Source of the DNA: an uncultured delta proteobacterium
GTDB taxonomy: Bacteria > Desulfobacterota > Binatia > Binatales > Binataceae
DNA: 64,000 nt
Reading direction: 5' to 3'
Assembly: GCA_963724765.1 (NCBI GenBank)
Contig: CAVRVY010000004.1
Location: forward strand, 576,001-640,000
In this document: one piece after another, positions 1-64,000 of the stretch
Layout: every line of letters begins with the position of its first letter
Numbering within the stretch: position 1 is the stretch's first letter
Program-made: the position numbers and the translations under genes
The notes under the pieces: model-generated
Seen by the model: the letters and a program-made list of their open reading frames with translations, nothing else
Databases searched by the model: none
What the model was told of the DNA's origin: nothing

Positions 1-462
1 GCAATACTCGGGACCGCAGACTCCCGGGATGAAGAGCGCCATCACCTCGTCGCCGATAAGCTTGTCCACGATTGCGTCATGTTGGATCAGAGTTTCGGTC
101 GCGGCATGGTAGAAACGGTTGAGCGTCGCGGCAAAAGCCTGGGGCCCAAGCTTCTCGCCCAAGGCGGTGGAGCCCCGGACGTCGGCGAAAAGCACTGCGA
201 TATCGACTTCCGCACCGCCCTCCGGAAGGGCGTCACAGCAGCGCGCGCAAAGGTTCGGATTCTTGCGCGACGGTTTGAACCCGAACAGTCCGACCAGTTT
301 GCCGCCGACTCCGCCGAACGGGTTGTGACACAGTTTGCAGCGCGGCGGCCCGGGCAGGTAGCGAAAGAGGCGATGCGCAAGCAGGATCGGCTGATGCCCT
401 TCGACTAGGAGCCTATGCCACGCGCGGTCGCTGGCGGTCGCCGTCTCCGGCTGGTTGGGCAT
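1..462 (-). CDS. Class III adenylate/guanylate cyclase with N-terminal Cys-rich domain (runs off window edge)
   Basis: Manual translation (absent from ORF track): MPNQPET...PPRCKLCHNPFGG...NPNLCARCCD...VLFADVRGSTALGE...LNRFY...IVDKLIGDEVMALF. FADVRGST and DKxIGD are class III cyclase motifs. Confidence 0.85.
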   Translation of the reverse strand, partial: MPNQPETATASDRAWHRLLVEGHQPILLAHRLFRYLPGPPRCKLCHNPFGGVGGKLVGLFGFKPSRKNPNLCARCCDALPEGGAEVDIAVLFADVRGSTALGEKLGPQAFAATLNRFYHAATETLIQHDAIVDKLIGDEVMALFIPGVCGPEYC

Positions 463-1525
463 AATTTTGTGAGGCTACCACGCAAATGCAGGGAATCACA
501 CAGGGGCGCGCGCCTGGCATGGAAGGCCGAATCGGCAATCTTCTCGACCAGCGTCCCTGGCTGGTGCTGAGATAGCGGCCGGTGGCGCTAGTGCGTCAGC
601 GAGTTGCCCGCACACGCGGTCACTGCGCGACGACCGAACAACTTGGCGATCGGGTGAGCGCTACATGGAGCTGACCGGCCGGTGGCGTAAGCGGACGAGT
701 CGATTCGGAGCGGGTGGTTATCGGGTCAGATTGCCGGGTGCGCTGGCGAGGTCTAAATTATGCCAAATGACGCTATTTGAATCACCCTCTCAATTCCGAG
801 AGAAAGCCGCGATTTGTCGAATTTTTGAGCTGTTGCCACTTCAAGCCCCCGCTTTGACGATGCTATGAGCCGACCGCGCGGCGTTGCCCCGTCGAAAAGG
901 CGCACGGCGAATCGCGAAGGAGCCGTCCGCAACGTCTGCCGCCTTTACAGTGAAGGCGATCGACGCGCTGCCAGGCGCGATCCGGGCGGCGACCTTGGCG
1001 CTCCTCGGTCCGCACGTCTGAGAGGTGGTGAGTCACGATGAGCGAAATCGTAATCAGCGTCCTCATTCCACTTGTCAGCGCCCTCGTGGGTGGACTTGCA
1101 GGCGCATATGTAGGCTACCGAGGTGCTCTTAGAGTGCAGCGCCAAGAGGACGAAAGCCGTTGCAAGGCAGCCGGTAAGGCACTCCTGGCCGAGATAATAA
1201 GAAATCACAGGGCGCTGGAGTACGTAGGAGAACACCGACCCGCTGGCTTCAGCCAATCGGTACTGAAGGCCGAACTCCCGATGCTGGCCAGACTCCTGGA
1301 CTGGAAAGAACTGCGTATTGCCTTAGAGCCTTACCTTCTTGCAGCCGAGCCACTACTTGGATTTTCCATAGCGGACGAACTTCGCAACAGAACTCTAGCT
1401 TATAAGTTCGCGGGCAACCCGGTCAGCTTTGAACGAAATGCCCAAGAAGTGCTCAAGACGTGTAAGGAGGAACTCGCGAAGGCGCGCCAGAAGTTTGCTG
1501 AGGCGGCCGAGGTCTTGCGATCTAG

Positions 1526-2822
1526 CAGGCCGTTGAGGAAGGGGTTTGATTAGTCAGTGTGATCGCCGTGGTAGTGATAGAAGCGCTGGATTCAGTGGTC
1601 GGGTTCGACGGTTTTCGCTGGCCGAGGCGAGCGCGGCGGTATGGTGGAGTCGTGCTTCATGCGGGGGCCGGGCCGAGTCTGGCGATTCGGAGCAGGTTGT
1701 AGGCGGCGGCCACCAGGTAGGCGTGGAGTTGGGTGCGGCGAGGCGCAATAGCGCGTTTTGCGCAGGCCGCCCACGGTCTTCATCCAGCCGAAGATCTCTT
1801 CGACCCGCTTGCGTACCCTTTGGCTCACCGCGTAGCCGGCATGACGGGCAGTGCGGTGGTCGAGTGCGGAGCCGCCGGCGCGACTCTCATTGCGCGCGAG
1901 GTGCGGGGTGACCTTGAGTGCGCGGCACGCGGCGACGAACTCGGCAGTGTCGTAGCCCTTGTCGGCACCCAGTGTAATCCGCCGGCTGCCCGGCAACGCG
2001 GTCTCCAGCATCGCACGGGCACTTTTGCGCTCGGCGTAGCCGTCGGCTGGTTCGACCGCGAACTCGATAAGAAGACCGTTGCGGTTCTCCATCAGCGCGT
2101 TGGCCGAGTAACACAATTTCGCTTCCTTGCCCGCTCCCTTCTTCGCCAGCTTCGCCTCGGGGTCGGTGGTCGACTGATGAGTCGCGTTGCGGCGGCGCTC
2201 GCCGTGGAAGTTATCGTCGGGTTGCCGGGTCGTCGGGCGGCTGGCTCGGTTCCCGCTCCTTGCGCTTGAAGCTCTTGAGCGACGCCCAGGCCTCGACCAG
2301 CGTGCCATCCACGGTGAAGTGCTCGTCCGAAAGCAACTGCATGGTCCGGGCCTGCGCGACCACGCGGGAAAAAAATTCGCGCGCCACGTCGTGCTCCAAA
2401 AGCCGCGCCCGGTTTCGCGAGAAGGTCGAATGGTCGAAGCTCGGCTCGGCCGCATCCATATCGAGGAACCAGCGGAACAACAGGTTGTAGTCGAGCTGCT
2501 CGCACAACATCCGTTCGCTGCGGACCGTATAGAGCGCCATCAGCAACGAGCCCTTCAGCAGTCGCTCGGCGGGATCGACGGCCGTCCGATCGCGCTGTAC
2601 ATCTCATCGAACAGCGGCGAAAGCTGCGCCAGCGCCGCATCGGCGAGTTCCTTGACCCGCCGCAGCGGATGCTCCTTCGGCACCCGATCGCCAGGCTCCA
2701 TGATCATCAATATCGCCGCTGCCGCCGCTCTTCTCCCCGCATCTGCCGCTTCCTCCACCAATCCGATTGCTCACTCTGACGAATTATATCGAAGTGAAAT
2801 TCAGGCGTTTATCAACGGCCTG
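1526..2822 (-). mobile_element. IS5-family insertion sequence, copy 1
   Basis: Terminal inverted repeats CAGGCCGTTGA...TCAACGGCCTG, flanked by CTAG at 1522-1525 and 2823-2826; near-identical to 3204-4505. Confidence 0.92.
1657..2742 (-). pseudogene. IS5-family DDE transposase, several frameshifts
   Basis: Fragments in different frames: GRPSIPP, RSERMLCEQLDYNLLFRWFL, HFTVDGTLVEAWAS, LGADKGYD, RKRVEEIFGWMK. Confidence 0.88.
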
Positions 2823-3203
2823 CTAGGGTTCGTACTGACGCGGAATCGCAGGACTTCGCGAGTTTGTCCATCAACGTAGCAACGCACGATAAAGGTCCGA
2901 CACTACCGGACCCGCGATAGATCAGAACCCCGATCCGGCGCACCGTGGCTCAACCGCGACGCGAAGCGCGATCCCGCGATGAAATGATGGCGAGTTGTTC
3001 GTCGCTCGCTGGACGAGGAAGTGGCGAGCGGCGAGTGCAGGCCCGGGTCATGTTCCTCGATTTTCTGGGTCAACCTCTGTCAATGGCGGACATGGGGCCT
3101 CCGCCTTCCGCCGCCGCGCTCCCCGCGGACCTGGTGTCTCAGCGATTTGTTTATGGGCCATTTTGTCCGCGCGTGACAAGAAATGTGAAACGACGGGGCC
3201 TAG

Positions 3204-4505
3204 CAGGCCGTTGAGGAAGGGGTTTGATTAGTCAGTGTGATCGCCGTGGTAGTGATAGAAGCGCTGGATTCAGTGGTCGGGTTCGACAGTTTTCGCTGGC
3301 CGAGGCGAGCGCGGCGGTATGGTGGAGTCGTGCTTCATGCGGGGGCCGGGCCGAGTCTGGCGATTCGGAGCAGGTTGTAGGCGGCGGCCACCAGGTAGGC
3401 GTGGAGTTGGGTGCGGTCGAGGCCGCAATAGCGCGTTTTGCGCAGGCCGCCCACGGTCTTCATCCAGCCGAAGATCTCTTCGACCCGCTTGCGTACCCTT
3501 TGGCTCACCGCGTAGCCGGCATGACGGGCAGTGCGGCGGTCGAGTGCGGAGCCGCCGGCGCGACTCTCGTTGCGCGCGAGGTGCGGGGTGACCTTGAGGC
3601 GCGGCAGGCGGCGACGAACTCGGCAGTGTCGTAGCCCTTGTCGGCACCCAGTGTAATCCGCCGGCTGCCCGGCAACGCGGTCTCCAGCATCGCACGGGCA
3701 CTTTTGCGCTCGGCGTAGCCGTCGGCTGGTTCGACCGCGAACTCGATCAGAAGACCGTTGCGGTTCTCCATCAGCGCGTTGGCCGAGTAACACAATTTCG
3801 CTTCCTTGCCCGCGCCCTTCTTCGCCAGCTTCGCCTCGGGGTCGGTGGTCGACTGATGAGTCGCGTTGGGGCGGCGCTCGCCGTGGAAGTTAATCGTCGG
3901 GTTGCCGGGGTCGTCGGGCGGCTGGCTCGGTTCCCGGTCCTTGCGCTTGAAGCTCTTGAGCGACGCCCAGGCCTCGACCAGCGTGCCGTCCACGGTGAAG
4001 TGCTCGTCCGAAAGCAACTGCATGGTCCGGGCCTGCGCGACCACGCGGGTAAAAAATTCGCGCGCCACGTCGTGCTCCAAAAGCCGCGCCCGGTTGCGCG
4101 AGAAGGTCGAATGGTCGAAGCTCGGCTCGGCCGCATCCATATCGAGGAACCAGCGGAACAACAGGTTGTAGTCGAGCTGCTCGCACAACATCCGTTCGCT
4201 GCGCACCGTATAGAGCGCCATCAGCAACGAGCCCTTCAGCAGTCGCTCGGGCGGGATCGACGGCCGTCCGATCGCGCTGTACATCTCATCGAACAGCGGC
4301 GAAAGCTGCGCCAGCGCCGCATCGGCGAGTTCCTTGACCCGCCGCAGCGGATGCTCCTTCGGCACCCGATCGCCAGGCTCCATGATCATCAATATCGCCC
4401 GCTGCCGCCGCTCTTCTCCCCGCATCTGCCGCTTCCTCCACCAATCCGATTGCTCACTCTGACGAATTATATCGAAGTGAAATTCAGGCGTTTATCAACG
4501 GCCTG
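3204..4505 (-). mobile_element. IS5-family insertion sequence, copy 2
   Basis: Same TIRs; CTAG at 3200-3203 and 4506-4509. Confidence 0.92.
3335..4425 (-). pseudogene. IS5-family DDE transposase, one frameshift near 3598
   Basis: ORFs 3505..4425 and 3335..3793 together give the full transposase. Copy 1 has one more base at the equivalent site (GACCTTGAGTGCG vs GACCTTGAGGCG). Confidence 0.88.
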
Positions 4506-4797
4506 CTAGGCGGGTCGACCGACATCCAGATCTGAACAACTTTTCCGCTCTAGCAATGCTGGAATCCGCAATGTTCCGGAGCGGACCGTGACGCCTGCTA
4601 AGAACGCGATGGACGTACCTTTGCCGTCGCCGCTTCAATTTGGCATCACTGAAGTTAAAGTTGAGACTCCTGTGACCTCTATTTGCATGTCGTTTAGAGT
4701 CGCTGACAGCTGCTCGACATACTAGTCCCTCGACATGCGACGCTCGACACACTGTATCGCTCGAACCGGTCGCCGATGAGGAGGTGCTCGACCACAC

Positions 4798-5067
4798 TCA
4801 GTCCACCTCGGCGGTGAAGTCTTGTATAAAGGGCCCTTTGCGCTTTTCCGTGGCGAAGCCCTTTCTGTCCCGCCTCGCTTCGTACAGGCAAACTTCAAAC
4901 GACCGAAAATCGACCTCTTCGGCTTCGATGATGAATTCTTCTCCATTTCTGTTTTGCAGATAAGGCTCAAGGCCGTGAGCGATTTGACGTATCAGTGACT
5001 CGACCTCTACCGCTTTCGTGGTCGGCAAAAGCTTGTGCACCCAGCGAGTGCTGTAACAGAGGTGCAC
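4798..5067 (-). pseudogene. Hypothetical protein fragment
   Basis: 89-aa ORF; the same frame continues past TGA codons on both sides; no recognisable family. Confidence 0.3.
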
Positions 5068-5185
5068 GAACGATTCCGCGTCGCGCCAGACGAAGTCGAT
5101 CTTTCTTCAACCGCCGCCGAGGTAGAGGATGGCGAACAACCGGATTGTCATCCTGCTAGTTCCGGAAATCTATCTTCTGTTTTGG

Positions 5186-5509
5186 CTATTTGTACGTTGA
5201 ATTCTCAGGGTTTGGCGGGACGAGCGGCTTGACGTTCTTTTCCCAGTACTCTCGCATCTGAGCCCACCATGTTCGGATTGCTGCCCTTGCCTCTTGGAGG
5301 CTCGCAAAGTCCGCTCCACCCTTCATTTGGTTGCATATTATGCAGGCGGTCTCGCGGTTCTCGGGTTCATCGCTCCCGAGTCGTGACTTAGGCTTGAAGT
5401 GATCCACCTGAAGTAACGCCCACCCATTGAACGTCCGTCCGTCAAAGCCACAGTACACGCATTTGAACTCATTCCGCGCAAAGGTTTGCTCATCGGTCTC
5501 TGGTGCCAT
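5186..5509 (-). CDS. Small HNH endonuclease
   Basis: FKCVYCG...LQVDHFKPKS...ETACIICNQMKG: CxxC / DH / CxxCN HNH (McrA-like) signature. Confidence 0.85.
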   Translation of the reverse strand: MAPETDEQTFARNEFKCVYCGFDGRTFNGWALLQVDHFKPKSRLGSDEPENRETACIICNQMKGGADFASLQEARAAIRTWWAQMREYWEKNVKPLVPPNPENSTYK

Positions 5510-5780
5510 CGCTTTAGCTCCTATGGTTTCACCATAGGCCCCGGAACCGCTCAACGCCAAGCGGTGCACAAGCGGAGCAGCTCAGCGACGGAGTGCGACG
5601 GCGCGTTGATCGTTGGCGCTTGGTCGCGGGGTCACTCAGTTCCTCCACCTCATTAACAGCCGGTGGATTGCCGATTAGCGACGGTCTTTACCCCGTCGAC
5701 CTTGCGCCTACAATTAAATAACTGGCCCGCGAGAGCGAACCATTTTCTGTTCTCGGACATTGGCTGGAGGGTCAAAATAA

Positions 5781-6269
5781 GTGACGTTGTTCGATTACGC
5801 TCAAATATGCATGAACGGTCACGTAATCAACTCGGTTGCCGGACAAGCTCCGGCCTTGAACCGGAAATTCTGCGCGTCGTGCGGGGCGAAGACTATTACA
5901 CAATGCCCCTCATGTCAGTCTCCGATAAGAGGGGAACCGCGAGTGTCGTGGATGGCAAGCGACGTGGTGCCTCCGTACACATGCCCGTCATTCTGCGAGG
6001 ACTGCGGCAGCCCGTACCCGTGGACCCAATCGAAGCTCGTAGCAGCGACGGAATTGATCGAACTGTCGGACGATATTGAAGCGTCCGACAAAGAGATTCT
6101 TGTGGCCGACCTACCCGACCTTGCTCGCGAAACACCAAAGACAAAGGTGGCAGCAACCAGGTTCAGGAAAATCGCCGTAAGGCTGGGCGGGAGCGTAGCT
6201 TCCGCACTGCGAGACATCGCTGTGGATGTTGCGAGTGAAGCAGCAAAGAAAATCATAGTCGGCCCTTAG
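5781..6269 (+). CDS. DUF2321-like zinc-ribbon protein
   Basis: AQICMNGH...FCASCGAKTITQCPSCQSPIRG...PSFCEDCGSPYPWT...DIAVDVASEAAKK matches the DUF2321 pattern as I recall it; GGAGG upstream. Confidence 0.8.
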   Translation: MTLFDYAQICMNGHVINSVAGQAPALNRKFCASCGAKTITQCPSCQSPIRGEPRVSWMASDVVPPYTCPSFCEDCGSPYPWTQSKLVAATELIELSDDIEASDKEILVADLPDLARETPKTKVAATRFRKIAVRLGGSVASALRDIAVDVASEAAKKIIVGP

Positions 6270-6523
6270 GAAGGTCCCTCAATTGCTTCGGAGCCACGGG
6301 ACTGGCCGTTCAACAAACGTACAACTCCCAAACTTTTCGAGAAATTTTCCGCGCGGCGCCTGCCGCCCGTTTTCGATCGCAGCCAACGGGAGATCGACCC
6401 TCCTACCCCCGCTCGCGACCGCAGCCGCGCCGCCTCGATGACACCCGGCGACTTCGAGGCCGAGCGCCTGAGTGCTCGGCTTCGAAGCCAGAAACACAGT
6501 CTTAGATCGCAAAGGCTTTCGCT

Positions 6524-6545
6524 GCCGTCTATAAGCCGTCTACAC
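6524..6545. repeat. Tandem direct repeat GCCGTCTA(T/C)A, 12-bp period; possible integrase arm-type sites
   Basis: GCCGTCTATA then GCCGTCTACA about 65 bp beyond the tRNA-Arg 3' end; overlaps the hairpin AAGCCGT-CTAC-ACGGCTT. Confidence 0.4.
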
Positions 6546-6610
6546 GGCTTGTCAGGCCCGCCTCTTCGATGACGGCTGGCACTAAAAAGCGTTGATTTAT
6601 GGGATTGATT

Positions 6611-6687
6611 TGGCGCGCCGTGAGGGATTTGAACCCCCGACCCTCAGATCCGTAGTCTGATGCTCTAATCCGCTGAGCTAACGGCGC
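6611..6687 (-). tRNA. tRNA-Arg(ACG)
   Basis: GCGCCGTTAGCTCAGCGGATTAGAGCATCAGACT-ACG-GATCTGAGGGTCGGGGGTTCAAATCCCTCACGGCGCGCCA; cloverleaf with encoded CCA. Confidence 0.97.
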
Positions 6688-6804
6688 ACGCCGGACAGAA
6701 AAATTTCTCACATCGAACGCAGCGCCGCAAGACGCCGGTCGGAGCCCTCCTGGCCTGTTCCTCCAGTCGTCCCCAATCGGCGGAGGAATCGGATCGATCA
6801 TCAG

Positions 6805-8226
6805 TTACGGCGCAGGGGGCGCCGCTGGTAGCCATACGCTTACCGTCGTGCCTTCGCGCAGCCGGCTCTCGATGCGCAGCGCTCCGCGATGGAGCTGCAC
6901 GATGTGCTTGACGATCGCGAGGCCCAGGCCGGTCCCACCAAGCTCGCGCGAGCGTGCCCGGTCGACCCGGTAGAACCGCTCAGTCAGACGCGGGATGTCG
7001 GCTGCCGGAATACCTTCGCCACTGTCGGCGATCGCCAGTTCGACCCCGTCGCGGGACTCCTTGCCCGGCGCATCGGTGTGACGGGCGGCCCGCGCTTCGA
7101 CCGTAACGCGGCCGTCGCGCGGCGTGTATTTGATCGCGTTGTCGATCAGATTGATCAGTACCTGGTTCAAGCGATCGCGATCTCCTTCTATTTGCACCAC
7201 CTCTTCGGCGTATCGCGTCTCCAGGGTCACGCCTTGACGTTCGGCCCGCTCGCGCATCAGCTCCACCGCCTCGTCGGCAACGCGCCTGACCTCCAGCGGC
7301 TCGAGCCGGAGCGGCGAAAGTCCGCGTTCGAGGTCGGAGAGCGTGATCAGGTCGTCGATGAGACGGGCGAGGCGGCGCGATTGGCGCTCGATAATGCTCA
7401 GGAAGCGGCGCTGGGTATCGTGGTCGTCGACGCCAGCGACCAGAGTTTCGGCATAGCCGCAGAGCGCGCTTAGCGGCGTGCGGATCTCGTGCGTCAGGTT
7501 GGCGATGAAATCCGCGCGCACGGTCTCGTAGGACTTGAGCTGGGTGATATCGTGGAAGACCAGCACCCAGGCCGCCGCAGTGCCGGCGTTGGTGCGCACG
7601 GGCGCGGCGTTGGCGGCGAGATAATGCGGCGCGGGGCTTTGAATCTGAAACTCGGCCGTGACCATCCCGTCGTCCGCCGCCGCGCTCATCGAGCGCGCGA
7701 CGAAATCCTGCAGGCGCGGATCGCGGCACAGCTCGACGAAAGCGCGGCCCCGGTAGTCAGTGTCGGCGTCGAGCGCGAACATGCCCCGCGCCGCCCCGTT
7801 GACCAGCACGATGTCGCCGCGCCGCCCGGTCACCACCACCGCCTCGGTCATGCTGCGCAAAATGGCCGCGAACTCATCGCGCTGCTCGGCCAGCACTTCG
7901 AGCTCGCGGGCCACTGCGTCGGCGACCTCGAGCAGGCGATGCTCCGCAAGGCCCATCGCGTCGGCGCCCTCGTGATGCAGATGGGCGGGCGGGCGGCGCT
8001 CCTCGAGCGCCGCGGCGGCCTCCTCCACTCGCTCCGTGCTGCGCGTCCAGGCCCTGGCGATCGCGGAAGTGGCGAGCGTACCGATGATGAGTCCCGCCGC
8101 CAGCGCGCCGATTGCCCAAGGCCACGCAAGCCGCCCCGCCGCCGGCAATATGCCGAGCAGGATGGCCGGCGGGACGAGCGTTAGCAGCACCGCCACCGCG
8201 AGGCGGAGCTTTATTGATTTACCCAA
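6805..8226 (-). CDS. phoR: Phosphate regulon sensor histidine kinase
   Basis: Two TM helices, PAS-like region, H-box THEIRTPL, NLIDNAIKY, FYRVDRARSRELGGTGLGL; downstream of phoB. Confidence 0.92.
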   Translation of the reverse strand: MGKSIKLRLAVAVLLTLVPPAILLGILPAAGRLAWPWAIGALAAGLIIGTLATSAIARAWTRSTERVEEAAAALEERRPPAHLHHEGADAMGLAEHRLLEVADAVARELEVLAEQRDEFAAILRSMTEAVVVTGRRGDIVLVNGAARGMFALDADTDYRGRAFVELCRDPRLQDFVARSMSAAADDGMVTAEFQIQSPAPHYLAANAAPVRTNAGTAAAWVLVFHDITQLKSYETVRADFIANLTHEIRTPLSALCGYAETLVAGVDDHDTQRRFLSIIERQSRRLARLIDDLITLSDLERGLSPLRLEPLEVRRVADEAVELMRERAERQGVTLETRYAEEVVQIEGDRDRLNQVLINLIDNAIKYTPRDGRVTVEARAARHTDAPGKESRDGVELAIADSGEGIPAADIPRLTERFYRVDRARSRELGGTGLGLAIVKHIVQLHRGALRIESRLREGTTVSVWLPAAPPAP

Positions 8227-8959
8227 GCGTTTCCAGATTGAAACGGTAGCCGACGCTGCGGACCGTCAGAATCAGTTCGGGATTGGCGTCGTCGCGCTCG
8301 ATATGGCGGCGCAGGCGGCGCACGTGAACGTCAACCGTGCGCGGTTCGACGAAGGTGTCGCGCCCCCACACCAGGTCGAGCAACTGCTCGCGGGTGTAGA
8401 CGCGCATCGGATGCTGCACAAAAAAACGCAGCAGCTCGAACTCGCGCAACGTCATCTCCAGCCGGCGCCCGTCGATAAACGCCTCGTAGGTGCCGAAGTC
8501 CATCTTGAGCCGCCCACGCTCGAAACCGCCGGCTTCGCCCGGTTCGGTGAGCAGCCGCGCTCGGCGCAGCAGCGCCCGGATGCGCGCGAGCACCTCGCGC
8601 GGGCTGAACGGCTTGACCACGTAGTCGTCGGCCCCCATCTCGAGGCCGAGCACGCGGTCGACCTCGGCGCCCTTGGCGGTGAGCATCAGGATCGGCATCG
8701 TGGCCGTCGGCGGCTGCGCACGCATCCGCCGGCAGAGCTCGAGCCCGGACATCCCGGGCAGCATCACGTCGAGCACCATCAGGTCCGGCGCGCGCCGCCC
8801 GATGCGCTCGAGCGCGGTGTCCGCGTCAGAGGCTTCGTCGACGATGAAGCCCTCCTGCTCGAGGCTGTAGCGCACCAGCTCGCGGATGTCGCGCTCGTCC
8901 TCGACCAGCAGGATGCGATGGCGGGAAGCGGAACGCGTCTGGGCGGCGGCTTCATTCAT
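8219..8959 (-). CDS. phoB: Phosphate regulon response regulator (OmpR family)
   Basis: LDVMLPG, GADDYVVKPFS, RTVDVHVRRLR, TVRSVGYRF; located in the pst/phoU operon. Confidence 0.92.
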   Translation of the reverse strand: MNEAAAQTRSASRHRILLVEDERDIRELVRYSLEQEGFIVDEASDADTALERIGRRAPDLMVLDVMLPGMSGLELCRRMRAQPPTATMPILMLTAKGAEVDRVLGLEMGADDYVVKPFSPREVLARIRALLRRARLLTEPGEAGGFERGRLKMDFGTYEAFIDGRRLEMTLREFELLRFFVQHPMRVYTREQLLDLVWGRDTFVEPRTVDVHVRRLRRHIERDDANPELILTVRSVGYRFNLETLG

Positions 8960-9644
8960 GTTTCTTTTTGTCCATGTGGCGGATGGTGCGTCCTTTCACC
9001 ATGAAGACGACCATCTCGGCAATGTTCGTTGCGTGATCGGCGATACGCTCGAGGTACTTCGATATGAACAGCAAGCGGGTGGCGCGCGGGATGGTGTGCG
9101 GGTCTTCGGCCATGTAGGAGAGCAGCTCGCGGTACATCTGGTAGTTAAGCTGGTCGACCTCGTCGTCGCGTTCGATCACTTCCTCGGCGAGCGCGGCGTC
9201 GTCGCGCAGGAACGCGTCAAGGCTGTCCTTGAGCATCGATTGCGCCGCCGCGGCCATCCGCGGCAGGTCGAGGTAGGGTTTGAGTTGCGGCTCCTCGTTG
9301 AGCTCTAGTACGCGCTCGCAGATATTGACGGCGTTGTCGCCGATGCGCTCGAGGTCGGTGGTGATCTTGAGCCCGGTGGTGATGAAGCGCAGGTCGCTGG
9401 CGGCCGGCTGATGCAATGCGAGCAACCGGATGCATTGCTCGTCGGTCTCGACGTCCATCCGGTTAACCTCGGCGTCGCGCGCGATGATCTCGCGCGCCTT
9501 GACGGTGTCGCGATTGACCAGTGCTTCCATGGCTTCGGCGATCTGGCGCTCGACCAGACCGCCCATCTTGAGCAGGTCGCCGCGCACGGCGCGCAATTCC
9601 TCCTCGTACTGGCGGTTAGTATGCTGCGGCTGCAAGTTGTCCAT
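8952..9644 (-). CDS. phoU: Phosphate signalling protein PhoU
   Basis: QPAASDLR, DLERIGD, YLERIADHATNIAE. Confidence 0.97.
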   Translation of the reverse strand: MDNLQPQHTNRQYEEELRAVRGDLLKMGGLVERQIAEAMEALVNRDTVKAREIIARDAEVNRMDVETDEQCIRLLALHQPAASDLRFITTGLKITTDLERIGDNAVNICERVLELNEEPQLKPYLDLPRMAAAAQSMLKDSLDAFLRDDAALAEEVIERDDEVDQLNYQMYRELLSYMAEDPHTIPRATRLLFISKYLERIADHATNIAEMVVFMVKGRTIRHMDKKKHE

Positions 9645-9668
9645 TTGCGCCTCCCCGGCGTGCGGCGG

Positions 9669-10430
9669 TTAGCCGAAACGCCCGGTGATGTAGTCCTCGG
9701 TCTCGCGGCGGCCCGGGTTGGTGAAAATCTGCCGAGTCTCACCGAACTCGATCAGTTCCCCTGTATACAGGAAGGCGGTCAGGTCCGCGGTGCGGGCCGC
9801 CTGTTGCATATTATGCGTTACCAACACGATTGTGTAATTGGCCTTGAGCTCCAACAAGAGCTCTTCGATGCGCGCGGTCGAAATCGGATCGAGCGCCGAG
9901 CACGGCTCGTCCATCAGCAGCACCTCGGGCTCGACCGCGAGCGCGCGCGCCACGCACAGGCGCTGCTGCTGGCCGCCCGAGAGGCTGGCGCCGGGGCGGC
10001 GCAGGCGTTCCTTGACTTCGTCCCACAGGGCCGCCTGGCGCAGGCTCCGCTCGACGATCCGGTCGCGCTCCGGACGTTTGAGCGCGACGCCATTGAGCTT
10101 GAGGCCCGCGGCCACATTGTCCTCGATCGACATGGTTGGAAACGGCGTCGGCTTCTGGAACACCATCCCGATCCGCCGCCGCACCTGCACCGCGTCGACT
10201 CCGGGCGCGTAGATGTCCTCTCCGTCGAGCAGCACTTCACCCTCGGCCCGCGCTCCGGCCACGACTTCGTGCATCCGGTTGAGGCATCGCACCAGCGTCG
10301 ACTTGCCGCATCCCGAGGGCCCGATGATCGCGGTCACCACGTTGGGCGGGAACGCCAGGTTGATGTCGTGGATGGCGCGGGTCTGCCCGAAGTAAGCGCT
10401 CAAATGACGTGCGACGAGTTTTTCAGCCAT
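9669..10430 (-). CDS. pstB: Phosphate ABC transporter ATPase
   Basis: [49 protein letters not shown]. Confidence 0.97.
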
Positions 10431-10436
10431 GGTGAC

Positions 10437-11306
10437 TTAGCGTACGACTCGCGCGCTCCCGCGTGTCACCCATCTTACGCCCAACTCCAGCGCCAGCACG
10501 ATCGCCGTGAGCACCAGCGCTCCGGCCCACGCCTGACGCTGCCAATCAGGAAAAGGCGAAATCGCGTAGGTATAGACCTGCACCGTGAGCGAGGCGATGG
10601 GGTTGGTGAGCGAGGTCGACCAGAAGCGGTTGCCGAAGGCCGTGAACAGCAGCGGCGCGGTCTCGCCCGCGATCCGGGCGATGGCCAGGATTGCGCCGGT
10701 GGCGATTCCGCTGGCCGCCGTGCGCGCAACCACCCAAAGCGTCGTGCGCCAGCCGGGCACGCCCAGCGCCAGCGCCGCCTCACGCAATTCGTGCGGCACC
10801 AGCAACAGCATCTCCTCGGTGGTGCGCGTCACCAGCGGAATCATGATCACCGCCAGCGCCACGGCGCCGGCCAGCGTCGAGAACCCGCCCATCGGCCGCA
10901 CCACAACCGCGTAGGCGAAGATGCCCACCACGATCGACGGCACGCCCATCATCACGTCGGCGCCAAAGCGCGCCGCGCTGGCTAAGCGGCCGCCCTGATG
11001 CGCCGCCAGGTACAATCCCGAGCCGATCCCGATCGGCACGCCCATCAGGCTCGCCAGCCCGATCAGCTCCAGCGTGCCGACGATCGCGTTGGCCATCCCG
11101 CCGCCCTTCTCGCCCACCGGCGCAGGCATATGGGTAAAGAAGGCCAGGTTGAGGCTCGAGGCTCCCTTGGCGAACAGGTAGGCCAGGATGATGAACAACG
11201 GGAGCAGCGTGATGACGGTCGCGAGCACGGTCACCCCCATCATCAGATCGCTCTTGGCCTTGCGCCACATCGTGCGGCGCGTATGCGCGGCGGATTTGGC
11301 CGTCAC
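10437..11306 (-). CDS. pstA: Phosphate ABC transporter permease PstA
   Basis: GVPSIVVG, LREAALALG, RIAGETAPLLFT; GTG start at 11306 overlaps the pstC stop. Confidence 0.94.
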   Translation of the reverse strand: MTAKSAAHTRRTMWRKAKSDLMMGVTVLATVITLLPLFIILAYLFAKGASSLNLAFFTHMPAPVGEKGGGMANAIVGTLELIGLASLMGVPIGIGSGLYLAAHQGGRLASAARFGADVMMGVPSIVVGIFAYAVVVRPMGGFSTLAGAVALAVIMIPLVTRTTEEMLLLVPHELREAALALGVPGWRTTLWVVARTAASGIATGAILAIARIAGETAPLLFTAFGNRFWSTSLTNPIASLTVQVYTYAISPFPDWQRQAWAGALVLTAIVLALELGVRWVTRGSARVVR

Positions 11307-12298
11307 AGGTCGCCCTCGAAGCGGCGCTGCGTGGCGCCCAGCACCAGGGCGCGCGCCGCGACGTTGAGCGCGAGCCCGACCACCAGCAGCACCAGGCCCA
11401 GTTCGACCAGCGATGAGAGGTAGAGCGTAGAGGTCGCCTCGGCGAACTCGTTGGCGATCACGCTGGCCAGCGTGGCCGAAGGCGCGAACAGCGAGGCCGA
11501 AATCTGCGGCGAGTTGCCGATCACCATCGCCACCGCGATCGTCTCGCCCAGCGCGCGGCCCAGGCCGAACATGATCGCGCCGATCACCCCCGAAAGGCCG
11601 TACGGCAGCACCGCCATCCGCACCATCTCCCAGCGCGTCGCCCCCAGCGCCAGCGCCGCTTCGCGCTGGGTCTGCGGCACGGCGCGGAAGACGTCGGTGC
11701 AGACCGCAGCGATATACGGCACCACCATGATTGCCAGCAGCACTCCCGCGCACAGGATGCTCACGGACACGCGCGGCCCCTGGAAGAGCGGCATAAAGCC
11801 CAGCGCGGCGCCCAGTGGCGGCTCGACGTGATCGCGCAGCCACGGACCGAGCACGAAAATCGCCCACAGCCCGTAAACCACCGAGGGAATCGCCGCCAGC
11901 AGTTCGACCATGAAGCCGAGCCGCCGGCTGAGCCATACCGGCGCCATCTCGCTCAGGCAGAGCGCCACCCCGAGGCTTAGCGGCACCGCGATAATCAGCG
12001 CGAGGGTCGAGGAGACCATCGTTCCATAGATGAAAGGCAACGCACCAAACTGCTCGTTGACAGGGTCCCAATCGGTGCTCACGACGAAGCCCCAGCCGAA
12101 AGCCTTGAGCGACGGCGTGGACTCGATCACCAGCGCGATCGCCAGGCCAACCAGGACGCTCAGGCCGACCAGCGTCAACACAAGCGTGGTCAGGTTGAAG
12201 AGGCGGTCGCCGAACAAACGGACATGAAAGGCGCTGACACGCCCCTGACGTGGTGCCACCGCTACGTTCTCGTGCGTCGCTTCGAGGAGTTCAGCCAA
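11303..12298 (-). CDS. pstC: Phosphate ABC transporter permease PstC
   Basis: ELLAAIPSVVYGLW, EAALALGATRWE, GRALGET; start uncertain (TTG 12298 chosen). Confidence 0.94.
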   Translation of the reverse strand: MAELLEATHENVAVAPRQGRVSAFHVRLFGDRLFNLTTLVLTLVGLSVLVGLAIALVIESTPSLKAFGWGFVVSTDWDPVNEQFGALPFIYGTMVSSTLALIIAVPLSLGVALCLSEMAPVWLSRRLGFMVELLAAIPSVVYGLWAIFVLGPWLRDHVEPPLGAALGFMPLFQGPRVSVSILCAGVLLAIMVVPYIAAVCTDVFRAVPQTQREAALALGATRWEMVRMAVLPYGLSGVIGAIMFGLGRALGETIAVAMVIGNSPQISASLFAPSATLASVIANEFAEATSTLYLSSLVELGLVLLVVGLALNVAARALVLGATQRRFEGDL

Positions 12299-12397
12299 GA
12301 TAAATTGTCTATGACGAAACTGTCCGTTTCGGCCCCTGCAGCCCCGCGCCGTCACCCACCCAAAGGCTACCGCCCGCCGCCATCAAAGGTAACGATC

Positions 12398-12419
12398 AAA
12401 TGTTACAGGCGTGTTAAAC
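12398..12419 (-). promoter_or_regulatory. Putative Pho box
   Basis: Minus strand GTTTAACACGC-CTGTAACATTT: two T(T/G)TAACA units with 11-bp period upstream of pstC. Confidence 0.6.
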
Positions 12420-12470
12420 CGAGGCGAAAATTTGGAATAGGTGCGAGCAAGTGCGCCAGCCGCGTTCCCG

Positions 12471-13745
12471 TTAGCGCGCGCGGATTACGTCCACTCCGCC
12501 CATGCACGGCCGCAGCACTTCGGGCACCACCACGGAGCCATCGGCCTGTTGATAATTCTCCAGCACGGCGATCAGCGTGCGGGGCAATCCCAGGCCCGAA
12601 CCATTGAGCGCGTGAACGAATTCGGGACGCTCGCCCTTATTGCGGCGAAAGCGGACATTGGCGCGGCGCGGCTGAAAGTCCGTGCAGTTCGAGCACGAAC
12701 TGACCTCCAGCCACTCTCCGGACCCCGGCGCCCACATCTCGACGTCGTAAGTCGCCGCGCTCGAGAACCCAAGGTCGGCAGTGCAAAGCTGCACGACACG
12801 AAACGGAATCTTGAGCCGGCGGCATATCTCGCACGCGTTTTCGACCAGCTTCTCCAGTTCCGCGTCGGACGTCTGTGGCGTCACCAGCTTGACCATCTCT
12901 ACCTTGTCGAATTGATGGCCGCGCTTGATGCCGCGGACGTCGCGACCGGCCGACATCTTCTCGCGCCGAAAGCACGGCGTATAGGCGGTCAGATAAATCG
13001 GGAGGCGATCGGCGTCGAGGATTTCGTCGCGGTAGAGGTTGGTGAGCGGCACCTCGGCGGTCGGGATGAACCAGTAGTCTTCCTCGATATCGCGGTACAT
13101 CGTGTCCTGGAACTTCGGCAGATGGCCGGTGCCGGTGGCGGACGCGCTGTTGACCATCAGCGGCGGAATCACTTCGAGGTAACCCTGCTCGAGCGTCTTG
13201 AGGTCGAGCATCCAGGCGATAAGCGCCCGTTCCAGGCGCGCCCCCAACCCCATCAGCACGTAAAACCGCGTGCCGGAGAGCTTCACCCCGCGCTCGAAGT
13301 CGATAATCCCCAGCCGCTCGCCCAACTCCCAGTGCGGCAGCGGTTTGAAGGCGAATTCGACCGGCTGGCCCTCACTGCGAACGATCTTGTTGTCGGCCTC
13401 GCTCTTGCCCACCGGCACGTACGGACGCGGCAGGTTTCGCATCATTAGCATCAACTGCTCGAACTGCCGCTCGACCTCGGCCAGTTCGCGCTCGCCCGCG
13501 GAGATGCGATCGCCGAGCGCGCGCATCTCGGCGCGCCGCCGCTCGCGCTCCTCGGGCGACGCTTTGCCCAACTCGCGCGACTCGCGGGTGCGCTGCGCGC
13601 GCAAATCGTCAAGCTCGTGCTGCAGGCGGCGCCGGCGCGCGTCGGTCTCCAGTATCCGATCGACCTCGGCGGGATCTACGCCGCATTTGGCAAGCTCGGC
13701 TTTAATGAAGTCGGGCTGCTCGCGAATAAGTCGGATGTCGAGCAT
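12471..13745 (-). CDS. serS: Serine--tRNA ligase
   Basis: MLDIRLIR, IPTAEVPLTN, TPCFRRE, RGHQFDKVE, EVSSCSNCTDFQ, LNGSGL. Confidence 0.98.
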   Translation of the reverse strand: MLDIRLIREQPDFIKAELAKCGVDPAEVDRILETDARRRRLQHELDDLRAQRTRESRELGKASPEERERRRAEMRALGDRISAGERELAEVERQFEQLMLMMRNLPRPYVPVGKSEADNKIVRSEGQPVEFAFKPLPHWELGERLGIIDFERGVKLSGTRFYVLMGLGARLERALIAWMLDLKTLEQGYLEVIPPLMVNSASATGTGHLPKFQDTMYRDIEEDYWFIPTAEVPLTNLYRDEILDADRLPIYLTAYTPCFRREKMSAGRDVRGIKRGHQFDKVEMVKLVTPQTSDAELEKLVENACEICRRLKIPFRVVQLCTADLGFSSAATYDVEMWAPGSGEWLEVSSCSNCTDFQPRRANVRFRRNKGERPEFVHALNGSGLGLPRTLIAVLENYQQADGSVVVPEVLRPCMGGVDVIRAR

Positions 13746-14177
13746 TCAGAAAGCGTCCTTCAGGAGTTCGAGATGGCGTCCGGAGCCGTCCTCCAGGATC
13801 GCGACCACGTCAAAGCGTATCGGGTGGTCGTGCGCGCGATGACTCTGCGCGTAGATCTCGCCGGCGCGTCTCAGATGGCGCTGCTTGTAGGAGTTCACCG
13901 CTTCCTGGGGCATCCCGGTTTGCGCCGTGCGCCGGGTCTTGACCTCGACGAACACCAGCGTCTCGCCATCCATCGCGACTAGGTCAATCTCGGCGCCCGC
14001 GCCGCGAAAGTTGCGCTCCAGGATCCGATAACCCTTTCGCCGCAGATGACGCTCCGCAATCCGTTCACCTCGGCGTCCCAGTGCGATCCGGTCCAGCCCG
14101 GCAAACGAACGCCAACCGAAATCGCGCAGATTCGCGAGCTCCTCTATCCAGGCGCGAAGACGAGCGGCCAGCTTCAC
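13746..14177 (-). CDS. yraN: YraN family (UPF0102) protein
   Basis: LGRRGERIA, GYRILERNFR, EIDLVA, LVFVEVKTR, IRFDVVAI. Confidence 0.92.
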   Translation of the reverse strand: MKLAARLRAWIEELANLRDFGWRSFAGLDRIALGRRGERIAERHLRRKGYRILERNFRGAGAEIDLVAMDGETLVFVEVKTRRTAQTGMPQEAVNSYKQRHLRRAGEIYAQSHRAHDHPIRFDVVAILEDGSGRHLELLKDAF

Positions 14178-14271
14178 TGCCCCACAAAGGTAGGTGTCTC
14201 GATGCCCGCTGGCAAGCTGCTGGCGGCGAAAAACCTGACTTGGCGAACCGCGGATGTTAGGATTGTCCGCA

Positions 14272-14568
14272 ATGGCACAGCAGAAGATCAGCCTTGAACA
14301 GGTCCGTCACGTGGCGCGTCTCGCGCGCCTGGAGCTTGCGCCGGCCGAGGAACAGCACCTCCAGGTCGAAATGAGCGAGATGCTCGGCTATGTCGACAAG
14401 CTCAACGAACTCGACACCGACGCGGTCGAGCCGACAGCGCAGGTGGGAGAATCGGGCACGCCGATGCGCGAGGACGCGGTCACCAATCGCCCGGCGGCCG
14501 ACGCGATGCTTGCCAATGCGCCGGCGCGCGAAGGTTTTTTCTTCAAAGTGCCCAAAATTATCGAGTGA
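14272..14568 (+). CDS. gatC: Asp/Glu-tRNA amidotransferase subunit C
   Basis: [19 protein letters not shown]...FFKVPKIIE. Confidence 0.96.
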
Positions 14569-14569
14569 C

Positions 14570-16030
14570 ATGGGATCCGAACTCAACCGGCTGACGATTA
14601 CCGGGGCGCGTGAGCGCCTGCGACGGCGCGAAATCACCTCGCGCGAGCTCACCCGCGACTGCCTCGAACGAATCGCGGCGGTCGAGCCGCGCGTCAACGC
14701 ATTCATCACGGTGTGCGAGACCGAGGCCATGGCGCAGGCCGACGACGCCGACCGCCGCCTGAGCCAGGGCGACGCGCCGGACCTCTGCGGCATCCCGCTC
14801 GGCATCAAGGATATCTACTGCACCCGCGGGGTGCGCACGACCTGCGCCTCGAAGATCCTCGGCGACTTCACCCCGCCGTTCGACGCCACAGTGATCGAAA
14901 AGCTGCGCGCCGCGGGCGCGGTCTTCGTCGGCAAAGCCAACCTGGACGAGTTCGCGATGGGATCCTCGACCGAGAACTCGGCCTTTGGTCCGACGCGCAA
15001 TCCCCACGACCTCGAACGCGTCGCCGGCGGTTCGTCCGGCGGATCAGCGGCGGCGGTCGCGGCCGACGAATGTCTCGCCGCGCTCGGTACCGACACCGGC
15101 GGCTCGATTCGCCTGCCGGCCTCGTTCTGCGGCGTGGTTGGGATCAAACCGACCTACAGCCGCGTGAGCCGCTACGGCGTGATCGCCTACGCTTCGTCGC
15201 TCGACCAGGTTGGTCCGTTCGCGCGCACCGTGCGCGACGCCGCGACGGTGTTGCGCGCCGTCGCCGGCGCCGACCCGCGCGACTCGACCTGCTCGGCGCG
15301 GCCGGTGCCTGACTACGAACGCGCGCTCACCGGCGAGGTCCGTGGGATGCGTATCGGCGTGCCCAGGGAATATTTCGTCGAAGGGATGGACGCCGCGGTC
15401 GAAGCCGCGGTGCGCTGGTCGCTCAAGCGACTGGAGGCGATGGGCGCGCGGACGGTTGAAATTTCTCTGCCCCACACCGGCTACGCGGTCGCGGCTTACT
15501 ATCTGATCGCCACCGCCGAGGCGAGCGCGAACCTGGCGCGCTATGACGGCGTGCGCTACGGCCTTCGCGCCGCTGCCGACAACAATATCGAACTGTACAA
15601 TCGCACTCGTGCGCAGGGCTTCGGCGCCGAGGTCAAGCGTCGCATCATGCTCGGCACTTTCGCGCTCTCGGCCGGCTACTACGACGCCTACTACCTGAAG
15701 GGTCAAAAGGTGCGCACCCTCATCCGGCGCGATTTCGAGCGCGCCTTCGAGAGCTGCGATCTAATTGCGGCGCCGGTCGCGCCGACCACCGCGTTCCGGC
15801 TCGGCGAAAAAACCGACGACCCACTCAAGATGTATCTCTCTGATATATTCACGATCTCGGTGAACCTCGCCGGTCTGCCCGGAATGTCGGTGCCGTGCGG
15901 CGCCGACGCGCATGGGATGCCGATCGGACTGCAGCTCATCGGCCCGCCCTTCGGTGAGGAAGCGATCCTGCGCGCGGGCGATGCATGGGAGCGCTCCGGT
16001 GGCTTTGCGCAGCGCGCGCCGCAGCTTTAG
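14570..16030 (+). CDS. gatA: Asp/Glu-tRNA amidotransferase subunit A
   Basis: Amidase signature [45 protein letters not shown]. Confidence 0.97.
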
Positions 16031-16058
16031 ATGTGACGACCGATTTATCAGAGAAACA

Positions 16059-17498
16059 ATGAATAACGACGCATACGAGGCAGTAATCGGGCTCGAAGTT
16101 CACGCCCACATGCTTACGCGCTCCAAGCTGTTCTGCGGATGCGCCACGGACTTCGGCGCGCCGCCCAACCATAACGTGTGTCCGGTATGCATGGCGATGC
16201 CGGGGGTGCTGCCCGTGCTGAATCGTCACGTGCTCGAACTGGCTATTCGGACCGGACTCGCCGCGCATAGCAAGATCGAGCCGCACTCGGTGTTCGCGCG
16301 CAAGAGCTACTTCTATCCCGACCTGCCCAAGGGCTACCAGATTAGCCAGTACGATCAGCCTCTATGCCGCGGCGGCTATATCGAACTTCCGGCGCGCGAG
16401 GGTGTCGAGCCGCGGCAGATTCGGCTCGTGCGGATTCATCTCGAAGAAGACGCCGGCAAGAATATCCATGCCGAGAGTGCGAGCCTGGTCGACCTCAACC
16501 GCTCGGGCGTGCCGCTGATGGAGATCGTCAGCGAGCCGGATATTCGCTCGCCCGAAGAGGCGGTTGATTATCTGCGCGAGTTGCGCGGAATCCTCGTCGC
16601 CGTCGGCGCCTCGGACGGCAAGATGGAAGAAGGGAGCCTGCGATGCGACGTTAACGTATCGGTGCGTCCGCGCGGCGCCACGGAGTTGGGAGCCAGGACC
16701 GAGATCAAGAATCTCAATTCCTTCCGCTTCGTCGAGAAAGCGATCGTGTACGAGGTCAACCGGCAGATTGAAGAGATCGCTGCCGGACGTCGTATCGCGC
16801 AGGAAACCCATTTGTGGGACCCCGAGCGCGAGGTGACGCGCCCGATGCGCTCCAAGGAGTTCGCCAACGACTATCGCTATTTCCCCGAGCCCGACCTGCC
16901 GCCGCTGATCGTGCCAGCGGATTTGGTCGAAGAAATCCGCTCGGCTATGCCAGAACTGCCCGCCCAGACGCGCGCAAAATACGTGAAGGACTTCGGCCTC
17001 TCGCCCTATGAAGTCAGCGTCTTACTCGGTCGTGATGATCTAGGTGACTACTTCGTCAACGTTATCGCCGCAGGGGCCAATGCCAAGAGCGCGGCCAATT
17101 GGGTAATGACTGAGGTCCTGCGCGCGGCCAACGAGTCGGCCAAGCCGCTCACCGATGCGGCGCCCAGCCCGCAGGAGACCGGTGCGCTGCTGAAGATGGT
17201 CGAGGAATCGCGCATCAGTCTCAACGCCGCCAAGAACGCGTTCGCCGCGATGTGCCGTTCGGGCAAGAGTGCGGAGGCAACCGTGACGGAACTCGGTCTC
17301 GCGCAGGTTTCCGACGAAAACGCGATCGCCGAGGCCTGCGATCGGGTGCTGGCGGCGGAAAGCGCCAAGCTCGCCGAGTACCGCGCCGGACGCGACAAGC
17401 TATACGGATTTTTCGTCGGCGCGGTGATGAAAGCGATGGGCGGCAAGGGAAATCCCAAGGTCGTCAACGAGGTCCTGCGCCGCAAGCTCGCCGGCTAA
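16059..17498 (+). CDS. gatB: Asp/Glu-tRNA amidotransferase subunit B
   Basis: VIGLEVH, YFYPDLPKGYQISQ, HLEEDAGK, DYRYFPEPDLPP. Confidence 0.98.
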   Translation: MNNDAYEAVIGLEVHAHMLTRSKLFCGCATDFGAPPNHNVCPVCMAMPGVLPVLNRHVLELAIRTGLAAHSKIEPHSVFARKSYFYPDLPKGYQISQYDQPLCRGGYIELPAREGVEPRQIRLVRIHLEEDAGKNIHAESASLVDLNRSGVPLMEIVSEPDIRSPEEAVDYLRELRGILVAVGASDGKMEEGSLRCDVNVSVRPRGATELGARTEIKNLNSFRFVEKAIVYEVNRQIEEIAAGRRIAQETHLWDPEREVTRPMRSKEFANDYRYFPEPDLPPLIVPADLVEEIRSAMPELPAQTRAKYVKDFGLSPYEVSVLLGRDDLGDYFVNVIAAGANAKSAANWVMTEVLRAANESAKPLTDAAPSPQETGALLKMVEESRISLNAAKNAFAAMCRSGKSAEATVTELGLAQVSDENAIAEACDRVLAAESAKLAEYRAGRDKLYGFFVGAVMKAMGGKGNPKVVNEVLRRKLAG

Positions 17499-17545
17499 AA
17501 GCACACGGCGATGTCGTCTCGGCAGCGGATGCTTGTCCGACGCGC

Positions 17546-18736
17546 TCAACCCTTGGGCAATCCTAACTGGCGCTCGCCGATGATGTTGCGCTGAATCTCG
17601 CTGGTCCCGCCCGCGATCGTGTACTGGCGCGAGCTGAGCACCCGGTTGAGCCATCGCGGCGCGTCAGGCACGTCGCCCATCGGCTCGCTAAGCAGCGCAT
17701 GCTGGCCCAGGAGTTCGCTGGCGAAGCGCGCGATCGCCACTCCCAGCTCCGAACCGGCGAGCTTCAACACCGAGCCCTCCGGTCCCGGCTGCAAACCCTT
17801 GAGCCGGCGCGTGAGCGAGCGCAGCCGCGTGTACTTGAGCGCCTCGCATTCGGTCATGAATTCGGCCAGGCGCTGGCGCACCCATTCCTGCTCCCATGCC
17901 GGGCGGCCGTCGATCCTGACCGCATGTGCCAGTTCCGCGAGCCGGCGCACCTGGGCGGAATGCCCTCCGCCACTGGCCATCCCGCGCTCGAAGCCGAGCG
18001 TGGTCATCGCGACTTTCCATCCTTCATTCTGCGGCCCGACGAGGTTTTTCTTCGGCACCTGGACGTTGTCGAAGAAGACCTCGTTGAAGTGGCGATGGCC
18101 GTTCATCAGGACCAGCGGCCGCACCTCGATACCGGGACTTTTCATTTCGACCAGCAGGTAGCTGATGCCCTTGTGCTTGGGGGCTTCGGGATCGGTGCGC
18201 GTCAGCATGTAGATGCGGTCGGCGTACTGCGCGCCCGAGGTCCATACCTTCTGCCCGTTGACGAGGAAGTAATCGCCGTGGTCGTCCGCGCGGGTCTGCA
18301 ATCCGGCGAGGTCGGAGCCAGCGCCCGGCTCGGAGTAGCCCTGGCACCAGATGTCCTCGCCGCTCAAGATGCGCGGAATGTAGTATTTTTTCTGTTCGTC
18401 GCTGCCCCAGTACATCATCGTCGGCCCGAGCAACTGGAGGCCCGAATAGCCCGGCAGCACAGGCGCGCGCGCCCGCGAGTATTCCTCGTCGAAGATGATC
18501 TGCTCCATCAACGGCGCGGCGCGTCCGCCGTATTCCTTGGGCCACGCCAGGCCCGCGTAGCCCGCGGCGTTGACCTTTGCCTGCCACAGGCGGCGCTTCT
18601 CGAAAACTTCGCGGGTGGCCGCGATCCGCTCGTCCATCGCGTCGTCGACGCACAGTTCGCGCGGCAGGTTGGCGCGCAGCCACTCGCGGACCTCCTTGCG
18701 AAAGGCCTCCTGCTCGAGCGTGTATTCGAAATCCAT
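17546..18736 (-). CDS. Acyl-CoA dehydrogenase family protein
   Basis: WCQGYSEPGAGSDLA, NGQKVWTS, TIAGGTSEIQRNII. Confidence 0.94.
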   Translation of the reverse strand: MDFEYTLEQEAFRKEVREWLRANLPRELCVDDAMDERIAATREVFEKRRLWQAKVNAAGYAGLAWPKEYGGRAAPLMEQIIFDEEYSRARAPVLPGYSGLQLLGPTMMYWGSDEQKKYYIPRILSGEDIWCQGYSEPGAGSDLAGLQTRADDHGDYFLVNGQKVWTSGAQYADRIYMLTRTDPEAPKHKGISYLLVEMKSPGIEVRPLVLMNGHRHFNEVFFDNVQVPKKNLVGPQNEGWKVAMTTLGFERGMASGGGHSAQVRRLAELAHAVRIDGRPAWEQEWVRQRLAEFMTECEALKYTRLRSLTRRLKGLQPGPEGSVLKLAGSELGVAIARFASELLGQHALLSEPMGDVPDAPRWLNRVLSSRQYTIAGGTSEIQRNIIGERQLGLPKG

Positions 18737-18774
18737 TTAGATGCCTTTGTTAGATCGCCTCGGCTATCGTGGCG

Positions 18775-19893
18775 TCAGTTGAGATTGAAAGCGCGCACCG
18801 CGTTGTCCCACAGGATCTTGCGCCTGCTTTGCTGTCCGATCGGCTGGCGCATCATCGCGTCGATCCCCCACGGAAAAGTGCCGTCGGGATGCGGGTAGTC
18901 CGTGTCCCACAGAAAGTTGTCGTCGCCGACCAGTTCGACCGCCGCCTTCATCGTCGGCTCGTCGCCGCGGAACGCAACCCAGAAGTTGCGCTTGAAGTAC
19001 TCGGTCGGCGGTTTGGTCAGGTACTCGTGCTCGGAATTGCCGCCGTAGTTCCAGTGCTGCTCCATCCGCTGGAGCCAGTACGGCACCCATCCGCCGTCGG
19101 CCTCGACGTGGACCACCTTGAGCTTCGGCAGCTTCTCCAGCACGCCGTACCAGATGAGTCCGGTCATCGCCGCCATCGCCTCGAACGGATGGGACAGGAT
19201 ATGGCCGCTGACGTGGGTGTTCATCCGGTCGCCGAACGACGGTACCGAGGACGAGGCCGAATCGTGAGTCGAAATCGGCAGGCCGAGCCTTTCGACCTCG
19301 GCCCACAGCGGCAGGTAATAGTCGTCGAAAATCGAAGAGCCGTCGACCGGGTTGGGCCGCACGTAGAAACTCACCGCGCCCAGTTTGGCCGCGCGGTTCG
19401 CCTCGGCGACGGCCTTGTCGACATCCTGCATCGGCAGGATCGCGGCGGGGTGCAGGCGTTGAGCATCGGCCGAGCAGTACTCGATCGCCCAGTTGTTGTA
19501 GGCGCGGCAACAGGCGGCGAGAAGTTCGGCGTCATTGAAGCGGCGCCCGAGCATCTGGCCGGCGAAGGTCGGATAAAGAATCTGCACGTCGACGCCCTGC
19601 TCGTCCATGTCCTGCAGGCGGCTCTGCGGGCTGAAGCCCGTGGCGCTCGCACGCTTGAAACGCTCCATCGCCTTGGCCACGGTCTTGAAAAACGCCGGCG
19701 CGGCCATCGGGTACTTGCCCTTCTCGCGGGTGAACGGCTCGCCCTCGACCAGGAAAGTGCGCCGGCCCGACGCGGGCGCAATACCCATCCTGGGCGCCGC
19801 GCTCTTGTAGCGATCCTCGATATGTCTCTCCCACAGCCACTCGGGCTCCATCATGTGGCTGTCGACGTCGACGATTTTATAGCCGTCCTTCAT
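18775..19893 (-). CDS. Amidohydrolase_2 family protein
   Basis: VDVDSHMMEP, DMDEQGVDVQILYPT, AYNNW, WDTDYPHPD. Confidence 0.9.
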   Translation of the reverse strand: MKDGYKIVDVDSHMMEPEWLWERHIEDRYKSAAPRMGIAPASGRRTFLVEGEPFTREKGKYPMAAPAFFKTVAKAMERFKRASATGFSPQSRLQDMDEQGVDVQILYPTFAGQMLGRRFNDAELLAACCRAYNNWAIEYCSADAQRLHPAAILPMQDVDKAVAEANRAAKLGAVSFYVRPNPVDGSSIFDDYYLPLWAEVERLGLPISTHDSASSSVPSFGDRMNTHVSGHILSHPFEAMAAMTGLIWYGVLEKLPKLKVVHVEADGGWVPYWLQRMEQHWNYGGNSEHEYLTKPPTEYFKRNFWVAFRGDEPTMKAAVELVGDDNFLWDTDYPHPDGTFPWGIDAMMRQPIGQQSRRKILWDNAVRAFNLN

Positions 19894-19969
19894 CGCTCGT
19901 TACCTCTCGATTCTCAAGTATAACTTTAAGCTGCGCGTGCAATCGCTCCCAGAGCCGCGCGCGGCGGTC

Positions 19970-20989
19970 TCAAGCTTGCGGCACGATCAGCGCCTTGAGT
20001 CCCTGACGCGCCTTCAACAGCTCGAACGCCTCCAGGCCGTGATCCAGATCATAGCGATGTGTGACCATCGGTTTAAGATCGATCGCACCGCTGGCCACCG
20101 TCGCGATTGCGCGCCGCCAGGTCTCCGGCGTACGCACGCGTGAGGGAATGATGCTGACGCCATGGAAGAACAGCGAGCGCAACTCCGTCCCGGCGACGTC
20201 GCGCGCTGGCCATCCCAGTTCGATCAGCGCGCCGCCCTTGCGCACAATATGGCGCGCCGAGTCGAGCGCCCCGGCGGCGTCGAAGACCACGTCGGCACCG
20301 CCCGGCGGCATCAGGCCGCGCACCTGCTCGAGCCAGTCGCGATCGCTCGCGCACACCGTCTTGAAGCCCATCCGGCGCGCGATTTCCAGGCGCTCGGCGT
20401 CGACTTTTAACCCGCTGATGACGATCGAGGTGACGCCGAGCGCGCGCGCCGAAAGCGCCGCGCTGAGCCCGATCGGTCCCGGCCCCTCGACCACTGCGCT
20501 GTCACCGGCGTGGAGTCCCGAAATTTCCACCGCATGCACGCCGGTGGCGAATGGCTCGAGCATCGCGGCGCTCTCCATGTCCATCGATTTCGGCACCAGC
20601 CATGAATTGGTGACCGGCGCGATGCAGAACTCGGCGAAAGCGCCGCTAAGCCGCGTCGGCGCGTCGCAATAATTGAAGCGCCCGGCGGTGCACGGACCGC
20701 ATCGCCCGCACTGGCCAAACGGATCAAGCGCGACGTGATCGCCCGCCTTGAAGCCGCTCACCCGCGCGCCGACCTCGACCACTTCGCCGGCCGGCTCATG
20801 GCCGAGCACCGTGGGCAGGCTCGCAACGGCGCGTTCGGCGCCGAGTTCCCATTCATAGATGTGGAGGTCGGAGCCGCAGATGCCGCAGGCCGCGACCTTG
20901 ACCAGCAATTCGCCCTCGCCCGGACGGGGCACGGGAGTATCGATAAGTTCAGCGCCGGGCGCGGGCCGGGTCTTGGCAATCGCTTTCAT
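19970..20989 (-). CDS. Zinc-binding alcohol dehydrogenase family protein
   Basis: CGICGSDLH, LGHE, CGRCGPC, GPGPIG. Confidence 0.92.
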   Translation of the reverse strand: MKAIAKTRPAPGAELIDTPVPRPGEGELLVKVAACGICGSDLHIYEWELGAERAVASLPTVLGHEPAGEVVEVGARVSGFKAGDHVALDPFGQCGRCGPCTAGRFNYCDAPTRLSGAFAEFCIAPVTNSWLVPKSMDMESAAMLEPFATGVHAVEISGLHAGDSAVVEGPGPIGLSAALSARALGVTSIVISGLKVDAERLEIARRMGFKTVCASDRDWLEQVRGLMPPGGADVVFDAAGALDSARHIVRKGGALIELGWPARDVAGTELRSLFFHGVSIIPSRVRTPETWRRAIATVASGAIDLKPMVTHRYDLDHGLEAFELLKARQGLKALIVPQA

Positions 20990-21125
20990 CAGTTCACCTC
21001 TTAGCCATCATTTAATACGACCCGGTGCCCGCCGCCGTCAAAGGCGCGCCGGAAGCGAGATGTCCTCGCGCGGGCTCCGCTGATTCCACGATGCCGATGC
21101 AAAGTGGCTCTGGGCCCTGCGTGGC

Positions 21126-22442
21126 TCAGGTCCAATGACGCATCGGCACGCCCCGGTAGCGCATGCGCGGGCGGATGAGCCGGTTATCGGCGTATTGCTC
21201 GAGGCTGTGCGCGATCCATCCGGCGGCGCGGCCGACGGCGAAGATCGCAGCCGGCAGCCCGCGCGCGAACCCCAGCATCCGCGCGCACACGGTGAGATAG
21301 AAATCCAGATTGGGACGCAGGCGCTCGCGCCGCCACACCGTCTCCTCGACGCGCAGCGCGGTCTCGAACAGGCGACGGCCGCGATGGCGCGCAATCTCCG
21401 CGGCTTCCTTCTTGAGCAGCACCGCGCGCGGATCGCCGGCCGGATAGATCGCATGGCCGAAACCAGGGGGAAGGCGCCACTTGACGCTGAACGCGGCGAG
21501 GCACTCCTCCAGGCGCATCCCGGCGTCGAGTTGCGCGAACATCTGCTCGATACGATCGCACGCGCCGCCGTGAATCGGACCCGAGAGCGAACAGAGCGCG
21601 GCCAGCACCGAGGCGTAGAGGTCGGCGCCGGTGGAGGCAACGACGCGCGCCGCAAAGGTCGAGGCATTAAGCTCGTGCTCGGCGCACGCGACCAGGATGC
21701 GATCGAGCGTGGCGATCTCCCACTCGGCGGCCGCCGCGTGCAGACCGACGCTCGCCAGGCGCGCCGCCATTCCCGCGCCGCCGCTGGCAAAACTCACGCG
21801 TCCGCGCGCCAGCGCGAGCGGCAACACGCCCATGATTCGCGTGCCCTGCTCGACCGTGGGATGCGTGCCGCGATGGCGCTCGAGCGACGCCAGCGCCGGC
21901 ATCGCGACCTCCAGCCTGAGCAATGGCGAAGCGTCGTCGCCCACCGCGCGCAGCGCCGCCACGACCTTCTCCGGCACCTCGGTTCGCGCGATCACCTGGC
22001 GCAGCGCCGCGATAGCGCCCGCCTGCGGCCGCTCGCCGGTCCAGAGCAGCAGGCAAACTTCTTCGAAGGAGGCCCGCGCGATCAACTCCTCAACCGGATA
22101 GCCGCGATAGGCGAGCCGCCCTTCGATAATCGAACTTACCGCCGACTCGGCGACGATTACGCCGTAGCCCGAGCCGTCGCTGGAGGGCGGCTGCGCGATG
22201 GTCACCCATGACGAAGCGTCGGGCAGGCTGCGGCCGCGGCGTCCGCCTTCGGCGGTGGCAAGATCGCGCAGCGCGTCGATATCGTCACGGCGGTAAAGCG
22301 CCTGACGCCCGATACGCCGGCGATAGCTGCGGAGCCATCCGCGGCTGACATAGGCGTAGAGCGTGCCGAGCTTGACGCCGAGCTGCGCGGCGGCTTCGTC
22401 CGCGGTGATCATGCGGGGACGTTCGGCTTCGCGCGTCGCCAT
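21126..22442 (-). CDS. Citrate-synthase-family protein with N-terminal HTH
   Basis: N-terminal EAAAQLGVKLGTLYAYVSRG; C-terminal EHELNASTF, HGGA, GFGH, PNLDF. Confidence 0.88.
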   Translation of the reverse strand: MATREAERPRMITADEAAAQLGVKLGTLYAYVSRGWLRSYRRRIGRQALYRRDDIDALRDLATAEGGRRGRSLPDASSWVTIAQPPSSDGSGYGVIVAESAVSSIIEGRLAYRGYPVEELIARASFEEVCLLLWTGERPQAGAIAALRQVIARTEVPEKVVAALRAVGDDASPLLRLEVAMPALASLERHRGTHPTVEQGTRIMGVLPLALARGRVSFASGGAGMAARLASVGLHAAAAEWEIATLDRILVACAEHELNASTFAARVVASTGADLYASVLAALCSLSGPIHGGACDRIEQMFAQLDAGMRLEECLAAFSVKWRLPPGFGHAIYPAGDPRAVLLKKEAAEIARHRGRRLFETALRVEETVWRRERLRPNLDFYLTVCARMLGFARGLPAAIFAVGRAAGWIAHSLEQYADNRLIRPRMRYRGVPMRHWT

Positions 22443-22514
22443 CGCGGCTATCACGCCATCGCAGCCGGCCGCACGTCAAGCCGCCGCGTGACGAGTATCT
22501 TTATCCAGCATGCG

Positions 22515-23270
22515 TCACTTCTTGCCCAGGTTCGCGAGCTGGCCGGCGAGCAAACGGCGCGTCTCTTCCGATCGGGTGACCTCGGCGACCTCGAGCAGAT
22601 CGCCGCGCCGCTGCGCCATCACGCGCGCAAGCGCTTCGCGCTGGATCGCGCGCTTGGTATGCGCATACGCGAGCTGGCCGTGCAGGGCGAGCCGCCGCGC
22701 CAGCGCGACGCACCGCTCCTCGAGGCGATCCGGCGCAACAACCTCGTCGACGATTCCCAACTCCAGCGCTCGCGGCGCCTCGAAGAATTCAGCGCCCAGG
22801 GCCGCATCGCGCAGCGCGCGCGGCGTCAGCGCCATCCGGGCTATCTCGAATGCCCCCTGCGGAAAGACAAGCCCGATCGAGACTTCGTTGAGCCCGAACT
22901 TGTGCCGCCCCTCGCACGTGATGCGAAAGTCGCATGCCAGGGCGATAATCGTGCCGCCTGCGATCGCGTGTCCGTTGACCATCGCGACCGTCGGCTTCGG
23001 CAGCGTCCACAGCGCAAATACGCCATCCTCCGGACCGCCGCCGAGATTGCCGACCATCTCGCCGCTCTCGCCTGCCCGCAGATCGACTCCGCCGCTGAAG
23101 AACCTGCCGTTGCCGGCGACGATCACGGCGCGCACGGCGGCGTCGGCCCGCGCGGCATCACACTGCTCCGCGAGCGCCCGGTTGAACTCGCGATTGATCG
23201 CATTGGCGGGCGGCCGGTTCAGAGCAAGCATCCGCACGCCGTCACCGATGTCTTTGGCCTCGACCAGCAT
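22515..23270 (-). CDS. Enoyl-CoA hydratase/isomerase
   Basis: LNRPPANAI, FSGGVDL, NGHAIAGG, LACDFR. Confidence 0.92.
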   Translation of the reverse strand: MLVEAKDIGDGVRMLALNRPPANAINREFNRALAEQCDAARADAAVRAVIVAGNGRFFSGGVDLRAGESGEMVGNLGGGPEDGVFALWTLPKPTVAMVNGHAIAGGTIIALACDFRITCEGRHKFGLNEVSIGLVFPQGAFEIARMALTPRALRDAALGAEFFEAPRALELGIVDEVVAPDRLEERCVALARRLALHGQLAYAHTKRAIQREALARVMAQRRGDLLEVAEVTRSEETRRLLAGQLANLGKK

Positions 23271-23320
23271 CTTAGTCGCTCCTTGATTTGTCTATTCCAG
23301 AACCCGCGCGTGCCGTAAAG

Positions 23321-24100
23321 CTACACGCGGCGCAGCACGCCGAGCCAGCGTCCGTAGCATTTTTCGATCGGCTTCGTGAACGAAAGGTCGGCGTAGCACG
23401 CCACCATCGTGAAGTATCCGCAAGCGCGCGCGGCAAGCTCGAGCAGGCTCGGCAGCGTGTAGCGCACCGGCACGACGTCGCGCGTGACCACCGGGCCGGC
23501 GGGAAAATGGATCGTGCATTCAAGCTCGTAGATCGAGTGCATCCCCGATGACCATGCGATTGGACGATGGTACTCGCGCACGTCCACCCGCGTGCCGCCG
23601 GCGATGACTTTTCGGCGGCGCCAGAGCTTGCGCGCGGCGACTACCTCGACGCCGTCGTGACGGTCGATATCGACGCAGTAGAGTCCGCCGCGTCCGAGCA
23701 ATCGCCCGACCGAGGCCAGATGGGAAAGCAGCGCGCGGTTGTCGGTCATGATCGGAAAGGTCTCGGACATGAAGAAGGCGGCGTCGAACGGACGCTCCGG
23801 AAGGCGGAAGCGCTCGATCGAGCGGCGGTAAAAGCGAATCGGCGCGTCGCCCGCCGCTTTGCGTCCGGCCGCGATCATCGTCGGCGAGCGATCGATACCG
23901 GCGACCGCAATTCCCGCGCGCGCCAGCCCGAGTCCGTGCGGCGAGTCGCCGCAGGCGACGTCGAGCACGCGGCGCACCGGGCGTTTCAGATGGCGGCGCC
24001 AGACCTTACGCATGAAGTCGACCTCGGCGCCGATCTCGGCGGGCTTCTCCATGTGCACGCGGCGGAAAATCGCTGGGTATTCGTAGATGCTCGGCTCCAT
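23321..24100 (-). CDS. Class I SAM-dependent methyltransferase
   Basis: RVLDVACGDSPH, GIDRSPTM, FDAAF. Confidence 0.85.
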   Translation of the reverse strand: MEPSIYEYPAIFRRVHMEKPAEIGAEVDFMRKVWRRHLKRPVRRVLDVACGDSPHGLGLARAGIAVAGIDRSPTMIAAGRKAAGDAPIRFYRRSIERFRLPERPFDAAFFMSETFPIMTDNRALLSHLASVGRLLGRGGLYCVDIDRHDGVEVVAARKLWRRRKVIAGGTRVDVREYHRPIAWSSGMHSIYELECTIHFPAGPVVTRDVVPVRYTLPSLLELAARACGYFTMVACYADLSFTKPIEKCYGRWLGVLRRV

Positions 24101-24312
24101 CGCGATCGCAGCTTAGCCGTGGCGCCGCGCGATCACCAAGCCATTCGATCAGATCGACGAGGCACACGCTCGGGCTCCGATTCGCGCTATATTTGGAGCG
24201 CGACGCGCACTTGTGAATGCGCGTCGGTCACACGATAATGCGCCCGCGCGCCGCTGCGGAGGCCTCACGCGCGCTACGCGGCGAAGAAAATCACACTGGG
24301 AGTGGCAATCCG

Positions 24313-25521
24313 ATGAGCAAGCCGCTTGAAGGCATCAAGGTGATCGAGGTCGGCCAGGAAATCCAGGGACCGTTCGCGGGACTGGTGCTCGCCGACATGG
24401 GCGCCAGCGTTATCAAGATCGAGAACCGCGAGACCGGGGACTTGAGCCGCTGGCTGACGTGCGGGTTGATCGGCGGACCCGAGGCCAAAAACCAGGACGT
24501 CTCCTTCTACTTCACCGCGATGAACCGCGGCAAACGCAGCATCACGCTCGACCTCAAGAAGGCCGGCGGCGTCGCGCTCATCCATCGGTTGGCCAAATCC
24601 TGCGACGTGCTGCTCACCAACTATCGGCCCGGCGTGCTCGACCGGCTCGGGCTCGGGTTCGACGACCTGCTCAAGGACAACCCTAAAATCGTTTATGCGC
24701 AGGCGAGTTCGTGGGGGCCGAAAGGACCGTGGGTCAAGCGCCCGAGCCGCGACACGCTGGCGCAGGCGGCGAGCGGCCTGATGGCGAAAACCGGGATGCC
24801 CGAGGATCCGCCGCTGGCGGCGGGAATCGCGGTCGCCGACCACTCGGGAGCGCTCAGCCTGGCGGCGGGCGTGCTCGGCGCGCTGTTCGCGCGCGAGCGC
24901 ACCGGCAAGGGTCAGCGGGTCGACGCTTCAATCTTCGGCACGCTCATCGCGATGCAGGGGTTCGAGTTGAACTTCGTCTCGATGAGCGGCCGGGACACGC
25001 TGCGCGCGGGCCGCGGCCATCAATTTTTGCACGGCGTCTGGGGCGCGTACCGGACCAGCGACGGATGGCTCTGCATCGCGGGTGTCGACGACAAGCGATG
25101 GCCTGATTTCTGCCGCGTGATGGGTATTCAACATCTCCAGGACGATCCGCAATTCGATAACCCGACGCGCAACTTCCACGGCTGGAAGATGATCGAAGTG
25201 CTCGACGCGATCTTCCCGCAAAGAACCACCCGGCAATGGCTCGACGAATTGACCGCCGTCGACATCCTGGTCACCGAGGTCGCCGACTACCGGATGCTGC
25301 TCAACAACGAGCAGGCGCGCGTCAATGGCTACCTTCAGGAACTCGACCATCCGACCGCCGGGCGCGTGCTGGTCTCGGGGACTCCGATTAGCTACAACGG
25401 CGAAGTGCGGACCCAGTCGCCACCGGCGCCCGAGTGGGGACAGCATACGGAGGAGGTGCTGCTCGAGTTCGGCTACTCGTGGGAGGAGATAGCCGCGCTG
25501 CGTGACGAGGGAGCAATCTGA
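24313..25521 (+). CDS. CaiB/BaiF family III CoA-transferase
   Basis: PLEGIKVIE, LADMGASVIKIE, NRGKRSITLDLK, GQHTEEVL. Confidence 0.94.
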   Translation: MSKPLEGIKVIEVGQEIQGPFAGLVLADMGASVIKIENRETGDLSRWLTCGLIGGPEAKNQDVSFYFTAMNRGKRSITLDLKKAGGVALIHRLAKSCDVLLTNYRPGVLDRLGLGFDDLLKDNPKIVYAQASSWGPKGPWVKRPSRDTLAQAASGLMAKTGMPEDPPLAAGIAVADHSGALSLAAGVLGALFARERTGKGQRVDASIFGTLIAMQGFELNFVSMSGRDTLRAGRGHQFLHGVWGAYRTSDGWLCIAGVDDKRWPDFCRVMGIQHLQDDPQFDNPTRNFHGWKMIEVLDAIFPQRTTRQWLDELTAVDILVTEVADYRMLLNNEQARVNGYLQELDHPTAGRVLVSGTPISYNGEVRTQSPPAPEWGQHTEEVLLEFGYSWEEIAALRDEGAI

Positions 25522-25659
25522 TCGAGACAGCGGCCGCGCGTTCGCGGCATTGGACAGCCGCCGAGCGCCGGGCCTAGAATCGCCATGCGGCCGTGGCCAG
25601 AGCGCAATCGGAATCGCGATACGCGGCACGCCACAATTCGCAAACGGAGGAAATATCCA

Positions 25660-29020
<3,361 letters not shown>

Positions 29021-29090
29021 TCTTATACAGCCGTACGCGTCTGGCAGCCTAGGACTTCGGTGATGCGTGAGCGCCCCGAGACTGGAGTAG

Positions 29091-29693
29091 CTAATGACGC
29101 GCCTGGCATTCGACCCCCGGGTTATACCCTCGAATGAGCGTGTCCGTGACCTCCCGGATATGTCTCGAGTTACTAATGTACTCCGCCAGAATGTCACTGC
29201 GTACGTCGGGCTGTGCTTTGCCGACCACCGGCAAACGCTCGGCCAGATAATCGTCAGAGAAATCGCTGAGTGAAACCAGGCTTACCGGCCACGCGTTGAG
29301 TTGTTGGGGACCGGTCAGGCCCAGGGTGAGGATGGTCTTGTATTCGAGCGCCTGAAGGCTGGGGCCTTGATTCATACGTCCGACGAACAACCACTTCTGG
29401 GTAAAAGCCGGAACCAGAAATGGCGGATCGGCACTGTGAAACATGCATTGCTCCTGAATCAGGGACTTTTCAACGTTGTTGCTATCGGCCAAAAGAGCGG
29501 ATGGGCTGACAAATACGAACTTGGTCGAGCGTCCGACAAAATTCAGCATTGAAGGACCCGGTGAAGCTGTGGTTACCGCGGTCTCGGCCGTACTGGAGCT
29601 GGAGCCTGAGCCTCCCGCCAGTGAACCAAATGCCGCACAACCGGAAAAAATTGCGGCCGCAAGTAAAAGTTCAACTATCGTTATCTTGCGCAT
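29091..29693 (-). CDS. Hypothetical lipoprotein
   Basis: Signal peptide with lipobox FSG-C and Ser/Gly linker; composition visibly less GC-rich than flanks. Confidence 0.6.
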   Translation of the reverse strand: MRKITIVELLLAAAIFSGCAAFGSLAGGSGSSSSTAETAVTTASPGPSMLNFVGRSTKFVFVSPSALLADSNNVEKSLIQEQCMFHSADPPFLVPAFTQKWLFVGRMNQGPSLQALEYKTILTLGLTGPQQLNAWPVSLVSLSDFSDDYLAERLPVVGKAQPDVRSDILAEYISNSRHIREVTDTLIRGYNPGVECQARH

Positions 29694-29894
29694 TTTAAAT
29701 CACCAAACGACTTTGATGTCCTGTAACTGAGGGAGAAGCTCAGGCTCTATGATTCTGTAGGAGCAAAATGTGTACCGATATCGCCGGTTTGATCCGCTAT
29801 CCAGCTTCCTTGCAACGAAGGGAAACCCAACTGTCCGTGTGTGGGCCGGGATGATGTTGGGCGCGTCGCCGCCATGGGTGACGATGGGTGGATG

Positions 29895-30110
29895 CGCCTC
29901 GGCAGTACATGGTGCGGGCGCGAACTTTTGATCAACTCCACAAGATCCGCTCGCGGGTACAGAAATGTTTCGAGGCGAAAGAGATCGCGACCGGCGCCCA
30001 AACTCGAGATCGAAGGCGGCGACAAACCGTATGCTGAACTGATCAGCGATGTCGAACTAGCGGCGCTCTACGAGAGCAATGGCGAGATGCTCTGCCGCGA
30101 CTTTGTCGTT
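29895..30110 (+). pseudogene. Fragment of M20-family amidohydrolase
   Basis: Across one frameshift: QYMVRARTFDQLHKIRSRVQKCFEA..ATGA/KLEIEGGDKPYAELISDVELAALYESN, resembling the AbgB/PM20D2 dimerisation region. Confidence 0.55.
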
Positions 30111-30289
30111 CCGGGCGCTCAGACCATCAGCCCGAATTCACCGCGAACCTGCATCAACGCAGGCCGCCGGACCAAGCTATCTTCGACGGCTGAGTCACGA
30201 TGGCCCGGGCGGCGATCGACGCGGCGTCAGACCCTAAGCTGGCGCGCGCCTGATGAGCGCTTAGAGCCGTAGTAAGAATTGAGCAATTC

Positions 30290-31345
30290 TCACGGCCGCG
30301 CTTCCAGCACCAGGTTGAACGGAGTGGCGGTGGCGCGCCGGACATGCGAGAAACCCCCGCTCAATATCACTTCTCGTAGTCTGGCTTCACCGGCCTGAGT
30401 GCCGAGAGCCAGGCCGACTTCCTGCGATAATGATGCGGGCACGCAAATCTGCGTCGAGGCCGAATAAAATATGCGGCCGATCGGATTGAGATTTTCCGTC
30501 ATTCGATCGCTTGCGAAAGGCTCGACAATCATCCAGGTGCCGCCCGCTTTCAAAGCCGACTTGACATGCGCAGCCGCTCCGACAGGGTCGCCCATGTCAT
30601 GCAGACAGTCGAAGAATGCAACCAGATCGAAGGTGCCGGTAAATTCCTTCGCCGACGCCCGCTGGAAGGTGATCCGGTCAGCGACGCCGTGCGCGCGCGC
30701 TAGCTCGCGCGCGCGCACGAGCGATGGTTCGTGATAGTCGAAGCCTGAGAATTCCGATTTCGGAAACGCCTTGGCCAGCAAAATGGTTGACGCCCCATGA
30801 CCGCATCCGACATCTGCGACGCGCGCGCCACGTTCGAGCTTTTCCTTCACGCCGTCCAATGCCGGGATCCATTCCGAGACTAAATGGATCGCGTAGCCGG
30901 GGCGGAAAAAACGCTCTGTACCACGAAACAGGCAGGGATCATGCTCATGCCATCCAACACCTGCGCCGGTGCGGAACGCGGCCTCGACCTTGGGTAAATC
31001 GCGCGCGGCCGCGGCGGCAATTTCGAACATCGCGGGAAAAAACGCAGGGCCATTCTCGTCGGCTAGGATCAGCGCCTGCTCAGGTGAAATCGAAAATCGC
31101 TCCGTCGCAGAGTCAAAATTGATATAGCCGGCCGCCGCCTGCGCGGCTGCCCACTCGTGCACGTAGCGCGCCGCCGTGCCGGTCCGCGAGGCGAGCTCCG
31201 CCGAGGTCAATGGCCCGGCGGCTGCCAGGGTCTTGTACAATCCAAACTTGTCGCCCAGGAGGACCAGGCCGATGCCCATCGCGGCACCTACCTCACCAAG
31301 CATCTTGCCGAGCAGTTGCTGAAGCTTTGCTTCGTCGACTGCCAT
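30290..31345 (-). CDS. Class I SAM methyltransferase with N-terminal winged helix (Rv2258c-like)
   Basis: GDKFGLYKTL, ARYVHEW, VADVGCGHG, FDCLHDMGDP, LGTQAGE. Confidence 0.9.
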   Translation of the reverse strand: MAVDEAKLQQLLGKMLGEVGAAMGIGLVLLGDKFGLYKTLAAAGPLTSAELASRTGTAARYVHEWAAAQAAAGYINFDSATERFSISPEQALILADENGPAFFPAMFEIAAAAARDLPKVEAAFRTGAGVGWHEHDPCLFRGTERFFRPGYAIHLVSEWIPALDGVKEKLERGARVADVGCGHGASTILLAKAFPKSEFSGFDYHEPSLVRARELARAHGVADRITFQRASAKEFTGTFDLVAFFDCLHDMGDPVGAAAHVKSALKAGGTWMIVEPFASDRMTENLNPIGRIFYSASTQICVPASLSQEVGLALGTQAGEARLREVILSGGFSHVRRATATPFNLVLEARP

Positions 31346-31454
31346 CGCATGCCTCCTTCAGCGCTTTTTTGTGAGTCGAATTCCTCTTTTGATTCTTCGC
31401 TAAATTATGCGGCGCGAGCGAAGAGCGCCAGCGGCGCCGCGAAAGCGCCACGCC

Positions 31455-33545
31455 CTACCATCGGACGACCTGCTCGTAGATTTTCGGCAATACGCGCGGC
31501 AGCGAGGTGATGTCCTCGATCACCAGGTAGCGCGACGGCGAGCACATCTGGCGCAGGTAATCGTGGCCGGTGCGATCTACGGTGATGCAGAACGGCAGCA
31601 CCCCCGCCATCTCGAGTTCCTTGAGCGCCACCATCGTGTCCTGGATGCCATAGGCGTTGGAGCGCCGGTCGTGGCCGTAGTCGAAGTCCTGCGGAAAGCC
31701 GTCGCTTAGCAGGATCATATGTTTGGCGCGCGAGCTCACGTCCTTGAATTTCTCGCGCACGTGGCGAATCGCCGCGCCCATCCGGGTCGATCGCTTGGGC
31801 TCGACCGCGCCGACGCGCGCCTTGACCTCGTCGCTCAGCCCCTGGCTGAACTCCTTGATGACGTAAAACTCGACGTTGTCGCGGCCGTGGCCGGAAAATC
31901 CCATGATCGCGTAGGAGTCGCCGATTTCTTCGAGCGCCTCGGCCATGATTACCAGTGCTTCCTTATTTACGTCGATGATGCGGCGTGGGCGCTGGCTCTG
32001 TTGCGGACGGCGCTGCCAGGCTTTCATCCAATCGTCGTTGTGATCGTCATCGTCGGCGGGGGCCTTGCGCACCTCGCGATGGATCGGCTCGTCGGTGGAG
32101 GCCGACATGTCGAGCAGGAAGAGCGTGGCGACGTCGCGCGACTCTTTTTTGCGCGCGCTGTAGACGCGCGGATCGGGGCTCTCGCCCATCAGGCGCGAGA
32201 CGCGGGTCTCGACCAGGCGTTCGAGGTCGAGTTCCTCGCCGTCCTCGAGTCCGCGGACCATCCGATATGAAGCGGGCCGGATACGCTGAAAGTGGCGGCG
32301 CACCTGCGGCAACATTTCGGAGTAGCGCGCCAGCGTCTGCGCGAAAAAATCGTTGTCGTCGCCGGCGAGCGGGACCTCGCGCAGCCGGCACCATCCGCGC
32401 CGGTAATCCGCGGCCACGTAGTCCCATTCGTCGTAGGAGTAGTAGGAATCCTGGTTGCGCCCGTGCATCAGCACCAGCCGCCCATGGTTGGAGGCCGGAC
32501 CGATCTCACCGAGCTGCTCGCGCAGCTCCTCGAGGTCCTGCGCCTGCTTGCCCGTGAGCTGGGTGAGATACATCCCTTCGCCCTCGGCGCCGCCCTCGCC
32601 CTCGGCCGGTTTGATCTGCGCCCCCTGCTCGAGCAGCTTGCGAATCTCCTCGGGACTGAGCGGGCGGCCGCCGCGGCCCTTGGACTGCTTGCCCGAGACT
32701 TCCATCCGCACGTTCTGATTGGTCTCGCCGTCGCTGTCGCCCTCGTCACCTTCGGGGCCTTCGCCTTCGCCGCCCTCGGCGCTGTCGAGGTTGCCGATAA
32801 GATCGTTGCGCAGCGCGTTGCCGTCGTCATCGAGGCCTTCGGCGGCGCCGGCGCGGCGCGCGGCGGCCATCAACTCCTGCAACCACGTGTACATCGCCGA
32901 GGCCTGGCGCGCGCTGGTCAACACGCCGGCGCCGGGCTTGCGCAGCGGCGCAAAGAATTCGGCGGCATGCCCGGTGAAAGTCTGCGCCGCCGCGTCATCG
33001 CCGGAGTCGATCTCGAGCGCGCCGCGCACCAGCATCGTGCTGAGCGCGCGCGGGTTCAGCTTCTCGACCAACGCGCGGTTGAGCTTAGCGATACGCGGAG
33101 CAAGGCCGCGGTAGCGCCGGGCCATCTCGCTGTCGACCCGCGCGCTCTCGCACAGCCGCATCAGGGCGCCGCCGAGCATCGGGTCGCTGAACGACGCGAC
33201 GAAACTTTCGATCGCTTCGACGCCGGTCTCGCCGCGTTGCTCGAAGCCAGGCAACTCGGCCAGGCAGAGCTTGAAAGTGCCGAACTCATGGCGGCCGGCG
33301 AGTTGCGCGGCGGTGACGAGATAGTAGTCGTAGGAGAGCGACGGTGAGCCGAGCGCGTCGATTTGCTCGGGCAGATGAATCATCTCGCCCGCCAGCAGCG
33401 GATAGTGAAAGGCCAGCATCGGGCCGCAATTGGCGATCGAATCCAGGCGAAATTCCTGCGGGTACAGCATCCGCATGAACTTCGTCAGCACGCCCTTGAT
33501 TTCGTGCAGTGCCTGCGGGCGATCCTCAGCCGAAGTGTGAGTCAT
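31455..33545 (-). CDS. NorD/CbbO-type VWA-domain protein
   Basis: YDEWDY...YRRGWC, DGEELDL, MIDAS LLDMSAST, TRMGAAIRH, LSDGFPQD, PFCITVD. Confidence 0.88.
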   Translation of the reverse strand: MTHTSAEDRPQALHEIKGVLTKFMRMLYPQEFRLDSIANCGPMLAFHYPLLAGEMIHLPEQIDALGSPSLSYDYYLVTAAQLAGRHEFGTFKLCLAELPGFEQRGETGVEAIESFVASFSDPMLGGALMRLCESARVDSEMARRYRGLAPRIAKLNRALVEKLNPRALSTMLVRGALEIDSGDDAAAQTFTGHAAEFFAPLRKPGAGVLTSARQASAMYTWLQELMAAARRAGAAEGLDDDGNALRNDLIGNLDSAEGGEGEGPEGDEGDSDGETNQNVRMEVSGKQSKGRGGRPLSPEEIRKLLEQGAQIKPAEGEGGAEGEGMYLTQLTGKQAQDLEELREQLGEIGPASNHGRLVLMHGRNQDSYYSYDEWDYVAADYRRGWCRLREVPLAGDDNDFFAQTLARYSEMLPQVRRHFQRIRPASYRMVRGLEDGEELDLERLVETRVSRLMGESPDPRVYSARKKESRDVATLFLLDMSASTDEPIHREVRKAPADDDDHNDDWMKAWQRRPQQSQRPRRIIDVNKEALVIMAEALEEIGDSYAIMGFSGHGRDNVEFYVIKEFSQGLSDEVKARVGAVEPKRSTRMGAAIRHVREKFKDVSSRAKHMILLSDGFPQDFDYGHDRRSNAYGIQDTMVALKELEMAGVLPFCITVDRTGHDYLRQMCSPSRYLVIEDITSLPRVLPKIYEQVVRW

Positions 33546-33714
33546 CACTTTGATTGTGACAAATCGCATACCCGCTATGCAATTTAATTTTCAGCCGTCC
33601 CGGACGCCCGCCGGAACGAACGAGGGCGCGCCGGCGTTGCAGATTAATGCACGCGCGCAAGCCGGAGCGCTCGGCTTGACGGCGCGGCGAGCGAGGTCTT
33701 TAGTGCTAGGAGTC

Positions 33715-35217
33715 ATGTTTATTCGAAGCCATTGCCTATTGCGTCGTCTGGCCCTATTGCGTCGTCTGGCATTGACGTTCGCGCTTGCCGCGCTGATTTT
33801 CAACGGAGCGCCGGGTCGCGCATGCGCCGGGATCACCGACGCGGTCAAGACCGAAACCCTGCCCAACGGGCTCAAGGTCCTGGTGCTAGAGAATCACAAG
33901 GCTCCGGTGGCGACCTTCAACCTGTTCACCAAGGTCGGGTCGCGCAATGAGAGCTTCAGCAAGACCGGCATCTCGCACCTGGTCGAACACTTGAAGTTCC
34001 GCGGCACCAAAAAGTACGGCCCCGAGGAGTTCTCCAACATCATCCAGGAAAATGGCGGGATGGATAACGCTTTCACTGGCGCCGACTTCACCGACTACTT
34101 CGAAGTGATCAACCGCGATCACCTCGACGTGCCGATCGGCCTGGAGGCCGACCGGATGGCGAACTTCGATCCCAAGGGCTTCGACTCCGAACTTGCGGTG
34201 GTGGAAGAGGAGCGGCGGATGCGCACCGACGACAATCCGGAGGACGCGCTTTCGGAAGCCACCCAGGCGCAGGCCTTCGTCGAGCATCCGTACCACTGGC
34301 CGGTGATCGGCTGGATGCAGGACATCCAGCGCCTGACGCTGGCCGACGCGCTCAAATATCACAGTGTCTATTACTCGCCGCAGAACGCGATCGCAGTCGC
34401 GGTGGGCGACTTCAACGCCGACCAGGTGCTCAAAGAGATTTCGGATTCCTTCGGCCCGATTAAAAACGGCCCCAAGCCGCCGCCGGTGCTCGAGGTCGAA
34501 CCGCCTCAGCAGGGCGAGCGGAAAATCGTGCTGCGTCACGCCGCCAACCTGCCGGCCTTCAACGCGGTCTATCACGTGCCCAACTATCGCGTCGGCGGGG
34601 CTGACGCCTTCGCGCTGGAAATCGCCTCCGAGATTCTCTCCGACGGCAAGAGCTCGCGCCTGTACCGCGCGATGGTGCTCGATAAGCAGATGGTGGTCGA
34701 CGTGTCAGCCAGCTACGACATGACCTCGTTCGACCCCGGATTGTTCGCGGTCTCGGCGCAGATGCGCCCTGGCGTGAAAACCGACGACGCGATCGCGGAG
34801 GCTGACAAGGTGATCGATCAGCTCAAGGACCAGCCGGTCGGCGCCGACGAATTGCAAAAAGCCAAGAACCTCGAGCAGTCGTCATTCGTGTTCGCGCAGG
34901 ATTCGATTTTCGAGGAGGCGCTGCAGCTCGGCGTGTGGCAGATGCTGGGTGATTACCATCTGATGGACCGTTACCTGGCGGAAATCGGCAAAGTCACCGC
35001 AGCCGACGTGCAACGGGTGGCGAAGAAATATCTGGTCGAGAACAATTGCACGCTCGGCGTGCTGGTGCCGACCGGTATCCTGCCCCATGAGCAGGGCGGA
35101 GGCGCCGGCGGCATGGTGCATCACGCACCCCCACTCGGCAGCGCCGATTCGATGCTGGAGACGGCACCGATGCGCATTACGCGCGTGCCCTCCGCGATCG
35201 AAGAGGTGGCGCGATGA
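33715..35217 (+). CDS. M16 family zinc peptidase, catalytic subunit
   Basis: HLVEH (HxxEH), NAFT, EERR, HPYHWPVIGW; signal peptide; AGGAG RBS. Confidence 0.92.
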   Translation: MFIRSHCLLRRLALLRRLALTFALAALIFNGAPGRACAGITDAVKTETLPNGLKVLVLENHKAPVATFNLFTKVGSRNESFSKTGISHLVEHLKFRGTKKYGPEEFSNIIQENGGMDNAFTGADFTDYFEVINRDHLDVPIGLEADRMANFDPKGFDSELAVVEEERRMRTDDNPEDALSEATQAQAFVEHPYHWPVIGWMQDIQRLTLADALKYHSVYYSPQNAIAVAVGDFNADQVLKEISDSFGPIKNGPKPPPVLEVEPPQQGERKIVLRHAANLPAFNAVYHVPNYRVGGADAFALEIASEILSDGKSSRLYRAMVLDKQMVVDVSASYDMTSFDPGLFAVSAQMRPGVKTDDAIAEADKVIDQLKDQPVGADELQKAKNLEQSSFVFAQDSIFEEALQLGVWQMLGDYHLMDRYLAEIGKVTAADVQRVAKKYLVENNCTLGVLVPTGILPHEQGGGAGGMVHHAPPLGSADSMLETAPMRITRVPSAIEEVAR

Positions 35218-36656
35218 GGCGGCGGCGCGATGCTTTGCGCGCGGTGCGGACCACCGTCCTTCTGATCGCGCTCATCGCGGCCTTTACGGCCCCGGCCGCG
35301 GCGCTCGAGATCAAACGCTCGGTGCTGCCCGACGGCGCGGTGCTGCTGGTCTCCGAGCAGCATCAACTCCCGATGGTGACGATGACGATCGCCTTTGACG
35401 CCGGCGCGCGGCGCGACCCCGCGGGCAAGGCCGGACTCGCCTCGCTCACCGCGGCCTCGCTGACGCTCGGCACCAAGGAGCTGAGCGCCGCGCAATTCAA
35501 CCAGAAAGTGGACTTCATGGGCAGCTCGATCGCGGTCGGCGCCGGCGCGGACTATGCGCAGGCAAGCTTCACCTCTCTCAAGAAATATGAGGACCAGACT
35601 CTGGGCCTGATGGCGGCGGCGCTCACCGAGCCCGCGCTCAGCGACGCCGAAATCACCCGCAAGCGCGACGAGCGCGTGGCCGACATCAAGGCCCAGGAAG
35701 AGCAGCCGGACTACGTCGCAGGGGTCACATTCCACAAGGCGCTCTACGGCAACACACCGTACGGTCATCCGAGCGAGGGCACGGCCGAGTCGGTGGCGAA
35801 GCTCACGCCGCAGGACGTGCGCGACTTCTACCACGCTCAATATAAAATCGGCAGCGCGGTGATTGCGGTGGTCGGCGACGTCAAGGCCGACGAGGTGAAG
35901 GCCAAGCTGGAGAAGGCGTTCGACGCGCTCAAGGGCACGGTAGCGCCGCAAGCGGAGCCGCCAGCGCCAAGCGTTGCGGCGGGAATTCATCCGACCCTGG
36001 TCGACCGCAGCGTCGTGCAGGCGACCATCATCCTGGGCTCCGGCGGTATCGCGCGCTCCAACCCTGACTACTATCGCTTGCAGGTGATGAACTACATCCT
36101 GGGCGGCGGCGGCTTCGCCTCGCGGCTGATGAAAACCGTGCGCAGCAAGAACGGGCTGGCCTACGGAATCTCGAGCGGATTCGATGCCGGGAAATTCGCC
36201 GGCTCGTTCACCGTCGATACGCAAACCAAGAACAAGAGTTCCAACGAGGCGCTGCAGCTCATCGTCGAACAACTGCGCGACATGCAGGAGCATCAGGTCT
36301 CCGACGGCGAACTGGCCTCGGCCAAGAAATATCTAATCGGCAGCTTTCCGCTGAAGCTCGATCGCCAGAGCTCGATCGCGAGCTTCATCCTGCAGGTCGA
36401 ACTGTACGGCCTCGGCCTCGACTACGCCGAGCGCTACCCGAAACTGATCGGAGCGGTGACCAAGGACGACATCCAGCACGTGGCGCAAAAATACCTGCAC
36501 CCCGACGCGCTCATCCTGGTCGCAGTGGCCAACCAGTCCGAGGCGGCAATCAACGTGACGAACCTCAAGCGCGTCGCCGAGGGAGCGCCCCCGAGCGCGC
36601 CTGCCTCCACCGCGCCCGGCGCGACACAAGCATCCCAGCCGGCTCCCGGCGGTTGA
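35214..36656 (+). CDS. M16 family peptidase, partner subunit lacking HxxEH
   Basis: ILGGGGFASRLMKTVRSKNGLAY; ATGA overlap with preceding gene. Confidence 0.9.
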   Translation: MRRRRDALRAVRTTVLLIALIAAFTAPAAALEIKRSVLPDGAVLLVSEQHQLPMVTMTIAFDAGARRDPAGKAGLASLTAASLTLGTKELSAAQFNQKVDFMGSSIAVGAGADYAQASFTSLKKYEDQTLGLMAAALTEPALSDAEITRKRDERVADIKAQEEQPDYVAGVTFHKALYGNTPYGHPSEGTAESVAKLTPQDVRDFYHAQYKIGSAVIAVVGDVKADEVKAKLEKAFDALKGTVAPQAEPPAPSVAAGIHPTLVDRSVVQATIILGSGGIARSNPDYYRLQVMNYILGGGGFASRLMKTVRSKNGLAYGISSGFDAGKFAGSFTVDTQTKNKSSNEALQLIVEQLRDMQEHQVSDGELASAKKYLIGSFPLKLDRQSSIASFILQVELYGLGLDYAERYPKLIGAVTKDDIQHVAQKYLHPDALILVAVANQSEAAINVTNLKRVAEGAPPSAPASTAPGATQASQPAPGG

Positions 36657-36861
36657 TCGGCTTCGCCGCGGCGCGCGGATTTTCGTATGCCGCGCTCTGC
36701 GCTCTTCACTGCCCGACTGCGCGGCTTTGATGTATATTCGCTTGACCGCGCGCAACCTTAGAATGCACGATACGCTTGAGTCGCGAGCGTGACTCGGCGA
36801 GCCTGCGCGTTTCATCGGCGAATTGGAGCGAACAACTGGAGCGATTCGGGAGTGATCAGTG

Positions 36862-37473
36862 ATGGCGAACGAAAGCTGGAAAATCGAGGGCGAGTATTTC
36901 GAGTCCTGCAACTGCGAACTGCTCTGCCCCTGTCTGCTGAGCCAGGCCAAGGTCCGTCCAACCGAGGGCCATTGCGACGTGGTGCTGGCCTTCCACATCA
37001 ACCGCGGCAGCTATGGCAAAACCGATCTTGCGGGACTCAACGCGGTGCAGGCGTTCACCACGCCGGGCCCGATGGCGCAGGGCGGCGGCACCGGCGGGGT
37101 TTACGTCGACGGCCGCGCCAACGCCGAGCAGCGAGTCGCGCTTGAAGCCATCTTCGCCGGCCAGGCCGGCGGCCCGCCGAGCCTGCTGGCCCCGATGATC
37201 GCGCATCGGCTGCCAACCAGGACCGCGCAGATCGACTTCAGCGCCTCGGGCGACACGCGCAAGTTGAGCATCGCCGGCATCACCGAAGTGACAGTGCAGG
37301 GCGTAGCGGGACGCGACGGCACGACGGTGTGGCTCGACAACGTGACGCATCCTTATTCCGGGCGTCTGGCCGCGGCGCGCGGCACCTCGAGCCACTACAG
37401 GGATCATTCGCTCAGCTTCGATAACAGCGGGCGCAACGGCCACTTCTCAGCGATCAACTGGACCAACGCCTAG
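36862..37473 (+). CDS. DUF1326 family protein
   Basis: WKIEGEYFESCNCELLCPC, PTEGHC. Confidence 0.88.
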   Translation: MANESWKIEGEYFESCNCELLCPCLLSQAKVRPTEGHCDVVLAFHINRGSYGKTDLAGLNAVQAFTTPGPMAQGGGTGGVYVDGRANAEQRVALEAIFAGQAGGPPSLLAPMIAHRLPTRTAQIDFSASGDTRKLSIAGITEVTVQGVAGRDGTTVWLDNVTHPYSGRLAAARGTSSHYRDHSLSFDNSGRNGHFSAINWTNA

Positions 37474-37515
37474 CGCGCCGCGTCAGGCAAGGGTGTAGCG
37501 CTCTCAAAAGTTGCG

Positions 37516-38313
37516 ATGGCTTCCGCGGTCCCCACATCGGACTCGCGCAGGGTTGCGCGCGCGCTCAGGCTGCCCGACCAGCTCGCGATTTGGGGCGGTC
37601 TCGGCGCGCTCTCGGCGCTCGCCTGGCTGTACCTGTGGCGGATGCCTGCCAACACCGGCGCGATGGAGAGCATGGCCGGGATGCCGGGAATGTCGATCGC
37701 CTCACCGTGGTCGCCGGCGCAGTTGTGGCTGACATTCCTGATGTGGGCGGTGATGATGGTGGCGATGATGCTGCCGAGCGCGGCACCGATGGTCGCAATG
37801 TACGCGCGCGTGGCTGAGGGCCGCGGCGTCTCGCCACGGATGCGGGTGTGGCTTTTTGCCGGCGGCTACGTGGCGGCGTGGACTGCGTTCAGCGCCGTCG
37901 CCACTGTGCTGCAGGCTGCATTGGATTATGCGGCGCTGCTGACCGGAGCGATGCGGGTCGCGCCGCTGATGGGCGGAGTGATCCTGGCGCTCGCGGGCGC
38001 TTATCAACTCTCGCCGCTCAAGCGCAGATGCCTGCGGCATTGCCAGTCGCCGATCGGCTTCCTGATGACGCACTGGCGCGATGGCCGCGCCGGCGCAATA
38101 GCGATGGGTCTGCGTCATGGGGTCTTCTGCGTGGGATGCTGCTGGATGCTGATGGCGTTGCTGTTCGTAGCGGGTGTGATGAACCTTTTGTGGGTGGCGG
38201 TACTGACGGCTTTCGTGCTGATCGAACGGGCGACGCGATGGGGCGAAACGCTGGCGACCATTTCGGGCTTCGCGCTCATCGCCGGCGGCCTCGCGCTGGC
38301 CGCGGTCAGCTGA
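37516..38313 (+). CDS. DUF2182 family integral membrane protein
   Basis: MWAVMMVAMMLPS, YQLSPLKRRCLRHCQSP, CVGCCWMLMAL, GVMNL. Confidence 0.9.
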   Translation: MASAVPTSDSRRVARALRLPDQLAIWGGLGALSALAWLYLWRMPANTGAMESMAGMPGMSIASPWSPAQLWLTFLMWAVMMVAMMLPSAAPMVAMYARVAEGRGVSPRMRVWLFAGGYVAAWTAFSAVATVLQAALDYAALLTGAMRVAPLMGGVILALAGAYQLSPLKRRCLRHCQSPIGFLMTHWRDGRAGAIAMGLRHGVFCVGCCWMLMALLFVAGVMNLLWVAVLTAFVLIERATRWGETLATISGFALIAGGLALAAVS

Positions 38314-38376
38314 TTCCTTTTCTGATTCTCTTTGTCGGGGCCGCTCGAGAGCGATCCTCCAATCGAACGCCGGCGG

Positions 38377-38949
38377 ATGCCGAACGCTGCGAAATCTCCG
38401 ATCACGCCGCCGCGCCCGGCGCTCTACACGGTCGGCCATTCGACCCATCCGATCGAACGATTCCTCGAACTCCTCGGCGAGCATCGAATCGCGATCCTCG
38501 CCGACGTCCGCTCCTATCCCAGCTCGCGCCGATGGCCCCAGTTCAACCAGGAGCCGCTGGCCGAGGCGCTCGGCCGCGCCGGTGTCGAGTATCGATGGCT
38601 CAAGCGCCTTGGCGGACGACGCCATAGCAAGCGCGCCGACTCGCCGCACGTGGCATGGACGGTCGCCGCGTTCCGCTCCTACGCGGACTATACTGAGAGC
38701 GCCGAATTCGCAGAGGGCCTCGACGAGCTACTCGCAGTCGCGGCCGCTGCGCGCACGGCGATCATGTGCTCGGAGGGACTGTGGTGGCGATGCCATCGGC
38801 GAATCGTCTCGGACCAGATGACCCTCGGCGGATGGGACGTTGAGCACATCATGCCCGACGGCAAACTGACGGCGCATCGCCTGCCTGACTTCGCCTCGGT
38901 CGTCGACGGGCGGATTGTATACGACGGCGGCCAGCCGCCGCTGCTCTAG
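38377..38949 (+). CDS. DUF488 family protein
   Basis: YTVGHST, ADVRSYPSSRRWPQFN, LGGRR, MCSEGLWWRCHR. Confidence 0.9.
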   Translation: MPNAAKSPITPPRPALYTVGHSTHPIERFLELLGEHRIAILADVRSYPSSRRWPQFNQEPLAEALGRAGVEYRWLKRLGGRRHSKRADSPHVAWTVAAFRSYADYTESAEFAEGLDELLAVAAAARTAIMCSEGLWWRCHRRIVSDQMTLGGWDVEHIMPDGKLTAHRLPDFASVVDGRIVYDGGQPPLL

Positions 38950-38976
38950 TAGTAGCGGCGGTCACGCCCCCCCGAC

Positions 38977-39870
38977 TCAATTGGCCGCGGCAGGGGTGGT
39001 TGACGCTGCGGCCGCAGTGCGTCCGCGTTCCCAGGCCGCCTTGACGGTCGCATATACGTCGAACGGATCGCAGCGCCAGGGCAAAACGTACGTCGCGCTC
39101 TTGTCGCTAAACGTGATTTTCACGTCGAGATGGCGCTCGGCTTTGCCGCCCACCACGAAAAGGCCCACGCCCGCAATGTCCGCGTAGTTGAGCACGCGCG
39201 GTTTCGCCCCTTTTGTCACAGTGAGGTCTTGCTTGCCGACCGTCAGCTGGCGCACCGAGCGAAGCCGCCACGCCGCAAAGGCCGCGACGATGAGCGCCGT
39301 CGCGACCGTGCACAGCAGTTGAATCACCGGGCGGCCGCGCATCCAGTAGATCACTCCGCCGAGTATCGCAATTAGCGCCGCTCCAGCCGTCAGCATCTGC
39401 TGTGGCAGATCCTGGACGAAGACGTGCGGCAGCGGCACCTCCGGCCATCGATCGGACAGCATGTCCGCCACGAACTGAACCACCTCGTGCGCGTCTTCGA
39501 GTTCGTAGGGCAGACTGACACGTACGCGCCCCTGCGCGTCGCGGAGATCGACGCGCTGATGCGTGGGCACCGGTTCAAGGCCGGTTATTTCGGCCCAGGT
39601 AATTTGACCGGGGCTGGCGTAATGGACGCCATGCTCATCGATGACGACTGGCCAGTTTTTGCGGGCGAGCATGGCCTGCATCTCGCGCACCAGCGTCCAC
39701 ACAAAGAACAGCAACGCGGCGGCGGCGATCACGCAGCCAAACGGGGTCCTGAACTGCGGCCGCGTCCATAGCGCGGCCGCGATCACGGCGAGAAAAAACA
39801 GGCTCGATCCGATCGCAATTAGTTGGTCGCGCCGGGATTCCTCCTGGACACGGAACTCCTGAGCTGCCAT
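38977..39870 (-). CDS. Hypothetical membrane protein with two repeated TM + PH-like units
   Basis: Two pairs of TM helices, each followed by a beta-rich segment; GAGGAG RBS. Confidence 0.75.
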   Translation of the reverse strand: MAAQEFRVQEESRRDQLIAIGSSLFFLAVIAAALWTRPQFRTPFGCVIAAAALLFFVWTLVREMQAMLARKNWPVVIDEHGVHYASPGQITWAEITGLEPVPTHQRVDLRDAQGRVRVSLPYELEDAHEVVQFVADMLSDRWPEVPLPHVFVQDLPQQMLTAGAALIAILGGVIYWMRGRPVIQLLCTVATALIVAAFAAWRLRSVRQLTVGKQDLTVTKGAKPRVLNYADIAGVGLFVVGGKAERHLDVKITFSDKSATYVLPWRCDPFDVYATVKAAWERGRTAAAASTTPAAAN

Positions 39871-39908
39871 CTCCTCGGTCCCCCTCGGAGCTTCAATGTG
39901 GGCACGCG

Positions 39909-40184
39909 CTATTGCTTGCCGGCGTTGCTGCTCAGGTAACCCAGGATGGTCTTGCGCTCGGCCGGCGTGAGCGGCGCTAACCCCGTTTGCTTCATCCGCT
40001 CCTGCATCAAGTCAACCTGTGCCGCCCACATCGCCGCGGTCATCAGGCTCGGATTATAGGGCTGATGACATCCTCCGCACCTTTTAAGATATAGCTGCGC
40101 CGCATAACTGCCCTCGTCCGGTATCTTGCCGTTTTGACACGATGCAAGCAAAACCATAGCGGCCAGCAACGCAACATTTATCAA
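39909..40184 (-). CDS. Small monoheme c-type cytochrome lipoprotein
   Basis: Lipobox LAS-C, heme motif CGGCH, distal Met candidates; start uncertain. Confidence 0.7.
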   Translation of the reverse strand: MINVALLAAMVLLASCQNGKIPDEGSYAAQLYLKRCGGCHQPYNPSLMTAAMWAAQVDLMQERMKQTGLAPLTPAERKTILGYLSSNAGKQ

Positions 40185-40314
40185 CCGTCGATAAGTTGAA
40201 GTAATTGTTAAGCTTCGACTCACGCGCCCCGCCCTTCTCGTCACGTCCACTCCTTCGACGAGGGTAACTCGTCTCCTCAAGAGCGTAACCCGGCGGATTT
40301 GCGGCTTTATCGCT

Positions 40315-40821
40315 CTACCGTAACGCGCGTGCGCTCGGGATTTGGCGGCGCAATTCGGTGCCAAGGCTTTGAATTAGTGTCCGACGGTCGGAATCTTCAA
40401 GCGCCACTTTGCGTTCGCCCTCGGGCCGCATCCATACCGGCGCCGCGCGCATCGCGTCCGTCTCGAAGCGCGGGAAGACGTGCCAATGGACGTGCGGTTC
40501 GAGATTGCCGAGACACTCGTAATTGAGCTTGAGCGGCCGTGTCACCAGCGCGACCGCGCCTCCCACGGCGATCGTCTCGTCGAAAAGCGCGCGCGCCTCC
40601 TCGGGCGGCATCAGATGGATTTCGTCGACGTGGCGTCTGGCGAGCACCACGCAGTAGCCGCGATAGAACTGCGCGTCGCCCAGGATTACGAACGAGTGCG
40701 GCAGCTCCGCGACGAAATCGGCGAAGCTGCCGACGCGGCATCGCTCGATGAGCGCGCAGATTCCGCACGGCCGCGCCGTGGCCCCGCCGTCCACGCTCTC
40801 GCCGCGGTCACCCGGAGGCAT
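40315..40821 (-). CDS. HIT family hydrolase
   Basis: CGIC, GYCVV, LGNLEPHVHWHVFPR. Confidence 0.9.
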   Translation of the reverse strand: MPPGDRGESVDGGATARPCGICALIERCRVGSFADFVAELPHSFVILGDAQFYRGYCVVLARRHVDEIHLMPPEEARALFDETIAVGGAVALVTRPLKLNYECLGNLEPHVHWHVFPRFETDAMRAAPVWMRPEGERKVALEDSDRRTLIQSLGTELRRQIPSARALR

Positions 40822-41290
40822 CGGCGCCCTCTGGCGCCACCTGCACCAGCTTTACCGCTGCATGCTTGAGCACTTCGCGCACGGTATGCAGTTTGTACTC
40901 ACGGCCGTAGTAGACGGTGCGGATGCCGGTGTTGATGAGCACCTTGAGGCAGTGGATGCAGGGCGTGTGAGTCACGTAGATGTCGGCGTCGCGAATCGCG
41001 GCGCCGTTCTTGGCCGCCTGCGTGATCGCGTTAATCTCGGCGTGGATGGTGCGCCAGCAGTTCTGCTCGATTTCGCCGTCGGGAGTGCGCGATTCGTAGA
41101 TGAGGCATCCGACCTCGGTGCAATGCGGCATCCCGGCCGGCGATCCGTTGTAGCCGGTGGCCAGGATGCTGCGGTCGCGCACGATCACCGCGCCCACCTT
41201 GGCCCGCAGACAGGTCGAGCGCTCGGCGACCTGTCGAGTGATCGTCATGAAGTACTGATCCCAGCTCGGCCGCTTCCCCCCGCCGCTCAT
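40808..41290 (-). CDS. dCMP deaminase family protein (ComEB-like)
   Basis: RPSWDQYFM, RSTCLR, TGYNG, HAEINAI, PCIHC. Confidence 0.92.
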   Translation of the reverse strand: MSGGGKRPSWDQYFMTITRQVAERSTCLRAKVGAVIVRDRSILATGYNGSPAGMPHCTEVGCLIYESRTPDGEIEQNCWRTIHAEINAITQAAKNGAAIRDADIYVTHTPCIHCLKVLINTGIRTVYYGREYKLHTVREVLKHAAVKLVQVAPEGADASG

Positions 41291-41291
41291 C

Positions 41292-42386
41292 TCAGAGTCC
41301 CTTAAGCCGCACCGAGGCGGGCAGCGGCGGCAGCGCGGGCCGGTAAACGACGCTATAGGTATTGTCCTTCGGTTGCTCTTGCGGGTTCTGATTCCCGTCG
41401 GCGTACCACGCCGGCACCGGGCTGAAGGTCACGATGAACAGTACGATCGTCGCCCAGGCAAAAGCCCTGCGCCGCGGATCGAGCGGTGTATCCGCATCCA
41501 CCGTGGCCGGATGCCCCAGGCCGAGAAAGAACAGGAACACTACCCAGAAGATCCATCCGCCCCAGTATGCCGAGCCCATGAACAGCGGCACCACCACCAT
41601 CATCACGCACGCCACGATGAACAGGCGCGCGATCGTTCGATGCCAGCGGCCGAACAGCGCGTACACCACGTGGCCGCCGTCGAGCTGGCCGACCGGCAGC
41701 AGGTTGAGCGTCGTCACCAGCAGCCCGATCCATCCGGCGAACGCGATCGGATGAAGGTTGACGTTGACCGAGTTGGGATCGACACCCAGCGTCGCGTACG
41801 ACAGCGCCCAGAACAGGATTGAATTGCCGAGCTGAAGTCCGCCGCCGGAGGTGTCGAGCGGCGACACGTCGGAAAGCCTAAGCCCGATCGCCACCGCGAG
41901 CACCGCCAGCACCGCTCCGGCCCATGGCCCCGCCGCGCCGATATCGAACATCACGCGCCGCGTGCGCGCCGGCGATCGCATCCGGATGAATGCGCCGAAG
42001 GTCCCGATGAAAAAGATCGACGGCAACGGCGCGGGGATGAAATAGGGCGGGCTCACATCGACGTTGTTGCGCCGCGCCACCAGGTAGTGGCCCATCTCGT
42101 GCGCAAACAGGATCATCATCAGCGGGATCGAAAACGACAGTCCCGCGGCGAGGTTGCCCAAGGTCGCAAACGGATGCGCCAGCGACACGAACGCGCCAGC
42201 CATGTCGGCGCCGGCCATCGTGGTGGTCAGCAGCGTCAGCAGAAACAGTCCGACGTGCAGCCGCGTAACGCCGGAGGGCTGCGGGCGCGGCGACGCCATC
42301 ACTTCGGGCTCGTAAACCGGCGCGGGCGTGACGCGCGGGATGTCGGTTAAGACCTGCGATTCATCGTGTGCGGTGGAATCATCCAT
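41292..42386 (-). CDS. Site-2 protease (M50)
   Basis: HEMGH, GTFGAFI, AGP, LNLLPVGQLDGGH. Confidence 0.92.
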   Translation of the reverse strand: MDDSTAHDESQVLTDIPRVTPAPVYEPEVMASPRPQPSGVTRLHVGLFLLTLLTTTMAGADMAGAFVSLAHPFATLGNLAAGLSFSIPLMMILFAHEMGHYLVARRNNVDVSPPYFIPAPLPSIFFIGTFGAFIRMRSPARTRRVMFDIGAAGPWAGAVLAVLAVAIGLRLSDVSPLDTSGGGLQLGNSILFWALSYATLGVDPNSVNVNLHPIAFAGWIGLLVTTLNLLPVGQLDGGHVVYALFGRWHRTIARLFIVACVMMVVVPLFMGSAYWGGWIFWVVFLFFLGLGHPATVDADTPLDPRRRAFAWATIVLFIVTFSPVPAWYADGNQNPQEQPKDNTYSVVYRPALPPLPASVRLKGL

Positions 42387-42424
42387 TATTTATTTCATGC
42401 CGGGTGTTTATTTCATGCCGGAGT

Positions 42425-43294
42425 TCATTGCCGATAGCTCATGACGGACTTACGCCGCAGCGGCCGGACGGTTACCATCGCACCCGGCCCAGCGGCGAAA
42501 CGCTGCGCGGCACTGCCGTCGCGCACGGCAATTTCCAGCAGCTCGAAACTTCCAAACGTAGCGAGAGGAACACCTTTGCGGGCGTCGCCATAAGCCTGAA
42601 GTATCTCGATCGGCGCGCCCGCTCCGATCCTAACGGAAAGCCGCATAGCGGGAAAGCGAGCCTCAAAACGCGCCAGCGCGTCGCGCTCGATGTTGCTCAC
42701 GAGATTGCCGAAGCCGTCGACGTAGAGCACCTCGCCGCGCAGCTCGTCAATCCCCTCGCGCGGCTCCGCCAGTTCCAGGTTCGTCAGACCGTCGCGCACC
42801 GGCGGTCCCAGCAATTCAAGTTTGACGCCGCTCCACAAATGCGCCGCGGCGGGCGCGAAGATGTCGCGGCCGTGAAAAGTCGTGCTCACGCGCGCGAGCC
42901 GGTAGCGCGGCGCGCGCAGCTCGACCGCGCGCGCTGGCCCTGCCTCCTCCAGCGCCAGCGCGAGCACGCCGTTGTCGGGGCCGACGAAGCGCGCTCCCGC
43001 GCGCGTCTGAACCGCCACCGGCAGGCGCGCCGTGCCGACGCCGGGGTCGACCACCACCAGGAAGACCGTCCGCGGCGGGAAAAGCCGCCAGCTCTGCGCG
43101 AGCGCGATCGCGCCCGCCACGATCGACTGCGCCGGCACGCCGTGCGTGATGTCGATTAGCGCCGCGCCAGGCGCGATCGACGCAATCACGCCCTTCATCG
43201 CGCCCACGAAATGGTCGCGGTAGCCAAAGTCGGTGAGAAGCGCAATCGGAGCGGCGCCGCTTGCGCGGCTCGTCACGCGAGCGGCCATCGTCAA
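42425..43294 (-). CDS. SAM hydrolase / chlorinase-fluorinase family (DUF62)
   Basis: LLTDFG, VVDPGVG, VGPDNG, STTFHGRDIFAP, VDGFGNL. Confidence 0.93.
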   Translation of the reverse strand: MTMAARVTSRASGAAPIALLTDFGYRDHFVGAMKGVIASIAPGAALIDITHGVPAQSIVAGAIALAQSWRLFPPRTVFLVVVDPGVGTARLPVAVQTRAGARFVGPDNGVLALALEEAGPARAVELRAPRYRLARVSTTFHGRDIFAPAAAHLWSGVKLELLGPPVRDGLTNLELAEPREGIDELRGEVLYVDGFGNLVSNIERDALARFEARFPAMRLSVRIGAGAPIEILQAYGDARKGVPLATFGSFELLEIAVRDGSAAQRFAAGPGAMVTVRPLRRKSVMSYRQ

Positions 43295-44286
43295 CCTCGC
43301 CGCCGCGCCGGCCGCGCGAGTTCCTCGCGGACCGCGGTGGCGAGCAGCGGGAACATGATCTCATGATGGCCGGTGAGCGCGATTCCGCGCGCTCCCTTGC
43401 CGCCGGCGGTCGGCCGCTCGACCACGTTGATCCGCGGCCGGTACTGGCGGATGAAATCCATGTCGGCGGCACACAAGCCGTCGACCCGCCGGCCCAGGTT
43501 GCGCGCAAGGTTGAGCGCCTTAAGGAAAACCTCGGGCATCACCACCGCTGAACCCAGGTTCAGCACCACACCGCGCTTAAGCGTCGCAACCACCGCGACC
43601 AGGCGATGGAAGTCCGTCATCGTGGCCTTGCCGATTGCGCCGCCGTCGGCCGCCGGATGCATATGGATGATGTCGGCGCCCAGCGCGACGTGCACGGTCG
43701 CCGGAGCGCCCGCGCGGTGAGCGGCGGCGAAGATGCTGGCGTCGCGGTAGCGCAGGCGTGCGCGGACGATTTCGCGACCGACGACTTCGCCTAGTCCCCT
43801 GCCCTCCTCGGCGGCCAGGCGCGCCGCGCGATTGAGGAAAGCGCCGGTCTCCTCGGCCATCCCGAAGCTGCCGTCGCCGAGTCCGGCGCCGACGTCCTCC
43901 GAGGTACGCCCGGCAAAGGCGAGCTCGAAGTCGTGGATAATCGCCGCGCCGTTGGTCGCAATCGCGCTCAGCACGCCGTCGCGCAGCATCCCGCAGATGA
44001 GCGGGCTCAGGCCGACCTTCAGTGGATGCGCGCCGGTGAGCATCAGGAAGCTCCGCCCGGCGCGGCGCGCCGTCGCGATTCGCCGCGCCAGCTCGCGGAG
44101 ATCAGCCGCCGCCAGAGTTTCGGGCAACGCGGCGATAAACTCGCGCATCGTGGCGCCGGCCTGAAGCTCCCGCGCGAATTGGTCGCGATCAACCTTGCGT
44201 GACAGCGAGGCCAGCGGCCGGGTGCGCGCGCGGGCCGGATTTACTGGCTCGATTCGCGTTTTTGGCCGAATGGGGGGTGGTTTCAT
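43291..44286 (-). CDS. Deoxyhypusine-synthase-like Rossmann-fold protein
   Basis: GAHPLKVG, ATNGAAIIHDFE, TSEDV, FGMAEET, GSAVVMPEVFLK, GHHE. Confidence 0.7.
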   Translation of the reverse strand: MKPPPIRPKTRIEPVNPARARTRPLASLSRKVDRDQFARELQAGATMREFIAALPETLAAADLRELARRIATARRAGRSFLMLTGAHPLKVGLSPLICGMLRDGVLSAIATNGAAIIHDFELAFAGRTSEDVGAGLGDGSFGMAEETGAFLNRAARLAAEEGRGLGEVVGREIVRARLRYRDASIFAAAHRAGAPATVHVALGADIIHMHPAADGGAIGKATMTDFHRLVAVVATLKRGVVLNLGSAVVMPEVFLKALNLARNLGRRVDGLCAADMDFIRQYRPRINVVERPTAGGKGARGIALTGHHEIMFPLLATAVREELARPARRRG

Positions 44287-44440
44287 CGGTGCCGGAGAAG
44301 GCTCGATCGCTGTAGCGCCGTTTCCCTGGAGAGTGTAAAGTTACCGGATGCTTCGGCCGACTCCAACCGCGCGCCGCGCGGTGAACCGGAGTACGAAGCA
44401 GGCTGGCCGGGTGGGGACGAGCAGTACGGGGAGACGGGAA

Positions 44441-45115
44441 ATGGGAGAGACCAAGCCATCAACCGTTATTAGTGACGTGACTGACGGCGTCGTCCCAAGA
44501 ATCGAGCGTCCCGATTGCTTGATCGCGCCCGCTCCGCCGCAACCCACTCCAGAACGCACTATCGACCGCCGCCACTTCATCGGCCAATTCATCCGGACGA
44601 CCGGGATCGCCGCCGCGACCGCGGCCCTTGCGCCGGCATCGAGCGCACTCGCGATGCTGACCGCGCCGGCGACACCGCGCCGCCTGAAATTCTACAACCT
44701 GCACACCAGCGAGCAACTGAACATCGTCTATTACGAGAAGGGGCGGTACATCCCGCAGGCGCTGGCCGAAATCGATTATATCCTGCGCGACTATCGCCAG
44801 AACGTGGTCAAGCCGATGAGTCCGGCACTGCTCGACCTGGTGGTCGCGATCCGGCGCAGGCTCCATACTGACGTCGAGGTGGCGATTATCTCGGGCTATC
44901 GCACGCCGCAGACCAACGCGATGCTGGCGGCGCGCAGCGACGGCGTCGCGCATCACAGCCTGCACATGGACGGATTGGCGCTTGACTGGCGCGTCCCCGG
45001 ACGCACGCTCGAGCAATTGCATCAAGTGGCGCTCGCGATGCGTGGCGGCGGCGTCGGCTACTATCCGGCGTCCGATTTTGTGCACACCGACGTCGGCCGC
45101 GTCCGCTACTGGTAG
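44441..45115 (+). CDS. DUF882/YcbK (peptidase M15-like) Tat-exported protein
   Basis: DRRHFI twin-arginine motif, YNLHTSE, ISGYRTPQTN, SLHMDG, GVGYY, FVHTDVGRVRYW. Confidence 0.9.
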   Translation: MGETKPSTVISDVTDGVVPRIERPDCLIAPAPPQPTPERTIDRRHFIGQFIRTTGIAAATAALAPASSALAMLTAPATPRRLKFYNLHTSEQLNIVYYEKGRYIPQALAEIDYILRDYRQNVVKPMSPALLDLVVAIRRRLHTDVEVAIISGYRTPQTNAMLAARSDGVAHHSLHMDGLALDWRVPGRTLEQLHQVALAMRGGGVGYYPASDFVHTDVGRVRYW

Positions 45116-45254
45116 ACTTCCTCTTTCACCTTGCACTCTTCGCTTTAACTTGGCCCTCGCGCCGGCGCTCCGCCTTTGCGCCTCGCCATGCACGTTGCGC
45201 GCTCGCAGCCAAGGATTTGACACGCCATCGCCGCGACCCTAGACTCCAGCACGG

Positions 45255-45329
<75 letters not shown>

Positions 45330-45398
45330 CACTTTCCCTCACGGAGAGAAGGACTTCAGCAATCGACACGGATCGGGCACCCGTCTTTCGGATAAGTT

Positions 45399-45420
45399 AG
45401 TCACGGTTTTAGTCACGGTT
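45399..45420 (+). repeat. Arm-type repeat pair AGTCACGGTT x2 (left)
   Basis: 45399-45408 and 45411-45420; identical pair at 54709-54730. Confidence 0.75.
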
Positions 45421-45437
45421 CGGAGTAAAATCCGAGC

Positions 45438-46076
45438 ATGCAAAACGCGAACACATACCCGCATGGCGCCGACCTGAGTATCTATCCGACCGTTGACGTG
45501 ATGCGCGAGGCCTACCTGTTCGGCTTCTACCGCAGCTATCCGCATCAGGCGGGGATGCGGATCGGGCCATTGGCTCCTGAGGCTGCCGGCGGCGATGAAC
45601 GAACGCGCGCGACCCTGGCGGAGATGCGGCCGACCTGCCACGCGGTCATTGTGCTCCCGCGAAAGGTGCTCATACTGCGTTTCGCGCGGCGCGCCACGCG
45701 GCGAGACATTGAGCGGCTCGAGTACGAACAGGCGCTGCTCGCACAAACATCGGAGCTGGCAACCGTGCGCCACTGGCGCATCGAGGCCCGTCTTGTTCAC
45801 TGCGATATCGCCGATGGCGTCGCAGAGCTAGCGCGCGAACGCGGCATCAGGCTGGCGCTCTACCGGCCGCGCTGGCTCGCCACACATCGGCCGCGCAACA
45901 TGCCGGCGCCGCAACACAGCTTCGTGGCGCGGCGTTTCGACGCGGCGCGGCTCGCGGAGTTCGCAGCCGCGCATAGCGGCTCGCTCGAACGGATCGCCCA
46001 CCGTGCCCAACGCGCGCGCGCCAAGACGAGGCAGAGCGCCCGGCTCACGCCTGAGCAACCTCGTGAGCATCTCTAG
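45438..46076 (+). CDS. Hypothetical protein, possibly degenerate PD-(D/E)XK fold
   Basis: 212-aa ORF; TCHAVIVLPRKVLILRFAR has restriction-fold beta-hairpin spacing without the catalytic residues. Confidence 0.55.
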   Translation: MQNANTYPHGADLSIYPTVDVMREAYLFGFYRSYPHQAGMRIGPLAPEAAGGDERTRATLAEMRPTCHAVIVLPRKVLILRFARRATRRDIERLEYEQALLAQTSELATVRHWRIEARLVHCDIADGVAELARERGIRLALYRPRWLATHRPRNMPAPQHSFVARRFDAARLAEFAAAHSGSLERIAHRAQRARAKTRQSARLTPEQPREHL

Positions 46077-47333
46077 AAAGCCAACCGAACACGCTGGGCG
46101 TGCATGGGGGCCGAAGCCCGGAGCACCGTCAATCGTGAGCGCGGCGCCGGGCTGTGCGGCGGCATGACCGCGAAGAAGAGAAGCGAGCTTGCAGGCTTTC
46201 CAAATGCTGCGCGCCGGTCGAAATGCGGCACCGCACAACCGGACACGCCGCGAACTCAACCGTCCCATCGACCATAATCAGCACCTGCATCGAGCACGCA
46301 CAGATAGAGAATAGTTAGCGAGCGCGGGAAGTTTCCAGCGCTGTGCGAGCGCACATCGAGAATCTTCCGACTTCGCTTCCAAACTCGCTTCCACTCGCGT
46401 ACCGCGTCGAAGTGCCATCGAATTTTTTGCCGTCTGAGGATACTCCCCCCGCCGACCAGCCCGGCTCGGGCAAAGGCCGTGTGACTGCTGAAAAAAGTAA
46501 TAGACGGGCCGAACGCACCCTTTCTTGGCTCATGGTTCTCGCTAGGGAAACTAAGGATAACCATGAGGGAATCATACTTCTGCGCCACGACTAGCTAATG
46601 CAAGACGGTGAGCGTGGCGGCTGGCAAGCGCGGATTCGTAGCCGGCCGCGGCGTGCAGCCTGGTCGATACTCAGTCCATAGTCGAGTCGGCGTTGACGGC
46701 ATTGACGTGGCGACCGCGGCGGCCATGGCCGGAGCCGAGAGAGTCGAGAACTGCGGGTCTCTAGGTGCGGGAGGCGGCGCGCGCGGGTTCCGCCGGTCTT
46801 GTGCTACCTGGCTGGTGACGCCGCGGGCGCGCCGGGCGACGCGAACCAACCGAACTTGGCAGGGGATGATTTAGCCGGCACGGCTTGAGCGATGGTCAGC
46901 GAGGCAAAATCGCCGCCGCACGCCCACGGAACCCGGCCTAGGAGCGGTTCGTCGCGCCGGGCTCGACTCACGGAACGGCCGGAAGCGCTGAGCGGCTCAT
47001 AAACGTTGCCCTGGTGATGTTGATAACTCCGTGCCCGCCGTGATGCTCTGTCGGCGATGAGTGGATAGCCTGAAAAGCGTGGAAGCTCGCGGCCCTAACC
47101 GCGAGTTTCGCTTCGAGACCGGAACTGTGAAGAGAGCACAGCACCGACCTCAACCACAGAGTACTGCGCCACACCCTCGTGGGTAACCTGGGCTGGAGCC
47201 GTTTCCCTGCTTTGAGGCTGACGCTGAATTTGTTTGGTCACCGCCGACTGCCCCATCGACGGACCGGCTCAAGGCCGTAACAGCCGCGCCGCGCGAGCAC
47301 CTGGATTCGCGCGTTGAAAGCGCGGGGCGCCGG

Positions 47334-47804
47334 ATGCGGGAATGGATCGACAACGCGCATTTCGCTCGCTGGCTCGCCGACGCAGTTGCTGAATATATAG
47401 GCCAGAGCGCCGCCTGGTGGTTTCCGCAAACACTCGACAGCTACGACCAGCATTCCATACTCACACCGGGCACGGACAAGTTTGAGAGGGTGAAGGCGCT
47501 CAACGTATGGATAACGGTGGGCAGCTGGTGGCTCGTCGCCGGAGGTCGCTGGACCGCTCCGGTATTCTATCTCCTGTACGAGTACATGCGTGCTTGTGGT
47601 GCGCCGCTTCCCCCGACTTGGAGCGCAGCGGAGCGGGCGCGAAAGCGAATCACGGCAGCCGTCCGAGACGCGCTGGAGCAGGACGTCGAGATGAGCTATA
47701 GGCGACGGCGCAGACTGCTCGGAGAGAATCCGCTTATCGCCATGACGTTGCGCGAACTAGGGCCGCTCGCGGTCCGCCGGGACCCACGGAACTGCCGAAG
47801 CTGA
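47334..47804 (+). CDS. Hypothetical protein
   Basis: 156-aa ORF co-oriented with the element core; frame is open further upstream to a TAA, so it may be a truncated gene. Confidence 0.45.
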   Translation: MREWIDNAHFARWLADAVAEYIGQSAAWWFPQTLDSYDQHSILTPGTDKFERVKALNVWITVGSWWLVAGGRWTAPVFYLLYEYMRACGAPLPPTWSAAERARKRITAAVRDALEQDVEMSYRRRRRLLGENPLIAMTLRELGPLAVRRDPRNCRS

Positions 47805-47906
47805 CGCCCGCAAATCCCAATTTAAAAACCTGTCACCCTACGCACTTTATTCACTGACCGCGTAACTTCCGTTGCAGCATGAAGCTGCACCAAAGGAGCG
47901 CGGCAA

Positions 47907-48188
47907 ATGGACGAGTTGCACAAGCTTTTCGACGTTGACCTGGACACGCCTGCGTTTCGGGGCCGCCCGGTCACGGAACAGCGCGAGCGACTGCTAGGGC
48001 TGAGAGAGATCGCTGCCTACCTGAATGTGGGCCGTTCCTTCCTCATCGAACACATCAAGAGCGGTGACCTAATCGCCTACCGTATCGGCGGAGTGTGGAA
48101 GGTCTCACGCCTGGAGATGCATCGCTTCCTGATGCGTAACCGCAGCGACCGGATCGCCCGAGGTCCGCAAGGCGCGGTGATGAAGTAA
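47907..48188 (+). CDS. Excisionase-type HTH (HTH_17) protein
   Basis: LLGLREIAAYLNVGRSFL...IKSGDLIAYRIGGVWKV; AAGGAG RBS. Confidence 0.85.
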   Translation: MDELHKLFDVDLDTPAFRGRPVTEQRERLLGLREIAAYLNVGRSFLIEHIKSGDLIAYRIGGVWKVSRLEMHRFLMRNRSDRIARGPQGAVMK

Positions 48189-48253
48189 CGCGGCAAGTAA
48201 AAACAGGAACGCCATGAAGAGGAGACACCCGACACAGCGTTGAGGGAAAAGAA

Positions 48254-48586
48254 ATGCCTACTCAAGATGCCTCATCACAGCACGGCACAGAAGTCGCCCG
48301 CGTGCACATCTCGAAGGCTTCGCCGCGGCGCCTTCAAGCCGAGGTCATCGGCTGCCCGGCGGCGTTACGCGTGGAAGCAGAACGGATCGCCAACCTAATC
48401 GGCACGCTGGCGCCCTGGCCGGGCAACGGAACCGTAAGCTTGTTTCTTGTGCGCGGTGGTGGACTGCGGTGGCTGCCGGAGCCCGGCCGACAGGGCTCGA
48501 AGACGTACATGACGGCTTGGCAAGCCGGTGCCGAGCGGGCCATCCGGGAAGACACGCGCGTTGGCTTCAATAAACGTCGCGACTAG
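48254..48586 (+). CDS. Hypothetical protein
   Basis: 110-aa ORF, GAGG upstream, between the HTH and DUF3987 genes. Confidence 0.5.
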   Translation: MPTQDASSQHGTEVARVHISKASPRRLQAEVIGCPAALRVEAERIANLIGTLAPWPGNGTVSLFLVRGGGLRWLPEPGRQGSKTYMTAWQAGAERAIREDTRVGFNKRRD

Positions 48587-48717
48587 GGCTGATATGAGCC
48601 ACGTTCTACACCGAGTTGGTACCACGACCTATGCCGATTCGACTGCTCAGTCGCACGGAGATGAATAATCAATGAGTAATTGGCGGAGGAGCTGGACGCG
48701 GTTGGATTCGAACCAAG

Positions 48718-50571
48718 ATGCGTGAAGAGAACAAGGGCTTCAAGCCGAGAGCGATCGTCTCATCCCCAGCAGAACAAGGAGCGGCGGGCGCAAGCAGCGA
48801 CGCCAAAGGCAACGGCCGCGACTTCGAGATGGCGCACTTCCAAAGCCGGCTGTACGACTTTGCGCGGAAGCTGCTGGCACAAGATTTCGGGTTCTACCTG
48901 TGCGGTGAGAACCTTGACCTATCGCTTGCGAAGAACTGTCGCGCTCGCGATTACGACAAGCACGTGTGGCTGGAGGGCGCGCCGCTCGATAATGCGATCC
49001 GCGAGGCGGCGAAGCGTGCTCGCGCGGACTTCAGCGGTGAATCGAGTACGCCGGCGAACGGCACGGGTCGCGCTGCGCACGTTGAAGATTGGCCTGAGCC
49101 TGAAGAGATCGGCGGCGAGCTTCTGCCCGTCAAGAGCCTCAAAGAGGCGCTGATACCCGACACCTTTCGGCCGTGGGTGCTTGACACAGCCGAACGCTTT
49201 CAGTGTCCGGCCGACTACTTCGCGGTGGCCGCCCTGGTGGAGACGGGGCAGCTTCTCGGGCGCCGCATAGCGATCCGGCCAAAGCAGTACGACCCCTGGT
49301 ACGAGCACGCCAACCTGTGGGGCGGCATCGTGGCGCCGCCCGGCTTCATGAAGTCGCCGGCAATAAAGGAAGGCTTTCATCCGCTCTTCCGGCTGGAACG
49401 CCAGGCACGCACAGACTTCGAGGACACTAAGCGAAGGGCTGAGGTCGATCGGGAGATCGCGGAGTCGAATCGCACTATCATCCGCAATCGAATGAGGGCG
49501 AAAGGCCTTAGTGAGAGCGAACAGGAGCGCCTGGCCCGCCAGTTTAGCGAGGTTACTTTCGACGAACCAATCTGCCGGCGCTACATCGTCAACGATGTCA
49601 CGGTAGAGAAGGTCGGCGAGCTGCTCAACCAGAACCCCGACGGGCTCTGTCTCCTATGCGATGAGCTTTCGGGTTGGATGGGACTCATGGAACAACCCGA
49701 GCATAAGAACGCGCGCGCATTCTATCTTTCCGCGTGGAGCGGCAAGCAGCCCTACACCTACGATCGCATCGGCCGCGGCTCGCTCTTCATCGAGGCGGCG
49801 TGCCTCTCAGTGTTCGGCGCCTTGGTGCCTGGAACGCTGGAGCGCTACCTACGCGCGACCTTCAGCGGCGAGCAAGCCGACGGCTTCATCCAACGCTTTC
49901 AGCTTCTCGTGTACCCGGACCTGCCTGGGAAGTGGAACTACGTGGATCGCCCGATTGACGAGGCCGCGCGCGCGCGCGCGTTTCACGCGCTGGAGCGGGT
50001 GGGCTCGCTAACGGTCGATGACTTCCACGCGATGAAGGTCGAAGACGAGGCGCCGTTCGTGCGCTTCACGCCGGCGGCTCAAAGCGTATGGATCGGGGCG
50101 CACGAATGGTGCATGGGGCTGGCGCGGTCGAACGATGAGCATCCGGTGCTGCGCTCGCACTTCTCGAAATATCCCAAGCTGCTCGCGGCGCTGGCGTTGA
50201 CTTTCCACGCGCTCCGCGTGGCTGAGGGAGCCGCCGGCGCCGCCGTGGAATTCGAATCGGTCAATCTCGCATGGGCGTGGGCTCAATACCTCGAAGAGCA
50301 CGCGCGGCGGATCTATCAGCTTGCGCTTAGTCCCGGCGAGACGGCGGCGCGGATGCTCGTGGCGAAGCTTCGCGAACAGCGGCTGCCGAATCCGTTCAGC
50401 GTGCGCGAGGTTCAACGCAAGGAATGGACGGGGCTTCGGGCAAGGGGCGACGTGCTGGCCGGTCTTGAAGTGCTCGAAGAGTGCAACTGGGTGCGGTCGG
50501 AACCGCCCGCATCTGGCAAGCCGGGACGCCCGAGTTCGCGCTTTTGGATCAATCCAAGGGTGTGGAAATGA
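48718..50571 (+). CDS. DUF3987 (YfjI-like) replication protein / P-loop ATPase
   Basis: DWPEPE, ANLWGGIVAPPGFMKSP (Walker A variant), NDVTVEK, DELSGW, YDRIGRG, DGFIQRFQL, FWINP. Confidence 0.88.
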   Translation: MREENKGFKPRAIVSSPAEQGAAGASSDAKGNGRDFEMAHFQSRLYDFARKLLAQDFGFYLCGENLDLSLAKNCRARDYDKHVWLEGAPLDNAIREAAKRARADFSGESSTPANGTGRAAHVEDWPEPEEIGGELLPVKSLKEALIPDTFRPWVLDTAERFQCPADYFAVAALVETGQLLGRRIAIRPKQYDPWYEHANLWGGIVAPPGFMKSPAIKEGFHPLFRLERQARTDFEDTKRRAEVDREIAESNRTIIRNRMRAKGLSESEQERLARQFSEVTFDEPICRRYIVNDVTVEKVGELLNQNPDGLCLLCDELSGWMGLMEQPEHKNARAFYLSAWSGKQPYTYDRIGRGSLFIEAACLSVFGALVPGTLERYLRATFSGEQADGFIQRFQLLVYPDLPGKWNYVDRPIDEAARARAFHALERVGSLTVDDFHAMKVEDEAPFVRFTPAAQSVWIGAHEWCMGLARSNDEHPVLRSHFSKYPKLLAALALTFHALRVAEGAAGAAVEFESVNLAWAWAQYLEEHARRIYQLALSPGETAARMLVAKLREQRLPNPFSVREVQRKEWTGLRARGDVLAGLEVLEECNWVRSEPPASGKPGRPSSRFWINPRVWK

Positions 50572-50587
50572 GGATCACACCCGGAAA

Positions 50588-50671
50588 GTTTTGTCAGTTT
50601 TGTCAGTGCCCACCCATACTCTTTTCCCATGGACAAGTGCCTTGGGTGGGTACTGACAAAACCGACGAAAC
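50588..50671. repeat. 29-bp imperfect inverted repeat with internal GTTTTGTCA units; origin candidate
   Basis: Arms 50588-50616 and 50643-50671 pair at 26/29 positions; 26-bp spacer; 16 bp after the DUF3987 stop. Confidence 0.7.
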
Positions 50672-50726
50672 CCTAGCCGCCGGAGTGACATGGGTTGGCG
50701 CTTAGAGACGCTCAGGCAAGTAGGCG

Positions 50727-50993
50727 ATGGGTGCTCAGTCAGAGCTATTTTGGCGCGGCGATCCGGCGGCGGACGGTTTCCGCTTCACCTGGTGGAACAC
50801 GCGCGAAGGCACGGCGGTGTTCGTCCAGCGTCGCGGTTCGTGGCGACCGGGCCTGGTGGTCAGGTGCTATCGCAAGTCGGTGAGCGTGATGCTCACCGAC
50901 CGCGACGGCAAACCCGTGTACATCCGGCACGAGTACGGCGACTTACGCCGGCGGGTCATCAAGCCGCGGCTGACCGTTGTCGCGAAGGCATAG
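50727..50993 (+). CDS. Small beta-rich hypothetical protein (SH3-like)
   Basis: 88-aa ORF: GTAVFVQRRGSWRPGLVVRCYRKSVSVMLTD. Confidence 0.55.
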   Translation: MGAQSELFWRGDPAADGFRFTWWNTREGTAVFVQRRGSWRPGLVVRCYRKSVSVMLTDRDGKPVYIRHEYGDLRRRVIKPRLTVVAKA

Positions 50994-51012
50994 GGCGGAG
51001 AGGCGAGGCGCG

Positions 51013-51297
51013 GTGAATCGGCGGCAACAGGCGGAGCGAGATGGCACAGTGGCACGACTCCGCGCGCTCGAAGCTGCCTTTCGATCTGCCGGCGGCGTGG
51101 CGGCGATCGATTACCTGCATCAGCAGCTCACCGTGGAAGAGGCGGCCGTATTCCTGGGCACGACCAAGGGCCAGCTTTATAACCTGCTCAACCGCCGCGA
51201 GATTCCGTATGTGCGCTGGGGCAAGCGCGGCAAGCGCTTCCGCCGCATCGACCTCATCGCGTGGCAGGAAGATCGGAAACGGCCGGCGCTCCTATGA
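51013..51297 (+). CDS. Excisionase-type HTH protein
   Basis: LTVEEAAVFLGTTKGQLYNLLNRREIPYVRWGKRGKRFRRIDL. Confidence 0.88.
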   Translation: MNRRQQAERDGTVARLRALEAAFRSAGGVAAIDYLHQQLTVEEAAVFLGTTKGQLYNLLNRREIPYVRWGKRGKRFRRIDLIAWQEDRKRPALL

Positions 51298-51478
51298 GAC
51301 GGATGAAAATAACTGACGCGAGCGCGGCGCGCTCCAAAACCGCGCAATCGAAAGTGAACGCGCTGTGCGGCCTTAAAAGCACAAGTTGCAACTTTGCGCC
51401 GTGACGTGCGGAAGCGCGCCGCCTGTGGTGCAGGCTAAGCTTCGCCGTTCGGAGCAATTGTCAACCAGCGACCGTTTC

Positions 51479-51835
51479 TCAGGGAAGCGAAGCGCGCAGT
51501 GTCATCAAGAGACCTATCTGCAACATGGGATTCGCGACTAAACGGCCATTTGCCTGCATGATGGTTCCGACCGTGGTAGCAGCGGGCACCGGCGCCTCGA
51601 TCTGGAGCGTGAATTGGTTTAACGGTCCGAATATCGAGCTACGATTCCCCGAGTGGTTGGAGACCTTTACATCCGCGGTGAGTTGCCTTCCATCAGGCGT
51701 CACATTGTATTTACCCAAATATATGTAGTCTTGATCGCCTCCGAAGATCCGTCCTGTTTCAAAGACTACGATGCCAGCGCCGCCGCTACCCAGATTGGAA
51801 ACAAACCGCACGGTCCACAGTGCTTCTAGGCTCAT
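51479..51835 (-). CDS. GrlR-like beta-barrel protein
   Basis: LEALWTVRF...GAGIVVFETGRIFGGDQDYIYLGKY; GAGGAG RBS. Confidence 0.75.
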   Translation of the reverse strand: MSLEALWTVRFVSNLGSGGAGIVVFETGRIFGGDQDYIYLGKYNVTPDGRQLTADVKVSNHSGNRSSIFGPLNQFTLQIEAPVPAATTVGTIMQANGRLVANPMLQIGLLMTLRASLP

Positions 51836-51870
51836 CCGCATCTCTCCTCTAGATAACTTCTACCGCCCAC

Positions 51871-52029
51871 CTAGGGCTTTTGTACGTTGCTTGTGTTGCG
51901 GGGCCGGTTCTTTCGTGGTTTCTTCCAGCGCGCGCGTGCAGCTTTCCGACCCTGCTTGGAACGTTCTTCGGCGGTCATGTTCGCCCATCTCGCGCGGGCA
52001 CCGCGTCTAGAGAATTCGCTGAGGTCCAT
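51871..52029 (-). CDS. Small basic protein with repeated ARARW motif
   Basis: MDLSEFSRRGARARWANMTAEERSKQGRKAARARWKK. Confidence 0.6.
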   Translation of the reverse strand: MDLSEFSRRGARARWANMTAEERSKQGRKAARARWKKPRKNRPRNTSNVQKP

Positions 52030-52156
52030 CGTTCGATATTGCCATATGCCCACCGGTAGGTATAGCCTTTGATGATGCCTACCGGCTGGCATGTCGCCGG
52101 AATGATGCGCGGTATCGTCAGGACCTGGGCTCTGTAACACAGGAGAGGCTTTCCAC

Positions 52157-52816
52157 ATGAAATGCCCACATTGCTTGGACAGCTTTCATGACAGCTGGGT
52201 GTGGGTTTCAATCGGTGCTGACAAGGACGGTGGTCGGGCAGTCGGTCGCACGCTCTGCCCTAGCTGCAGTCAGCTCATAATCTACCTTGGACGCTCAAGG
52301 GGATCGTATGCGACTGGGCAACCACTCGGCGATCAGACGATTGTCTGGAAGCGGCCGGTACACCCATCTGGCACTGCACGGGCACCGCTACCCCAAGAAG
52401 TAACAGGCAACATCGCCGCAGACTATTTGGAATCGTGTAAAGTTCTACCCGAAAGTTCAAAGGCTAGTGCAGCCTTGAGTCGCCGGTGTTTACAGAACCT
52501 GCTTCGAGAGAAAGCGAACGTGAAGCCCTCAGACCTCTATGCGGAAATTGAAGAAGTAATAAAATCCGGGAAGCTGCCCTCCCATCTGTCCGAGATGCTT
52601 CACGCGGTCCGTGTGATTGGTAACTTTGCTGCGCATCCGTTGAAGAGCACAAATACTGGAGAAGTCATCGATGTAGAACCGAACGAAGCCGAATGGAACC
52701 TCGATACCTTGGAGGCGCTGTTCGACTTCTACTTCGTGCAGCCGGCTCGGGCCGCTGCCAAGAAGGCTGCGCTCAATCAAAAACTGGCGGACGCTGGCAA
52801 GCTACCTCTAAAGTAG
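52157..52816 (+). CDS. DUF4145 (HEPN-like) protein with N-terminal zinc ribbon
   Basis: MKCPHC...CPSC; SKASAALSRRCLQ, VRVIGNFAAHP (RxxxNxxxH); AGGAG RBS. Confidence 0.88.
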   Translation: MKCPHCLDSFHDSWVWVSIGADKDGGRAVGRTLCPSCSQLIIYLGRSRGSYATGQPLGDQTIVWKRPVHPSGTARAPLPQEVTGNIAADYLESCKVLPESSKASAALSRRCLQNLLREKANVKPSDLYAEIEEVIKSGKLPSHLSEMLHAVRVIGNFAAHPLKSTNTGEVIDVEPNEAEWNLDTLEALFDFYFVQPARAAAKKAALNQKLADAGKLPLK

Positions 52817-52848
52817 AAGACCCCACAGAGACTAGCTGGGGCACGGGG

Positions 52849-53478
52849 ATGAAGCGCATAGCAGACCTCGATAGCGGTACCGGCTATAGCTCGCCGACAC
52901 CCGTCGTCTCTTTCGATGCCGTCGTGAAACACATGGCTACATCGAAGGGCAAGAGGCAGAGAGAAAACTGGGCGCTCCGCAGGTTCTTCGACATCTACAA
53001 TAGCGAAAGCCCCGAGCCATTCGAATGGGTGGAATACAGCGAGTCGCCGGACTACCGGGTGTTCAGACAACCTAATTCTTCACCGCTTCCAGTTGAGGTA
53101 ACGGAGTTGCTGGAACCCGAGCGTCAGCGTGATAGGGAATACAAGGATGCATATGCGCGAATGAAGTCCCGAGGTGTTGACTATGATGCGCGCTTGGCTT
53201 TGCCAGTGCCGCCGAACTTCGAGAACGACCTAGTTACGCGCGCGCGCAGCCAGCTCGCAGATAAGTTCCTGAAAGCATACCCGAGTGGCACCTGGCTGAT
53301 TGTTTATTTCAATCTCACTCTCTAGCTACCCTTTTGGAACGACGAACTTGCTTTTGGCATGAGTATCCTCCAGAGAGCATTAGGTTCATTACCCCCGCCC
53401 GAGATGGTCGAGAAACTATGGTTGCTCACGAATGACGCACGGATCGCGAGCCTCGATTTCAGGCAGTTCTGTGGCTGA
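52849..53478 (+). pseudogene. PD-(D/E)XK-like nuclease with in-frame TAG at 53323
   Basis: ESPDY...VEVTEL...DKFLKAYPSGTWLIVY; frame continues 50 codons past the TAG (..VEKLWLL..) to TGA 53478. Confidence 0.6.
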
Positions 53479-53551
53479 CGGCCGGTTCTGTTACGCATTG
53501 ATACTCGTGACCTTGGTCTGACTTAAGACCGCTCTCACGTAGGAGGCGACA

Positions 53552-54759
53552 ATGGCGCGCAAGGACCGTAAGGATCGGGGTCTGTTCGAACGGCCAGCGG
53601 GTTCAGGCATTTACTGGATTCGCTACGCAGGACCGGATGGACGCGAACACATGGAGCGCGGCGGGACGAAGAGCGAAGCGCGCACTTCGTACATGCGGCG
53701 CCGAACTGAAATCCATGACGGCACCTGGAAATCGCCACGCGAGCGTCGCGCCGCGCGCCGCGAGGCTCTTGAGCCCACGACGAACGGATCATCTCTTTCG
53801 CTCGGCAACTTCGCACGCGCGTGGCTCGAAGAGCGCACGCCGCATCTCACTGAGCCCGTGCGGTACGACTACAAGCTGCTGCTCAACAGCTTCGTGTATG
53901 GACACGCGCTCGCAAGCAAGCCGCTAGCCGAAGTGAATGACGGCGATATCTCGCGGCTCATCAAGGACATCAGCGAGCGCAAGGGCCGCGGCAGCAAGCC
54001 GCTTTCGCCGCGCCGCATCAACATGGTGATTGGCCGGCTCCGTACCATCTTCGCGACCGCACACCGGCGCAAACTGATAGCGGATGACCCGATGCAATAC
54101 GTCGCGAACCTGCGCGAGCCAAAGTCTGACGTTGACCCGTTCGATCTTGGCGAGGCGCTTCGAATCATCGAGGCCGCGCACGGCTGGGAGCGTGCCTTCC
54201 TTACGGTGCTGATATTCACCGGCATGCGACCTAACGAGGCGCTGGCGCTCGCCTGGAATTCCATCGACTTCGAGCACGGCCTGATTCGCATAGGCGCACG
54301 GTGCATCGACGCTTCGGCTTCGGACTGCCCAAGACGCGCGGCTCCGAGCGCGACATCGAGATGAGCGGCGTTGTGCGGGCGGAGCTTCAGGAGCAACGGG
54401 CGCGCTCGCAGCTTCGCGGGGAACTGGTGTTCCCCTCAGAGGCCGGCACGACGATCGATCTCGCCAACTTCCGCGCGCGCAACTGGCCGCGGATCCTGCG
54501 CCAAGCCAAGGTGAGGTCGCGAGTCGTCTACCAGTGCCGGCACACGTTCGCACGTCTCGCGCTCGAACAGGGCGACACGCCGCAGCACGTCGCGGCGATG
54601 CTCGGACACACGACACTCGAAATGCTCTTCCGCGTTTACAGCCGCTGGATGAGCCGGCCCGAGTCGAGCGCCCTCGCCCGCCTCGACGCTGCGATCCGCG
54701 CGCATTCTAGTCACGGTTCCAGTCACGGTTCGGGGCTGAAATCGGGTGAAAACCAGTGA
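53552..54759 (+). pseudogene. Tyrosine integrase, one frameshift near 54293
   Basis: FTGMRPNEALAL, LPKT, YQCRHTFA (HxxR variant), MLGH, YSRW split between ORFs 53552..54364 and 54301..54759; AGGAGG RBS. Confidence 0.92.
54709..54730 (+). repeat. Arm-type repeat pair AGTCACGGTT x2 (right)
   Basis: 54709-54718 and 54721-54730, same 12-bp period as the left pair. Confidence 0.75.
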
Positions 54760-54846
54760 AATCCAGTTTACCGGCGAAGTGCGCCAAGTCCTTCTCTGCC
54801 AAAGAAAATCCGCACACGGCAAGGCTTTTGCGTAGCGGCGCGAACT

Positions 54847-54894
54847 AGCTTCCCAAGCTGGACGTCGCCGGTTCGACCCCGGTCGCCCGCTCCA
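54847..54894 (+). repeat. att repeat (duplicated 3' 48 bp of tRNA-Gly)
   Basis: AGCTTCCCAAGCTGGACGTCGCCGGTTCGACCCCGGTCGCCCGCTCCA identical to 45282-45329. Confidence 0.96.
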
Positions 54895-54905
54895 GTAATT
54901 CTCTC

Positions 54906-55136
54906 ATGCAGTGGACCAAGTGGTTTCCCAAGCGCCTCGCGCGTACAGAGCCTCAAGCACCCAGCCCGGAAGAGCGTCCAGCTGGGCATCCAGCGCCAGC
55001 GTTTGAGACGGCCCTATGCGCGAGATGCCGGCGCTCCTTGCGGCGTAACTCGCATCAAGTACGCGCGGGCCGCGCGCGCGAGCGTAACGCGCCTCGCGAT
55101 GAGTTAGGACGCTTTCTCGCCCGAGCTGCGAAATGA
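54906..55136 (+). CDS. Small basic hypothetical protein
   Basis: 76 aa, CARC and PRDELGRF motifs; ATGA overlap with the next gene. Confidence 0.45.
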   Translation: MQWTKWFPKRLARTEPQAPSPEERPAGHPAPAFETALCARCRRSLRRNSHQVRAGRARERNAPRDELGRFLARAAK

Positions 55137-55951
55137 GCTTCGCGTTGGTTTTGAGTTTCATCGCTTATGCGATTTTCGTGCTTGGAATGCTCGCTTCGGC
55201 ATTATGCGATCCTGAGCAAGACGCCACCCGTACCGGCGGTCAATCCGACAAACCAGAAGCTCCAGCCAAGCAACGCCTAGGTAAGACGATGTCGGATTAT
55301 GAACGCAGAATAGTCTATCTGACCGCGCTCATTGCCTCCGTAACTTGTGGTTATGCGCTCGTCGCTGCATTTCAATGGCGCGCCATGATCGTGAGCAACG
55401 ACACGACCAGGCAAGCTCTTGTAAGTGTTCAGCGCGCGTTCGTATTTCCAGATGTGGCGGGCCCGATTGAAGTGATGTTCGACCCTGGACCAAAAGGTAA
55501 GCTTACTCCTCTCGATTTTTTCCTGCATTGGAAAAACTCCGGTACGACTCCCGCGCGCCATTGCCTTTTAGATGTAAATTCGAAAAACACTGAGCAATTA
55601 CTGCCAGACGATTTTGCCTTTTCTGATTCCAGCGATGTTCCGAAGGCGATTACAATACCACCAATGACAGTAGTCACAGGTGGCGAAATACAGTTAACCC
55701 CTGATACCGTGATGTGGTACATGGCTAATCCCTCCCGCATTCTGTACATTTGGGGCTGGGTAAAATATCGGGACGTTTTTCCGGGCAGTCCGCCGCATTT
55801 AACTGAATATTGCGTTTACTCCTCGGATATTCCTCCAACTCCTGACCCGAAAAGCGGTCAGCTGCCCATAAAATTTAAAATGTGCAAAATTCACGATTGC
55901 AGCGACGACGACTGCCCCGATTATCGGGCTAAGATCGCGGACTACAAATGA
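55133..55951 (+). CDS. Membrane-anchored hypothetical protein
   Basis: Two hydrophobic helices, then QRAFV...KNSGTTPA...WGWVKYRDVF...HLTEYC. Confidence 0.75.
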   Translation: MSFALVLSFIAYAIFVLGMLASALCDPEQDATRTGGQSDKPEAPAKQRLGKTMSDYERRIVYLTALIASVTCGYALVAAFQWRAMIVSNDTTRQALVSVQRAFVFPDVAGPIEVMFDPGPKGKLTPLDFFLHWKNSGTTPARHCLLDVNSKNTEQLLPDDFAFSDSSDVPKAITIPPMTVVTGGEIQLTPDTVMWYMANPSRILYIWGWVKYRDVFPGSPPHLTEYCVYSSDIPPTPDPKSGQLPIKFKMCKIHDCSDDDCPDYRAKIADYK

Positions 55952-56125
55952 CCAAAGAAAGGTAACTATCCCTTCACTGTAGACTTTCGATCCGCTAAAA
56001 TTAGACCCGACAGGCCGGTTTCTAGTTCGGGTTCGTCGGACGGGGGCGACGACCCGCCATTAAAATGCCCGCGCCAAGCGGGATTCATCGCGTGGCCGCT
56101 AGCGGCGCTGTTTACAATCTTCGGT

Positions 56126-56821
56126 TCAATCGGCATTGGATCCAGCTTCAATCCATTCATCAATAAGGAGATCGGACACTGGAACATTTTCGTTCGGCAT
56201 GATCGCCAATGCGCCCAGATAGCCGGACTTTTCGACATGGAAAATTATCGGCGTTTGATGATGGCCTTCGGCGAATTCAAACCCATAATCGATACATCCA
56301 ACAAATGCACCATCAAAGATGTCGGCGCTATTCTTAGGTTTTACGAAGACATCCTGAATGAACGGTTTTTCTTGGCCGGGGAAAAGAGTAGTCCCCAGTG
56401 TGTGCGGGTTGCGTTTTCTTTTTCTCAATGGATCACAGGTCGCTCTCTGCGCAATCAAATAATCAATTTGCTTGCCCATGCCCGTAAAGTAAGGGTCTAT
56501 GTAAATCCAAGTCCCAGCGGCAGGCGAGTGCCCGACATTGGACAATATAAATCTAAAGCTATAACGCGCCCCCCTCTTGTCATGCGTAAGGTCGTCGTTT
56601 GGCAAAATGACCTTGATGTAAACCCAAGGTCTTTGCGACATCTCAAACTGCTTCTGCGATATTGCAACGCTTTGGCTAGTGAGATAGGCGAGCCACGCGG
56701 TGACGCTAGTATAGCCGATTACAACGCAGAGCCCGAACAAACCAAGTATAAAGGTGCCCACTTCAAGGGCGTTGTATTCACGACATTGGGATTTGTTCTT
56801 GGAGTTATTGGACTCTGGCAA
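56126..56821 (-). CDS. Passenger: membrane-anchored hypothetical protein
   Basis: TM helix, QRPWV...SNVGHSPA...GCIDY...HHQT; GGAG before TTG start; motif layout shared with 55133..55951. Confidence 0.72.
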   Translation of the reverse strand: MPESNNSKNKSQCREYNALEVGTFILGLFGLCVVIGYTSVTAWLAYLTSQSVAISQKQFEMSQRPWVYIKVILPNDDLTHDKRGARYSFRFILSNVGHSPAAGTWIYIDPYFTGMGKQIDYLIAQRATCDPLRKRKRNPHTLGTTLFPGQEKPFIQDVFVKPKNSADIFDGAFVGCIDYGFEFAEGHHQTPIIFHVEKSGYLGALAIMPNENVPVSDLLIDEWIEAGSNAD

Positions 56822-56979
56822 GGCATACTCCGTAGAAGAATCGCGATCGGATCTGCGCTAATCGTGGTTAGTACTCTTTTGTGTTTTGTTGGCCCTTTCG
56901 TATTTTTTGGATTGATTTAGTTTGCGGCGTCTAGATGTCAATTGATTGTAAATTTATGATTCACCACGACAGGCCGGAG

Positions 56980-57765
56980 TTAAAACCAGATGAGCCAGTG
57001 GGGGTTTGCAGAGAGAAGTCTCTCGAACTTCCATATCACGCTCTTGACTTCACTGATGATTTGTCGAAGGAGGCCGCGTACCGAGCGTGTGCTGATGTCC
57101 GTCTCAAAAGTTATGTCGAAGAGCAATTTCCCCTTCACTTTCACTTCGGACTGTGGAGTGTTGGCGGGGAACTCCACCTCGGCGACTATTGCGCCATCAT
57201 CAAGGCTGCCGTCATTGAACGTTATGATTCCACGCGTACCCTGAGTCTCGATACTGAACGCACCGCCGCGGTGCATTGTTTGAGTCACGGTGAGCAACTT
57301 ATGTTTGTCTCGGGCATCAAGTTCTTGAAGGAGCCAGAGCAAATTCTTTTTAGGGTCCGGTCCCATATACGGTTGCAACTTTCGGATTTCGACGATTGCG
57401 TCTTCATGGATGCGTTTCAAACGCCATCGTGTACTATCGAAGTCGGCGGCCTTCGCATAGATAGGAAAGGCGGTTCCTCGATCGGCGAGATCGCTACCGG
57501 CAAGCCGCCACGCGAGGTAGTCGAGAGTGGAACGCATATTGTGGACGCAATCACCAATGAGCAAGGCCAACTCAATTTGCGGAATAGATTTACTGATTTT
57601 CAACTTGAACAAATATTTGCTCTGTTCACTGTCGTATTCGTCGACAACGGCGTAGGGTTGCGTTTCGCGGAAGGCCGCTATTTTTGCTGTAAGCGTCTCC
57701 AGATGTATCTCGGCGCGCCCGATTTTATCCCAACATTCGGTTAAATATGATTTTCCAACAGTCAT
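56980..57765 (-). CDS. Passenger: helical hypothetical protein, possibly HEPN-like
   Basis: KIGRAEIHL...IGDCVHNMRSTLDYLAW...FPI...LQELDARDKHKL. Confidence 0.72.
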   Translation of the reverse strand: MTVGKSYLTECWDKIGRAEIHLETLTAKIAAFRETQPYAVVDEYDSEQSKYLFKLKISKSIPQIELALLIGDCVHNMRSTLDYLAWRLAGSDLADRGTAFPIYAKAADFDSTRWRLKRIHEDAIVEIRKLQPYMGPDPKKNLLWLLQELDARDKHKLLTVTQTMHRGGAFSIETQGTRGIITFNDGSLDDGAIVAEVEFPANTPQSEVKVKGKLLFDITFETDISTRSVRGLLRQIISEVKSVIWKFERLLSANPHWLIWF

Positions 57766-57807
57766 GGGATGGTTAGGCCCGACATTCTTTTAAGGGCGTT
57801 CTTATTT

Positions 57808-57948
57808 ATGGCACAGAAAAAGAAACCGACAGTAAAAGATGGCGAGATAGCGATTCCCGTCCCTAAGCGTAGCGACCTAGCGCGCGTGTTGAAGACAGCG
57901 GCGCAACCACTAAGGCCGCGCCGCCCGAAGAAGAAGCGTCCGGAATGA
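57808..57948 (+). CDS. 46-aa basic peptide convergent with the transposase
   Basis: MAQKKKPTVKDGEIAIPVPKRSDLARVLKTAAQPLRPRRPKKKRPE*; below the ORF-track cutoff; overlaps the transposase 3' end. Confidence 0.45.
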   Translation: MAQKKKPTVKDGEIAIPVPKRSDLARVLKTAAQPLRPRRPKKKRPE

Positions 57949-58771
57949 CGATTGACGGTCGTTGCGATGATTATAGCGCCACGCATACTCGCTCAGGTAC
58001 GACTGCAAATGCTTGCTGGAAACCGAATGATAGACGCCGCCGATCCCGCGCTTTACCAGCGACCAAAATCCTTCCAGCGAGTTAACGTGCACGTCGCCCT
58101 CAACATAAACTTTCGCCGCGTGATGGACGCGCTTGTGCTGAAAACCCAGCCCCTTGAGCGGATCGTAAATTCCGGCCTCATCGGTATAGACAGTCGAACG
58201 CGGCAATACCCGCTCGATGACGTGTGGCAGTACCGTTCGCTTGGTAGTATCGGGGACGACACGGGCAACTACCCGTCCGCCACGTTCCATCGCGCCCCAT
58301 ACTGGCTGCTTCCCTACCGCTCCACGACCGGAACCAAACCGCTTATTGGCGTGCTTGTTCTTTTCCTTTCCGCCCATGAAAGTTTCATCGGTTTCGACAG
58401 TTCCAACCAGATCGCGGATATTTTCCTCGAACATCGTGCGTATCTGCTTGAACATCCGCCACGCGGTTTTGTAGGTGACGCCAAGCTCTCGCTCAAGCTG
58501 TTTTGCGGAGATACCGCATCGGGTGCTCGTCATCAGATACATCGCATAGAACCACAGATTGCCGTTGCTGCTTGGTCGCGTATCGCTGGAACGGGCGGAT
58601 AGCAATGCACTTCGGGCAGCCCGCGTGGGTTCCGTCCGGCGAATAGCGGTCGCGCCACAATTGCTGCAAGCAGGCCTCGTCGTCGGGATACTCCGCGATA
58701 AACTCCATAAGGGAGCAGCGTGACTCCGAAGACGCACGGCGCGTAGGAGATTTACGGTCTTTCATCTGCAT
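57910..58771 (-). pseudogene. IS1595-family transposase with frameshift and probable internal deletion near 58557
   Basis: GCPKC zinc-ribbon half, GISAKQLERELGVTYKTAW, VETDETFMGG, VYTDE, HVNSLEGFWSLVKRGI, YHSVSSKHLQSYLSE. The second CxxC expected for the family is missing. Confidence 0.9.
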
Positions 58772-59741
58772 GAATATAGACTATCAAAACCGCGCTCTAC
58801 AGTCAAGGGATAATTACCCAAAGAAAATAGTCGAAGGTTTGAATAGACCAAAAAAAGTGCGCTCGCTTCCCGCTCGCGAACATACTACGGCCCCTCGGTT
58901 CCCTCGGGGCGTGGCTTCGCCAGAGAGTTGGGGGATCCAACTTGGCGCCACGCTCACCCCAGAGAGTTGGCAGAGAAGGTGAGTGGGGATGCTGCCCGGA
59001 GCATCGCTCGCAATCGCGATGTACATTCCACGGGGTTTTTACTGCCCCACGGCCGTTTGCGGAGCCTGTCAGGCTCCTCATAACGCCACGGCCGTCACAG
59101 CGCCATCACGACCCGTTAGTGTCTAAGCAGTAACGGGATTTGATCCGCTCTCGGCTCTGGCCGGATACCGTTCCCCTTCGCGTGGGCTTGTACTTTTGCC
59201 ACCTTGGGGCTTCTCCCGACTGGCTTGTCGGGCGTTTGCGGAAATGACCGGCTCGCCGCAGTGCGGCTATGTCGAAAGTGCGCAGCATGCTTCTTGTGAG
59301 CGTCGCAATCGATCCAGCCGACGCGTACGTCGAAACCTCGCGCCCGAAGGTGCTCCGCGAGTCGGAGCAACGTCTCGCGCTGCTTGCAGGTCATGGCTCG
59401 CTCGCGCGCACGACTCGGCCGCGCAGCTCGGCCGTCGTCGCGCAACGCGCTTCGCTCGCGCTAAGCAAACAGTCGACCCTTCGCCTTCGAGCTCGGGTTA
59501 AGAAGGCGAAGGGCCGACTGTAGGTTGAAGCTGACGAGGCGAGCAGTGCGGGCGCTATCCGCCTGGCTCGGGGCGACCGAGCTCCAGACGCCCCGTCAAA
59601 CTTTCTGCCTTGGTTCTGCCGCAGCGAGCAGGGATCAGCGTGAAAGTGAGTGGAATTGCGGGAATGCGGGCTTGATGAAAACCCACCTTTCAGGCGCGTT
59701 TTCATCCTTCGGGTTCCTCGTCGTTCCCGCTATTCGATGGA

Positions 59742-59761
59742 TTCCGAAGCTGGACGTCGCC
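59742..59761 (+). repeat. Degenerate second att copy of tRNA-Gly
   Basis: TTCCGAAGCTGGACGTCGCC vs tRNA TTCCCAAGCTGGACGTCGCC (19/20). Confidence 0.65.
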
Positions 59762-59952
59762 AGCTCACCGACAAAGTGGTTGATGTCGCCGTCGTTGACC
59801 CTCGCCGATTCGTTCTGCGCGAGCGGATACGGCAGAAGCAACGAGCAACCTACCGTGATTGGTTTCAAGCCCGCCATTTGTCCCTCTCCTCGCCACAGCC
59901 GCCTCAAACGTGGGCCATCACGACCTTTCGTCCGACGTGACAGACGCTCTCG

Positions 59953-60362
59953 CGACAATTCACTCAGGACGTTGGACAACGCGGTTGAAATTGCACGTCA
60001 CTTCGGCGCGGCGGTGGCTTTGGTACATGCGGTCCCGCTCATGGTGCAATTCGGAGACGTTCCGATACCCATTGACCTCTATGAGGAACAGAAAAAAGCG
60101 GCCAAGGCCAAGTTGGGCGAGATCGCAGGACAGAAGCTTGGCGGCGTCGAGCACGAATCCGTCGTGTACACAGGCGACGCAGTCGGCAGCATCTTGCAGT
60201 CGAGAAATTTAAGCCCGACTTGCAGGTGATGGCACCCATGGTCGCAGTGGACTGGCGCACTTCTTTCTCGGCAGTGTGGCCGAGGGGATAGTGCGCAAGG
60301 CGAGCTGTCCAGTCCTCACCATTCGAAGCGAAGCGCCAGTGGGGCACGCTAACAGAAACTAG
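59953..60362 (+). pseudogene. Universal stress protein, 5'-truncated and frameshifted
   Basis: AVEIARHFGAAVALVHAV...GDAVGSIL / [30 protein letters not shown]. Confidence 0.82.
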
Positions 60363-60387
60363 TTATTTGTAGGGGAGGGGGCCGGCG

Positions 60388-61140
60388 CTACACAGCGGTG
60401 TAGCCGCCGTCGACGACGAACTCGGCGCCTGTCACGAAGGACGCTTCGTCGGAAGCGAGAAACAGTACAACCCACGCGACCTCCTCCGGGGTACCCGCGC
60501 GCTTCATCGGCGCGAGCGACGAGATCGAATCGATTTGATCCTGCGTAAGAATATCGATCATCGGCGTCTTGATGACGCCTGGATGGACCGAGTTGACGCG
60601 GATGCCGTCCGCCGCGTAGTGCACGGCGCCGACTTTACTTAGAATTCTCACCGCGCCCTTGGTGCCGTGATACGCGGCAGCACCGGCCGAGCCGATTATT
60701 CCGTAGATGGAAGAGATGTTCACGATCGAACCGGCGCGGCGCTTACGCATTGCGGGAACCGCGGTCTTCATCCCCAGCCATACTCCCTTCTGGTTCACCG
60801 CTACCACACTGTCCCATTCCTCTTCGCTGGTGTCTTCGATTCGCTTGAAATTCAGAATGCCCGCGTTGTTCACGAGGATATCGAGGCCGCCGAACTCCCG
60901 CTCGCAGGTGTCGACGGCGTTGCGCCAATCAGCAGCGCGGGTAACGTCGAGGTGGATTGCCAGCGCGAGGCGTGAACCGGACTTGCGGTTGATCTCTTCC
61001 GCCAGTGCGCGGGTTTCAGTATCGAGCACGTCGGCGATGACGACCTTCGCGCCTTCATTGGCGAAGAGTATCGACTCGGCTGCGCCCTGCCCCCGCGCAG
61101 CGCCGGAAATGATTGCAATCTTTCCCTTGAGTCGGTCCAT
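60388..61140 (-). CDS. SDR family oxidoreductase
   Basis: SGAARGQG, LVNNAG, NISS, YHGTK, VNSVHPG, VVDGG. Confidence 0.94.
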   Translation of the reverse strand: MDRLKGKIAIISGAARGQGAAESILFANEGAKVVIADVLDTETRALAEEINRKSGSRLALAIHLDVTRAADWRNAVDTCEREFGGLDILVNNAGILNFKRIEDTSEEEWDSVVAVNQKGVWLGMKTAVPAMRKRRAGSIVNISSIYGIIGSAGAAAYHGTKGAVRILSKVGAVHYAADGIRVNSVHPGVIKTPMIDILTQDQIDSISSLAPMKRAGTPEEVAWVVLFLASDEASFVTGAEFVVDGGYTAV

Positions 61141-61351
61141 AAAGTTTGCTGCCTCCTGTGTAACGGCTGCTGCGATCTGGTCCTCGATACAGGCGATCGG
61201 AAAAGAAATCCGGCGTGCGGTCAGGGTGCGCTTACGCAGCGCTTCGCGTTGCACATGATATCAGATGGGTTTTTAAATTCATGGGATTATGGCGCAAGAT
61301 CAGAAATAGCGTGAAGGGTCATCGGTTCGATGCTCCCAATCTCCTTTCATC

Positions 61352-61825
61352 CTAAGCAGCCGGGTGTAAGCGCACGCGTCCATGGTGAATCGCCAAGTGC
61401 ACCTCCAGCACCAGATTTCGCAGCTTGTCATTCACTCCACCGCGAAGCGTCCGAACGGCTTCGCAGGCTAGATCATCGAGCGAGAGCAGCCCGACCAGTG
61501 TTCCGCCTGAGCCGATTACAGGAAGCCGACGCGTGCGGTTCTGCTGCATCAGCTGCGCCGCGGAATCCAGATCATCCTCAGCTGTGCAGGACACGACCTT
61601 CCGGGCCATGGCTACCTCAACTCGCAACTCCTCCAGCGGCTTGCCTTGGGTATAGGCGGCCATACAGATGTCCCGGTCGGTCAGAAAGCCAACAGGTCTG
61701 CGCTGGTCATCCAGCACCGGAACAGCCCCGCAAGGCTCCTCCCACATTATTTGCGCTGCCTTATTAAGCGAATCTTGCGGACGGCAGGTTTTGACGTCAC
61801 GGTTCATGATCTGCCCAACTTTCAT
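61352..61825 (-). CDS. CBS-domain pair protein
   Basis: MKVGQIM...CGAVPV...GFLTDRDIC...RRLPV...GLLSLDDL. Confidence 0.9.
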   Translation of the reverse strand: MKVGQIMNRDVKTCRPQDSLNKAAQIMWEEPCGAVPVLDDQRRPVGFLTDRDICMAAYTQGKPLEELRVEVAMARKVVSCTAEDDLDSAAQLMQQNRTRRLPVIGSGGTLVGLLSLDDLACEAVRTLRGGVNDKLRNLVLEVHLAIHHGRVRLHPAA

Positions 61826-62266
61826 CGCCGTCTCTCCGTAAAAAGGCAAACTAACCCCGCACCGGCTTGAGTGTCTGTCTGACTCGAGCCGTACAGCAGA
61901 TCAGACGACGACGCGTTGACAATGACACCTGAGCGCCGCTCGCACCTGCTCTTTGTCCGTGGCTCACTTATGGCATTCAGGAGATCGGCGGTAAACCGAT
62001 CCAGAATCCAAAAATGTCGGCCGGTCTTCAGCTGACTCGAAAGTACAGAGGTCTATGGCCCCGGCATATGTCTCCAATGGAACCAAAGACTGGTCCATCG
62101 GACGCACTTTATGAGGCGCAACGAGGCGCTTACCCGATATCAACCGCAATTCGGACACCCAAAACTTCGCGAAAAGCTCATTTCTCGGTCCGCTGACGAC
62201 GGCATGGTCGTTGCTGTATTCGCGACCAGAGACTTCCTCAAATCTTGGTAGAAAAAGTAAAAGAAA

Positions 62267-63151
62267 ATGGACAGACAGAATAACCTGAGTCGCACCGATT
62301 TCAATTTGTTGAATCGGTTGGAACCCTTGTCGTTTCTTTCAGCCGTCGGATTGCTCGAGCTTGCGAGCGGCCTCAATTCGGCAAACTTTAAAAGGCGCGA
62401 GGTTATCCTTCCTGAAGAGGCGCTGGCTGCGGGTGTCCATATCCTGCTAAGGGGCGTGGCGAAGATCACTTGCGTGAACCGGTTTGGTCGCCGGGTAACC
62501 GCAGCTTTACTTGCACCTGGTCCAATCCCCGAGTTTCTTTCGCTCCCAGTCAGCAGGTGGCATTTTCGCTGCGAGGCTCATAGCGATTGCAGAGTCGGAA
62601 GTCTGAGCTGGGACCAATTCGACGTCATTACCAGGGCGGCGCCCCGATCTGCTTTAAGAAAATTTCACGAAAACAATCTGATGCAATGGTATCGGTTCTT
62701 CGAAGGGGGCCTCAGTTTCCTCCTGGGCCTCGACGTTCGCGAGCGTCTCGTGCTTGCGCTTCTTCAACTATGTTCGAGCTTCGGAGCCATAGAGTCACGT
62801 GGCACCCTTTTGCGAGTCTCGCTCAGCCACCAGGACCTGGCCGATCTGGTGGGTGCCTCGCGACCCCGAGTCACCGAACATTTAGCTGAGTTAGAGCGCG
62901 AGCATCTGCTTATTCGTCAAGGTCGGCAATTGATTGTGCGCGTGGACAGGATCGAAAATTCAACAAGCGTTCCGCCCCCCAACACGAGTGACTCATTCGC
63001 AAAAGCTGGCGCACAACCGCAATTTCCGAAAGAAGGCCAACTCTGTGGTCCACGTTCGTTCGCAGCGATGGCCTCTGTGAAGGCGCTGATACGTGAACCA
63101 TCCGCCAGTCGAGTATCTCGTTATATAAATAACTCTATCGCTATGGCCTGA
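62267..63151 (+). CDS. Crp/Fnr family transcriptional regulator
   Basis: ILLRGVAKI...LLAPG; RERL; LSHQDLADLVGASRPRVTEHL HTH. Confidence 0.9.
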   Translation: MDRQNNLSRTDFNLLNRLEPLSFLSAVGLLELASGLNSANFKRREVILPEEALAAGVHILLRGVAKITCVNRFGRRVTAALLAPGPIPEFLSLPVSRWHFRCEAHSDCRVGSLSWDQFDVITRAAPRSALRKFHENNLMQWYRFFEGGLSFLLGLDVRERLVLALLQLCSSFGAIESRGTLLRVSLSHQDLADLVGASRPRVTEHLAELEREHLLIRQGRQLIVRVDRIENSTSVPPPNTSDSFAKAGAQPQFPKEGQLCGPRSFAAMASVKALIREPSASRVSRYINNSIAMA

Positions 63152-63221
63152 GCTGATCTTTCATTTCTGGAACAGAATCCTGATTTACTACTGGTGAAAA
63201 TAACTGGTATGGAGGTGTCTT

Positions 63222-63398
63222 ATGTTGCTTTTGATTATTCTGCTGATCCTGCTTTTCGGTGGTGGCGGTGGCTATTACGGATATCGCAGCGGCTACTATG
63301 GCGGAGGTGGGATGAGCCTGCTGACTATCGTGCTGATCGTCTTGCTGATCTGGCTGGTGATGGGTGGCGGGTTCGGACATGGAGTTATTGTCCATTGA
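63222..63398 (+). CDS. Small Gly-rich membrane protein (DUF3309-like)
   Basis: MLLLIILLILLFGGGGGYYGYRSGYYGGGGMSLLTIVLIVLLIWLV...; GGAGG RBS; 58 aa, absent from track. Confidence 0.75.
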   Translation: MLLLIILLILLFGGGGGYYGYRSGYYGGGGMSLLTIVLIVLLIWLVMGGGFGHGVIVH

Positions 63399-63424
63399 CC
63401 GCTTCGCGGTCATGGAGAACAATC

Positions 63425-64000
63425 ATGCACCGACCATCATGGATGTGGATTAGGTACATTGTCCTGGCTGTGGTACTGGGCGCTGCGCTGGCCGGGCCGG
63501 CCGGGGCGGCAGTCCCGGACGCCTGGATCACCACCAAAATTAAGCTGGCGCTGTTGACCACGGAAGGCGTGAGCGGGACGGCGATTAAGGTCGACACCCT
63601 CGTCGGCCGGGTCACTCTGTACGGCAAGGTGCACTCCGCTCAGGAGAAGGCGAAGGCCGAAACCATCGCTCGGAAAGTCGACGGCGTTCAAGGCGTACGC
63701 AACCTGCTGCAGGTGGTCGCCCCACAGCATGAGAAGGCGATGCAGGTGTCTGATGACGACCTCAAGCAGCGAATCGAACAGGCGTTAGAGGCCGATCCTT
63801 CACTCAAGAGCAGCAATATCGCGGTGGAGTCCGTGAATCAGGGCGTGGTGCTTTTAGGCGGCACGGCAAAGACCTTGAGCGCTCACCTGCGCGCCGTCGA
63901 GGTTGCGGCCGCTGTGCCGGGCGTCCGCCGGGTCGCCAGTGAGATCCAGAGTCCCGACACTCTGGCCGATGCGGAGATCTGGCGCGAACCCACGCCGCGC
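63425..64000 (+). CDS. BON-domain (OsmY-like) protein (runs off window edge)
   Basis: Manual translation: signal peptide, DAWITTKIKLALL...VDT..GRVTLYG...VDGVQGVRNLL, second BON repeat. Confidence 0.9.
   Translation, partial: MHRPSWMWIRYIVLAVVLGAALAGPAGAAVPDAWITTKIKLALLTTEGVSGTAIKVDTLVGRVTLYGKVHSAQEKAKAETIARKVDGVQGVRNLLQVVAPQHEKAMQVSDDDLKQRIEQALEADPSLKSSNIAVESVNQGVVLLGGTAKTLSAHLRAVEVAAAVPGVRRVASEIQSPDTLADAEIWREPTPR

Follow-up and report, generated by a model that had tools for sequence, protein, structure and literature searches.

Organization of the element

Within the window, by which the whole 64,000-nt stretch of DNA analysed is meant, positions 55961–58818 are an insertion sequence of the IS1595 family with passenger genes. 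It is bounded by imperfect terminal inverted repeats of 23 nt that match at 21 of 23 positions. The left repeat, GGTAACTATCCCTTCACTGTAGA (55961–55983, plus strand), has the same opening bases in a second copy of the element, and the right repeat lies at 58796–58818 on the minus strand. The two copies of an 8-bp target-site duplication, CAAAGAAA, were read directly at 55953–55960 and 58819–58826. The second element copy, at G000:C2:2581–5518, is 100% identical except for 80 nt and has different flanks; an 8-bp target duplication was looked for at its ends and none was found. The element, present in more than one copy and in different surroundings, is a mobile one.

The genes of the minus strand follow one another in the order transposase, pasB, pasA (the last two labels are our own), with ORFs at 57910–58737, 56980–57765 and 56126–56821. 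The transposase gene (57910–58771, minus strand) is broken in the window, where it is represented by ORFs 58771–58493 and 58737–57910, and lacks 80 nt that are present in the intact 316-aa copy on C2; a CxxC...CxxC pattern, a possible N-terminal zinc ribbon, is visible in the translation of that copy, and the deletion cuts the same region in the window. Its product is a DDE transposase of the IS1595/ISXO2 type (DDE_Tnp_IS1595), matching Pfam family PF12762 with E = 3.8e-43 and 147.6 bits (cut-off 27). This match, the inverted repeats and the 8-bp duplication bear out the first-pass annotation of the locus, made from the sequence alone, as an IS1595 element with passengers. Passenger genes are known in the IS1595 family from the 'ISNwi1+' and 'ISPna2+' groups of ISfinder, with which the present element shares the DDE_Tnp_IS1595 domain, the short inverted repeats, a duplication of 8 bp and additional genes that do not serve transposition.

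pasB encodes 261 aa of an unnamed family with a confident in silico fold (AlphaFold2 mean pLDDT 92.7). Its relatives in the database number 74 when its own entry is counted, and identity among homologues is highest at codon position 2, then position 1, then position 3. Homologues were located after a same-strand IS1595 transposase in 19 of 36 loci. pasA encodes 231 aa with an N-terminal membrane helix and no known family, and has 7 database relatives, again with its own entry. Searches of pasA, pasB and the reverse ORFs against PADLOC, Pfam, NCBIfam and PHROGs gave no matches, and no recognisable toxin, antitoxin or defence domain was found of the kind that would mark a toxin–antitoxin or effector/immunity pair; the earlier suggestion of an effector/immunity pair was therefore not upheld.

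The plus strand of the window carries ORFs at 56237–56920, 56935–57744, 57769/57808–57948 and 57952–58602, and in the intact copy it is tiled almost wholly by ORFs. Every ORF that the first-pass annotation had listed exists as given on both strands, and the three long plus-strand ORFs are, as it had stated, codon-aligned with the minus-strand genes, both by coordinates modulo 3 and by the coincidence of stops with TTA, CTA and TCA codons. The ORF over pasA (56237–56920) lies in a frame open from 55952 and stop-free between 55949 and 56918; that over pasB (56935–57744) would encode 269 aa; and that over the transposase (57952–58602) reaches about 285 codons where the transposase gene is intact.

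A conserved gene for a small basic protein of 46 aa lies at 57808–57948, on the strand opposite to the transposase and pasB, mostly between the two and overlapping the last 13 transposase codons. It is conserved in 11 loci with the third codon position the most variable (identity 0.69/0.73/0.435 at positions 1/2/3), so that the plus strand codes there. In the host genome it was found only in the two copies of the element and beside a related insertion sequence on C1. The possibility that ORF 57808–57948 is an antisense shadow was rejected, as it is a separate conserved gene and mostly intergenic between the minus-strand genes.

Several short signals were recorded around these genes. An inward-facing sigma-70-like promoter match (TTCACT, 17-nt spacer, TAAAAT; 55973–56001, plus strand) has its −35 hexamer within the left repeat and is a consensus match only, the region holding 2 such matches against 3.2 expected from shuffles. 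The DNA motif GACAGGCCGG occurs on the plus strand just downstream of pasA (56009–56018) and just downstream of the pasB stop (56968–56977), and a segment of about 96 nt around the first copy is 83% identical to G000:C2:282382–282480. A peptide-like stretch, 'DRP', was considered as a conserved peptide and rejected: synonymous variation of GACAGGCCGG is absent in 13 of 18 among the rows listed, and it is therefore an invariant nucleotide motif and not a peptide. A terminator-like hairpin followed by a T-run, identified by pattern match only, lies after pasA (56068–56082, minus strand).

Openness of the reverse frame over pasB

The reverse frame over pasB is open beyond codon-usage expectation across diverged homologues. 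In the window, TTA, CTA and TCA were confirmed to occur in pasB at codons 6 and 8 only and in pasA at 0 of 232 codons, and a control gene just outside the element (55133–55951) contains six such codons (TTA five times, CTA once). Among 22 non-redundant intact pasB homologues (median 42% aa identity, about 50% GC), reverse stops were not scattered, and 19 have a reverse frame that is open along 90% or more of the gene; in 25 of 31 homologue loci this frame runs for 240 codons or more without a stop. The three codons together make up 8 of 5717 body codons, with CTA at 3 of 442 CTN, TTA at 1 of 130 TTR and TCA at 4 of 148 TCN, against 14–31% A-ending codons in the other four-fold boxes. In the same bodies AAA and AAG are balanced (139/143), ATA occurs 64 and GTA 44 times, and the trinucleotides TTA, CTA and TCA are common in the two other phases. 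The avoided codons are concentrated in the first 16 codons of the homologues (36 of 368).

Expected numbers were derived from two control usages. With the usage of the adjacent transposases, 5.3–9.0 reverse stops would be expected per pasB body, and none was observed in 18 of 23; the neighbouring transposase genes in pasB-bearing elements have 3–12 such codons each. In 58 long host ORFs of low GC the median was 6.1 per 250 codons (minimum 1.6), TTA and CTA making up 19.3% of Leu codons and TCA 12.6% of Ser codons, and with this usage the probability of no reverse stop is 0.00033 for pasB codons 9–261 and 0.0028 for pasA, the latter a single gene. The passengers have a GC content of 0.46–0.51 against 0.62 for the genome. 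The earlier view that a high-GC shadow explains these frames poorly thus holds.

An ATG is present 12–60 nt past the pasB stop in 18 of 24 homologue rows. A purine-rich stretch precedes the reverse-ORF ATG in several relatives and is absent in the window, where, in agreement with a caveat of the first-pass annotation, no Shine–Dalgarno-like sequence was found upstream of 56935.

Selection on reverse-frame residues

Third bases were constrained (p < 0.001) at 24 of 239 pasB codon columns against 2 of 168 in a transposase control; the column tests assume independence, so that related sequences overstate significance, to which the less diverged transposase control is a partial answer. With equal samples of 12 sequences, a mean of 9.6 columns (range 5–16) was constrained against 1 in the control, and 5 columns were constrained among nine pasB sequences all less than 50% identical. 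The constrained columns are spread over the full length of the gene, the first at column 24 and the last at column 285. Sense Val/Ile is always GTA/ATA at positions with reverse Tyr (20–21 of 22), and sense Val/Met always GTG/ATG at positions with reverse His (20–21 of 22); sense Ala/Thr appears as GCA/ACA with reverse Cys (19 of 22), sense Arg/Gly as AGA/CGA/GGA with reverse Ser (22 of 22), and sense Pro as CCG/CCT with reverse Arg (21 of 22). The base that varies at these columns is the reverse-synonymous one (TAC/TAT, CAC/CAT, TGC/TGT, TCN, CGG/AGG). Fixation of the third base thus keeps Tyr, His, Cys, Ser and Arg in the reverse frame at columns where the sense residue alternates.

In eight independent pasB pairs the reverse-frame dNN/dNS was 0.59 (CI 0.52–0.67) and dSN/dSS 0.65 (0.54–0.81), against 0.85–0.93 and 0.91–1.28 in transposase controls (in round figures, a reverse omega of 0.6 for pasB and 0.9 for the controls), all being uncorrected p-distances near saturation in which conservative sense changes bias dNN/dNS downwards. 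A double-synonym test gave observed against expected values of 0.26/0.19 for Pro, 0.23/0.14 for Arg, 0.14/0.10 for Leu and 0.04/0.06 for Ser, and was modestly positive, negative for Ser, with a noisy control. In L017, which alone among the intact homologues contains three internal stops in the reverse frame, the reverse Cys, the Tyr and one His are missing as well; another (L035) has an open frame, yet deviates at 11 of the 24 constrained columns. Synonymous choices in pasB are constrained so that the reverse frame stays open and several reverse residues are conserved, and purifying selection acts on the residues of that frame, as detected by crude methods. These results agree with the first-pass proposal of selected dual coding for pasB, where both openness and reverse residues are selected among homologues; for the transposase, where openness alone is seen, the proposal is not supported.

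The reverse protein itself gave a poor AlphaFold2 model (mean pLDDT 47.5, 18 sequences) and no match in Pfam or the PDB. Its profile matches only 2 database proteins, and it is therefore without free-standing relatives. Judged from these comparisons, ORF 56935–57744 is rather likely to be a real overlapping gene, giving a second protein from the pasB DNA.

Alternative explanations

Chance, or codon usage of the kind that leaves shadow ORFs opposite genes in GC-rich genomes, does produce open frames in this host: 2002 in-register double-open stretches of at least 200 codons were counted genome-wide, nearly all at GC of at least 0.6. Transposases with GC3 of 0.65–0.75 and A3 of about 0.1 are expected to have few reverse stops in any case, and pasA is one gene only, with P of about 0.003. 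At GC of about 0.52 or less, however, the 5.4 Mb hold just 9 such stretches, of which 4 are pasA and pasB of the two element copies and 3 are passenger-like genes beside IS1595 transposases; and for pasB each of two independent control usages gives a gene a chance of about 1e-3 of having no reverse stop, an outcome repeated in 18 of 23 diverged homologues. For the locus as a whole chance is hardly credible, and for pasB it is excluded. A constraint on the nucleic acid, such as RNA structure, sites for the transposase or a regulator, or site-specific codon preference, would leave the open frame as a side effect. The invariance of GACAGGCCGG shows that motifs at the DNA level exist in these elements, but the depletion is limited to the three reverse stops, with CCA, ATA and GTA used normally, the variable base at constrained columns is the reverse-synonymous one, and these columns are dispersed over the gene; we consider this explanation very improbable.

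Greater weight attaches to translatability without a functional protein, the 'ambigram' proposed for some narnaviruses, in which the frame would be kept stop-free for ribosome coverage of the plus-strand RNA. The benefit might lie in avoiding Rho-dependent termination or decay, in letting transcription reach 57808–57948, or in opposing expression of the transposase and pasB. The transposase shows exactly such openness without residue constraint. In the IS clade of the window its reverse frame is open over 284–293 codons although four-fold sites are near saturation, the reverse omega there is 0.87 and 1.28, few columns are constrained, and open and closed frames are scattered on the family tree (11 changes among 46 rows). 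Poor folding of the pasB reverse protein and its lack of free-standing relatives, the conserved small gene downstream and the nearly complete tiling of the intact copy's plus strand fit as well. Left unexplained, however, are the pasB third bases fixed in a way that retains certain reverse residues where the sense residue alternates, and the reverse omega of about 0.6; moreover, the frame is open in homologues with no transposase or small ORF detected nearby (L019, L021 and L024, among others). For pasB this explanation is on the whole unlikely. Over the transposase the reverse frame is open in some lineages, with residue-level selection not detected in the comparisons made; there, and perhaps over pasA, an open frame alone is best explained if the same plus-strand RNA is kept translatable.

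Proposed expression of the pasB region

If an overlapping gene is accepted, the pasB DNA would yield PasB from the minus strand and a protein of about 269 aa from the plus strand in the same codon register. Plus-strand transcription would enter the element from its passenger-side end, where a promoter-like site lies in the left repeat of the window and, in relatives, an ATG just inside the repeat. The reverse ORF would be translated and would end within pasB codons 4–12; together with the small basic-protein gene 64 nt further on, it would form a plus-strand unit opposing the whole transposase–pasB transcript. Since every codon is common to the two products, whose genes would be transcribed against each other, the pair would be passed on together, and its members would probably be expressed in alternation.

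A wider reading, which we put forward tentatively as possible, is that of an IS1595 clade in environmental bacteria with cargo on both strands, in which pasB and its reverse gene would form a co-evolving pair of ancient origin, and pasA-like passengers and some transposases would be reverse-translatable. Such elements would carry a complete second, opposing gene programme made up of the reverse ORFs and the small basic protein, and might act as a two-state switch or as an effector/regulator pair inseparable by recombination.

Relation to known systems

Ambigrammatic narnaviruses were reportedly treated by DeRisi et al. in 2019. In these viruses, the subject of two later accounts as well (Dudas et al. 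2021, PMC8155312; Retallack et al. 2021, PMC8316113), the reverse ORF lies in codon register with the gene for the RdRp. The present case is similar in its near full-length codon-aligned reverse ORF, in a forward gene that avoids exactly CUA, UUA and UCA, and in a reverse product without a recognisable family; it differs in being a chromosomal DNA insertion sequence of bacteria with a DDE transposase, whereas narnaviruses have RNA genomes, are associated with eukaryotes and encode an RdRp. The likeness is one of functional analogy only and not of membership. For Culex narnavirus 1, a double-synonym analysis was used to argue that the reverse ORF of the RdRp segment encodes no functional protein (PMC8155312). 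In this respect pasB differs, its third-base fixation and an omega of about 0.6 being signs of selection at the level of residues, and the transposase part of the element behaves more like the narnavirus case.

Another complementary-strand gene of a bacterial transposable element is ardD, which lies inside tniA of transposon Tn5053, is transcribed oppositely to it and has antirestriction activity against EcoKI (Balabanov et al. 2012, PMC3533173). ardD thus has an assayed function and lies within a transposase gene; here the overlap is with a passenger gene, is nearly full length and in an aligned frame, and is known from sequence alone. Pseudomonas aeruginosa olg1 and olg2, antisense ORFs of 957 and 1536 nt (Kreitmeier et al. 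2022, PMC8850804), are likewise long, embedded in annotated bacterial genes and argued to be under purifying selection; they are presented as evolutionarily novel, lie in a GC-rich genome and have evidence of translation. The pasB pair, by comparison, lies in mobile DNA of about 50% GC, is conserved in homologues 33–50% identical and has been recognised in silico. In the literature searched, neither reverse ORFs in codon register nor the small gene on the opposite strand were found described for the IS1595 family.

The existence of long conserved genes opposite known genes in bacteria is disputed, and such a two-strand arrangement is rare; most candidates are short, young or located in GC-rich DNA, where open reverse frames come free. 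The pasB family offers a clean test case, with about 50% GC, dozens of homologues 33–50% identical and the transposase as an internal control, and the predicted reverse residues (Tyr, His-x-His, Cys, Ser, Arg) could be mutated without change to PasB. It would carry the 'ambigram' phenomenon over from RNA viruses into a DNA transposon of bacteria. The 74 database entries matching pasB against 2 matching its partner suggest that annotation pipelines that call one strand miss the gene.

Element structure and copies

Every ORF listed for this region in the first-pass annotation was recovered, on both strands. The IS1595-family element occupied 55961-58818, with inverted-repeat ends matching at 21 of 23 positions and an 8-bp duplication, CAAAGAAA, on both flanks; GC was 0.46-0.51 in the element region versus 0.62 for the genome. 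Three genes lay on its minus strand, an IS1595-type transposase (57910-58771; PF12762, E = 3.8e-43) and the passengers pasB (56980-57765, 261 aa) and pasA (56126-56821, 231 aa), and plus-strand ORFs codon-aligned with them (reverse ORFs) lay at 56237-56920 over pasA, 56935-57744 over pasB and 57952-58602 over the transposase. A second copy on contig C2 of the host genome (C2:2581-5518) was otherwise identical, but was 80 nt longer and encoded an intact transposase of 316 aa; the window copy has therefore undergone a frameshifting deletion in its transposase and, judged from its sequence, is probably non-autonomous. The target duplication was absent at the C2 copy. The plus strand of this intact copy was almost fully tiled by four open stretches (1-958, 972-1782, 1788-1986 and 1986-2841 of 2938, element positions), and the plus strand of the element was shown to be nearly stop-free along this tiling path.

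The element was inserted directly 3' of the TGA of gene 55133-55951. Beyond that TGA (site 55949-55961), the frame of this gene ran stop-free into the element up to 56918, so that one stop divides the gene from the pasA reverse ORF. At homologue locus L034 the reverse frame was likewise open across the element end. A segment of about 96 nt 3' of pasA (56009-56104), containing GACAGGCCGG and a terminator-like hairpin, was 83% identical to C2:282382-282480, which sits right after a pasA-like gene. The same 10-nt motif was also present 3' of the stop codon of pasB, both in this element and in most relatives. The N-terminal tripeptide DRP of the reverse protein (the predicted 269-aa product of 56935-57744) was rejected as a conserved peptide, as it reflects an invariant DNA motif. 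Loci L028 (2130-2405) and L034 (2322-2784) carried extra DNA between transposase and pasB, of about 1 kb and 0.6 kb, respectively, with other small ORFs.

Chance expectation within the genome

Reverse stops can arise only from the sense codons TTA, CTA and TCA, so synonymous shuffling within a gene is uninformative and the null has to be drawn from other genes. The null set comprised 58 long ORFs of the host genome with GC below 0.54 and without a competing long ORF. In these, TTA or CTA made up 19.3% of Leu codons and TCA 12.6% of Ser codons, and reverse-stop codons had a median of 6.1 and a minimum of 1.6 per 250 codons. Under this usage, the probability of an open reverse frame was 0.0028 for pasA and 0.00033 for pasB.

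Both strands were open in register over 200 codons or more in 2002 stretches of the genome, only nine of them at a GC of about 0.52 or less. Four of the nine were the passengers in the two copies of the element, and three more (C2:281563-282366, C2:261812-262597 and C1:1250009-1250704; GC 0.48-0.50) were passenger-like genes, each adjoining another IS1595 transposase; two of these had pasA-like architecture and one was a distant pasB relative (27% identity). Further double-open stretches, with GC 0.505-0.509 and no obvious IS link, lay at C4:1597747-1598364 and C1:629280-630035. The minus-strand reading of the former and the plus-strand reading of the latter resembled ordinary proteins.

The pasB family and its open reverse frame

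Database searches returned 74 pasB relatives including its own entry, none of them annotated, and homologue DNA was collected for 36 loci. At 19 of the 36, an IS1595 transposase lay 5' of pasB in the same orientation. Pairwise identity at codon positions 1, 2 and 3 was 0.54, 0.67 and 0.42, and the sense frame is, on codon-level comparison, the main coding frame of pasB. The AlphaFold2 model of PasB was confident (mean pLDDT 92.7). PasB had no match in Pfam, NCBIfam, PADLOC or PHROG, no sequence match in the PDB and no Foldseek match to the PDB at E 0.001 or better. Its sole structural match was an unnamed viral protein, A0A514TZW7 (BFVD; TM 0.62), its protein atlas clusters were all 'hypothetical protein', and no pasB match was found in viral contigs. 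The idea that PasB is a HEPN or Abi protein, taken from motifs, was dropped for want of supporting evidence.

Of 31 loci, 25 had a pasB reverse frame that was stop-free for 240 codons or more. Among 22 non-redundant intact homologues with a median identity of 42%, 19 had it open along 90% or more of pasB. Three loci with stops in the sense frame, which are decaying copies, had reverse stops too. The codon analyses excluded L026, L027 and L039, whose sense frames contain an internal stop, and the column tests excluded L011 as a near-duplicate of L010. In the pooled 5717 pasB body codons, CTA accounted for 3 of 442 CTN, TTA for 1 of 130 TTR and TCA for 4 of 148 TCN; other four-fold boxes were 14-31% A-ending, AAA and AAG occurred 139 and 143 times, ATA 64 times and GTA 44 times, and the trinucleotides TTA, CTA and TCA were frequent in the other two phases. 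From the codon usage of the transposases, 5.3-9.0 reverse stops were expected per pasB body, and none was observed in 18 of 23; the control transposase genes of the same elements carried 3-12 reverse-stop codons. These codons were enriched in the first 16 codons of pasB (36/368), which places the end of the reverse ORF at codons 4-12 of pasB, and 18 of 24 rows had an ATG 12-60 nt past the stop of pasB. The pattern recurred among seven more distant pasB-like loci from genomes of the phylum: L095, L099, L100 (GC 0.47) and L101 had no internal reverse stop, L097 and L098 had one each and L096 had seven.

Evidence for selection on reverse-frame residues

Comparison of homologues showed that pasB is under two-strand coding constraints. 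Where sequences shared a sense residue, they also shared its codon with a frequency of 0.475 in pasB versus 0.367 expected, and of 0.45 versus 0.40 in the transposase control; this excess and the pairwise four-fold identity were suggestive, but are confounded by the unlike dN/dS of pasB and transposase, and the pair L025/L046 ran in the opposite direction. The selected dual coding proposed in the first-pass annotation agreed with a dual-frame test (OLGenie-like counting, eight independent pairs), in which reverse-frame dNN/dNS was 0.59 (0.52-0.67) and dSN/dSS 0.65 (0.54-0.81), versus 0.85-0.93 and 0.91-1.28 in the transposase sets, whose intervals reached 1; these estimates are crude and near saturation, and the sequences are related. 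The double-synonym test introduced by Dudas et al. (PMC8155312) was only modestly positive for pasB, with a noisy control.

Third-base conservation was scored by column at p < 0.001, given the residue of each sequence and the codon usage of the family. It was found in 24 of 239 pasB columns (0.24 expected) versus 2 of 168 in the transposase. With 12 sequences each, conserved columns numbered 9.6 (range 5-16) for pasB versus 1 for the transposase, and nine pasB sequences all below 50% identity still gave five. Identity at sense positions 1, 2 and 3 was 0.62, 0.85 and 0.76 in the 24 columns versus 0.53, 0.65 and 0.38 elsewhere, the high third-position value being partly circular because the columns were picked by third base. 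The fixed third-base patterns are those of reverse-frame coding. A reverse Tyr was kept, with sense Val/Ile limited to GTA/ATA, as was a reverse His at a pair of columns two codons apart (Val/Met limited to GTG/ATG), a reverse Cys (Ala/Thr as GCA/ACA), a reverse Ser in 22 of 22 sequences (Arg/Gly as AGA/CGA/GGA) and a reverse Arg (Pro as CCG/CCT). In L017, which has three internal reverse stops, the reverse Cys, the Tyr and one His were lost.

Taken together, selection on the reverse protein itself was moderately indicated. Counting against it are the modest double-synonym result, a poor model of the protein (pLDDT 47.5) and a profile that matched only two database proteins, with no family match and no PDB match. 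A predicted complex of PasB with the reverse protein gave a median score of 0.01, which is neither support nor counter-evidence.

The transposase reverse frame

The transposase reverse frame was open in the clade of the window copy, though four-fold sites there were near saturation, and also in the distant copies L022 and L045; it was closed in the sister clade (3-12 stops). The transposase alignment omitted L042 and L022, whose transposases have an internal stop. Eight of the 13 distinct transposase copies of the host genome had an open reverse frame. Reverse-stop counts in 25 copies drawn from elsewhere in the phylum were bimodal at equal GC3 (0-2 versus 10-14; GC3 0.45-0.52). On a tree of 46 transposases openness changed 11 times, versus a mean of 15.7 in shuffles, 8 of 500 of which were as low. 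No residue-level signal over this reverse frame was found by dual-frame counting or by the third-base column test.

pasA

Evidence for the candidate reverse ORF over pasA came from within-genome statistics; no pasA homologue DNA was found in the 400 further genomes of the phylum that were searched or in viral contigs. Two more passenger-like genes, similar in architecture, were double-open too (GC 0.48-0.49). The proteins of pasA, 55133-55951 and the two pasA-like C2 genes had no significant phmmer similarity and only their architecture in common, and are therefore not called a family.

Small plus-strand gene and proposed mechanism

The ORF 57808-57948 (+) encodes a basic protein of 46 aa, and relatives were found at the same place in 11 other loci, in both transposase clades and on the strand opposite to transposase and pasB. 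Identity of its core was 0.69, 0.73 and 0.435 at its own codon positions 1, 2 and 3, and it therefore codes on the plus strand. Sequence conservation shows the element to hold a small plus-strand gene. In the host genome it occurred only in the two element copies and beside a related IS on C1.

A plus-strand transcription unit may start at the passenger-side end of the element, since a promoter-like site (a pattern match only) lies at 55973-56001 and some relatives have the reverse-ORF ATG in the repeat or immediately interior to it. Such a unit would be translated through the reverse ORFs, reaching 57808-57948, and would oppose the transposase-pasB transcript, so that the two programmes would probably exclude each other.

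In form, the closest analogue of the element is the ambigrammatic narnavirus genome. The gene ardD, antisense within tniA of Tn5053 (PMC3533173), is closest in setting, and the long P. aeruginosa antisense genes (PMC8850804) are closest in claim. No account of IS1595 elements with such a two-strand arrangement was found in the literature searched, which covered few subscription journals and had ISfinder outside its scope.

The host genome carries a large load of the IS1595 transposase domain, with 16 matches (15 full length) versus 1-7 in each of the phylum's other genomes that gave a match. Upstream of the element, the overlapping plus-strand ORFs 53552-54364 and 54301-54759 had translations resembling two halves of a tyrosine recombinase/integrase, and these translations suggest a frameshifted integrase (53552-54759) at the border of the low-GC island.
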